The notes under the pieces: model-generated
Databases searched by the model: none
Told to the model about the DNA's origin: nothing
The model's input: only the letters and a program-made list of their open reading frames with translations
NCBI GenBank assembly: GCA_003344405.1
Contig: NOWV01000011.1
Location: 806,001-870,000 of the forward strand
Direction of reading: 5' to 3'
DNA: 64,000 nt
Source of the DNA: Trichoplax sp. H2
Taxonomy: Eukaryota
Shown: in pieces, positions 1 to 64,000 of the stretch
How positions within the stretch are numbered: position 1 is the first letter of the stretch
How the letters are laid out: each line of letters opens with the position of its first letter
Position numbers and translations under genes: made by a program

Positions 1-62
1 GGATTTCTTATCACTACGGAATAGTAGATAGTATAGAGCTCTTTCAATATCAGATTGCATAC

Positions 63-3000
63 TCCATAGCGGTAACTCTTTCTACCAGTGCAGCACAAAC
101 ACAAAATAGTTTGAAATCTATTTCGGACAACCTTTCCATTTCCAATACCTGTTAAAGAATGATAAGAAATCATTACAGTATAACTTTCTCTGTAAATTTC
201 TTAATGAAAATAGATTTATTGAAAAGAGGTGATTGCATAAAATTTTTATCATCATTTTTTGATAGCAATCTTCAATAAGTAATACAGTTTGTATAAGAAC
301 ATTTCATGGCCTACCTTCAAGACGTAAGTTAATTGTGAGTGAGTTACTGAAGATAAAGTTGGTATCATTTTTAGGGCAGAGCCGATAGTCTTAAATACAA
401 TAATTATTACGTTAGATTCTGTCACATCATTAACCATGATATATCACCATTCTAAATACTATAGCTATTCAATTTATTATATTTACGTTATGGTAAGATC
501 ATTATGTAGCTTACTTCAGCGGCGATATAACCGCCTTCATCTCTATCATGCAATGCAAATGCAGCTGCATATACATGAATATTCTTTTTGTTGACCAAAT
601 GGAAGTAATTGAGAATATCAATTGAAGGATCTAGTGGATAATTAGTGAAACGATTAAACGAGTTAATAGATATTAGAATATTTCACAGCAGAATGCCGAT
701 AATTATATAAACTATGGCGACTCGAATTAAAATAGCATCTCAATATTAATATAAAGTAATTACTTTATTTTCAATTTACCTAAATTTTTAGCAAAGAGAT
801 GCTGTTCAGCCTTAGCTTCCCTATAAGTATTAATGATAATAGATTAAATATCAGCTATCAAGACGAAATTATGTGCAAGAATTTGATTAAAAACTACTGA
901 AGCAGTAATACATGATAAAAATAAAATTTTTACTTTATATGTAGTAGATAATATAGTTAGATTGCTCTACAGTTATTTCCTGATAACTAATCAGTAGTGT
1001 TGGTACATTGGCCGTTAAAAATTACTTAATAATGCTTTTGCTTCGGGCTTTGATATAGGCTAAATGCTTTTGTTTACGTTCACGAATCTTTGCATTACGT
1101 CTTTCTGCCGCACTTCCTGTTTTTCTGTTGCTTTTGCGAAGTTTAACCTTTTCCGTAAACGTTTCTATGATAGTAATTACACTTTAAGCATCTATTAATA
1201 ATTTCATTCCCTTCACTTCAATTCATAACCCTTGAAAGAAATATATATTTAGAATTATAATTCTGGCTTTCAAACCTCTTGAGATTGCTTCTTCCGTAGC
1301 TGGCGATCCTTCTCTACTAGCAGAACCTATATCGGCAACCTCCTGTGATGGCATCATCGCATCCCTTTCAACAAAGTTATCGACTATTTCTTCCACAGCG
1401 GATAATATCTCTTCACCATCAAATGAGACTGAACTTTCTTTCCTTGTTGCACTATCTACTACCCTAACATAGCTAGATTCACTACTATTACCACCTTCGC
1501 TAGCTAGTTCGGCCAAGGATAAAACGCTACTCTGACTAAGTGATGACTCGGTATATTTTCTGTAATTGGATACCTTTATGTCAGATTCAGACTAATTAGA
1601 AAAAGGAATTATTTTTTAGATGATTTAAAACATTGAATTGTCATCGATTTTATTTAATAAGTGATCTATCTATGATGATTACCTTCTGCTGTCGTATGAC
1701 TGGACTTTCTTTCTTTACTATCGACGTTCTGAAGGAATCTTCGCTGGCCGTACGCTTTTGTACGTCTCTCTTTTTTTCCGTAGACCTATTTATTAAAGAC
1801 AAATAAGATGTAGCTATAACATTTCCCAGGAATAATTTGTATAATTGATCCACAAATTTATCATAAATGGATGGATATCAAATTTATACTTAGCACTGAT
1901 TTTGGACTCAGATATCAATTTATTTTGTTTTATAACAGTACAGTACTAAAACATGATGATATATTCACTTTACCTTTCAGAGATTGATTTTATAGCATCC
2001 GTTTCCATATTTTTACTTTGTTCAGTATACAATACTTCGTATTGCTTTAAAATATCCTTTACAAAGATGTAGAGCATGCAGAATCAAATACTTAACACTT
2101 TAGTTCATGTCAATAAACTTGATTTAATTATTATATTAAGAATATCAACATTATTACTGTCACAAAACCGGTCAAAATCTTACTTGGATCTCATCAACAT
2201 CGACGTGATTTTCATCCTCATCTTTGGTTTGTGATTCTGCTGAGTCAGCTACAATAACCCAGTAATCCAGACTTGGCCTTTTCTCGACTGATTCACTTGC
2301 TACGCTAGGCTGTCTTGGCCGTATAGATGATAGACGGCGATCTCTTACTTTATTTAAATCGATTGAATCTTTATGTTGTTCTCTGATGATAATAGACGAT
2401 TCTTTGCTTTCGTCTGGGCTACCATCTATAAATTTTTGACCGATTACCTCTAATTCTTCCTTTAATGTCACACTGTCTTGTGATAAAAATAATTCGCTGA
2501 GATTAAAATCAGAATTATTTAAACTGCTTTTGCTGTCACTTAGCTTGCTATCAACTCGACTAGTAGCACGCTGTGTGGGCACTTTTTCGCCCATTTCAGT
2601 CGTATTTACTTGATAATCTGGACCATCCTCATGACTGATATAACTGCTTTCAACTTCCACCTCTAACGATTGTTCGTATAACTGGTGTGATTTAATAGCC
2701 TCTAAAATAGATATTTTATTGGCTGAAATACTTTCACTATGGCCTTCTGAAACATTATGATCCGTCTTATCATGGCCTAGTGGATGTTTCGCTAAAGCAA
2801 GACTAATATCGTGCAATGGGTCAGATATTTCTTCTTGAAAATGATGTGTTGATATGGTGCTTTCCAATTCATCTTCTTGCTTATTATTCTCGTTTTGTAG
2901 CTGACTTATTCTCCTTTCAGGTATCGCTTGTAGATTAGGAAACGATCTTGATATTGTATTACGACCTAATAATAGATTTTAATACCAAAATCATTTCAAA

Positions 3001-6000
3001 ATGTCAATTCTTGATCAAGCATGAAATAGAAATTATCGACGAATGTAAAAAATAAAGGCCACCAAACGCAGATGTAAATTGTATTAACCTGAATATAAGG
3101 CAATTAACTAGTAATCAGCGAAATCATGCATTCCTATTGATAGCAAAGGTTTGCCAGAAATTACCCCTAGAAAACTTACGTCGATAATTGATCCTATCAT
3201 TGATCGGCTTTTGAAAAGGCTTTGGTATAACTTTTTTTTCTGGAATAAAATCGCTAACTAAATCGCCATTATAAGCTTTATTCAACCACATACGATTACC
3301 ACTCGATGATTCGACCAGTGGAATATCGCTTAGGCTAACTGTTGGTACACTGGCTTGAGTTGGCAATTCAGTATTTTGATCCTCGCCTTCATCAGCAACT
3401 GGCGATTTCTCTTTCTGTTCCTCTTCCGATTCCTTATCTGGCTCGACAGATAGCCATAATCGGTAAAAATACCGTCTTCTTCTTTTAATGCTATCACAAT
3501 TCCCTCTCTCTGGCCGCCTACCACGATTCTTCTTGACGGCAACTGGAGCAGCAGCTAAGCCTACACTGCCTTCTAGTATACCAGCTTTGCGTGAAATAAA
3601 TTTGCTTTCCTGAATGATATCATGTGGTATAGAAACATCAGAATCGAAAGATTCCACGCTGGATAAATCAGAATCCACATAATCACATTCAGATGAACTA
3701 TCTTTTGTTTTACGCTCGTTCATAATGTGCTTTTTATACTTTCTATTTAATAGGATTCTCTCTTTAGCTGCTTGAAGTTTACGTCGACGACGTTCTTCTG
3801 CAGTAATTTTATGATTGATATGGATCAAGTCGGACCATTTTTTCATATGACCTTCTTTACCGGTCAAAATATATTCCACGTCGCAAAGTTTGGCTATAAT
3901 TTCCCATTCTTTATCTTTGTATGGATCGACTTGATTTAGATGGGTTGGTGAATATATATTGCGAGGCTCTACTGTATCACTTTTTTCCAGCAATAATTCA
4001 TCATAATACAATCTTGGTGGGCCAGACCATAAGTCATGGTTGTTTAGGAAGTAAGGAGAAATGTTACCATCATCAGCAATGTCCATTTCAAAATCAGTAG
4101 GGATCGAATCGGATAACAGGCTACCAATACTAGCCCTTTTAACTCCTTGTGGTTCTACAGTTTCCGATGTTATCCTCTGACCAGATGATCGAATAGGCAT
4201 TATTTCAGAAGCTAGTGCAAGTAGAGAATGATTTTTAATTTACCTACTATTGAAATCTGATTGCAATCCCTATATTGCAAATAGAGCAGTAATTGCGATA
4301 GCTTTTAAATTGCAAAGGATAAAATTGATGATATGAGTATTTATAATTTACGGTTCAATTTTACTATGACTGTGACATCGGTACTGGGCAACTGTGCAAC
4401 GGTGCAACTATGTATGAGCAAAGTATAATATGCTGCTTTGGATTAATTGTCACGAGTATAAATTATCTTTTAGATCTTGTTAAAATATTTTTTTATATTT
4501 ATTTCATTTAATTAAAAAGAACCGAATTCTTATGCAGTTATTTACTCTTTAATCAATCAATGAAATATGATATATATTATACCCTTGATTACAAAACGAC
4601 TATCACAATAGAGATGATCAGTTATTGGACATCCAGAAAGGCATTACACCTGTGCATTGCTATAAATCGACCCTAATCACTAATTATATCGTAATTATTT
4701 ATTTGTTTTGGTTAACAAGCAGAGTGGATTGCTTAAGTTACGATCTCACCTGATTTCAGTTGGCTTAATCTTTTGCTCTTGACGCTTTCTGTTTCAGTAT
4801 CCGTACCATATAAATAGGCATTAAGTTCTGGATCGCTACTACTGCTGTTAAAAATTTCTTGCATCATTTCTCTTCTCTTACGATATCTTTCAAATCTCCT
4901 CTTCTTGCTTTTCCAGCCTTTTTTGGTTTCATCCAGACTATTATTATGATTGTTAGTAGCTTCTTTTTGTATGTAACTTTGGAACTCATCTCTTGAATAC
5001 TTTCCATCCTTCTTACCATCTACCTGCTTCTCTTGTGATTCTGGCTGAAATAAAGCTACTTGTGTCTTAGGTTGTCTTTTCCTGATATGTGTAGCTAGTT
5101 TTATTGGTGGTCTACGCTCAATTTTCAATTTTGCAGCATTTTCTTCCTTGCCTGATGATTTTGTCGCAGACTTTTCTAAAGAAGCAACTGCTTTCTTTAT
5201 TTTTACGATATCTTTATAATTTTTGTTACGATCATCAGACGATTGTCGATCATCGAAATTTGATGACGAGGAACGAATTGGCTGATCTTCTAGTTCACTG
5301 CTCTCATCACCGCTCTTAAAATTAGATTTAAAATTAAACATGACACTCCGAGATTCTAATTTTTTCCCTTCTATACTTTTTAGTGGATGTTCCTTTAGGA
5401 TTACAGGTAATCGATCAATGAGCTTGGTAACCGTAGCAGCTTCTTCTCTTATCTTATGCCTATTTTTGGCGGCCGTCAAATGTAAATGTTTCGATGTCTC
5501 TATAGCTAAATCATTTTGTTTCTGTTTGTAATTAAACTTTCTTCTTTTCGATCGTTTACGTTCTTTCTTATGAAGCAATTCTTCTTCAGCAGCAGCGGCA
5601 TTTTTAAGTAGTTTATTATATATATTCCAAATTGTCATTTTAAATCCACGAGATGAAATGTTCACAGGATCTTTTTCTACGCCTCTTTTATGATAGGATC
5701 GACCTACACTGATAGCACTTTCAGTTGCTGCTTTATTTGCTACACTTATTGCTGTACTAGGGGCTGTACTTGTGACTGATTTAGCTTCGTCATTACTATC
5801 ACTGGAGTTTCCATCTAAGCTACCAGTGAGAGATATTCTACGTGCAATTAGTCGTTGTCGTTGTTTTAGCAATTTCATAAATTTACGACTTATACCGGGT
5901 TGATTTTTAGTCCGACGAATAATTTTCTTCTTATTAGGTCGTCGAAAATGTCGTATTTTCCTAATGTCAGCTAAAAGTATCTCTTCAGCTGTCGTTATCT

Positions 6001-9000
6001 TACGCCTACCACAACTACATGGACACACATGATTATCAGCTAATTCTTTCTCTAACCACTGCTTTTGGTGATCATATCGGCGTCGTCTATATTCATAATT
6101 TTGCATAAAATTGGAGCTGAGGCGTTCTACTTTATCGGCAGCTTTACTATAAAGCAAAGTGTTACAATTGTTTAAATCGTATCTTTCCCCCGAGCTATGA
6201 CCAGAATCAATATCATCTTTTTGGTTTAAATCTTGATTTTGATCCATATAGACATTTTTAGAGAATTCTTCTTCAACGTATTTTTTCAAGTATTCAGTAT
6301 TTTCAATGATTGCTGATAAGCTAATATTAACATCAGTCATGTCCTAGAGAAGTATTATTGAACTCTTATAGTGAAAATATTAAATCTATAAAATTTTCAG
6401 TTGTCAAAATATTTGATACTTCAAGATTCCTTACTAGTAAAATAATAATGTACCGTAGCTTATCGCTTTTCTTTGAATGATACTTATACTTACATCAAAT
6501 TTGAGTTTATTAATTTTAACAGCCTGTCTGTTCTGAACAGAAAAATCATCTTGAAGTGGCGATTGCTTATCGTCAGTTGTTGAGTATAGATCCTATATCA
6601 TAAGAATTTTTCTAAGTTTCAACTAAGCTACTATAAATTAATCAATTGAAACTGTTAAATTGATATTAGCTAATTCCTCGAAGTTAAGATAGACAGTAGC
6701 ATTTTTTATTGTAAGGATTTAAAAATAGAGAAAAGTGATCATCTTTGTGGATTTTTTCACTAATGGAGGTGGTTTATATGATATAGCATTGAACTTCACC
6801 TTAACGTTAGTGTTGTCCCTTTCGCGAGATTGACAATACTTGCAAAGTCCTTTTGGCTAAGATTAAAAATAATGGCCCAGCATTAGATTTACTATTTTTA
6901 TCTTTACACATTCGATACAGTCTTTATTACTTCAAAGCTATTTCATTATTTTGTATCCGTTACTCTATTCTATATATCTATGTATAATTAAAATCAATGT
7001 ATGAGCATAAACATACAATATCTAACTTACGTGTATTTTCCTATCACGAACATCTGAAGACGATCTCAGTCTCTTCATATACGGTGGTGCTTGGATCATA
7101 TTGAAATATTGTGAATATACTTGATTTGATTCGTTTTGCTATGGTCGAACATAGTAAAGGTTAAATAAATTAATTATCTAAATGGCACCGAAGGATATTA
7201 TGGAGATTTCATTCTACGAGAAGTTGAATTAATTTTTGTAAAGTTAAAATTCTTACTCTAATTTGCAGTTATTGCAAACTGCATCTTGTAAATGTACGGT
7301 AATCTTACCAGGAAAGCATGTTGTCCTTGTAATGAAGGTAGTTTATGCTTAAGTATTTGTAAGTAATACTTTTCACGCCAAAATCGAATGTTTTCGTAGA
7401 GATTTCTAACATTTCTGTTTTCATTTCTAGGGCTGTCATTATTAACAGATTGTTGTTCTAAATTATAATGTAGGTAATAGTTAGAATTGCGCAACACACA
7501 CTACTTTACTTTTATTAAGAATATCGTGTATTTCTCACTATCGTGAAAAAATCAAAGCTACATGCTCAGTCAAACAGTACAAGAGTCCCTATATCAACGG
7601 CAGTCTACTGTAAAGTTTTCTTTTAGACCATTCAATCTTGTTACGGATAACTGTCATCGTTGGTGCTGAATTTTATTTCAGATCACGTAGGTCTCAATAC
7701 TAATATCTATGTTTAAGTACGGCGTATTTAAATATAAATATACTATTCTTAATAATTTCGACCTTAAAAATCTTTTCAAGCGCTCAGATGAGTATCTGCT
7801 CGAGCGTTTGAAAGCTTACTACTGTACTTCAAAGTTAACGTACTATGTTCTGTATAGGTATATTTCAGAATTGATGAAATAATTATTCAATTTGATGCAG
7901 TAGCTAGTGAATAATAGTTTTAACATAAAAAAATCTCTCTTTACCTTAATTGTTCTTGTACAATCAACTAGGGTTTTAATTTATGTTACCAAATCTAGTA
8001 TTTACCGTACTTTCTCGAGCATAGAACTGATTTATTAGATGATATTGCAGCGAAAGTATTCGCTTCCAATAAAAAGTATTTATTTAGTACTATACAGTAC
8101 GGTTGTTAGTAAATAATTATTCTTAAATTTAGATCATTCTATTACTTTGATACACACTAAGTGAATAAAGCACTCTCAGTTATGCCAATAGGTCTAGCTT
8201 TGAAAAGTTTGAATGCTTAACTGTTCCTATTAAGCTAGAATGCCCTCGTGTGTACGAGTATTTCGATCATGGATAGAGTCAATCTTTTTCATCCTTTTAT
8301 CAAATGTATCCGTTTTATAGCGGTTTAGGTATAAACACATCAGTAAGCAGGATGTCTCTAAATACTACTATGTAAGTAAATTGCGTTGAAAATGACCCAT
8401 AAATCATAATTTAAAAATCCAGTATTGCTATGATTAGTCAATTCATCCATTTAGTTAATTTAATACGATGCATTTCAAATTTAATTTATAAAGCCGTATC
8501 TTAGCAACCGCATGGGAATAACTGGATAGCAAAATGATAAAATGTAGAGTAATAGCTGAATTGAAATGGCCGTAATATGAGTAAATAAAATGATTAACAA
8601 ATATTGAGTAATTCAACTTTAAAGCACTTCATGTCCAATATCAAATCTAAATACCAAGTTAAACTAGCTAATAAGTAAATATTAATATGAATCATTTTTC
8701 AGAATAAGAAAACACTTGCCATGAATGTTTGGAAATTTTGCTGATGTTAATGTTATTGGTGGATTGCGATCTCGTGCATCTGTAGCTTAAAATAGTATAT
8801 CAAATATTGAAGTGAGAGATGAGAGACAATTATTGAATCTGTATTACAATGTGAAATTTAAGCCCTGTGAAAGGTACAACACTTCAAACCATTACTTAAT
8901 TACCGTTGATTCTTGGGAATGTAGTCAGTGTAGGAGATGGAGGAGAACTTTGAAAACGGATATGTTCACTTGACTTAGAAGGCAGTGGAGGTAGTTTAAC

Positions 9001-9042
9001 ATTTATGTCCTCACGCTTGCTACGATATAATGTTTGGTGCAT
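63..9042 (-). CDS. Large (>1660 aa) mostly low-complexity/disordered protein with a C-terminal EF-hand-like pair; 3' end continues beyond the left edge
   Basis: 17 phase-compatible exons (+ coordinates, transcription order): 8904-9042, 8720-8785, 7309-7457, 7031-7138, 6800-6856, 6494-6592, 4750-6343, 3180-4211, 2184-2965, 1974-2056, 1683-1785, 1276-1591, 1026-1164, 780-820, 515-630, 315-389, 63-148. These join ORFs 4733-6340, 3124-4200, 2172-2867, 1650-1853 and 1223-1516. The last exons read FALHDRDEGGYIAAE-TIGSALKM...VLEMERLSEIDFKLFCVCAALVERV, an EF-hand-like pattern. The 5'-most exons are less certain. Confidence 0.75.
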
Positions 9043-11767
9043 TATGTCCGATCTAACTTAATTTCAAAGGTTAATAACGTAAGAGCATTCTTATTTTTCG
9101 AGAAAATTGAAAGTTTGAACGAATTCTAAGTGGGCAAAATAATAACATAACAAAGTTTCTTCCTATTTTATGTAGTTAAAATTTCACTGTACTTACATTA
9201 TATGTAGTAGCCCTTAAGTTATCAGGCTAGAATTGCAATAGTTACCATATCGTTTTTAAGAAATATTTGAGATTAATTTCTTAACAATGACCTTTAACAA
9301 ATCGGAGTTTAGATATCCTAGCAATCACGCCAAAACATTGACAAGCTAGAAACGGTATCATACCTGATAAAAATCAGTTTCAAAATTGTCACTATCGATA
9401 ATTATGGGTAAAACTTATAACTGTAGTTACGATACTAATTTTCGTTTCATCTCCTAAATAGTATCTTTATATTGATCCAAGAAATGCTAATGTCGTTGTA
9501 ATAAATGGTAGGAAACTTTATTGGTATTCTACGTCAAAACAACAGTGCACAAAGCCATATTCTGTATTGTTTGAGGACTATGGGCAAAAATCATACGAAT
9601 TGTTAATATCTATTGTTGAAGAGTACAATTATTTCTGTTCTGTCCACCTGCGATTTGAATGTAATAATGTGTGGAGACTAGTTATTAAGAAAGGTATAAA
9701 ACAATTTTGTATAACAAAATTAAATAAACTAATTCATTTTCTATGAGGGTGTTTAGAAGAATTGATAGTAGTGGTTATAGATTATATAGCGTAGTAATTA
9801 TTATGCTTGCATCGATAACTTTTATCGCGATTATTGTCGTATATTAATATAAGGAAATGACGCTGGGATGGCTTGATTAATGCTATAATATGATGATGTA
9901 ATTACAAGCACATGATACATAGACAGAATCGCAAAGCTTTATATTACCAAATGACTAATTGATTACCGTGGTATACATGTACATTATTGATTTCTGACTC
10001 TAGGCAACAAAGTAAATCTATTGAATATAATTTTAAGGATAAATTGTTCGCTTAGCTACTATTGTTAGAACGTACCGTGATGACAATAGGTATTCACTAA
10101 AAATGTTTTTAATTTAATACCGACAACAGTAATCACACTAATATCGCAATTGTGCAGCACTTAGTGAATCTCATTGTTATTAGTTAACGGAAAAGATTTT
10201 ATTTTTATTTGTGCGCAAAGTACATTTAATTGTATAGTCTTACTGGCTGATTGTATTAACGCATCCCTTTATCGTTCTACTAACACCTATACTTGTATAG
10301 TCTATTAATATAACGATTAAAAGCTAAATACTCAATACCATCATGGATAAAAATAATATCAGGATGAAATTTCATGGCATATTCATTGACAAATTTAGGG
10401 CTACTTTGATCAATGTTTTGAAGACGTTCAAATTTCGTCAAGCCTTAAGAGGCTATTCAGAGGATATACGTAAAATAATGTGTTGGTACGAATGCTTACT
10501 TTCATTACGTATTCATTTCAAGCGCCTGCAGATCAATACATACCGTAAATATTTTTGACTGTAGAATGTTATTACGCTTGACCTGTAATGGTGGGACCGA
10601 TGTCTTGATATAGTATATGTATAATTATCGTGGCCGAAAGGGGCTAGTAACGAAACATGTTTGTATTTACGAACGAGTCTATTATGAAATTAAGTCAATT
10701 AGGATGGAAATGTTATTAATTGTTCGTATCTAGTACTTGTCAATGCAAACTGATTTGTTCGGTGATAGCGATGTTCGCTTTAAGTATTTGTAATTTTTTT
10801 TATAACTATTATAAGGTCGTTAAGAATGAGTAATTCCTATGCTACTTTTGAGATAGTTGTATCATTAAAATGTCTGTAGTGTTTTTAATGCTTTAATTGA
10901 TGACTTTGTCTGTTGTCTACGAGTAAAGTCATATCCAAGAGACACCTGAGATATGCAAATATACATACTGTACTTGATTCTAATATAGCAACGAATACGT
11001 CTATGCGTACATGTAGTAACTTACTATAGGGGAGTTTTTGATACTCGTACGTATTATGGCATTTTAGATGTTCTGCTCATAAGTTTGTGTTATTGATCGA
11101 GTAAAGCCGCAGCAAGAATAAGTATACCTATATTAGTAAACTTTTACCGTATTTATTTCTTGAAAATGAGGGAAATTATGACGCGATATTATTGCCACTT
11201 TAGAGTTTACGTGTAGTGGCCGCAATATTTGGTAATATTACATAACGTTGCCTACGACAACAATCATGTTTGAGTTGGGTCATCGAGTGACAAAATAGGC
11301 TATGAATAAGAACCATTTTTAATTTCGATATTTATCTTCAGCTTGGCTATCTGTTTGATTTTATTATAAGAATGTCTTCTCTTGAAAGTTCCAGTCTAGA
11401 TCGTATTTTCTAGCAGGGTACGATGTTGGCTATTGGAATTTTCTTTGAATGATGACCTTAGCTGTATCGTCTATGTTCTCGTTATAGTCTGTTTTGAAAA
11501 GCTGCTGCATGACCGTATGGTCTGACCATACTGTCCAGTACTGTATGCTAGAATTTCTTTCAAATTTGTTGCCTGTAGGAAGACTGCAGCTGGCTAGAAC
11601 ATTAGCCGCTATTAACACGAGCACCGTATCGATTTAAAATTACGTAATACGAGATTGCTAAAGTACTCTTTGCTCTGGAGACATTAAACCCTTGAATTCA
11701 TCAAGCCCCGGTTCTCCATCCAATTCCATTGTTGATTTACTGCTTATGTTGCATATTATACATTGCT

Positions 11768-12184
11768 CAATGACGCATTTAGTCCAATCAACCATTACTA
11801 TGAATGCATGCCATCTTACAGCATTGCTTAGCATTAATTTTGTCATGCAGATGCAATCCAGCTGAGATAGACCAAAGCTCCTTCTGCAGTGAGCTGCGAT
11901 GGCCTAAGACCGCCAGTTCACCTTAGCATCCCTGCTTGAATCTTTATCAACCGCAATAATAAGACAGATGGTCTACAATGACGCATTTAGTCCAATCAAC
12001 CATTGCTATGAATGCATGCCATCTTACAGCATTGCTTAGCATTAATTTTGTCATGCAGATGCAATCCAGCTGAAATAGATCAAAGCTCCTTCTGCAGTGA
12101 GCTGCGATGGCCTAAGACCGCCAGTTCACCTTAGCATCCCTTGTTGAGTCTTTATCAACCGCAATAATAAGACAGATGGTCTAC
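11768..12184. repeat. Tandem duplication, 2 x ~208 bp
   Basis: Copies 11768-11975 and 11976-12184 (caatgacgcatttagtccaatc...agacagatggtctac) differ by only a few substitutions and one indel. Confidence 0.95.
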
Positions 12185-12363
12185 CATGGTCTCCAGTACT
12201 ATGACGTAACCATGACACTCGTGTCTAATACACGAGTTCGATTTGGAGTGTATTGACTGTCGATTGTTTTTCCACTGTCCTCCTGACAGGTGAAAGAAAA
12301 AAAAAATGCATGTTTGACTGGCAGTATTGTGCGCGGTACAGCACTGTGAATGCTGTACTGTAC

Positions 12364-12631
12364 CTAGACCTGTTTGGCGTGCTTGTGCCAGCTGACGCTT
12401 GTGGTTTACAAAGTGACCCTAGGTTTGCCTCTGACTTTACTACGGGTGACGGTGTGGACTTGAGCCTCTTTAGTGTGAGCTGCATGTATAGTACGATCTA
12501 GACCTGTTTGGCGTGCTTGTGCCAGCTGACGCTAGTGGTTTACAAAGTGACCCTAGGTTTGCCTCTGACTTTACTACGGGTGACGGTGTTGACTTGAGCC
12601 TCTTTAGTGTGAGCTGCATGTGTAGTACGAT
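12364..12631. repeat. Tandem duplication, 2 x 134 bp, upstream of TBC1D30
   Basis: Copies 12364-12497 and 12498-12631 (ctagacctgtttggcgtgcttgtgcc...agtacgat) differ at about 3 positions. Confidence 0.95.
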
Positions 12632-12857
12632 CGTCTTATACTACGCGCATAGGCTAAGTCAGTGCAGGCGTTTTCTAACCTAACGTATATGCTGATTAGC
12701 ACTGTATGATACAGTATACTATGACAATGACGTCCGTGTTACCGACGTACTGTAACGACATGGGTAGGACACCAACCCCCATCATAACCCCCCCCCCCCC
12801 ATAGACCCCGGTGGAACGGCACGGCACAGTCTCGACATCAATGGAATTGAATTCAAT

Positions 12858-15800
12858 ATGGCCAACGATGAGAATGATGTTAATCAATTGATATTTGATT
12901 TCGATGAAACTTTATTAACCAATAGCTTAACGGATAGTTCTAGCGCAAGTTTAAGTGTTAAAGATTGTGAATCAACTTTGCTCTATCATCACGACGATGA
13001 TGATAGCGAATTAAGTGAAGAAGATGAAGACGATGAACAACAGTGGCGCTTGGATAACATTGGTTCAATTTCCGGTGAACTAAGTAGTAGTCATAACGCT
13101 GCTACCAATAGTTTCAATCAAAAAGTCTCCATTGTCGATAGTTTACTATGTGAAATTTATAACAAGAAAGTTGGCCAAGGAGATGATCTAAATGGTCGTG
13201 ATAGTTTATTAGCCAGCCATTCTGATCATGTTCGTGTAGGAAGAACAACTTCATTCCTTGGAGACGCTAAATTGACCGAAGAAATTTTAAAAACTAAAGG
13301 TAAGCCAACAACAATACGTCAATAAACTCCAACAGCGATCATACAGTCTATACGATCTGATTCTTCTGCCATGTCTTGACTTCCATTGGGATATTTGGCT
13401 TGGATCAATGTTGAAAATTCACTAGTAGATGATGTGTACTTTACAACTAAATAGATGGGACATACTGTACAATTCGTCAACTAGTCGCATATGTGATGAT
13501 AGCTAGAAATAACTGGGCCTCCACCACAACATACACAATGGACAAGAATCATTTCATATTGAATATCGTATCTAATTCAATTTGACATAAAGAAGTGGAA
13601 GTTTAAACATGAGTCTGTCAAGAATTACTCTTTTTATTTTTACTATATACTATTAGGGAGGGAAAGGAGTTGTTTCTATTATTATAATTGCACATTGTGA
13701 TAACATAACTTCATCACCAAGGAAATCAAGTCATGGTACTAGAAAGTTTCCCAATCTCATCCAATAGACCGTAAGATCATCATCAACTTTATCAATACTG
13801 TATACTACAATAATTTACCAAAGCAGTTTGGATAGTTAAATACTTACAAACAACTAGCTTATGGAATACAAAATTTGCTACTGTAGAATAGGGACCTAAT
13901 ACGAGTCGTTGAACTGTACAAAGAATTGAATTTATTGTGGCCCATTCCCAAGTTTATTGGCAAGGTTGAAAATATCCATTTTTCACCTCTCTACTGTATA
14001 ATAAAGCAGAATGTCTTCCAATTGAATAGATTTCAGGATTGATGAATCTTATGTCATGCTGTACGATTTTGATCGTATAGTGTATGTGTAAATATGTTAG
14101 GATTGATTTTATCTTCCTTAGCGGCCAAATCACTTAAATGGCTTTCACACAACATCCGGTTGTATTTTTGAAATTCATTTTTTGCCATACCATTCGCTTA
14201 GGTATTCAAGTATTACAAGCGACGGTGAAAGAGTTACAAGCAAGAACTACTCAGATATCTTCTCGGCTAATTAAAGAATTGAAAAGACGCGATCGTCGAA
14301 AAACTCGACTGAACTTAAATTGCGATCTATTAACTGCAATTATTCAAGCGTGTTCTCTTAAAAGGCGTAAGTAAATCGAGGATATTCTGACGATATGATT
14401 ATTGCGGCACAGTCTTAGTTTATCTATTTAGAATACATTTTAATTAGTATTTCGAAAATGATGATCTGTACGTATGTTGAGAAAGATTATATTATTCTTC
14501 GTTTGGAAAGTACAACTTATGTTATTGGTGTAGTTTAGAGCTAGAAGTTTGAAGGAGTAGCTATCAATCGCCTCTTAGCTTCTCTCGTGATATATTTTCA
14601 ATTTACGACGCATTTAGAGATGCTGACAAGTACTAACGTTGTGTCCATGTCTATTCTTAACATCTTGATCAAGTACCGTATTGATTGTTTGTTGACATGC
14701 ATCAGCCAGCGTACATAATTTGTATTGAACAGTTGGCCCTACCCATGAAATCAGCAATACTGCCTGCATGCTTTTAATAGACATTCATCTGTCTATTTCC
14801 ACTATATTCAATGTTTGATACTATATGCAATTAAGGTGATACAGTTACATACAATCTGATGGGTTTTAAGTATTTAGAATAGATTCCCTTAGTCATTGTC
14901 ATAGTTTACTTAATTATTCATTTAGTTTTATGCTTCATAAAATCGCTCGCTATGTGATTAGCCGTAATATAAGACGGAATAGAACGGATGAGAATTTGAT
15001 GAAATTGTCCATCACACTGCTGGATTCGAAAGATTACATAACTGATTTAAAATGATCTACTAATGGTACAAGATAAATTATTTTCTCTTGGGCTTAAATG
15101 TTTTTGTTTTGACTCTTTTGGCAAAGTGAAATAGGCAAAGTTCTATTATGTAGTGTTTTCGTTTTTACCTTAATTTATTTGAATTCCTGACAAGTCATGA
15201 CGTAAATCTAATTAGATTCCTTTCCGTAAATGAAATATCTTGAGCTAATCAAGTCTTGTCGTTAATAACGTTATATCAATAATAAATTTATGCAAGTCTT
15301 ACCGTTAACCCTTGCTAAGCGATCAAGGGCTAACTTTAATTTGATATTTCGATCGATAGGCATTAGTGACTATTGATTAGACCAAAAATCATTCAATGGA
15401 GCCAGTTTGTATGATATCAAAATTCAGCAACTAGGCGTTCTACTTAGATATCCGTCATGTTTATCCACATAAGCCTTTCATAATATTATTATAACGATCC
15501 TTTGTGATTTGGGTACAACATCGTGCATAAATTGCGATAGAAATTTAAATTACGGACACGTAAATATTGCACGTTAACAAAAGTGAAAAGTCCTATGTAC
15601 AGTTATGTACATTTTACATTAAAATCTTTCTTGTGACTTGTACAACGTAGTAATACAGCCTCGTAAATAAAGTAAGGCAATCGATTTTGGGGATGCCAGA
15701 TTGCAAGTCTGTAAATACATCATGATAACGTTAATTTATTAGCCCTAATTAATCTAGAACTTATACTAAATACTATCGTAACATAGATCCGAACCCAACG

Positions 15801-18800
15801 TGATAAAACTTTTCTTTGCAGGTAATCGACTCATGTCTTGTCGATATCCGGCATAAAAATACCAATGAACAGCTGATCAATTCAAGTTTATCATGTGATA
15901 GTAATCTACTGTATGACTAATAGATTTTATCTTGTTGTAATGAGACTAATAATTTCAGCAAGCATCAGCAGTTTTATAGCACAATTTAAGACTGTAAGGC
16001 ATTTAAAGTTGTTGATTACTTTAAAAATCATAATAATTTCATTTTCAAGGCATGCTATGACCTGATTTCGTACTGTTTGAAGTGGTAATCATAATTACTC
16101 ATTGTAGCATATGATAAGTATGTAAAATAATTCACTCACATGCACAATATACCACGAAACAATATGCTTTAGGTCATTAGCTAATTTCATCGAAATCGTC
16201 TTGCTCTCGAAATTGCCGCCATTTAATATTTCAGTGCCAAAAATTTTTTACTTGTCTTTTTGTAGAGAGTGCAGAGTACATATTTCTTACTTATCGATTA
16301 ATTTATGCAGCATCTTATTGAACCATAATGTTGTTGGAAAGTTGCAGACATTCTCATACATGTTTAATAGAACTGCTCGATACTGTATGTGAATCTATCA
16401 AGTATTAACATACAGTATTTATTGTGCTACAGTATATCGCATTAAAGCACAGAAACTGTGCTACCATTGACTATCGGCCGTTTGCTAACATTTAGATCGT
16501 AGTCTTGGAATTTGATACGGAATGCTTAAGTTATATGTGGTCTTAATAAGAATCTTGTAATATTAACTATACATTGTATAGATATCACACAGGAGGTTAA
16601 ACGTTTTGACTTTCCCCGAAAATGAAGGATAAAAGAATAATATAATTTACCCTTCTGTTCCTAAAAATGAGGATAAAATGAATTAACATAATTACCTATC
16701 TTTTCCAGAAAATGAAGGATAAAAGACTAACATAATTATACTGATCTGTTTAATGATCAAGATATCATATACGATATAGAAGATAATAACTTAATATTGA
16801 CATTGTTGATGCAATAAGTGCATGATTTTATACAGGATTTCATCATTGTTTTAGAACAGCATACTGTGAACAGTTAGAGGATTGCACTTTTATCACAGTG
16901 TCTCTTTTAGCATTATACTGTATAACCTTTTTAGGAATATAAAAGTAAATAGTGCTAAACTAAGAGGTCAATGGTCCCCGAAATGAAGGTTAAGGTCCTT
17001 TAGACAATTGACGTCACCGTTTATTTGAGATATTGTAGTTATAAATGCCTTGTGTGGGCTTCAATTTACATTCTATCGCTGATAGCCAATCTTATTCCAT
17101 CGCTTCCTGAAATACATTGTCTATCATTAAATGTAAAAAATGGAGAATGCCACCTGTTTACTTTTACCTAAATTTTACAATAAATGCCATGGCGCTATCT
17201 ATATGTTTAAAGTGGTGCAAATGTCCTACTTATGTCTTAGTCATACCAACTTTAAACAGTAATTAAAAATTTGCGCTGTTAGCCAATTATATCGCTATAC
17301 CCTCTAGGGCCTACTTATCTTATTACAGTAAGCTACTAATTTGCATGTTATGTGCGGTATATAATGCCTGTTATACAGAGACGACGCAATATTTTGTGTC
17401 ATATTACTTGGAGAAATAGTTCAGAATTGATAAAGATTTTATACCTTACATTTCTTACCGTTGCACTTGCATTTGTTAGTATTGTACCATTCCGACTTGT
17501 ACTTTGTGCTTCATGCCTCTAATACGTAAATTTTCGTTACGACGACGTAAAGGTGAGGATACCCAGTTGAAATTTATACTCAATCCCGCTCGGGGTAAAG
17601 ATGGCTTTCGACAGGTAAATTATCTTTGCAATGCTATTAAATATAGCTTACAAGTCGACTAGCAGTTCTGACTAGAGTTGTTGCGTTATTTTTCCTGTCT
17701 AAATTTTATTAATTTATTGCTTTACATTTCTTTACTATTCCTGCTTCTATCTTGGAATCTTTGCTGCATCATTGGATCTTTTATGCTTGCGACTTTTACG
17801 AAGTGGGTAGAAAGCTGTAAAGCTCTCGTACGACTACCTAATAGCATTCCAACAGAGTGGAGAAAAAAGGTATACATTTTAGGATAGAACAATTGGGACT
17901 TTGTATGTTGATACACTTTTAAATTTTAATTTCTGTGCATAAAAGCATCTTTTTAATCGCCTTACGGTAAATTTTATCGTTAACTACTAGCTTTGGCTTA
18001 GATTAGCTGAAAGCAAACTGACTGGTCATAAATGGGGCCATATAGCAAAATTTGCATTCAATGAAAAGAGCAATCGAGATGATGATAAGCTTGGGCTACA
18101 AATTGTGAAGGTTATTTATTATCTTTCATAGCTTACGTTTGATTTTGGCGATACTGCTATATTCACTGTTTTAATTCTGTGCTATACAATGGTACTGATA
18201 TGTGATATGATATCCTTCACTCAGGACCTGCATAGAACTGGCTATAGCAAGTTCTGTGATAAAAATAGGCCGGAAAATAGAGCGGCTTTAAAAAGGGTAT
18301 TACTCGGTTATGCACGATGGAACAAAGCTGTTGGCTATTGCCAAGGATTTAATGTCATTGCAGCGCTAATACTAGATGTATTTGAGGGAAATGAGGAACA
18401 AGCCTTGAAGGTAATGAAAAAAAATATCTTGCTGCATTAAATGCTAATTGTATGGTTACAGTGCATACAATTAATACTTATATAATAAGAAATCTAAAAC
18501 GATCAAGTTTACGCCATTGACATCGCGGTTTGGTAAATTGTTTTCATGTTTCACGAAAAATATGTCATTGTATATCTTGCTAACATTTCTTGGAACTAAA
18601 TGTCAATTTTTCATAAATTCGCTGCCCCTTAGCTTGAGTAAACAAAATAAGTTGTTATACAGTATTATCGATTTATTAAGATTTTATGCAAAACTGCTTT
18701 TATTTACTTACGCTAATATGATTGACAGGGTAGGATTAGTAACGTACTTCATTCAGCTATACAGTAATAGTAGACAGTATTCTTTTTGGCTGTAATATTG

Positions 18801-20874
18801 ATTCTTTAAAGTATTGATTGAATTTATATTGTTCCGCATAACTTGTGTTATTTACATTATCCCTTAAAATCAGGAAGATAATACCTAGACTAAAGATCTT
18901 GTAAAATATTTCTATCCAACATAGGTTATGATTTACCTAATCGATTATGTGCTCCCTAAGAATTATTTCGCTAACAACTTGCGAGCACTATCAGTCGATA
19001 TGGCCGTATTTAGAGATTTACTTAGAGAAGAAGAGCCAGATTTATGCCAACATTTAGATAAATTACAAGCAGAAGCTGCAGAAGAAGCAGGCAGCGATTA
19101 TGAACCGCCTTTAACAAACGTATTTACTATGCAATGGTTTCTAACGATTTTTGCTACTTGCCTGCCTCGCGACACAATTCTTAGAATTTGGGATTGTGTA
19201 CTTCTCGAAGGATCAACTGTCTTGGTTCGTACATCCTTAGCGTTGTGGTCGATACTCGGAGAGTAAGTACTCTGAATAAACGTTGCACAAGAAGCGCAGT
19301 CGGATTTACTTTATTAATTTGAATACTGCAGATATCTTGTATAAATGTAATGTAATCTTAACTGGATATTTATATCCTTATAGACGTATTTCCGCTGCAG
19401 AAAATGCTCATGAATTTTATAGTATGATGGGATACATTTCACAGAAAATGTTAGAGGGCAGAATTATCGATCGTGATGCACTAATTCAGGTAAATTTTAT
19501 TTAAACTACCGCGACATAACTCGTAAATTTACGGAAAACATAAGTCTTAAGCCTTCGAAAATTGTCAATTCACAAAATATTTTTAATATTCGTCCAGAAA
19601 ATATATTCTAATGGATCCTTCCCTCATCCAATCATCGAAAAACTGCGTGATAAATATACTTACAATATTACGCCGTTTACGTCTTCAACTTCAGAAGTAC
19701 CATCGAAATATTCTACATCAGGTAGCACCGGAAGTACTCGTGATAGTGATGATGATGACGAAAATTACGTTGAATGTCCACAAACTCCGCCGGCGAAGTG
19801 CTTAGGAGGATTTTTTCCATATCCAGAAGAAGGTAATTTTTATTGTGCCTCAATAACTGACTGTTTAGAGTATTTAAAATGAAGAAGCTGGGTAACTTAT
19901 AATTTTAACTAATGCAAATACCGGATAAAGATTTAAAATTGAATTTTTTTGATGCCATCATCTTATTATTAAATGTAGATAAAAATACAGATGGTTTATT
20001 TAAGTATAAAAGGAAATTTAAAAAGAATAAAGAAGAGTCGTCCGCTGCAGGGCGTAAGCAAGCATTTGATAATACCTTTGTTTTGAAGAAGTCAGTTGCT
20101 AAAGAACTAAAGGCTTTACGAAAGCAATACTCGCAAATGAGACAAAAACAAAAGAATATGCAGCTGGTTGCGGAAAGCTCCGGCATGACCTCTTTACCTA
20201 AAGATGATCCGAAGTTAAATTTCGAAGGGTCAGAAGAAAATGAATCTCATGTTATCAATCATTTATTTGTTAGTAAAGGCCAAAAATGGAATCGATTATA
20301 TGGTGGGGGAAAATCTTCAAGTATGAATGCTTATCCACAAGAGCAAAAAATAGGAGGATACGTAGATAAACCTCGCTCGCGTCATATATCCTTAGATGAG
20401 CAAATCGATGAAGAAGACCACGAAAAACTCGGATCTAAGTCTATGACTGACTTTAGTGAAAATAGTGGATCAACGAACGAAGAGAGGAATTTAATCAGCC
20501 AAATAAAACGGACAAATTCTGAAAGTGTATCTGTAAGTAGCGTTTTTGGAAGTGCTGATACCGTATCATCCTATTATTCAGATGAAAGTACGCAAAAAGG
20601 AGTATCAAATTCTGGTCAAAAATCGCGCTTTGGCGTTCCGTTGGCAACCGCAAACTTTAATCCTTTTCCTACTCGAGGTGCATTAGAAGAGAAGCGATTA
20701 AAGAAATCTATTAAAGTCGGAATTGGTCATACGAACGATGTCTCTGGTACTATTATGAATAACTCGGCTGCAAGTAATCGGTCTAAAAAAATTGCTGAAA
20801 TTAATGGTATCCGGGCTATGATACGAATGAATAAATATCCTTCTGCCAAAAGTCTTTCAAACGAGTCATCGTGA
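12858..20874 (+). CDS. TBC1D30: TBC1 domain family member 30 (Rab-GAP), ~871 aa, 10 exons
   Basis: Exons 12858-13299, 14202-14366, 17553-17614, 17804-17869, 17991-18110, 18225-18410, 18925-19262, 19384-19489, 19598-19832, 19979-20874; all GT-AG and in phase. Motifs IVKDLHRTG (Arg finger) and GYCQGFN (Gln finger), plus NNLRALSVDMAVFRDLL, YEPPLTNVFTMQWFLT and KYTYNITPF, match TBC1D30 as I recall it. Confidence 0.93.
16610..16740. repeat. Degenerate minisatellite, ~3 x 46 bp, in TBC1D30 intron 2
   Basis: Recurring ttcc..aaaatgaaggataaaaga.taa.ataatt.ac units. Confidence 0.8.
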
Positions 20875-21964
20875 AAAAAAGTGTTAGATTAACTACAACA
20901 ATCGTAATGCCATTAATAACTTGTCATAAATGTTGAAAATATTTGTTATTAATGTATGCAATGTTACTTGTATGCCCTTAATTTACAACAGTATCAATGA
21001 AAGCAATTTTATTGTAAAAACTATGAAAACAAAAGTATAATATATAAGATAGAGATATGTAAATATGAGATGTGTTTACGTTATTTATTTCATGGAATTT
21101 ATATTAAATTCACAACGCTGCAATTATGATCTGGAAATTTGTTAGTGCTCTCCGATTTGTAAATGTAACTTAAGAAGCTAGACTATAAGTGATTTTTTTG
21201 TGAAGATATTTAAAGATAGTAACTACGCATATGTGGTGATTGCGAAAAAATTGTAGTCTTTGAACTTGTATGAAATACTCCAAAATTTCATTTTACAAAT
21301 CTTGAATTGTTGTCATTGCTAATCGATAAAATTTTATTACGGCAGTTTCAAGCCGAAGTTTTTGAGTCTTGTGCGTCAAGTATCGCTGTTACGGCAACAG
21401 TATATTGGAGGTCACCGATTTCAAGTGATCTATTTATGTATTATCCAAATCTATGTAAATGATATAGTTATGATATTGTTACCTGGTATTAAAATTGTGG
21501 CAGTGTATATTATGCGAGTTATTTATTCGGTTTTACTGTATAATTTTTAATTTATATTATAAAATCTCTATTAACATTATTTATTGCTTAACATTTGCTG
21601 CATTAAGAATTGACCGTGCAGTACGTGTAAATTTTGACCGTTTTAGAGAAGGGATTGAGATAATATTTCTTTATATTTTAGATTAAATTATCATAAGGAA
21701 TAGCGACACCTTTAAAGTTTTATTTCTATTTACGTGATCGCAAAATGCTATTACTGTGAATTTGTAAGTACTTATAACAGCATGTACGTATATAATTGTT
21801 ATTGAAGATATGAGTCAATAAAAATAAAGTATTACCATAATAGCGAGACTTTCATTAAAGAAAAAGGTAGAAAGACAACTTTTATATTACACTACGTACG
21901 ATGATTACTAATTCATCGTAATTTGCATCATTCCAATGAAGAACTTAAATATCGAACCATAGCA

Positions 21965-24900
21965 TCAAATTAAGTCCGTTTGAGAAAAGTATCTGTCAAA
22001 TCATAAAGCAGATAGTACCTTGAGTTGGTATACCTTCTTGCTAACAAAATACGCGTATAATCGTATCAGAAAGTAACTTTTATGAAGTCGTTTAAATTTC
22101 ACCTTGCAACAATGACAATGATTAGGTTTAATGCGGACACTAGGTGATCATCAGTAGCCTAATACAGTAGAATATTTTCAGATGTACCTGTATATGAAGT
22201 TATACATATATGTCATGATCAGTATTACTTTATTTACCAGAGTTTCACGACGTTCTGAGCAATTTCTGGCCAATATCCTTAGCATAGACGTAGTCTCCGG
22301 TAGCAGTGGCTTTTCAACGCATACTAAAAGGGCATACAGCCACTGTCCCTGCGATAAAGTAATGTATGAGGATATCTTATTATAAAAGATATAAAATAGT
22401 TTGCACTCTAAAACATTCACCAGCAGTAGTGCACAACGGTAAGGAAATATGCGGGAAATTATTCACTTACAAAGAGATCTGTAAATTCCTTCTGATTAAA
22501 GCCTTCAGTCAAATTTTCGAATGCTTTTATTAACACAGCCTAAGGATATTTGAAATCTTAATTAAACTCTAAAGGCATGAAATACGAACTTCAACATGCC
22601 TACAATAATATCCATATAAGTAGTTTCTTCTAGTATGCCTAATTTATCTTAATAACTAAAATTAAATTAATATAGTAAACCAACTGTTGTATTACACTAC
22701 TCAATCTACATCGTTCGAATGATCATTAAAGTCAGTAGAAAAAAAATAAAATAATCACACCGTAAGCATATTATTAACTTCGATGATAATTCTAATTATT
22801 ATTTCACCATACTACGATAAACGAACGATTATAATTAATTTTTAACCTACATATTTCATGCTTGCCAATAAAGCTAGTGTTGGAGGATTTCCTCTCTATC
22901 AAAGTTGATTAATGATTATTAACGTAGACTTTCATTCCATGATTTTTGTAACCTAAACTGAATATCCATGTGTAAGTTTAACATGAGTCTGACTTACATG
23001 TTTGTTTGATCCTAAGCAAAAAGTAAGCCAGCCATTTTCATCCTTCATAGCCGGCTGATAGTCCAGTGATCATTTACATAAGCAAGCCATGCATTTATAT
23101 GGAAATAAGATGGATGGAAAAGTGTTATGACGAATGTACACGACAAAATTCTTGGCAAGATACTATAATAGAATAAGCAGCTAATTTGCTTAGCGAAAAG
23201 TACAATAACAAATAGCCTTTAAAAGTAGTTCACTATAACACTTATGGTAAAATTTACACCGTCTTACAAAATTAATATCGATCTTGGAGTTGCTTTTCAT
23301 AAATTTGGCTTTGTATTGCATGAATTTCTGCATAGTAGATAAAACAGAAAATAAAAAATCAGCTTATAGTAGTAACATTCAATAAATGTTTTATACTTGT
23401 TTAACACTGACAGTAGCTAGAGTCGTTAGGATTCTGTTACCGAAGCTATGTATGCAAGTAAAGCCGCGTACAGTATTTTTTAGGCAAGGGAGGGAACTTT
23501 GACAGCTCAAAATAACAAAATCATTTTTATACAGTCCAGTATAACTTGTACCTGCCGATTTTCTGAAAATGTGTGAATTAGAAAATCTTGTATTTCTTCT
23601 GATGGAGGAGTTGGTAGTAAACTGCTACTCTAGACATTTTAATTGATTCACAAGTTAATGATGGAAATATAAAGAGTATATAAGTAAATATATAATTAAT
23701 TGTACTATTACAATCATAATAAATGAATGAATAATTTGTACTACTTATTGAATTAAATTATAATTTTCTTCAAATTGCAATTATAGGCATAGATTTACAT
23801 TGATTACTGTGTAGCTACATTGTAGATACATTGGCCGTATTTGCATCTTATGTTAATCATCTTAAAGACTAGTACCTTCGTGTAGTTTACTGTGCGCCTA
23901 GAATTAAATCGTGAAGAATCGAAATTTTCAGCAACGACAACATCTGGACAATTATTAGCTTCGTGCCTATAAAAGTAAAATTGAATCGCACGATCTCGTT
24001 TAATTAACAGTGTTACCACTATCAAGGAGATAAATTTGAAACTTAGACACTAAATCTTTGCGATCATTTCTATCCATTAGGTTATAATACTTTAAACAAT
24101 AAGTTTACTAGAAATAAATAAATTAAATTATAGGCAGTGAAGGTGCAATTTTTTTACAATCATCAATGATTATCATACAACACCGCGTATCTGCATATGT
24201 AATTTATAAGATTTAATATGTATTTTTATGAACAAAGTAAATACTATAGAGGTATACGAGTAGTATAAAAAAAATTTCTGGATATCCTTGGATCGTGCGT
24301 TAAAGCATTCTGATAGCTAACAGGTTTAACTCTGTATGTAAACAGTTTCATGTGCTACCTTTAATGTTATCAATTTATTGATGGTACTTGGGTACGAGTC
24401 TCATGGTATCTAAATTTGTCGATTGCAATAAACGTAAAGTTTTATGATTGTAGGCTGTTTGGATTTATTTACAAATTCGATATTTAGTCGTTATACATGG
24501 ATAATGTAATCTCTACATTTGTAGGTTTAATAGCATCATTTTTTGGCCTTGCATGCATACAGTACAAGCAAAGAGAAATCAACTAGTACGTCAGAAGATA
24601 CGAACTGAATACAGTATGTAGACCAAAAATAGCATCCACTTTTGCCCTTGCATGCATACGGTAGATGCAAGGACAAATTAACTAGTACGATAGAAGATAC
24701 GAACTGAATACACGACTGTGTGTAGACCAAAAATAGCATCTACTTTTGGCCTTGCATGTATACAGTAGGTGCAAGGAGAAATCAATTAGTGCACAGAAGA
24801 TACGAACTGAATACAGTATGTAGACCAAAAAATAGCATCCATCTTTGGCCTTGCATGCATACAGTAGATGCAAGGAGAAATCAACTAGTACGACAGAAGA

Positions 24901-25734
24901 TACAAACTGAATACAGTATGTGGACCAAAAAATTGCATCCACTTTTGGCCTTGCATGCATACAGTAGATGCAAGTAGAAATCAACTAGTACGACAGAAGA
25001 TACGAAGTGAATACAGGACTGTGTGTAGACCAAAAATAGCATCCACTTTTGGCCTTGCATCATGCATGCAGTAGGTGCAAGGAGAAATCAACTAGTGCGA
25101 CAGAAGATACGAGCTGAATACAGTATGTAGACCAAAAAATAGCATTCACTTTTGGCCTTGCATGCATACAGTAGATGCAAGGGGAAATCAACTAGTACGA
25201 CAGAAAATACGAACTGAATATATAGACCAACTTCAAGTTAGCAGCATTGTACTGCAAGGCTAGCAAGTGCATTGGTTCAACCCTGTTAGAAAGTGCGTAT
25301 TACATTAAAGTATGGTTTTCATTGGATAAAGGAGTAAAAAAGATTCATAGATTGCTTGTGGCCCTATCTCGACATTGCAGTTTATCTCAGAGTCTTTTAA
25401 TCATCTGCCCATATTTCAGATTTATAAGGAAGCAGTATACTGATGTCATTATCAAGCATTCTGGTATGACATCGATTGAGCATCATCCAATCTTGCACAG
25501 TAGCCTACTTGAGGTTGATTGAATCTTAGTGCAGGACTACTGTATTGATGCACCATTGCTTGTGTCAAACAGTCGATGAGGTAATGCAATGTGTAGAATA
25601 ACATCATCTATCTAGTAGCTATCTTACCGAACGTTCATTAAGTAATCCTCAGCGGAAGTTGGTACAGATTGTTGCAGCGATGGAATATTATCTCGACCAT
25701 GATGGTCATCACCTACAGGTAAACATCGCTCCAT
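21965..25734 (-). CDS. GEMIN2: Gem-associated protein 2 (SMN complex, SIP1), ~233 aa, 10 exons
   Basis: Exons 25628-25734, 23876-23966, 23552-23629, 23268-23327, 22998-23054, 22851-22895, 22471-22539, 22238-22348, 22103-22158, 21965-21992. Translation includes [62 protein letters not shown] and [18 protein letters not shown], which are hallmark Gemin2 motifs. Start ATG chosen at MERCLPV. Confidence 0.92.
24529..25230. repeat. Tandem array of ~7 x ~100-bp units in GEMIN2 intron 1
   Basis: Unit ttttggccttgcatgcatacagtagatgcaaggagaaatcaactagtacgacagaagatacgaactgaatacagtatgtagaccaaaaatagcatccac, starting near 24541, 24640, 24744, 24843, 24943, 25047 and 25150. Confidence 0.95.
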
Positions 25735-26934
25735 GGAAACGGCTAGCTGTTGAAAAGAATTCCTTGTATTACAAGGTGTTGAAGGTGAATGAGAGAATTT
25801 AATCAAACTACTGCATTTATTGTCACTTACTGCATCCGTTGAGCAGGTAGGAATAGGAATCTGCAGTAATCTAGAGGAGGAAAATAAGGAATAATTCAAT
25901 CCAGCTACTTGAAAATCATCTAGGCCGACGACCAAAAAGGAAAATACCTCCTCTAGACTCTCCTTTCCTCCATACAAATTCCTATGTTCTAATATCCGGT
26001 ACTCTACTGCTTTCTCTTGTTGCAAGACAGTACTATCACTGAAACATGGCTAAAGCGACTACGATAATTTAAAGTATCTCGTAAATAACTGCTTTCTTAT
26101 AGCTTGAAGATATCATGTTCGCGTTATGCTATAGCAGTACAGGCGTCCGTAGCGACGTCCATTAATTAGAGAGTGACGTAAAGACGTTCTGACGTTTCGT
26201 TCAAAAAAATGACATTCAATAGATCTCTATGAAACATCAATAATGATCTGGAGACTATTGTTTCTGTATAGGTAAAAGATATCATGTTTACGATGGCTTA
26301 TAGACTTCACTTGCAAATTAGATGTCGTCATCTATACAATTCTTTATGGAGTACCTTAAACATGATCCAATGTTGTATAGATTAGTTGGTGCTGAATTAG
26401 AAAAGCAATCTCGTCATACAACACCAATCTTCAAGCTAGAAACTTGCTTTCTTTTATAGCATTAATTTGCTAATGACGAATTTAAATGATGTGCGCATCC
26501 AATTTGTCTTCTATATGTTTTTGAAGACAAATTAGATCGACGTGTTATGATGGTAAATAGGCTAAGAAGTAGCTCAGTTCTTGATATAGGAACGCAAACA
26601 TGAGCGTCTTGCTATACAATTACTATACCGTATTGAACACATTCTATCCTGGACCTCCTTCATTAACTACAAGCCGAAACTCTACATTATATACTGTAGA
26701 GTTAAGTGAAAATAGTATCGGAAGATTCTATTACAGTGCATACTATGGTAGAATTGGTAGTATAAAGTACCCTAGACTGCTAAGCGAGTGACCCTCTTGA
26801 CGTCTCAATCGCGACGTCGTACAACGTTCCGGCGGATTCCATAGAAACGGATACGAATACTCAATGCAGCTAGCTAATGGACTCCTGCAAGGTTTAATGT
26901 CGCTTTTCCTTGCCACTATTCAACTGGATTAAAA

Positions 26935-29900
26935 ATGACATCGCTTATCCTTTTGGGGATATTAACACATCTAATTTACATCATTGCTGTATTTGAAAGT
27001 TATATCCAATCGCCACTGGTCCATGGCATGCAAGGACATTCAGTTCGTCAACGACCTCCTGCTAAACGTCTTGTCCTCTTTGTAGGAGATGGTCTACGAG
27101 CTGATAAGCTATTTCATATCCAAGATAATATTGCAAGAGCTCCATTTTTGAGGTAATTTATTCATTCACATCATCCAGACATGATGGCATCATGTGTATG
27201 TTGGTGTTATAATACCAGAATATCTTATTTCTATTTCCTTATGGATATATTGACCTTGACGTCGCATATCAACAAGCTACATCGATGCATACTGTAGGAT
27301 AGATTATAGACTGGAATAAGTGGCAACACTACAACACAGTTTAAATTTTGACTACTATTGAAATTTCAAGCTTGCTAGCTAAAATTGAACTATCGTTTAA
27401 TTAATGACAAAATCTGAGCATGATACATGGTGTCTATAGCAATTGCTAATTTGGATTGAGTTGACATTTCAAAAATCAGATTCTTAGCACCATCCAATCA
27501 ATTTACCCGCTAATAAATCGCATAATCGAATACCAGTCCTAAGCGGATAAGCAGTTGCAGTTGATGAAGCAGCAAATCATATGATTAAAATTTAAAAAAT
27601 TTCTCCCAGTTTATCATGATGTTAACCATCCCACTGATACACCTCAAGTGACAATTATGTATGCATTAAAGGCTACCTATATAATTACTTGCTAGCTTGC
27701 TAACAGACCAGTAATATGATCAGAATATTAAATTACGAGGAAGTTCTGGACGAGATGCGTAGTGCTCAATTCGAACTTTATCAACACTAATCGCACGTTA
27801 GATTTAGTTGACTAGGTTGCAATGTATCAGCATTCTGACATTTAAAACATTTACATTATTATGCAAACCTTCGCACTTTCTGACCTGAAATCGTAAAATA
27901 CTATCATTGATCGATATTGCAGTTTATGAACTGACGTCAGATCAACAGTCAATCAGTAAATATAGTTGAAATATGTATAATTTAGCTTGAAATAAATATA
28001 CAAACAGGGAAATTTATTTTACTGTGCTTGATGTTACCAGGGAAAAAGTTTTAAAATATGGTAGTTGGGGCGTATCTCATACCAGAGCACCAACAGAAAC
28101 TAGGCCAGCTCATATTGCATTAATCGCTGGCTTTTTTGAGGATATTACTGCCATCAAGAAAGGTAAGGCAATTGAATTATTGTAATGTACTGCATGTGAA
28201 AATGTCTTCAATTGTTACATAGAAACAATAAACGAATACATCGAACTGTGCGTAATGTGTTAATGATTTTTATGAATATTTACAAATATAAAACCGTACT
28301 ATCAATCAGATCAAAGATACCCTATTCTTTGTATCGTTACAGGTTGGAAAGAAAATCCAGTCAAATTCGATTCAGTCTTTAATCGAAGTACTCATACATG
28401 GTCATGGGGCAGTCCAGATGTTCTACCTATTTTTAATAAAGGTTATTAATTTATTATAAACAGAAAGAACTAATGTAATATTTGATTTGAAACTGCTGGC
28501 ATAAAAATGTTATCATATATCCGTCCTGAATGTACTCCCCAGCCGTCCTATTGTAACAGTGAAAACTTAGCACTAACAAACTTACGAATAATTTACTTAT
28601 AAATATAAACTAGCATTAACCTTCATTCTTTAATTTAAACAATGCATATATAACTGAACCCAGCCTACCTTGACTACGTTGAATAACAAGGGCTTTCTAC
28701 TTCATTGAATTTGATCTATGATGATGACTAAAAAGTTTTTACATTTTCTGACTCTCTCTTTATATAAAGGAGCTGCGAAACGAAAGATGACAACGTTTAT
28801 GTACTCACTACCATTCCAAAATTCTGTTTACTATAATGGTATTGTATTGGACAAGTGGGTGATTGAAAACTTCAGAAAGTTTTTTACCCAGGCAAAGTCT
28901 AACCAGGCTCTCAAACGAGCATTGAATCAAGAAGGAATTATGCTATTTTGTCATTTACTTGGAATTGATACTAATGGCCATTACTATAAGCCGTACTCCC
29001 AGTATGAACATAAGTTGATATTTTAATAATTTTTGGCTTTAGTATTTAATTGTAATTTTCTGCTGTTTCAAGTTTTAACGTTATAATTGGTCCCTAACCT
29101 AGGCAATACATAGAAAATATTCGTTATGTTGATGCTGCAGTCAGGAAGATGGTTAACATTATTGAAGATTTTTTCGGCCATGATGGAAAAACGGCTTTTA
29201 TTTTTACTTCAGATCATGGGATGATGGATTCAGGTGAACTAATGCAGTAACGAGAGTGCTAGTTACTATTATAAAATATATGTATTAAAATTCATCTAAA
29301 TTTAACTTCTTCAACGCTGTAGGGTCGCATGGTTCTGGTAGAATACAAGAAACGTATTCTCCATTTATAGCGTGGGGAGCCGGAATTGCATGGCCGGTAC
29401 ATCCGAATCCAATTGATGACTACAATGATCGTTTAGCGAGTGGTATGTTATGAATAAATTGATCGTGCATAAAAGTTTTCATGTTCTACACAGCATATAT
29501 TGCTCATGTTAAAGACAACAATAACTTTTTGCTTTTCGTTTGCACAATCTAGAATGGAAGCTACTGGGTTATAGGAGATTAGACATCAAGCAGGTATATA
29601 AATGCAAGTTTATATTTTATAATTAGTTTTACACATCTTTCAGTAACTGGAAAAATGAAAATGTTCACGCGTTGTTAGTAATTGCTTAGATAATTATTAT
29701 TGTAGATTGATATACCGCCTTTAATGTCGAGCTTGCTTGGAATAGCTATACCGATTAATTCAATGGTAGGTGCACAAACAAACAAATTGGAATACGCAAA
29801 CAAGAGCTACTTTGTAGACATCTCTTATTTGTTATTTGTAGGGAATTTTACCCATTTCGTATCTAAATGCAAGTAAGTCTTATATTGCCGAAAGTACGAT

Positions 29901-32900
29901 TGTTAATGCAAAACAGCTCGTCGCTCAGTTCGAGGTATAGAAAGAGATAAATATCTTGAGTATAACAAAAAATTTATAATAAGAGAATAGTAACTTTAAG
30001 ATCCGATCTAACAATTATTAATAATAAACACGATTATCGTGGCTATCGTGGCACCAGATGCAAAGAAAAAATAAAAGTGCTGGCACTATATTTCACTTTT
30101 TAAGGCATTACAGGTACAGTATTGCAAGTTATTGTTATTTCATATTTTGTTGAAATACTTATAACATTTGCATATTTTTGCAAAATTTAGGCCTTTACAA
30201 GGTGATACTACGGTGAGTACTGTAATTTGCTTTGTAATCGCTACATCTAGGTGACAGAAAAAAATTTTGATTTAACATGTAGTTGCGCAGTATTGACCAC
30301 CGTCATGCAGCTGTGTGTACAGTTGATGAACTAGTAAACTAAATTTTAGTTTTCGAGTTATTGATGTATTATGATTGATTATTCATGCAGAGTAAATGGG
30401 TTAGTAAGCTTGAAAATTTACATAAGCATGGTGATTTCGAAGAAGTAGTAAGTAAACTAATATATGTTGGTTGCCATTGATACATGTAAAAGCTAATCAC
30501 TGACGCTAGAAATATTTTGCTATTAATCACCTTTACGTATTCTTACAGATAAGATCAAGTAAGACTCTTGCCCGCTTGGCTCTGGAAGGGATAAATTATT
30601 ACCATACATATAATCGAGCAGTAATAAGGTTCAGAAATTAATCGCTTTGATATCGTAAATTGGTATAATCTTTTTGATTACTAGTATCGTAACGACTGTA
30701 AAATTATCCTATTTTTGTTTATATCTTATTATTATAAATAGTGCATCAGTTATGGCTGGCCTAACTGGCTGGATCATTTATGTCCTACTGTTTATTGTAA
30801 AGACATATACAAGCCTAGAATCTAGTAGATTAAAGGTAATAACATTGATTCATTATTTTGTGTAGTCCGAAATATTTGAAAGTAATTAATTTATGTGTTC
30901 AAACAACTAATATTTGTAATTACAGTTAGCTACTGTTAATAAATCTCAAAGTAAGAGGATCAACTTGGTATTTACACTATTTTATGTAGGTGTATTTACA
31001 ATTTTAATAGGTAAGTTAGGTAGTTAATACGGATTCAAGTTTAACTGGTGCATACTAACAATTGATGAATTCAATTTTTTAGTTGAAAAATCCTCTCCTA
31101 CATATTTTGCTTACTTCGGTATCCTTTTATTTCTCTGGAATCGGGTCATTAATCAGTTAGTTAATATCTGATAGCAGTCATTGCTATAGCTAATATCCTA
31201 TATATTCTATTAATTATTACATTCTGTTTACTGCTTAGACATGAAAACATATATAATTTGGCAAAATATTTGCTTACAAGTTCTTTGTGCTCCAAGGCTA
31301 TATTTTCCGCCCTAATTGCTATTTTATCTTCCGAATTACTGGTATCTTTAGTACACAGTATTAGATTCTATATTATTAAGCCGAGCACGCCATGTTACTT
31401 TGCTTCTTGTTATAAATTAGGCTATCAGCTTTAACAATCGCCGGACTCTAACACTTGCTTTCATTTGTCTGGGTACAACATATAAGGCTAACAAAATAAT
31501 CCAATAACAATAATGCAGTACAGTATAATAACATCATTTGCATTAATAACTGTAATTATTAAGCTAGCAACATTGATGATGTTTTATTATTAATAAATAT
31601 CAGCCATAAAATACTTAATGGCAAATTACATCAAAAAATTAATTTGATTGATGTAATCGTATTCATTGAAGGTTTTTGGCCTTTAACTACGTCATTAATA
31701 AGGAAAGACAAGGTTAGAAAATGTACCATATAATGATAAATAATGAATTACTCATAAATAACTCTGAAGACCCTAATTTCGATAAAGGATTACAGTGCTT
31801 ACATCTAATAATACGGTTAACAGTTTCTTGTGGGCTACTGGCTGTTATCGTGCATTTCAATTGGGATCTTTCCTTCCCTTCCTCCTATAGAAGGAATAGC
31901 TAAATATGGTTATGTGTAAGTTACTAAAGCTCGTATTACCCGTATAGCATAAGCACTGTATCTTAACGAAAGTATCTATTTAGATTTATGACTGGTGCTG
32001 TGACTGGCGTTATAGGAATTTATCTTTATATTAGGTAATATCGCACAATTAACTTATTAGAATATAATTATACATGCTTGTGAAAGTATGGTAACTCAAA
32101 TAAATAAAACTTTCGTTAGGCACAATCGTGTTAAAAGTTCAATCATCGGTTTTCAGGTATTTACTCAAATGCATAAAATATCATTAGGCTGATTTTTATC
32201 CTATAGTATCTATGTTTATTATGCCATTAACCAGATGACAAGTAACGATTTGACAATGTAATAGAAATGTACAGTTTTAAAGTCAAAAATTATACTTACA
32301 ATTGATATATTAATTTTTCTAACTAGATTTTATTAGCTGTTATTGCTATTTATGTAGTCAATAGCACAGCTAAGGCCAAAGAAGATTACTTCACGATACC
32401 AGTATTGAATCTGTACCTTAGTTGGTTTATTTTGGGTAAATTCGTTCAATTCTGGTTACAAATTGCACGTAACTGTTGTAAATTACTACATATTAATACT
32501 GTCGCCCAACTTAAACGTGTAATCCTCAGGAACAAGTTGTATTATACCGCTATTGAGCCCTCCAATTCTTCTAGAACGTATTTGGAGCATATTTTTGTCA
32601 TTAATGACAACGTATATCTTACTTAGTATATCGTATCCATGATCACACAACATTACAGTTTTACTGACTGACTGAGAATAATGTTACATTTATGTTGGTT
32701 ATTTCCTTGACTCACTGCAAGATATGATAGTTTATTTTGCCTTGCGTTATGCAACCTAATGGTTACTTGGGTCAGAATAGAGCAACGATTGTCAAAGTAT
32801 ACGCCTCGATTGGTCAGTAATATCTTCGATTCGTTGATTATTCTGATTAAATTGGTAATATTCCAACCTATATTTTGTAGTTAACGTCTATCTTTTTCGA

Positions 32901-34277
32901 AAATGGCACACCTAAGACTATGAAAAAATTACTTGATCATGGTAAATATACGCGACAATAATCTGGTTAACAACTGACATATCATTATTGATACCGTAAT
33001 ACTCTACTTTTAGACGTCGAAAACTTTAAAAAACTGCAAATGTCACATCTAAGAATTGCGATACTTTTTGTAAGTAAAACATGGTTGTATAGACCACTTT
33101 GAAAGTCAATTGTGATTGTATTTAATTTCAACGTTCTAATTAATATGTATTATCCGTAAAAACATTAGCTCTTATTTACTACTACGGCCTTTTTTGGCAT
33201 AACAAACATTGGCAGTTTAAATAGGTAAAGGCTTTGCATGTATGCATCTTCGCAGTGTGTTTGTTAACATCCGTAAATTTGAACTCAAGTTCAATTTATA
33301 AACTTTATGGATATCAATTTTTATTTTGCGATTGTTTTCTACAGTACAAAGAAATGTAATCGGTTTTATGGGATACTTTTATTGTTATTTTTGATGAATT
33401 TAGCCTCGATCCTGCACCCACATATTGCTTTCTTGTCGTATATACTCCTTTAGCAAAGGTCATATTGTATATTTGCAAGGTAAATAATATGATTTCAAAT
33501 TATCAAAAATGGCATATTTGCCTATCTTTATATTTAATCAAGTTTCTCAACTTGTAACTAATAACGTTTATGTGATTATGATAATAGATATCGATTCCAT
33601 TTGTATTGATAATCGCCGCTGTACGTAGCTTACAACTGTCTCTTCAATTCAGCTTAAAATGGTGATTATAGATCTTGACTGTACATTGCAGATATCTCGA
33701 ATTTGGCGTTATAATGTGATCCAGTTATGCTAATTTTAAAGTATTTACAGCTTAAATCTTTAAACATTAATCTGATTGAAATTTATTTCTTATTTACAGC
33801 ATATTTCTAATAATGGTCTGTTTAACTGACATAATATCAATGGTGAGTACGATAATATTAATCCAATATGTAGTGGTTACCATAATTGCTTGCATTAAAT
33901 TACTATTTGCTCCAGCAATAAGGTCGAATAGAATCAATGAGACACTTCTTAATAACATCATATGCTTTATTAACATTAGCATCAGTTTTTACATGTATCG
34001 GATCAAGGAAGCTGGGTCGAAATTGGAACTAGGTACAATTTTTTATTTATTTAAACACCTCCCACATCATATATAGGACAAAATAACAGCCTTTCCAGAA
34101 TTATCACGGGTTGCCTTTATAAGATAAGACTTATATTTACTTTCTTATTTCAGCATTGCTCATTACCTTATAGCAATGGTCGTGATGGCAGCTTTGATCT
34201 TGTTGTCTGGTTTAACAAATATTCTACTTTCTTACTCTCCGTACTATCGAAAATTTCGTATTGATAATCTATTGTAA
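26935..34277 (+). CDS. PIGN: GPI ethanolamine phosphate transferase 1 (PIG-N/Mcd4), about 33 short exons
   Basis: Exon 1 (26935-27152) has [17 protein letters not shown]. Later exons give [26 protein letters not shown] (28041-28162), [52 protein letters not shown] and WGAGI, followed by many TM exons ending [15 protein letters not shown]. Stop at 34275-34277 is followed by AATAAA. Confidence 0.94.
32633..32721 (+). other. Putative U12-type (minor spliceosome) GT-AG intron in PIGN
   Basis: The 5' end reads GTATCCAT (consensus RTATCCTT). Branch sequence TTTCCTTGAC lies at 32702-32711, 10 nt before the end of the intron, with no polypyrimidine tract. Splicing restores LLSIS-YDSLF. Confidence 0.75.
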
Positions 34278-36256
34278 AATAAAGCGAAATATATACTAAA
34301 TGCAGTGACTGAAAGAATAATAGTGGGCGGAACATAATAAAAGCCTGAAGACCATATTTTTTATGGAGGCCTTGATTTTGCTAATCCAATGATACATACA
34401 AGGTCAAATCTATGTTGCAATTTTAGAAAATGATCGCGTTCGAAAAACTTACTTTATAACTAACCAACATAAATGATAATTTTAATTTTAATAATGTGTG
34501 CCAGGTCATGGACCACTAGAGGAAAACCTGGATCGATGCATATGTATATATTTACACACACTGTACAATCTCTTATTATGCTGCAAGTATGACAAATTTG
34601 CTTGTTACCATGATCTAGGATTACGCTTATTACATAAGTAAAATTAAGCGATTGTTAAAGTAAAGTCGTAAATATACAGTAAACAACAATTACCTTACTA
34701 ATATGTCGATCAGCTGTTTACGAAAACATCCAAGAATCTTGTAATAAAGACTACAATTAGCATAACTAATTAAATTTTATGCACTATGTAATAACTACCG
34801 TTTTGGAATGAAATTCCACAGATTTATTTATCTCACATCTGAGGTAACTTTCCGTATGGCATCTATTTGTTAGATGTGACGTGTACTAATACATCTGCTC
34901 TATACTTTTTTATACTAGTATCACCGTAGAATTTAGACGTTATCCAGTCTGTTGGTACGTAAATATTGACTAAAGACGCGAAAATATTTCGTAGTAAATA
35001 CATAAAAGATTGTGAGTCAATTTAAGATCATTTTGACCGTCCCGTTTACTAGTTATTAATATACAACAGGGAGTAATTAATTACCCGTATTAAAACTTTT
35101 GATTCTGTGATAAGATAAGTAATAGCGTATTGCTGATAGTCGCTTTATAACACTCGAAGTAGTGAAATTACTAGTTATATAAATTGAAGATTGATAAATC
35201 TAGATTTACGTAAAAATTTGAAAGATTGTATGCATATTACCGTTAAATACACCTAAATGTAGAATACCAATACGTGATTAATTTTAATTTATCATATCCA
35301 CAATCTATATGTTGCAGCTATAGCTTGTTATGGCTGGCCAATTTCATACGAATTCCTATAAATAAGTACTTTCATAAAATGTTTGTAATTATACGATTGT
35401 GAAAGGCTAATGTACGTGTATCTATACTCGTATATTTGAGACTATATCTAATATGGATTTACGTGTGTACAAGCTATTAAATCGTAACCAAACAGTAGTT
35501 TGTAGTCTGTACCTCTTTCAGGATTGGTCAATAACTGTACTTTATTAACTTAAGTACGTTATCGACGACGACCTTGGTGTGTGAACTTACAACGTCACAA
35601 ATACGGTACGTATGCATGAGATAGAATCAAATATGCAAAATATGCACAACTGTGGGCTATAAATTATCAAATCTAAATTGACGCACAGTGTAAGTATGAA
35701 TATATGGCCCATCCCGCCATAGAATACTGGGTTATATTCAAAGCATAACAATGGAATTATCATAATGAAACTGTTTAATGTGCAGTAGTTGAAAATACAA
35801 ATATATACGCTGACAATTCAGTTCAATTTATAATTATAATCATTGTTATACGTAATTTCTACGAGTATGGTTGCGCATATGAGTTATGTATACATCATAC
35901 GTAAAGAAATTTTACAGCTGCAGCATATAAATTACTGCAGATGGCATGCAAGTTAAATGTAGATTTACAATACCACTCATGTTATAAATCTTGATAGAGC
36001 CACGCTATGTTATGCAAAATGTTTGAGCAGAGAGCAATGTAACTACATCGCATTAGCGTATTTCATTTTATGCTATTAGAAAGGATAGAGTTATACATTA
36101 CATTTATCCTATTTATCTCAAATATTATCAAGTACGTATACTTCAGTACATAATAAAATACAATAAATGAGATCATTAATTAATACTGGAAACAAAACGC
36201 CACACTTATTTTGACGCATGACAGCAAAGTAGAGTACAATAGAATTATTGTGAAAG

Positions 36257-37956
<1,700 letters not shown>

Positions 37957-38334
37957 GGTAAAGAATATCGGTCTCAATCTAATGTTTACAACATGAGCTC
38001 GTTAGTCATCGTCGAGGCTACAATAACGTTATTGTATCTAATAACAATCAGTGGTAGGTACGCTAACTTTTAATGGTTACAACAGGAGTAATAAAGCGCT
38101 CAAGGATCATCATTATCTTAGGCAAAAGGATAGAATTTAAACTTTCATAAAGTAATGTTAAGCTTTGTAGATTGATACTGATACTGTCAAGTAGCTAAAA
38201 TAACGATTCAAATACACACTGGTGTACAGTACAACCGTAAAGATTAAAAATTCAAATCATAACTTCTAGTACTGTATTGCATTCTATAACGATCCGTGGT
38301 GGATATATTGACTTTACCATTGTTACAGTCGACG

Positions 38335-38895
38335 GAATAAAGCCATCGATGGCTACTACCTTGACTACCTTGGAAATAGGATAGAATTTCCACTTGCATA
38401 CAGTAACCAAGCAACCTTAAGCTTTCTCGATTGATACTGTACTACACAAGTGTAAACATTATCCATGCGATTTATGATTCAGATTTGAAATTCAATAACT
38501 TATTGCTTCGCTAAATCGAAATGGATGATTCGCGAATCCGATAATGGAACTTTCTTAGTGGTAATGTTAGCAAGTAGAAAGCCTTAAAAGGATGACTACG
38601 ACCTTGGTAGCAGGATAGTTGATACCGTACCTATACAAGTGTAAAGCATTATGTAGGCGATTGATGAAAAAGATTTAGAGTTGAAATACGCGTATTGTAA
38701 TTTATTGCTTGGCTAATGTCAATTGACGGACGATCCATGGACATTCTATTTTGAGTCTCTTTTTTAATGGTGAAAGTAGAAAGAATAAAAGCCTTCCCTG
38801 ACTACTACTACTACCTTGGTACCAGGGGATACGCTTTCAACTCGCATGGCAGTACAGTAAGGTTAAGCTTTCTACCGTAGCAATATTGATACCAA
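38335..38895. repeat. Old, degenerate ~2.5-copy tandem repeat (~225-240 bp) upstream of the CDK1 coding region
   Basis: Shared blocks aaagcc..., gactac(x)ccttgg..ggata, ttaagctttct, ttgatac.gtac..tacaagtgtaaa and ttattgctt.gctaa recur near 38335, 38575 and 38783. Confidence 0.7.
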
Positions 38896-39589
38896 TCCAG
38901 AATTAATTTGATGATAATCGTAAGTGGATCCAATGATAACGGGTCAATTCTACCAACGACCTAAGCTACCGTTGAATGCTGCATGTCATGGATGAAGGTA
39001 AGATTTAAAGTTATTCAATCCCTTACTTTGCCGTCCAAAGATTTCAATTTCTATCCAACCAATTTGAGCGAAACGAGTGGATATTCACTTTCTTGTATCA
39101 CAAGGAGACGTTGCCTAGAGATGGATAGAAAATGAGATCAAAGTTGGGGGTTCATCATTGGAAAGAAAGAGGAGGAGAAAATGCAAGTTGGAATAACCTT
39201 TTGCAAAGCCAAGAAGAATCGACGATCGAACTTGTACAATCAATCAGCCTACAGTAAATTGAGGATACTACACTAACCAATTTCTCTATCGCAGGCTAAC
39301 AGTACCAAAATGGATCACAAGAGAAATGATGGAAGAGACGACGATGATGGCGAAGAGAGATTTTCTGTTGGAATGATAGCGAACGTCCGCGACTTTCAAG
39401 TAACGTCAGGGGAATGCGCGAAGTGTTGTAGTGTCAGTTTTCAAAATGACGTTGGTAAAGCAGTGAACGGGTCGACTGGTTGTAGCTGGAAACGCTCCTG
39501 TCTACACCAGTATTTTGTATACAAGTCGACACAGTAGACAGGTTATGTATGCAATACTTGAATACAACCACTGACCTGAGAAGTACCTT

Positions 39590-39670
39590 AAATGCGGCCG
39601 CTCAGATTCAAATTTGACAGTGAGCCAATCAGATGCAAGACAGTTTGCCAAGTGATTGATGGACGTCTTG
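39590..39670 (-). promoter_or_regulatory. Candidate CDK1 cell-cycle promoter (CCAAT box + CHR)
   Basis: Read on the minus strand: an imperfect CCAAT-like TCAATCA, ATTGG (39625-39629), TTTGAA (39607-39612), GCGGCCGC, then AAG|GTAC as a possible donor. The ATG exon of CDK1 has an acceptor ~22 nt upstream of the ATG, which implies a non-coding first exon. Confidence 0.4.
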
Positions 39671-40548
39671 TACCGGTCCCAAAAGTGGTCTCGGAAATCT
39701 ATTGTTCAACAAGTTTCATACTGAATCATCTTGGGAAAAGAAAATTCGTCCTGTGCTGTACCGTACAGTACGCGGCCGTACTGACGGTACAGACAGACGG
39801 TCATGGACTGTACAGTATTCCCGTATGATCGTCCAGTGTACTGTACACTGTGTACTCTAGAATCTGGCTACAATGGCATCCCTTCCTTCAAAAATCAAAG
39901 TTGTATTCCGTTGAAATTCCTGTAGAATATTAATATTAATGTGTATATATCTTCTCGTAGAAGGATGTCTCCACAGATATGGGCCTGATTTAACTTACAC
40001 CACTGCATTTTCTTAGGGTGCCATCGAAATAAATCAGACTTGTACTTTTAGTAATACTGTAGTGTATAGCGCTTTAACTGCACTGCACACTATGTAGTGC
40101 ACAGTGTCATACCGTACAGTTCAGGATGACAGTGCACAACAAAATAGGTGCTTCGATTTTGTTGCAATTTGGACTTGTGAATCACGGCTGTAAACATGGC
40201 TGCAAACAACGATATTCTTTGTGCTCAAGTTGTCCAACCAATATTGAATAATATACAGTATAGGAAATGGATGGCTGTGATCGATAACATGAGTAGAAAC
40301 TACTGACTGTACAGTACAGCAGTGAGACTAGTGGAAGCGAGTTGCAGTACTGTAGACCTGTCCACAATCAAATTGTGAAATTGGTATTGGGAAAATACAG
40401 GAGTAATAGTAAGATTCAGCCATTAATCAATGCTGTTTTATTCGACCAAATACCAAATACTGTTATAACTTTATAAATAATTAACCAGTTGAACCCATAC
40501 TTTGCAGTAAAACATTTCAGTTTGCAGTACAGTAGTAGTACTGCAAAC

Positions 40549-41237
40549 TAGTATTCTGTAACCCCACTAGTAATGACCTTTATGAGCAAGTCGTTCATGT
40601 CAGTGTTAGTCTACAGTATACTTTATCTTTATTGTACCTTGACTACATTGAATTCATGGAATAAACTCCATGACAAATTCCCAAAATCTGATCATTCTAT
40701 AGAGGTAAGAATAATAGGAAAATATTTTTTTCCTCTACCTCTACGATCCTGCAGTACATCATAATCGTTGCACTGTCGTTAACTATTGAAACATCCCGAT
40801 TCAATCTTGACGTCATCTTAATCCAAATTGGAGTTGTGGCTTTTCGTACAAGATATAAATAAATAACAAAATTAGATAGAGTGGTACAGTAGAAAGTAGT
40901 ATTCTGTAACCCTACTAGTAATGAACTTTATGAGCAATTCGTTCATGTCAGTGTTAGTCTACAGTATACTTTACCTTATTGTACCTTGACTACATTGAAT
41001 TCATGGGGAATAAACTCGATGACAAATTCCCAAATCTGATCATTCCATAGAGGTAAGAATAATAGGAAAATATTTTTTCCTCTACCTCTACGATCCTGCA
41101 GTACATCACAATCGTTGCACTGTCGTTTACTATTGAAACATCCTGATTCAATCTTGACGTCATAATCTTAATCCAAATTGGAGTTGTGGCTTTTCGTACA
41201 AGATAAAAATAACAAAATTAGATAGAGTAGTATAGTA
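40549..41237. repeat. Tandem duplication, 2 x ~348 bp
   Basis: Copies start at 40549 and 40897 (tagtattctgtaaccc...aaaattagatagagt) and are highly similar. Confidence 0.95.
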
Positions 41238-42732
41238 CACATCGATCGATGTAGTTAACATACTGTACTCACATGACTGTATGGCCCATACGGCATGCAC
41301 ACTTGCATAGTATGCCATTCAGGAGTGTACAAGTCTACAGGACGAGTCTGCATTTATTGGTGTTTACCCCAAACTAATTCAATCATTAACCCCCCCCCAA
41401 AAAATAGAATACTAAAAATACTCAAAACACGCCAGTGCGATAGTGGCCAATCTTCTCATGACTGCAACAGCTTGGCTGCTTGAAATCCATCGTATGAATA
41501 ATTCAAACATGATCGTCTTTTCGGCAACTTTGATGGCCACCGATAGCTAAAAGAAATCGCAGTATTCTCCCTGCTGTCCGGTACGGTAGCGGCGACATTG
41601 CCAACTAAAATTGACGACATCAATCGTTAAGGTACAACACCATACGTTGTTAGATTGTGCGTATGATATGGTTTGCCAATCTGCAGCAGCATTTTTGAAT
41701 TGATGGAATATCGGAATTGATGTACCAATTCACGCATTATTTCTGTTGTTGAATTTGTATGTTACTGCTACTTAACATGGATATACATTGTGTATCAAAA
41801 AAGAGATGATCCATCGCCAAAAAAAATGACTGAATCAATTTTAATGTAAGGTATTGTGAATACCAGAATCGGTGGACGAAGATTGCCACACAGCTGATCG
41901 GTTATATGACCTTGTTTTATGTACTTTGTTTCTAATAAGATACTTCAATTACTGACTACAACATTGATAATCGGCCATATTTTCAAGCGAGAATCACTTA
42001 TTCGCTAACAAAAGCTCTCATTGCATTCTCGATTCGATCTGGTTAAAATGCAGTAGTAACATGTTTATTCATGGATTAAATGACTACAACGTCACTCTTG
42101 ATGAATCCATTCCCCGACATGATCAGTGTTTAGTCGTCGTCAAAATGAAACCAGTACTGTATTCTTATTGTAGAATTCTAATTCATAATGGATGATAGAT
42201 TGGGTAGCTTAATGAAATAGTACAAGCATTAATGGCGATCAATCCATCTGACAAGCAGGCGATTTCACTTTTATAGCTAATTAAAATAGTCACAGCATCA
42301 AGGAAAATAAATAAAAATGGCTAACGGACCGTAGCAAAATCCTGCAATACCGTATGAAGTGTAGTCTACTGTAGTACTGTACTGTACAGTGTACACACTT
42401 CGATTATAACATCAGGGAGGACAGACATCAATCGAGCTCGTTTTGACAGTTAATCGCCATTTTATCTCATCCATTACTATCTTTCAACAGAAGCTGAATC
42501 ATCTTAGTCATTGAAATGTTCACCACTGTTGATTACTTTTGAATCAATCATCCGATCTTTTCAACCCTTTTGATATGCTTGAAATAATGCAGCTAATTGG
42601 ATTAATATTTTGCCGGGAAGACGATATGCCTTATACAATACCATACTATACTAGTGCACTCGACAATACCAGTCATGGGAACGAACTACCACATCAATGG
42701 CTTCATGAGTTGCTGCCAACTTAATACAGTAA

Positions 42733-43752
42733 ACCAGCGTAGAACGCAATCCACTGCAGTATCTTCTCGATGGCAACCATGGATGGATTGTACTATACAC
42801 TGAAGAGTAGTAAACTATTAAAACATTGATATAGGACTTAGAGCGGGATTTGCTTCCATTTTTAGTATTAAAATCTACATTTAAAAAGAAAATGGACATT
42901 TCAAGATTGCTCATCTTGCCATCAACGTTCTCGCTGTTTGATCGTCCATTAATAAGGCAACCATGGATGGATTGTACTATATACTGAACAGTAGTAAACT
43001 ACTAAAACATTGAGATAGGACCCAGAGTGGGATTTGCTTCCATTTTTAGTAATAAAATCTAAAAACTACATTTAAAAAGAAAATGAACATTTCAAGATTG
43101 CTCATCTTGCCATCAACGTTCTCGCTGTTTGATCGTCCATTAATAAGGCAACCATAGATGGATTGTACTATATACTGAACAGTAGTAAACTATTAAAACA
43201 TTGATATAAGACCCAGAATGGGATTTGCTTCCATTTTTAGTAATAAAATCTAAAAACTACATTTAAAAAGAAAATGAACATTTCAAGATTGCCATCAACG
43301 TTCTCGCTGTTTTATCGTCCATTAATAAGGCAACCATAGATGGATTGTACTATACACGGAACAGTAGTAAACTACTAAAACATTGATATAGGACCCAGAG
43401 TGGGATTTCCTTCCATTTTTAGTATTAAAATCTAAAATCTACATTTAAAAAGAAAATGAACATTTCAAGATTGCTCATCTTGCCATCAACATTCTCGCTG
43501 TTTGATCGTCCATTAGACCGTATACCAGCGCAGAACGCAATCCACTGCAGTATCTTCTCTATGGCAACGATGGATGGATTGTACTATACTGTACACTGAA
43601 GAGTAGTAAACTACTAAAACATTCATATAGGACTAGAGTGAAATTTGTTTCCATTTTTAGTATTAAAATCTACATTTAAAAAGAAAATGGTCATTTCAAG
43701 ATTGCTCATCTTGCCATCAATATTCTCGCTGTTTGATCGTCCAGTAGACCGT
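42733..43752. repeat. Nested tandem array, five ~185-190-bp units
   Basis: Units ggcaaccat.gatggattgtactata...ctcgctgtttgatcgtcca start at 42772, 42956, 43147, 43329 and 43563. A leader (accagcg.agaacgcaatccactgcagtatcttctc) occurs at 42733 and 43524. Confidence 0.95.
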
Positions 43753-43914
43753 GTGTATAACTTGTTTATCGGATGCGATTGTACTAATATGGATGTGATA
43801 CATTGAGTAATCTATGCTGCTGCATCACGGTAAAGGACATTCTCACTTTATTCGTCACATAGATGACAACAGAACAACGAAGAAGTAACCAGAAAATTAG
43901 TAATTCTGGTTAGC

Positions 43915-44117
43915 CTTAATGCACTTATTTGTTAGTCAGAGAAACTTCTATAGAGTAGATTTGTGTTGGTTAAACTTGTTGTGGTAGTGATGGAATACTT
44001 AACATGATCTTACTAGTCTTAATGCACTTATTTGTTACTCTGAGAAACTTCTATAAAGTTGGGTTGTGTTAGTTAAGCTTATTGTGGTAGTGGTGGAATG
44101 CTTAACATGATCTTACT
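43915..44117. repeat. Tandem duplication, 2 x ~103 bp
   Basis: cttaatgcacttatttgtta...cttaacatgatcttact at 43915 and 44018, moderately diverged. Confidence 0.9.
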
Positions 44118-44886
44118 TATCAGAAACCATGAATGGCAGTATCATGGTTCCCCTCGATGTGGCTGTTGTTAAATCTACCCAGGATAATGATAGAGCCAAG
44201 GTGAACAAGAATCTTGAGATACTTGTAGCAGGGCTTACTACTGCATAGACAGACGGGTACGTATAGTAGGCTGGATTGGATGTTTATTGATCTAGCAATG
44301 GCGTAACCACTCACAATATTGTATTTTAAAAATTTTGATCCTTAAGTACCCTATCCTTCTCACAGTATGACGCATTGGGATGGTCATGACTTTTTCTGCC
44401 ATATTAGACATTCACCAGAAGAGAAATCAGGATGCTTGATCGTAATTCATGTTGAACCCTTCAACATCGCTTTACTCTAAACCTTGTGAAGATTGTGAAG
44501 ACGCCAAGAAATCCAACATGAAGTGTAGATTGTACACTAGATCACAGTTAAACTACCCTGTACATGGAGATGGAGACGAAACCTTTTATTGGAAGTAATG
44601 CATGTCGTATTATATGAAGTTAAAGTACACTACACTACAAGCCAATTCGCACTAAAATAATCCGTCATGTGAATACAATACGTATATATGTAGACACAGT
44701 ATGATCCACCTTTCGAATAAAAACAATTTTATTGACCCTAAAGAATTCTTTAGACGCAGAAATACTGTAGACAACTAAGTAGGAGTATTCTACTGGGGTT
44801 GTACTATAATAAGGAGATTCGTGAAAAGAAACGATGCCGTTTTGGTGTACTACATGTATACTGCATGTCTAGATAAGCAAAGTAGT

Positions 44887-47098
44887 ATCTACAGTATTTC
44901 CAAAATCGTCCCGCTGATCGCACTGTTCCTGGCTCAATAAATAAATAACTTTCACCTTGTGAATTCTTAATTGGGGATGCATGGAACACTGATCACTTCA
45001 TATTGCGATGTGTGTAAACTGTATGCACTTTAGCATCGACTGGATAAGACCCTTGCAGTGACAAATTGCATTCAGAGTACGGTATAGTTACCGTGAAATC
45101 TGACAATTTTTATGGGAGCATCTACAAGATCCAACATATCTCTCTAACATCACATCTTGATATTTTAGCTTTGAAATGGTGGTATACGGTGTGAAAGGAT
45201 ACGAATAATAGAATGATCGGTAATGTTGTAATCTTTTAGCTTACCAGATAAATCTGGAGATAGGCTACAGTACAATATGCAATCTACGAAATCTTCTGTT
45301 TTCGCTACTGATTTCTTTACATTTGCTATTATATATAAATTATTGAACATGTGGTTAATCCTTTTAATTAAAATCTCAATCACTATTCTCTAAAGTGAAA
45401 AAGCACTGCGCAGCCTGTTGACAAACGGCTTATTCAGAGACTACTCCATTAAAACTAAATAAATTAGGTTGATTGATGGCCGCTTTGCTTACCATTTCCT
45501 CGCCATTTGCTCCATGCTTGTAGTTGCACTGGCTGCTTAGCTGATTAGTCCTCAACCTAGCGACGTGACTAAAGGCGAAGCTTTAACTTTACAAACTGTA
45601 GATTAGAGTGTAGTTGCATCATATAGAAACTTTTGATCCTACTTGATTCACTTTTTTTACATCACTATATTTGCTATGCCAGCACTTGACAATAGTTCAT
45701 GTGCTCCATTTTTCAGTACTTGAGCTTGCAAGAATCCTTATTTTATACGACATATTTTGGGGGGTAAAGCTATCATTGCCTAGGGCATCCACGAATATCC
45801 CGTACGCGTACTTTGCCGATATACGCTCGTACAGTATCGCTTCCTACCTTCAAATCCAAGAGTATTCATATCAATGCTCTACATCAACTTCTCTATTAAA
45901 TGAGTCGCATATAACGAGAAATACTGTACAGCATTTTCTTTTCACTGCTGCTCTATACGACCAAGGTGTATAACCAAGAGTAAATGAAAGTGATCGCATA
46001 GTTCGCCTACTGTATCTTGATAGAGGCTANNNNNNNNNNNNNNNNNNNNATCTACAGTATTTCCAAAATCGTCCCGCTGATCGCACTGTTCCTGGCTCAA
46101 TAAATAAATAACTTTCACCTTGTGAATTCTTAATTGGGGATGCATGGAACAATGATCACTTCATATTGCGATGTGTGTAAACTGTATGCACTTTAGCATC
46201 GACTGGATAAGACCCTTGCAGTGACAAATTGCATTCAGAGTACGGTATAGTTACCGTGAAATCTGACAATTTTTATGGGAGCATCTACAAGATCCAACAT
46301 ATCTCTCTAACATCACATCTTGATATTTTAGCTTTGAAATGGTGGTATACGGTGTGAAAGGATACGAATAATAGAATGATCGGTAATGTTGTAATCTTTT
46401 AGCTTACCAGATAAATCTGGAGATAGGCTACAGTACAATATGCAATCTACGAAATATTCTGTTTTCGCTACTGATTTCTTTACATTTGCAATTATATATA
46501 AATTATTGAACATGTGGTTAATCCTTTTAATTAAAATATCAATCACTATTCTCTAAAGTGAAAAAGCACTGCGCAGCCTGTTGACAAACGGCTTATTCAG
46601 AGACTACTCTATTATTAGTCCTCAACCTAGCGACGTGACTAAAGGCGAAGCTTTAACTTTACAAACTGTAGATTGGAGTGTAGTTGCGTTATATAGAAAC
46701 TTTTGATCCTACTTGATTCACTTTTTTTACATCACTATATTTGCTATGCCAGCACTTGACAATAGTTCATGTGCTCCATTTTTCAGTACTTGAGCTTGCA
46801 AGAATCCTTATTTTGTACGACATATTTTGGGGGATAAAGCTATCATTGCCTAGGGCATCCACGAATATCCCGTACGCGTACTTTGCCGATATACCCGCGT
46901 ACAGTATCGCTTACTACCTTCAAATCCAAGAGTATTCATATCAATGCTCTTCATCAACTTCTTATTAAATGAGTCGCATATAACGAGAAATACTGTACAG
47001 CATTTTCTTTTCACTGCTGCTCTATACGACGAAGGTGTATAACCAAGAGTAAATGAAAGTGATCGCATAGTTCGCCTACTGTATCTTGATAGAGGCTA
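44887..47098. repeat. Apparent 1.1-kb duplication flanking a 20-N gap, probably two alleles assembled in tandem
   Basis: 44887-46029 and 46050-47098 are near-identical apart from scattered SNPs and one 93-bp indel. Copy 1 ends and copy 2 begins exactly at the gap. Confidence 0.9.
46030..46049. other. Assembly gap (20 N)
   Basis: Run of n characters. Confidence 1.
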
Positions 47099-49675
47099 GA
47101 ATTGATGATGCAAATTACGACATAATAATAGATCTTCTTCGGTTATTATTTTATTTTATTAACGATGTTTCAAGTCATGCATTGGTAATAGAAATCTCAA
47201 GATTGACGTGATCATGAATTAATAAAATACATAATCATTGTACTATACTCTACTGTTTGTTTGAGTTAAAGACTTTCTCAAGTTTAATTAATAAAATTCT
47301 TTAAAAGGATACCTTCATATATTTACAGTTTAATGATAGATTCTTACTTATTGACTAATGAGATTACAATGATCATTACAATGAATAACTAGAAAAAAGC
47401 TGAATACTGTATTTTAACTTAAAAGTTTCATGAATAATTTCGAACATTAGGAAAATACTATACTTTAATTTAAAACGTGGAATCAATGCAGTGATATGAT
47501 GAATGCTGGCAGGTGTCCTCGTTACGCTTTATATTTTTAGCCTATCAATTAGCTAGATCTCTGAAACGAACATTTTACCCTTATTACAAGTATTTGACGC
47601 GTATTACCTTCCTATTCTGAGTATTTGAACCATAAATTCAATATTACATTAGGGCGAAAATTTTGTTTACCTCACAATTCTCTCATAACTACAGCCAGGA
47701 TAGTAAAAATTTCCTTCCTCGTTACTTGCACATAAGCTGCTTTTCTACTATAATTACCAGCGAGATCGAAATGATATTCAGCTTCAATATTTTTAGTTTT
47801 TATACCGTATAAGTAATCCTACATTGAAATACCTATCAACTACCTTTGGCCAATTTCTGCTAGTATTAGGGTGCCACAGCATGCTTTTTCATAAATTACG
47901 TCTGATGTTTCACTGAAACAACATGGGAAATTTCCTAGTCAAATTGACAATAACACTCTTTTATTTTGTATAAGCATACATATAAACGACAGCATTTATA
48001 TATTTTATTTTATAACTGTAAGCAATCATGACAAGAATAAATCACAACCTATAACGTACAGTCTAAATTATCACATGCAATTTGTCTTACCATGTTATTA
48101 CTGTGCTAGACGCTGGGGCATTCCTCTCCATTAAAATGATAAAAAGTGCAGATGCTAATGTCACTCAAAATACGCGTATGCACGTTGTAAAGGGCACGTA
48201 CTGAAGGGATTAACACTTGTAAAACTATTATTAATTTTTTGATGTCTACCTTCATTTCGATTGTCTGTACTCCTCCTATTTCCATAATGAAGAGAGCTGC
48301 GCAGAGTTTACGCATCGTCTGAAAGTAAAGCGAATTCTAACCAATACGTGAATAGGGCATAACATTAATATCATGCAATGTTTTGACTGATTTGATAAAT
48401 ATTTATTATTCTCTTGTACTGGAAATCGCATTTGCAAATGACCATTGAACTGCTTACAGTGTTTCCGGTTTTGCCTTACTGACACAAAGATTAGACGCAA
48501 CTGCGTAAAAGTTCCTAGTTATAAATTTTATTGTTCGAATACACATTGATGAATATCAGATAAAGCTAAATACATTAGATAAAATTAGATAATAATTGTA
48601 TGATCAACCACAGCACTAATGTTGTATTCCAACCTTGGCTGCATGGGGTATACGTGTATGCGAGTATAAATAACTGATCGATTCTAACTGCCTTGCGTTA
48701 CTTAATTCTTCAAATCTCCTTGATTGTATCATTCTTACATCGGTCTCCTTCTCGTCTTTAATAATTCACTCAATTACCTTGTGCATTTCTAAAAACCAGA
48801 GTGATGCTAAATGTCAATGACGGTATAAGTAATATTGACTAAATCCATGTCTATTTTATAACGCTATTATTTTGACAATGCTTACATATTTTTGCTGCTA
48901 TCCATGTCTGAGAACTCGTTTTTAAGTTGATGCCGTTATCTTTACTACTGGTACATCAAGATTAATGATTACATGCAATTTTAATTTAAATTTCTAGCAT
49001 TTTCACACATGTTTTTGTCGATCAATTTTATTACCAAGGACAGTTCCTGCATTTATAAATTGTATTATATCCATCCTATATACTGTAGCCACCGCGTGAT
49101 ACCGCAGATTTAAGATTTAAAGTTCTGTACATACGCGTTGGATAAATTCGTACGTTGTAAACTAATATACTGTACTGTGCGTATTTTTATTATGCTCCAC
49201 CAAAAAAATTGTTTGAATGTCATATTAGACCACCGTCGATAGTACCCATTTTTCTATACAAGTTTGTAGGCTATCAGCAGATCTTATACTCACTAATTTC
49301 TCGTAAAAAAGTGTACGGTCCATAACCTTCTTCGATAAAGTAATTAGTAACGATATTCTTGTAAAGTCGTGATACCAATAATTTTTTTACTTTATCGTTA
49401 CCAAATACTTTACAGAATATCTACTTATATGGATATCAATTATAATATTATTGTCCATAGAATAAAGGATAATGCCTTTTAAAACCTTAACATATCATAA
49501 GCAATACAGTATATGACTTTATTATCAAGAAATACGGTATAAAATACATGTTAATCGAAAAGTTATATTGTTTTTTTTATTACAACAAAGGAATATCCGT
49601 GATATGTGATAATAAGAAATCCTTGAATTACCAATGTTGTATAATAGTAATTGTTGTTTTGTTTTTAATTGTTAG

Positions 49676-52608
49676 GTTTATTCTCTTTTATCTTCCCTCT
49701 ATTACTTTTAATAATCATCACGGTGATTAAAGTGTTATGGAAAGCTGAGAAACGACGTATTAATCGACAGCACGATTTCAAAGACCAACAATTAAATTCA
49801 GATCAAATTGTCTGTGAAAGTAGTCCCAAAATTTCATCAACATTACAAGAAGAGCAGCAATTCTCAATTGACACCGAATGTAATAGTACTGATTGCCAAT
49901 TAGCAACAAATGCGCCTATGAGTTCTTCCTATAGATTACTCGACGAAAAGTCAAATACAGAAGAAAGGATAACATCTACAACTGTAGAAGAATACGCTGA
50001 TAATCCAATCTATGCTAATAAAGAGTTGCTAAGAAGAGATTACTTTCAAAAAGTTAGCCCACAGGATGAAATATGTGAGCAAGTTATCATTGACAATCAG
50101 GAGTCATCCTGCTTAAATTGGACTGACTTATTTCAAAATTTTAGTGATCGATCCATTGAAGAGCTAAATGATATTGAAGCTGATACAATGAATAAAATTG
50201 AACGTCGCGGTAAAGACTCTAGTGCTTCGACAACTAATAGTAGTAATAGAAATAGTAATCAGCGCTCACGCCGAGTAATTACTAGTAGTAAAGTTGTTCC
50301 AAAACACGAAGAGGTCTCCCAAGGTAGCCATACAATAAATTCTAATTTAGAAAATCGAAAAACTAGGAACATCTCTCGCAATTCTGGTCACGAATATCGC
50401 CAGCAGCGATCAATCTCAAGTGAACGAAACATACATTCTAGAAAGAAATCAAATGCACAACATGAACATTCATCGGAACCGATTCGTCGTCAAGATAGTG
50501 ACCAAATAGATAGTGATGGCCAGATGAAGTGGGATCGAGTTCAACAGTGGGTCGAGGAAGAACGGCGTATAGACCAAAATGAGTGGATTAAGGAGGAAGA
50601 TTGGGAGGCTTGCGATCCAGGAAAAGAGAGCAGTGAGTGCGAGCCAGACGTATGCGATGAAATCTCATGTGATAGTCGTAGTATAACCTCTTCTAATAAT
50701 TCTAGTGTGAATCATAGAAAGTTACTACATCAGTTACAGACTACTAACGCTGCAGCTACACGTCATAAGATTCCTCCTACGGTGAATAGTGAAAATCGAG
50801 TCGGAAGTAATTTTATCGAGAAACAACATAAAATAATGACTTCTAGTTCAGCTGTTGTGCCATTATCAAGTGAAAGTAACGAGAATTCAGCCATTAAGAG
50901 TAATAATGTAACTTTTGTATTGTCAAGAAAAGTTTCAGACACGGATGCGAAAGTACAAGATGAAAGTGAGAGTTTGACGAGCTATAGTAGTAGCAGTAGT
51001 AGAAATTCTAAAATACCTAGAAGAATCGAAAGTGTGGATAGTAATAAGAAAGCATCAGATCAACCAAGCAGTGGTGGTGATATGGTAGAAAAAGAGTGCG
51101 ACTATAAAGAACTGCGTAATGTTATAAGTAAATATTTCGTTGACTCTACGGAAATGGTTGAATTAGGAAGGAAGATAGTGAATTTTGTTACCGCAAAAAG
51201 TAAAATCTCATCTTATCCTGAATTTGATGATGTTGAGTTAGCATTGAACCGAATGTGTAATAGCGAATTTAAAGACGAGCAAAGAGTAAGAATACGTAAA
51301 TAAAATATCTATAAAACTATTTGTTGGTTTAATATTAGACTTGTTAACTGTTAAATATTATATTTTTACCTTTACTAATTACAAGTTCACTTTATAGAAA
51401 ATTTTATCTAAAATTGGAGGTAAAGACGTGTTAAAGCCTTTATTAGAGTCCAAAAATGAAAACTTACGTAAGACTACGCTTAAAGCGATGTCAATACAAG
51501 CAATTAATGATGAAGACCTTGATACAGTCAAGGTATAGCATAATGCTTCATTTATGTACAAATCTTAACTTCATCTTTTGCTTTGTTTCATTTTGATAAT
51601 GTAAAAACCAATGATTGTCAATATGTAACATTTTAATATCCATGAACAAAAAGGTGGTGATTTCGCATATTCAGCAATGGACAAAATCTGATGTTAATCA
51701 TTCCAATCAAGACATGCAGATGGTTGCTACAAGTGCTTTACTTAACTTATCAACATGTCGTACTTTTCATTCAAGTATTATTAGTTGTATTCCATACCTA
51801 CTTGATATGGTTGAATCATCGGTTAAGCCTATGCAGGTACAGCATTATGATAATATTTATACACAATCTAAACTGCTTTATGCATACATACATATGAAAT
51901 CTTAATCAGGCTACAGTACCGAATATAGGACTAGAACTAACGTAATAATCAATTTTATTTTAAGTTGCATGCACTATTGGTTTTACTCATATTTTCTTGG
52001 AACATCAACAATATTATCCACTTGGTTGAGCATCAGGTAATTATTGGCATTGAAGAAAATTCACATCGACTTCTTTACCTTCCAATTTTTTCATAGAAAC
52101 GATAACATATATCTTTGATGCATTTTTGCTTACCATACATTTTCAATTATAATTGTGTTATTGCAGACTTTAAAGAGAATATCAACGTGGTTAAAGATAG
52201 ATACAGATGAAGAGTTGCTTTTAAGAATTGTTACCTTAGTTACGAGCTTACTAGAGGGTCTTAGGCATTTTTTAAGACAAGTACCGACACCACTACGGAC
52301 TCGAAGAGCACGAACGGGAAATAAAGCCGTAGAAAGCAGTGAATCTAAATACAGACAACTTCGTACTTTATTACGGGATATATTAGTAAGTAATATAATT
52401 TTATAGCTACTTTGCTAACCTAAAAAATTGGCAAAATAATTCTAAAAAATGTAACTTGATATTTCTTTAGTTTTGTACACCTGGACTTCACGATAGCTTA
52501 TGGGAACTAAATCAACATAGTAACCGTGACATCCATCGTCAAGCTACAAGAGGTCGCTTAACTCTGAATTACCTATTATCCTTGCATTGCAGTATGACTG
52601 TCTCTTGA
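49676..52608 (+). CDS. ARMC10/ARMCX-like protein: N-terminal TM anchor, long disordered linker, C-terminal armadillo (Arm_2-like) domain, ~790 aa
   Basis: Exons 49676-51285, 51398-51532, 51654-51836, 51965-52036, 52167-52385, 52471-52608, with a possible first coding exon at 48804-48822 (MLNVNDG). TM segment: LFSFIFPLLLLIIITVIKVLWK. The C-terminal KILSKIGGKDVLKPLL...LRKTTLKAM...QMVATSALLNLS...LHALLVLL...EELLLRIVTL resembles ARMC10 (IIRELGG...QLAGLTLLTNMT...KEILLRVLTL, from memory). Confidence 0.7.
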
Positions 52609-54563
52609 AGATTTCGGGCTTACTCGTAGATATTTTAAGCCTTAAGGCCTTGGAAGCTTTGCTTGTTAACGCTTTATCAATAAATTATTCAGATGATACA
52701 TCTGTACACAATACTTGTTAAAGTACTACAGTTCATTGTGTAAATCCATTGCAGCAATTTACTTTTCCTGTTTAGGATAAGTTTTTATAGATTGTTCTAA
52801 TATGTGTAGCATGTACAATTAATGTAACTAGAATAATTTTCGTTTGACTGTACAAGACATACGGGTAATCTTACAGTTAAAACTGGACGTGTAGTACATA
52901 TATAATTGACATAAATAGAGCTAAACTTGAATTATATTTTTTACAGTCCCTCTCGCAATAATTGCAATAATGTTAATATGGTACGATAACTTCGTATAAG
53001 CTTTACGGCCTAAGCCTGGTGACATTATTTGCGAATTAATTAATTTATGCCATGCAATAACTATCTTGATTTCATACTTTCATGCAATTTTGCCATTGTG
53101 AGATTTCAATTTTATGCTGGCTGGAATAGTACGAGTCTACCATTGCTGCTCCATAAAATCTCAAAATAGTTGTAATGAAATTGCGATAATACAGTGCTAT
53201 CATTTATTTAAAAAGCATGTTATTTCGTATGTAGGACATGTATGAAACCAATCGCTAACTAATTTACACGATTTTTGATGATCATTTCATCGTTTGCTAT
53301 GAAATTTTTTCTTATGTTATAATTGCCGTATATTTTGTATATTCGTGTCTTGCTATTCCTACCATATATACGTACGAGATATGATAAATTGCTGACATTT
53401 CCAATTTCTATTTAAAATATAGTTTAAATAGCAGTGAAAAATGATGCTTTAAAGTATTGCATACCTGTAATAATGGCGATACGAGTATACTATTATGTTT
53501 AGTATATAATTAACTCTAACTAATTATTAAGGCAACACTTTTTAACTTAATCGAATTCTATTTTGCTTTGCGCCTAAGTTTTGATAAAACAACTTTAAGT
53601 ATTGAATATATCTTTCTCAAGTGATGCATGGTGCAGCATAACTCCTGCGGTAGAAATTAAAATTATCCTTTGTTTTAAAGTCAAATCATCTGCGTACATG
53701 TATTATATAGTATATATTTATATACTGTATTTACAGTATTTCTGATTGGTAATGTGGCAACCACGACATTTATCTAAAATTTAAAGCTCCAAAATATGTT
53801 GTAAACATTAATAAATGAACTGCTTTGCTGATGAATCATTGCATCTATCAAATATATAATCTAATACGACTGCCGCTCTTGTAAAGAAAAATTATATAAT
53901 GTTGTATTATTAGTGACCTACGTGTGATTAAAATGTCCATAGAAAAGAAATAACAAAAATACTGATTTTGTGGTAGCGGAAACAAGTTTATTCGCATATA
54001 TCTGCATTCAGATTGTATACTGTACGCATGATAATATACTTGTATATCTTAGTCAAAGTAGAATAACTGATCAATGGCAATTCATTATTAGTTAATTTGC
54101 GTACAATTACAATTTCAGTTATAGCTTGTTACCGCTGGAAATGCTCATAGGAGATTTTAATGTTTATTACTATCACGCACAATTCCTATCCATTATAATT
54201 TGCAACCATTTCACATTAACTCGTCACAATAGGATAGCTAAAATAACTCCTGCAAAAATGGAATACTATACATTTATAATATTATACAATTAGATTTAAT
54301 ATTTCTTTTCAAATATTACTTAAACACGTCAATTCATAGCATGAAGTTTTTAGTAGATTTTATCATCATTCGGTGATCTATATAAATACATTCTAGATGA
54401 TATCAAGGACAGTTTCCAGTCTAGCTATATGCGGATTTTGATTAAACATTACTTGATAGAACACAGTAATATAAATTAAAACATCGAATTCATTTGCATG
54501 TACACTGCAACCAAGTAACATATTATTACCAGCAATTTTAACCAAATTGATTTCCTCCACTTG

Positions 54564-55988
54564 CTATTTCGCATTCGGTGATTGTTTACTGATAGTGAAA
54601 ATTAGCAAAATTCTTAGTAAAAGCTTATACTATTTGCAATAAACTTATATACATACAATTTCTAATGCACAAGTAAAATAATGAATAATCCTGACGCAGA
54701 TGATGGTATTTTATAGTATTCACGCAGACATTTGGAGGAACTTAAAGTACACGATTGAAGTCAACTCACGTGTCAGTGAAGGCAAATTTGTCCTTAACAC
54801 ACTGCAAAATTTCCTCTGGATCCTTGCCTTGAATATCCAGTGTTTTCATATTACCATCATCTTATACCGTAATATATGAAGATACACGTTAGATATAAAG
54901 TCTAGCTTTTAACTTTCTACAATTACTTGCACTGTAAGAATAAGCTATCAGTTAAGGTAAACGGAGTTAAGAATTATTACAGTTGGATGTTTGACTCAGC
55001 TCACTAATTTATATATAGAAATTATGCAATCGCTTCTCGTGGACTGCATATTACTCTACGCATGTTATCTCAAACAGGGATAGGCAATACCGCGGTAGAT
55101 TGAAAATCGTTAGGTATACTTTTGGAATAGCTTGAGTTTGCTGCATAGCTTATAGTATGAATTAAAGTATAGTTTAGGGTATACGTGTAGTAGACCTATT
55201 ACATCCCTGATCTCAAAGGTAGGTACAATTTTCTGTATACTATGGTACATAAAAAGTCATTGGCCTCATTTTATATAAGCCCATAGGCAAGAAATAGATA
55301 ATTAGATTGAAGAAATCAGCCTTATACCACTACAACAAACTTACTTAGTTCAACAACGATAGCGGATACATCGCCTTTACTTTTAGAGAATAGAACGCTA
55401 GGATTATGAAATTTTAGCTGAGGAACTTTGTCATAGTAAAAATACCTGCAAGAATGCATTATCAAAGTTAGAGAAAATGAAACAAACCGAGCTCAAGTCG
55501 ATCATATATAAACATGTCTAAAGTATCACAGCGTCGATACTCAATGTAAAAATCGATACAATATAACAAGATGCAGCAACAAGTCCTCGACCACTTGCAT
55601 CATTACAATGGATGCATAGCAATTTTATATCAAGTAGCAATAGTAATTATTTTAAAATAAGGGTACATATATTGCATATGTAGCCAGAGTTGTATTCCGT
55701 CGCTGGTGATGAGAGGAGTATTTAAGAATGCTATACGAGTATAAGCAGTAGGATAAACGATCTTCAACACATACAGTACACGCTCTTATTGTCCCATTTT
55801 TAAGCATACGCGTACATGAAGAATACTTGCCTAGCTCCAAATGATCCTCGACTATTCCGTCCTGCTACTATTTTCATTTGTTGGACATTCTCATTCAGTA
55901 GTACTTTATCGCTATTTAAATGCTGGAATGACCTTTTGATGGCTGCTCTTCCAAGACGTGGTAATTTATTAGCACTTCTAGTCGCCAT
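54564..55988 (-). CDS. MRPS25 paralogue (L51/S25/CI-B8 thioredoxin-like fold), ~124 aa, lacking the Cys-rich C-terminus
   Basis: Exons 55831-55988, 55345-55445, 54770-54860 and probably 54564-54588. Translation: MATRSANKLPRLGRAAIKRSFQHLNSDKVLLNENVQQMKIVAGRNSRGSFGARYFYYDKVPQLKFHNPSVLFSKSKGDVSAIVVELNDGNMKTLDIQGKDPEEILQCVKDKFAFTDTKQSPNAK. Intron 1 is GC-AG. If the last donor is read through, the ORF stops at 54766 instead. Confidence 0.8.
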
Positions 55989-56719
55989 GACAGCAGCTCT
56001 TCGATTCACCTCCTTGCTGGTCCTTCGATCAGTGATTATACCTCCAAAGTAGCGCTACCTAACAGTCTATCAACGTCTAAACAATTCTCTACTGCTTTAT
56101 CGTTATAGAATTAACACATCTATCCAATACTAGCTGGGCTACAAATGTCTCTTTCAGATTAAGCAATGACGACCATACGGACATGGAAGAGTGGAGGCAG
56201 AACTCGAAGGAGCTTGCTGAGGAAGAGGCTCGCGGTTACCACCCATCATAAAAGGTTTTACTATGGAAGATCTGGTAGTGAAGGGGCAGTAAGCTAGACC
56301 ATACTGCACTTTATTGCCATACAGAACCCTATTAGAATATTAAGAAAGTTGTGTGGCCAGGTGCGTGGGGTGCAGTAGCGACCAGTGTTATGCCGTAAAC
56401 TGCTTACTGTATAGGGTATAGGAAGGTACAGGGGCTATAAAATACATTGTCATGCCCTTATCTGGTAATGACAAAGGAAGTCGTATGTATATCGTGTTGA
56501 AAAGAGACGAGAAGGTCTCTAAAGGGCGACAGCTTATTTTGCACATTTTAGGTATAGAGTTAGTGTTACGTACCGAACAGATCTATACGAAAATCGCCCA
56601 TGCCTTGGACTGGACAGACTGTGGACAGACGAGAGCCTACAGCTCATTGCATGCTCTCTATCCAAGGGGCCACTTGCAGCGCTCAGCCATAACTTCAAAC
56701 TCAAATTATTGATAGAAAA

Positions 56720-58109
56720 ATGAGGGGTAAAAGCAAAATATTCCTCAGATCACTGGATTATTTGTCCAAATGGAAGCTACCGTTAAAGAATTCAGTGAAT
56801 AGTATCACAATTTCCTATAATACACACGGAGGTATAAGCAAAGGTTTGAGGTAAGTAGGACGTATGTTCCTTCTTCTGAGAGCAACAATGCCATCATCAT
56901 TCTCTCTTGATGGCCACTTGACAAATTTAGTCCATAAAATTGCCCTAACTATCTTGTATAATGTCAATGGTGTAGACGCCTATTCTACTGTACTCGAGTC
57001 ATTATGTACAGTATTACAAACTGATTACACTATCTATGTCAAGATTATCGTATCGGCTGTCTTCTACTGTATTTCCACAGAAGAATAGCTCAATTAATTA
57101 TACAGGATGATTACTAAAGCTTTAACTTGATTGCCTATAAATTTCTTACATCAAGAATATAGTATTAACCTTATTTTCAGCTATCATTGGTGTCTACTGC
57201 TCATAATACCCAGAAATTCTATAATTATAGGGAATTTGTAAAATATAAACTGCCGCAACTACAATACAACAATCCTAAAGTCCAAATGTTAAAATTTAAA
57301 AATCGCGCACCCGTGCCGAACATAACCCTATTCCATGGTAAGTCTAATAAAACTATCAATCTTGCATGTAGGCTTCCAATCAATTGGGTTATGTGCAATA
57401 CTTGATCATTATAACCTTTAAGGAATAAATTAAATGCACGAAGGGAGTAATAATCGATTGTTTACCATATAAATAGGCTAGGGTACAGTTTGATAAGTTC
57501 ACTGTAAAATGAAATAAGTTCTATTAATAGCAAGCTTTGCAGATAGTGTTACAAAATTTAATCGCCATGTTCATTTGGTACTACGATTATAGACTCTCTA
57601 TTTCATTTTATGTTATGTTTAACGTAGCTACAGTTAGAATTGGGAAAAAAATGCATTTTGATCAAATATCAAGTTCTGTAATTATTGTACGTGTACGTTA
57701 AAAATTTAAAAATACTTCTTGCAGACGATGGAAGGAAATGGACTATTGATGCTGAAAAAACTTCTATGCAAGAACTGGTCATGCAACTTGAGTCTGTAGC
57801 TAAAAAAGACAGGTTAGAAAATGTGTAGCTCATACATATGATGTAACTTGGTCGCAATATCGGCCTTAAATGCAATATGGATAACAATATTTTACTCGAT
57901 ACAACTAACAATAGTATTATCCTCGTTATAGCAAAACTTTATTGCTTGAAGAACAGGCCAGAGCTAGCCAGCATAACCGTGCAAACTTTGGAGATGCTCG
58001 ACAAGGCCATTTCTGTATGTGCGAAATTCCAGGTCAGGTGTCTTGTCCAGCAAAAAGGCTATTATCGGAGAAATTTAGAAAGAAACCGTGGATGCAGAAA
58101 GGACAATAG
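56720..58109 (+). CDS. MRPS25: Mitochondrial ribosomal protein S25 (mS25), 167 aa, 4 exons
   Basis: Exons 56720-56850, 57231-57337, 57725-57812, 57932-58109. Translation includes LRSLDYL...LKNSVNSITISYNTHG...GLREFVKYKLPQLQYNNPKVQMLKFKN...ANFG...FCMCEIPGQVSCP, matching mS25 including the CxCE..GQVxC motif. Confidence 0.92.
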
Positions 58110-59866
58110 AAACCAAAATTACCATGTTAAATTATACATTATTTTAGCAATTAAATGTACATTGTGATTCCAATACGGCTGTATATAAACCATTTCGATA
58201 AAGTACTGCATTAATAAAGCGTAAATTTATGACGCAAGGTATCTACGGTATACAGTAACTTCAATATGATAAAGCTCGGTAAAAGCTTCATACCTTAAAT
58301 ATTCTGATAGATCGGATAGACATCCTTTTACTCTATGATATTTTCTGCTGTATTCATATTTGATAATGCCTTGACCTCACTGATTAACCACAGAATTAAA
58401 TTTTAATCTTAATCTTACTGTGTGCAGAGTGCCATTTTAACGATATTACCGTTATGCTTACTATCAGGGAAGATACATGTATTATCGATATATTGCTTAA
58501 AAACTTCATCACTTATTTTCAGCGCAATGCAAAGCAATATGGGTCTAATAATTAATTAATTAATTGATAGACCAAATTAGAAATTTTATCATATTAAAAT
58601 AGTTTTAAATTGATCACAGACTTGCAAAATCTTAACATTTCAATTCATTCAATGCTTAATTATGTATTAATTATCGAGTTACTGTATTTTCTGTAAAAAA
58701 AGGAAAGAAGCAATAATTAGCGGCAATAACGTGCAGTAAAACGATTCAATTGCAATCAAACTTTCTATGTTTACCGATAACCGACAACTTATGAAAAATA
58801 TCGTAATAGTAATCTTAGCAATAAAATTCGTTTGCATGAATTTCATTGCTAAGGTTACCGCTAATTTTCTTCAAGAAAGTTCATCGGAACCGAGGTGTCG
58901 GTGAAATTATACAGGGCGAAGCCTATCTTACCTCAAAACGCCATATTTCTCAAGTCAATACTGTACGACCGTAACCTACGCTTCTTTGTCCTCTCGGTGG
59001 ACGTATGTAATATGTCTTAAATATCTTACTGAAAGACAAATTACTTTTGTAACATCCTATTAATTGATAATACTGTCCCTCTGCATTAGACATGTAGCTA
59101 TACATTTAAAGGGTTATTACTGGCCACTTTCAGTTAATTGACATGACACATTTATATAACATTAGAGACCGAGAATGTAACAACCAGGCAACCCATTTAT
59201 TATTTATAAATCAAAGTTGCCTTAAATCTCTGCTAGTAGATCCATCCACTATTTTTAAGTATAATAAACCTGTATACTAACAAAAATCGAATGATTTTAA
59301 TCCATTATTCTAACTATTAGGATATATACAGTAGCAGAGTTCGTGCACATTGACATGCTACGCACCTACTTTTACTATACAATGTAAATGTTATAATGTT
59401 GTCAGCTATTTAGTATATTTAGACGACTCAAATATCTACAAATCGGCCTATTAATTTACAGAGAATACAATTTGAGAAGTAATGAATGTTAATAGAATGC
59501 TGTCATCAGATTGCATAAAGTACTGTCCTCTGGCGCATTTACAATATTGTAACAATTAAAATATACACTGTACATAAGTAAAAATCAATCCTGGTTACGA
59601 ACTACTAATGCTAAAATTATGTATGCAATCAATAACAGCTACCGTAGTTAGTCCTTTATCCATGATTTTATATAAGACTGTATATATATGTTATATACTG
59701 ATTAACAGACCTTCTTTTTCATAGCTTATCCAGTTCCTATTTATATTACTGTAGGACTATTTAAAGCGTATGAAATGCTAATAATAATCATAAATGTTGT
59801 AAAAAAATTTACGATCAGCTGATTTAAGAACTTTTGTAGTTTATATGATAATATAATAAACAGTTG

Positions 59867-62569
59867 TTATTGATTCATGATTTCGGCCTGTATTTCAGAT
59901 AAATTGCGTTCTAATGAAGCAACGTCGTCATATTTTCCTTCACTTCTAGCTATTTCAATGTATTTTCTTAAGTTTTTAGCTTGCTCTTCCCAGACATTAA
60001 TTACATCTTCCGATGGAGCACTAATTGATCCGCGTACAACCCAATCATGGTTGGCTATTGCAGTAAAAATACATACCATAGTATATAACCCTTAATATTT
60101 GTATAGATATAAAACACAAGCTAGACAAGTGCACAAATCGATATATACTTTTACGTACTGTCATTCTTGGAAGCAACTCGTCTTCGTTGGAAACTATCAT
60201 TTGTATTAATATCTGATTTGACAGCAACAGAATGCTGATTTTTAGAAAATTCAACTCTAGATGTAGATTCTCCCCTATCAGGAGACATCGACGCCTGGTT
60301 TTTTGTATATTCTGCTCGTACTAAATTTTCGGCTCTTTCTAATTCAATCTTTCTTTGAATAACTGCTTTTCGCTGCCGTTGTAGATTATTCAATTCCTCT
60401 TCAGTAGGTAATCCAGGTAATGTTAACATTTTATCTTGTAAAAACTTAGTTGCGAATTGTCGTATACCGCGTCGCAATTTTTCTGAAGCAGAGTTAAACA
60501 ATGTAGCGGAATCGGCCATGTCTACATCTAAAACGGCGATTTTTTTGCTGCCATAATATAGTAAGTGTATGTTTATTTCATTAGCATACAGTACAAAGAG
60601 AGTAAATTTATTATTTCAGTAAATCATATCATATCATTACCTTATTCCATCAATTTGTTCAAATAACTTGAGTAACTTAACGCGAAGATTGGCAGCGACC
60701 TCTAAACTATATTCACTCCCTCCAGCACTAAGTTTTAAAATAATCGTAGATACAATATGCACGTAAATATACAGATTCAAGCTGGTAACACAGCAGACCC
60801 GGTATGGGTATGGGACATGTTTTGATATAAACATCTCTAACATTACCAAAAAATATCTTTAGATAGATAGAAACCGCAAGACTATTTTACCTGAGTGATT
60901 TAGCCATTTTTTCGTAATCTGGAATACCCTTTGTAATAGAATCCATATTTTCTTTCATTTTCTAAATTACAAATTATGTATCCATTATTATCTTACATAA
61001 AGTACTGTACACATTTTTTACAAAAGAATAACATATACATACGGGTACATATATAGTATTCATAATATTGTATTAACTTTGCTACAACAACACAATTATT
61101 ACTACCTCATAATATACAAGAATGACAGGGCTTTCAAATTTTTCCTTAAGATGTTGCATATACCTATTATTAAGTTAATAAGACACAAACATGTTATTGC
61201 TAGTGGCGAACCTATAAGACCAATAAACTATGTGCCTTTAGTTACATTTTGATCATTTACAGTTATCTAGTCAGTAATTACGAAATGAGTAAATAATCCG
61301 CGATCATAAGGATGAATACTATGGATTCAATCATTTATTTAAAGTAAAGTAAATATCAAAATACTACAATACAAGAAGTATCGGCTGCAGTTACTGTACG
61401 TGATAGACATACATCACCAAAGGTACAACATCGTTAATTTTAAGCCTAAAAGGTTTCTGTGAATCAAAATATATATGCCTATTTACCTTGATAAACGAAC
61501 ATTACAGTTTGGACAAACTCGAAATGGTTCGCTTTCATCATCTTTCTGATTGTTACTAGCACGAGAGCTGGCAGTTGGTTCAACTAGATATTCTATGATA
61601 TTAGTAAAATATGAATTTATCAGTTTCATTACAGAATCTTTAATGGTTAATTACTCTAGTTCATTATCTATTGAGCATACTCGCAGTGGATACAAGGATA
61701 AAATAGGAACATTTTGCACAGATGACTACACCACATAACCGGCAATGGTGTCTTCTCCTAGTAATGTTAAAACTTTTACCACAGCATTGGCAAGCAGATA
61801 CATCATCATCTTGTGTCCATGGCACTACTTTTTTCTCGGCAGCTATATTGAAACAAGAGAAATGATTCTTCTACTTTAGCGAAAATTTAAATCAGGAGAG
61901 ATTCGACTGTTTGCTATCATAGTTATCTATGTAGCTTACCTTTACGATAAAGTGGATTCACCTTGCTAACCTCGTTTAGCGATTTTAGTAACTAAAGATT
62001 TAAAAAAATCAGTTATACTCTTGGTAAAAAGCGATGCCAGTTTCTACAGTAAATACTTGGGTTAGATTCGTGCTAGTATAAAAGCAATATACTTTGTTGA
62101 TCTAGTTATACGGATACACATTGCAGAACAATACTATTTAGAATATCATAGAAGGGTAACAATGACAGCCTCTATACGATCAGACATAAAATCATTAATC
62201 TAGAATGAAGTTCAGTATACATACAATTAGGGCATCAAATGTAGCGTTCAGACTATATTATATTATTTATTGTGTAGATTTTAAGTTCGACGACATAATA
62301 ATTACTGCAACTATTTGCTGAAATAACAGTTTAAGCTTTGATCATATCGAGATTATCCAATTGTACCGTAAGTCAGAAAGTGTGTCATAATTTAACTAAT
62401 CTATCTATACTATGCTACAATGACATGGTCGCAATGTTCAAAGATAAGACCTAAGATAGGTTTATTACCTTTTCTAGGCGAAAAACTAATTTATTCGTTT
62501 CCATAAAACCATGGTCAATAGACTGATTACGTAAGCGACGAAATTCTTCAGTTACACGATTGATTAGAC
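59867..62569 (-). CDS. RBSN: Rabenosyn-5 (FYVE-finger Rab5 effector, ZFYVE20); 5' exons not identified
   Basis: Exons 62469-62569, 61940-61991, 61681-61842, 61487-61583, 61106-61163, 60891-60961, 60641-60727, 60159-60547, 59867-60054. Motifs: ETNKLVFRLEK; FYVE domain VVPWTQDDDVSACQCC...RRRHHCRLCG..C..C...FRVCPNC; LPGLPTEEE; terminal Rab-binding helical hairpin EQAKNLRKYIEIARSEGKYDDVASLERNL. Confidence 0.92.
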
Positions 62570-64000
62570 CTGTAATTAATAAATACACCATTTTAATGTA
62601 ATTGATTGATTTTAAATACTAGCATCTAGTAAGAAAAGCTTTACTACCCCAAACATGAAGACCTATCTAGAACAGCCTATATCGCAATCTATTCAATTGC
62701 GTTGCTTTCTATTTTATACCAAGCCAAGAATGGCATATAGTGAACAAATTTAAATATTTTATCAAATTGTAGAACAAAATGGGGGTGTTATATCTATCAT
62801 CAAGTAGAGAACTAGAAATGCTATCTCCACCTATATCTTTCCAAGAAACGTTTCATTTGTATTTGATTAATATAAGGCCAACATCTGGTGTACGCTAATC
62901 GCATACAACTTGAGTGCAAACAACAAGGATTTCATGGGTAGAATCAAACTGAATTATATATACGAGTAAATATCTACTATTAACACCAAAAATATTGATT
63001 ATCACAAATACTTATTTTGTTACAATATCAGATAATCTTGGCAATAAGCATGGGGCTAAAGAAAAATAGCAAGCTATTGCAATAAAGACAAAACCTTTAC
63101 ATTTATTATCATGTAGCTAATAACTACATGGAATGGAATGTAATTAAACACCTATGAGGATCACCCAGTTTGTGCGAAAATAACGGCTCTGTCAATCAGT
63201 GCTAAAAAAGAATGAAGTAATAACCCCCAAAGTTTCCTATTCTAAACCCAATGTAAACTAAATTTAATGGTAGTTAACACGTACACATCTTGATCATAGT
63301 GATACTGTACCGGTAAGATGACTGTAAAAGTAATCATGAAATAATGCAAAAGTATAGTAGCATAACAATTCGTTGATGCTCGTAGAGAGTAAAAGAATGA
63401 ACGGTATCTTGTACAAAGTAGGTATAAAAGATCATTTCAAGAGGAAGGTCAAAGACTCTTGCCAATTGGAGCAAAACTGTCTTATTCTAATCTAGTTGCT
63501 AGTCGAGATTATTACTTGATGATGAGCTATCACAAGTCTATTATTAAGCTGGACTGTCTTAACAGTTCCATCCAGAATATGTAAATCAAGGTCTGGAGCA
63601 AATTAAAAGTACAAGTAACTCTCTTCCTGGCTACTTCCAGCATACCAGTATATTGTTATATTGCTGAAAGGAGTGCGATATAAACAGAATGTAGAAATAT
63701 TATCATGGATCAATAATATAGTTACACCGTATATATTTGGTATGACTATTTCACTGCATGCGGGTCAAATAAAATCATTATAATGGCATTCCATTGGATA
63801 GAGGAAAGGTGGCAAATTCACAGAAGAAAGTATAGAAATAGCGAATTTATTGGCTCCATTGTAGGCAGTCGCTCGTTATTTCTGTCCTTTCGTATTCTAT
63901 AGTATAACGATTAATTATTGCATGCTTTTAATGGTAGTTTAGCTTCCCCTGAACCACAGTAAAGTGCTGTTGCTCATCTCCTACTGTCTATGTATGGAAG

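What the first reader, a model, noticed from the sequence alone, without database searches (positions are those of the whole stretch)
54564..58109. Head-to-head pair of mS25-family genes: canonical MRPS25 plus a hidden paralogue without the Zn-binding tail
Seen in sequence: two divergent genes with ATGs only ~730 bp apart (55988 and 56720). They align along the domain (GRAAIKRSFQHL..GARYFYYDKVPQLKFHNPSV vs IFLRSLDYL..GLREFVKYKLPQLQYNNPKV) and share three introns at equivalent positions and phases (2,1,2; internal exons 101/91 nt vs 107/88 nt). The minus-strand copy ends right after the thioredoxin-like domain and lacks the CxCE..GQVxC tail. The proteins are strongly diverged yet both frames are intact, which points to an old, retained duplicate. 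Established: the L51/S25/CI-B8 family includes mS25, mL43, NDUFA2 and fungal mL61/Mrp49; mammalian mitoribosomes have mS25 but no mL61. Inference: an ancient inverted duplication kept on a shared bidirectional promoter. The short copy could be an mL61-like large-subunit protein retained in an early-branching animal, or a new mitoribosome/assembly factor. The ORF track misses it.
Basis: partly seen in the sequence, partly recalled or inferred. Interest (0 to 1): 0.8.

Follow-up and report, generated by a model that had tools for sequence, protein, structure and literature searches.

The report
Head-to-head mS25 and mL61-like genes
Two neighbouring, oppositely oriented Trichoplax genes encode the mitochondrial ribosome protein mS25 and its older sister, an mL61-like protein; the pair of proteins is already in print, but the same back-to-back gene layout also appears in coral-like DNA, so it probably dates from the duplication that created mS25.

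Summary
In this Trichoplax sp. H2 window two four-exon genes of the L51_S25_CI-B8 family lie head-to-head, with ATGs at 55988 (-) and 56720 (+) and introns in phases 2,1,2. Spliced RNA contigs in 4 of 4 runs laid (3 studies) confirm all six introns. The plus gene is canonical mS25 with the CxCx7C tail. That tail is now described as a [2Fe-2S] ligand, not a zinc ligand (PMC11791143). The short gene is neither hidden nor new. It is annotated in both Trichoplax genomes. Valach et al. (PMC7947838) already reported that placozoans, sponges and sea anemones keep an mL61-like paralogue beside mS25. My tree agrees: tail-types group at 94/93, and a placozoan-only duplication is rejected at AU p=0.012. 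Three things are new here. The same divergent pair, 152-285 bp between ATGs, occurs in 9 of 10 assessable coral-like metagenome contigs. Those genes have the same intron phases. The first intron of the short gene is GC-AG, which public models miss, adding five false residues. A large-subunit L1-stalk location is inferred, not shown.

The parts
55831..55988 (-). Short (mL61-like) gene, exon 1: ATG at 55988, 158 nt, ends in phase 2 at a GC donor
   Evidence: Model. In-frame stops lie upstream of the ATG. The 385-nt RNA joint 55444/55830, with a 3-nt ambiguity, fits intron 55446-55830 = GC..AG on the minus strand. It is 100% identical to the start of RDD45997.1.
55345..55445 (-). Short gene, exon 2: 101 nt, core of the L51_S25_CI-B8 domain
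   Evidence: The exon alone matches Pfam PF05047 at E 0.009.
54770..54860 (-). Short gene, exon 3: 91 nt, ends in phase 2
   Evidence: RNA joints 54860/55345 and 54588/54770 are present in 4 of 4 runs.
54564..54588 (-). Short gene, exon 4: 25 nt, last 7 codons plus the TAG stop at 54566-54564
   Evidence: The joint 54588/54770 is in 4 of 4 runs. The product matches the C-terminus of P0001.
55989..56719 (.). 731-bp spacer between the two ATGs. It holds both 5' UTRs and the presumed divergent promoter region. RNA contigs of the short gene reach 56179-56223. Those of mS25 begin at 56670-56690.
   Evidence: table 8. There is no repeat elsewhere in the window, no Rfam match, and none of the coral-like spacer motifs. 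Promoter function is inferred only.
56720..56850 (+). mS25 gene, exon 1: 131 nt, phase 2
   Evidence: RNA joint 56850/57231 is in 4 of 4 runs.
57231..57337 (+). mS25 gene, exon 2: 107 nt, domain core
   Evidence: PF05047 scores 26.8 bits. In the PDB search all 8 hits at E<=1 are mS25, 2.3e-5 to 7.1e-5.
57725..57812 (+). mS25 gene, exon 3: 88 nt, ends in phase 2
57932..58109 (+). mS25 gene, exon 4: 178 nt, the C-terminal tail with the CxCx7C motif at 58014-58046 and the stop at 58107-58109
   Evidence: The exon aligns to residues 111-160 of a solved mS25 chain (9ojm_T), with all three Cys in register.

Best explanation
The window holds the two descendants of one ancient inverted tandem duplication in the mS25/mL61 branch of the L51_S25_CI-B8 family.

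The plus-strand gene is canonical metazoan mS25. It is a small-subunit mitoribosomal protein whose C-terminal CxCx7C motif, together with a Cys of bS16m, holds a [2Fe-2S] cluster in the human mitoribosome.

The minus-strand gene encodes the tail-less sister, the animal orthologue of mL61 (yeast Mrp49, Neurospora mL108, Trypanosoma mL74). It most likely keeps the ancestral role of a large-subunit protein at the L1 stalk. It is expressed and correctly spliced.

The two genes have stayed head-to-head since before placozoans and anthozoan-like cnidarians split. They are probably driven from one short divergent promoter region.

Shown here: gene models, splicing, family membership, an old duplication, and a layout conserved in coral-like DNA. 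Taken from the literature: the mL61 assignment and its L1-stalk site in fungi and trypanosomes. Inferred: the L1-stalk location in Trichoplax and the shared promoter.
For: Gene models and RNA:
- Six introns were confirmed by spliced contigs in 4 of 4 runs from 3 studies.

Family of the short protein:
- PF05047 at E 1e-4 for the annotated product.
- PDB phmmer hits to mS25 at E 7e-6, covering residues 9-115.
- The model has a thioredoxin-like fold, pLDDT 72, with a best TM of 0.71 to mS25. It also matches the Neurospora LSU chain 6ywe_j (TM 0.57) and T. brucei LSU chains (TM 0.55-0.60) over 109-120 columns.

Identity of the plus gene:
- The tail exon aligns to mS25 with the three Cys in register.

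Age of the duplication:
- A 16-row tree on 102 domain-only columns puts the four tail-types together at 94/93.
- The AU test rejects a Trichoplax short + tail clade (p 0.0119, delta lnL 14.4). A clade of all animal rows is not rejected (p 0.31).
- Tail-less relatives exist in Porites and Nematostella, in the holozoan protists Syssomonas and Amoebidium, and in Andalucia, whose protein has been reassigned to mL61.
- The nearest Atlas clusters for the Trichoplax and Nematostella short proteins are fungal PF05047 clusters, one auto-named MRP49, at scores 0.89-0.94. This is a lead only.

Layout:
- In 9 of 10 coral-like contigs with upstream DNA, a tail-type gene with the Cys motif lies on the opposite strand, 152-285 bp from the short gene's ATG.
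- Intron phases 2,1,2 are shared by the coral-like short gene (L004, exons 188/107/97) and the coral-like tail gene (L009, exons 128/107/91).

Literature:
- PMC7947838 (passages read) states that placozoa, sponges and sea anemones have both versions, that mS25 arose from mL61 early in Metazoa, and that mL61 homologues sit at the L1 stalk.
Against: - By plain similarity the short proteins are much closer to solved mammalian mS25 than to a solved fungal mL61-type chain. The profile of 11 short-type proteins scores mS25 at E 1.9e-22 (82.5 bits) against 6ywe_j at 2.3e-8 (36.9 bits). The best fold matches are also mS25.
- In my trees the Trichoplax short protein has no supported sister. Its grouping with the cnidarian short proteins is neither recovered nor rejected (p 0.15).
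- With only 13 rows the placozoan-only duplication was not rejected (p 0.10). A cnidarian-only duplication is still not rejected at 0.05 (p 0.07).
- There is no proteomic or structural evidence for either protein in any placozoan or cnidarian mitoribosome.
- The annotated short product scores below Pfam's gathering cut-off (22.7 vs 26.6 bits).
- One coral-like contig (L011) has no partner gene within 2.2 kb upstream.
- The conserved spacer motifs of the coral-like contigs are absent from the Trichoplax spacer.
Confidence: 0.7

Rival explanations
1. The short protein is an alternative, cluster-free mS25 isoform. It would occupy the mS25 site of the small subunit in some conditions or tissues, rather than being a large-subunit protein.
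For: - Its closest solved relatives by sequence and by fold are mammalian mS25.
- PMC11791143 (passage read) treats extra copies in Cnidaria and Porifera as mS25 paralogues with or without the Cys motif. It notes that teleost mS25 works without the full motif.
Against: - The tail-less form is the state seen in the protist relatives.
- Tail-types form their own group at 94/93.
- PMC7947838 places the animal short forms with the non-metazoan mL61-like sequences.
- The Atlas neighbours are fungal Mrp49-type clusters, not mS25 clusters. This is a lead only.
Confidence: 0.15
2. The short protein has left the ribosome. It would act as a free thioredoxin-fold factor, for example in mitoribosome or complex I assembly like its distant relative NDUFA2.
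For: - NDUFA2 chains are the next-best PDB hits after mS25.
- No experimental localisation exists.
Against: - NDUFA2 scores are far weaker: E 0.97 for the single protein, and 4e-9 against 2e-22 for the profile.
- The N-terminal segment shared with mS25 and mL61 is present. Aligned lengths are 105-120 columns against 82-88 for NDUFA2.
- Long retention beside mS25 suggests a linked role.
Confidence: 0.08
3. The pair is a recent placozoan duplication, or has been homogenised locally, and the likeness to the coral-like layout is coincidence.
For: - The copies are adjacent and share intron positions.
- The 13-row test did not reject a Trichoplax-only clade (p 0.10).
Against: - The two products are only 30% identical.
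- The 16-row AU test rejects the clade (p 0.012).
- The same tail/short divergent pair, with the same intron phases, occurs in coral-like contigs.
Confidence: 0.03

Closest known systems
mL61 (yeast Mrp49; Neurospora 'mL108'; Trypanosoma 'mL74') and the 'mL61-like' proteins of non-bilaterian animals described by Valach et al. 2021 (PMC7947838)
   Same: - It has the L51_S25_CI-B8 thioredoxin-like domain with the N-terminal segment shared with mS25.
- It has no Cys tail and is short.
- It falls outside the tail-type (mS25) group in my tree.
- The paper says placozoans carry such a copy beside mS25.
   Different: - Sequence likeness to the one solved fungal chain of this type that my searches hit (6ywe_j) is weak: 36.9 bits for the profile.
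- That 6ywe_j is mL108 is my inference from the paper's text and the chain's description. No call confirmed it.
- The L1-stalk location is known only for fungi and trypanosomes, not for any animal.
mS25 (MRPS25), small-subunit mitoribosomal protein of animals
   Same: - The plus-strand gene is a full member. It has the domain plus the CxCx7C tail, aligned to mammalian mS25.
- The short gene shares the domain, three intron positions and phases, and its best PDB sequence and fold matches with mS25.
   Different: - The short gene ends about 7 codons after the domain and has none of the three tail Cys.
- It does not group with tail-types.
Other L51_S25_CI-B8 members: NDUFA2 (complex I B8), mL43, mL53
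   Same: Same fold and Pfam family or clan.
   Different: - Scores are much weaker. For the single protein, NDUFA2 scores E 0.97 and mL43 is not hit.
- For the profile, NDUFA2 scores 4e-9 and mL43 2e-6 or worse, against 2e-22 for mS25.
- Structural alignments are shorter and lack the N-terminal segment.

Membership tests
L51_S25_CI-B8 (Pfam PF05047) superfamily - short gene | Match to the Pfam profile at or above the gathering score | tested here: inconclusive
   P0001 scores 22.7 bits (E 1e-4) and P0002 scores 22.1 bits, against a cut-off of 26.6. Both annotated products carry a false 5-residue insertion inside the domain. The correct spliced product could not be handed to the tool. Nematostella P0011 carries PF05047 precomputed.
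L51_S25_CI-B8 (Pfam PF05047) superfamily - short gene | Thioredoxin-like beta-alpha-beta-beta-beta-alpha fold | tested here: met
   AlphaFold2 model from alignment A2: pLDDT 72.2, pTM 0.60, elements E35-43, H52-71, E76-82, E86-91, E96-100, H106-117. Foldseek gives TMq 0.71 to mS25, and also matches NDUFA2 and mL43.
mL61 (Mrp49/mL108/mL74 lineage) - short gene | Lies outside the metazoan mS25 clade, with the non-metazoan members of the mS25 & mL61 clade | tested here: met
   Tail-types form one side of a branch at 94/93. The short + tail Trichoplax clade is rejected (AU p 0.0119). The exact sister of the Trichoplax short protein is unresolved. PMC7947838 reports the same placement for placozoan sequences. 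Its tree figure and supplement were not seen.
mL61 (Mrp49/mL108/mL74 lineage) - short gene | No C-terminal Cys (Fe-S) tail | tested here: met
   The product has 124 aa and a single Cys at 107. It ends 7 codons after exon 3. RNA confirms the last exon.
mL61 (Mrp49/mL108/mL74 lineage) - short gene | Closer to experimentally confirmed mL61 than to mS25 | tested here: not met
   The profile of 11 short-type proteins scores mammalian mS25 at 82.5 bits against Neurospora 6ywe_j at 36.9 bits. Fold TMq is 0.71 against 0.57. This is expected if mS25 arose from an animal mL61, but similarity alone does not place the protein in mL61.
mL61 (Mrp49/mL108/mL74 lineage) - short gene | Component of the mitoribosomal large subunit at the L1 stalk (uL1m, H76-78) | not testable with these tools
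   No placozoan or cnidarian mitoribosome structure or proteome was available. No genome is held for the window, so uL1m could not be fetched for a complex test.
mS25 (MRPS25) - plus gene | Domain plus the C-terminal CxCx7C motif that ligates [2Fe-2S] with bS16m | tested here: met
   The motif lies at residues 137-147, aligned Cys for Cys to a solved mS25 chain (9ojm_T). Exon 2 hits only mS25 in the PDB (8 of 8 hits). The motif definition comes from PMC11791143. Cluster binding itself was not tested.
mS25 (MRPS25) - plus gene | Groups with tail-type proteins of other animals | tested here: met
   It groups with the Oscarella tail-type and two coral-like tail-types at 94/93 on domain-only columns.

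The most novel reading that the evidence does not exclude
The divergent mS25/mL61 gene pair is the original product of the inverted tandem duplication that created mS25 at the base of animals. On this reading it has been kept as one bidirectional unit in placozoans and cnidarians ever since. That would be a rare case in which the birth of a small-subunit ribosomal protein from a large-subunit one is still legible in gene order, intron phases and a shared promoter. The loss of mL61 in Bilateria would then have broken a co-regulated unit. I found no mention of gene order, introns or synteny in the main text of PMC7947838. The literature searches found no paper on the layout. The supplements could not be seen.
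Probability: 0.55. Interest if true: 0.45.

Novelty: already known. Interest (0 to 1): 0.3.

Why it matters
The existence of an mL61-like sister of mS25 in placozoans, and the idea that mS25 was born from mL61 early in animal evolution, are already published. The finding as written therefore adds no new kind of thing.

This check adds physical support for that scenario:
- The two genes are still head-to-head in Trichoplax and in at least five sequence-distinct coral-like lineages.
- All four genes examined share three introns in phases 2,1,2.
- These points argue for a DNA-level inverted tandem duplication, and for long selective retention of the pair, possibly through a shared promoter.

It also corrects the public Trichoplax gene models. 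A GC-AG intron was missed, which adds five false residues inside the domain. The NCBI record RDD45997.1 names the short protein 'S25'.

Non-bilaterian animals are the only animals in which the L1-stalk role of mL61 could be studied next to mS25.

Tried and rejected
- **Word-index searches.** A search with P0001 found only itself, 1 hit among 5 candidates. A search with alignment A1 found 8 proteins among 1770 candidates. Both are too insensitive to say anything about distribution.
- **Representatives search.** It gave 11 hits at E<=1e-3, one of them (P0007, a repeat protein) spurious. It cannot speak to presence or absence in Bilateria. Mammalian mS25 scores only about 28 bits against P0001.
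- **Own genome.** None is held, so mL43, NDUFA2, mL53 and uL1m of Trichoplax could not be located.
- **13-row tree.** A placozoan-only duplication was not rejected (p 0.103). It was rejected only after the coral-like tail-types were added.
- **Rows left out of the trees.** These were P0002 (near-identical T. adhaerens), P0003 (exon 1 only), P0007 (spurious), P0013-P0019 (members of the Porites cluster at 90% identity) and P0023 (unspliced intron).
- **Spacer 55989-56719.** There is no repeat elsewhere in the window and no Rfam match in 54300-58400 at E<=1. None of the conserved coral-like spacer blocks is present. Only a 1-mismatch match to a hexamer was found, which is chance level.
- **L011.** No partner gene lies within 2.2 kb upstream. 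It shares only 379 bp with L007-L010, so it is probably a chimeric contig or a variant. It counts as the 1 miss of 10.
- **L002.** Only 17 bp lie upstream, so it cannot be assessed.
- **L012-L015.** These 1.1-1.4 kb contigs hold only later exons of the short gene, so the layout cannot be assessed.
- **L016.** This is a 48% GC contig of another eukaryote with a single family exon and no second family gene in 11.6 kb. It is uninformative.
- **dN/dS.** It could not be computed. Runs X16 and X17 gave only 3 coding differences in the short gene (2 synonymous, 1 Leu>Val) and 2 in mS25 (both synonymous).
- **Read depths.** Depths of contigs cannot rank the two genes.
- **Complex prediction.** Not used. 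No binding claim is made and no partner sequence was available.
- **Earlier findings of this scan.** None bear on this.
- **Paper searches on the layout.** The search for MRPS25 with 'bidirectional promoter' listed 3 unrelated papers (listing only).
Full report
**What is in the window**

The region lies in a 31-37% GC, intron-rich eukaryotic sequence.

On the plus strand, a four-exon gene runs 56720-56850, 57231-57337, 57725-57812 and 57932-58109. All its introns are GT-AG, and it encodes 167 residues.

On the minus strand, a four-exon gene runs 55988-55831, 55445-55345, 54860-54770 and 54588-54564, and encodes 124 residues. Its first intron has a GC donor. The ATG at 55988 is preceded by in-frame stops.

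**How the two products compare**

BLASTP of the two spliced products, computed in a script, gives 30% identity over 89 residues. Introns 1 and 2 interrupt exactly aligned codons. Intron 3 is one codon off in an ungapped extension of a poorly aligned stretch, and has the same phase.

**Organism and existing annotation**

Exon 1 of the minus gene is 100% identical to the start of a 129-residue protein that NCBI holds as RDD45997.1, '28S ribosomal protein S25, mitochondrial [Trichoplax sp. H2]'. Its cluster mate is XP_002111845.1 / TRIADDRAFT_55285 of T. adhaerens. The gene is therefore not hidden.

Both public models carry five extra residues (QVFFM) at the exon 1/2 junction. All eight aligned relatives lack them.

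**Expression and splicing**

I laid four runs: two recorded as RNA and two guessed to be RNA, from three studies. In all four, contigs join 54588/54770, 54860/55345 and 55444/55830 on the minus gene. On the plus gene they join 56848/57229, 57336/57724 and 57810/57930, within the stated 1-3 nt ambiguities.

The 385-nt skip at the first minus-strand intron fits the GC-AG intron 55446-55830. It does not fit the 371-nt intron implied by the public models.

Contigs of the short gene extend upstream to 56179-56223. Those of the plus gene begin at 56670-56690. Contigs cannot define transcript ends or levels.

**What the plus gene is**

- Its exon 2 matches PF05047 at 26.8 bits. It hits only mS25 chains in the PDB, 8 of 8 hits.
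- Its last exon aligns to residues 111-160 of a solved mS25 chain (9ojm_T), with the three Cys in register.
- The motif CxCx7C lies at residues 137-147.
- According to PMC11791143 (passages read), this motif together with a Cys of bS16m binds a [2Fe-2S] cluster in the human mitoribosome. 'Zn-binding tail' is therefore outdated wording.

**What the short gene is**

- The annotated product matches PF05047 at E 1e-4, below the gathering score.
- Against the PDB it hits eight mS25 sequences (E 7e-6 to 3e-5, residues 9-115 against 1-104) and NDUFA2 only at E 0.97. It hits no mL43.
- An exhaustive HMMER pass over 1.84 billion representatives gave 11 hits at E<=1e-3.
- By their sources' names, those hits include tail-less proteins of Porites and Nematostella, of the holozoan protists Syssomonas and Amoebidium, and of Andalucia. 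They also include one tail-bearing sponge protein (Oscarella), a 73-residue placozoan-like fragment, three unnamed metagenome or assembly proteins and one spurious repeat protein.
- A profile of 11 tail-less proteins scores mammalian mS25 at 82.5 bits, and a Neurospora large-subunit chain (6ywe_j) at 36.9 bits. NDUFA2 and mL43 score lower.
- A model built from that alignment (pLDDT 72) has the thioredoxin-like fold. It matches mS25 best (TM 0.71). It also matches 6ywe_j and T. brucei large-subunit chains over 109-120 columns, longer than its matches to NDUFA2 or mL43.
- The Atlas look-alikes of the Trichoplax and Nematostella short proteins are fungal PF05047 clusters, one auto-named MRP49, at 0.89-0.94. 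I treat this as a lead only.

**Literature**

Valach et al. (Mol Biol Evol 38:788, PMC7947838; passages read, figures and supplements not seen) make the following statements:
- mS25 and mL61 are easily confounded.
- The Andalucia protein that my search hit is mL61, not mS25.
- Neurospora mL108 and Trypanosoma mL74 are mL61 and sit at the L1 stalk.
- mS25 therefore arose from mL61 by duplication early in Metazoa, and mL61 was lost in Bilateria.

PMC11791143 also notes extra mS25 paralogues in some Cnidaria and Porifera.

In the main text of PMC7947838 the words intron, synteny, adjacent and Trichoplax do not occur. My searches found no paper on the gene layout (listings only for papers other than the two read).

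**Own test of the age of the duplication**

The first tree had 13 rows and 103 domain-only columns. The Trichoplax tail-type grouped with the Oscarella tail-type (88/90), but a Trichoplax-only clade was not rejected (p 0.10).

I then added two coral-like tail-types and one coral-like short protein, giving 16 rows and 102 columns:
- The four tail-types form one side of a branch (94/93).
- The cnidarian short proteins form another (94/96).
- The Trichoplax-only clade is rejected (AU p 0.0119, delta lnL 14.4).
- A cnidarian-only duplication is disfavoured but not rejected (p 0.07).
- A clade of all animal rows is not rejected (p 0.31).
- The sister of the Trichoplax short protein is unresolved.

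**New observation: the layout is conserved**

A scan of metagenome contigs with an alignment of cnidarian short proteins returned 16 loci.
- Eleven hold exon 1 of a short gene that is 55-76% identical to Porites.
- Ten of these have at least 565 bp of upstream DNA. L002 has only 17 bp.
- In nine of the ten (L001, L003-L010), a tail-type gene lies on the opposite strand with its ATG 152-285 bp from the short gene's ATG. Its exon 1 ends at the same GLR codon as in Trichoplax. Where the whole gene is present (L001, L003), it carries the Cys motif.
- L011 is the miss. It shares only 379 bp with its near relatives and looks chimeric.

By nucleotide identity the nine loci represent at least five distinct lineages. 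That they are anthozoan is inferred from their likeness to Porites and Nematostella proteins.

Contigs L004-L010 carry introns, so they are genomic. In L004 the short gene has exons of 188/107/97 nt. In L009 the tail gene has exons of 128/107/91 nt. Both have phases 2,1,2.

L001 and L003 hold intron-less copies joined across the spacer, as RNA-derived assemblies would.

The coral-like spacers share conserved blocks. These blocks are not found in the Trichoplax spacer.

**Mechanism, with what is shown and what is inferred**

Shown:
- Two expressed, correctly spliced paralogues.
- One has the Fe-S tail and one does not.
- The split is old.
- The divergent layout and intron phases are conserved.

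From the literature:
- The tail-less lineage is mL61.
- mL61 homologues bind at the L1 stalk of the large subunit in fungi and trypanosomes.

Inferred:
- The Trichoplax short protein still does so.
- Both genes are driven from one divergent promoter region.
- Its N-terminus (6 Lys/Arg and no acidic residue in the first 26) is compatible with mitochondrial import. No predictor was run.

The main rival is that the short protein is a cluster-free alternative mS25. That rival rests on the fact that plain similarity and fold are closest to mS25.

**Verdict**

- The added value is the conserved head-to-head layout with shared intron phases, and a corrected gene model.

Noticed in passing
window 55817-55830 and the intron 55446-55830: The first intron of the short gene uses a GC donor (AG|GCAAGT). 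Both public Trichoplax models instead use a GT 14 nt further on, which adds five residues (QVFFM). All eight aligned relatives lack those residues, and the 385-nt RNA joint excludes them.
   Followed up: yes
window 56119, 56176, 56184 (minus strand): If the RNA contigs that reach 56179-56223 mark the true 5' UTR of the short gene, it holds up to three upstream ATGs. All are out of frame with the main ORF and open short reading frames.
   Followed up: partly
window 56197-56385: One low-depth contig (run X13, 190 nt, depth 2.3) lies in the spacer with 7 differences and 1 inserted base. It could be an allele, a relative's sequence or a weak divergent transcript.
   Followed up: no
L001:478-1701 and L003:1645-2503: These two metagenome contigs hold intron-less versions of the tail gene (and in L001 also of the short gene), joined across the spacer. 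Closely related contigs (L002, L005, L009) have the introns. This looks like assembly from RNA, which would mean that transcripts or reads span the 161-285 bp spacer.
   Followed up: partly
L001, L003-L010, spacer between the two ATGs: The coral-like spacers share a conserved block (CCACCATGATRGAACA), then CAGCGGTAAT, and further on the reverse-complement hexamer within GCCGCTGAAC. These are candidate sites of a divergent promoter. None is present in the Trichoplax spacer.
   Followed up: partly
L011:1-2197: The upstream 2.2 kb of this contig is unrelated to its near-identical relatives L007-L010, and similarity starts 11 bp before the ATG. It is either a chimeric assembly or a structural variant that separates the pair.
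   Followed up: partly
P0003 (73 aa, unnamed assembly contig): This is an ORF 66% identical to exon 1 of the short gene. It ends exactly at the residues where the Trichoplax exon 1 ends. It is probably the same exon in a more distant placozoan.
   Followed up: no
window 55393, 55902, 55917, 57306, 57980: Contigs of runs X16 and X17 (another organism label) differ from the window at three coding sites of the short gene (two synonymous, one Leu71>Val). They differ at two coding sites of mS25, both synonymous. The T. adhaerens protein differs by one Asp>Asn and a different last-exon model.
   Followed up: partly
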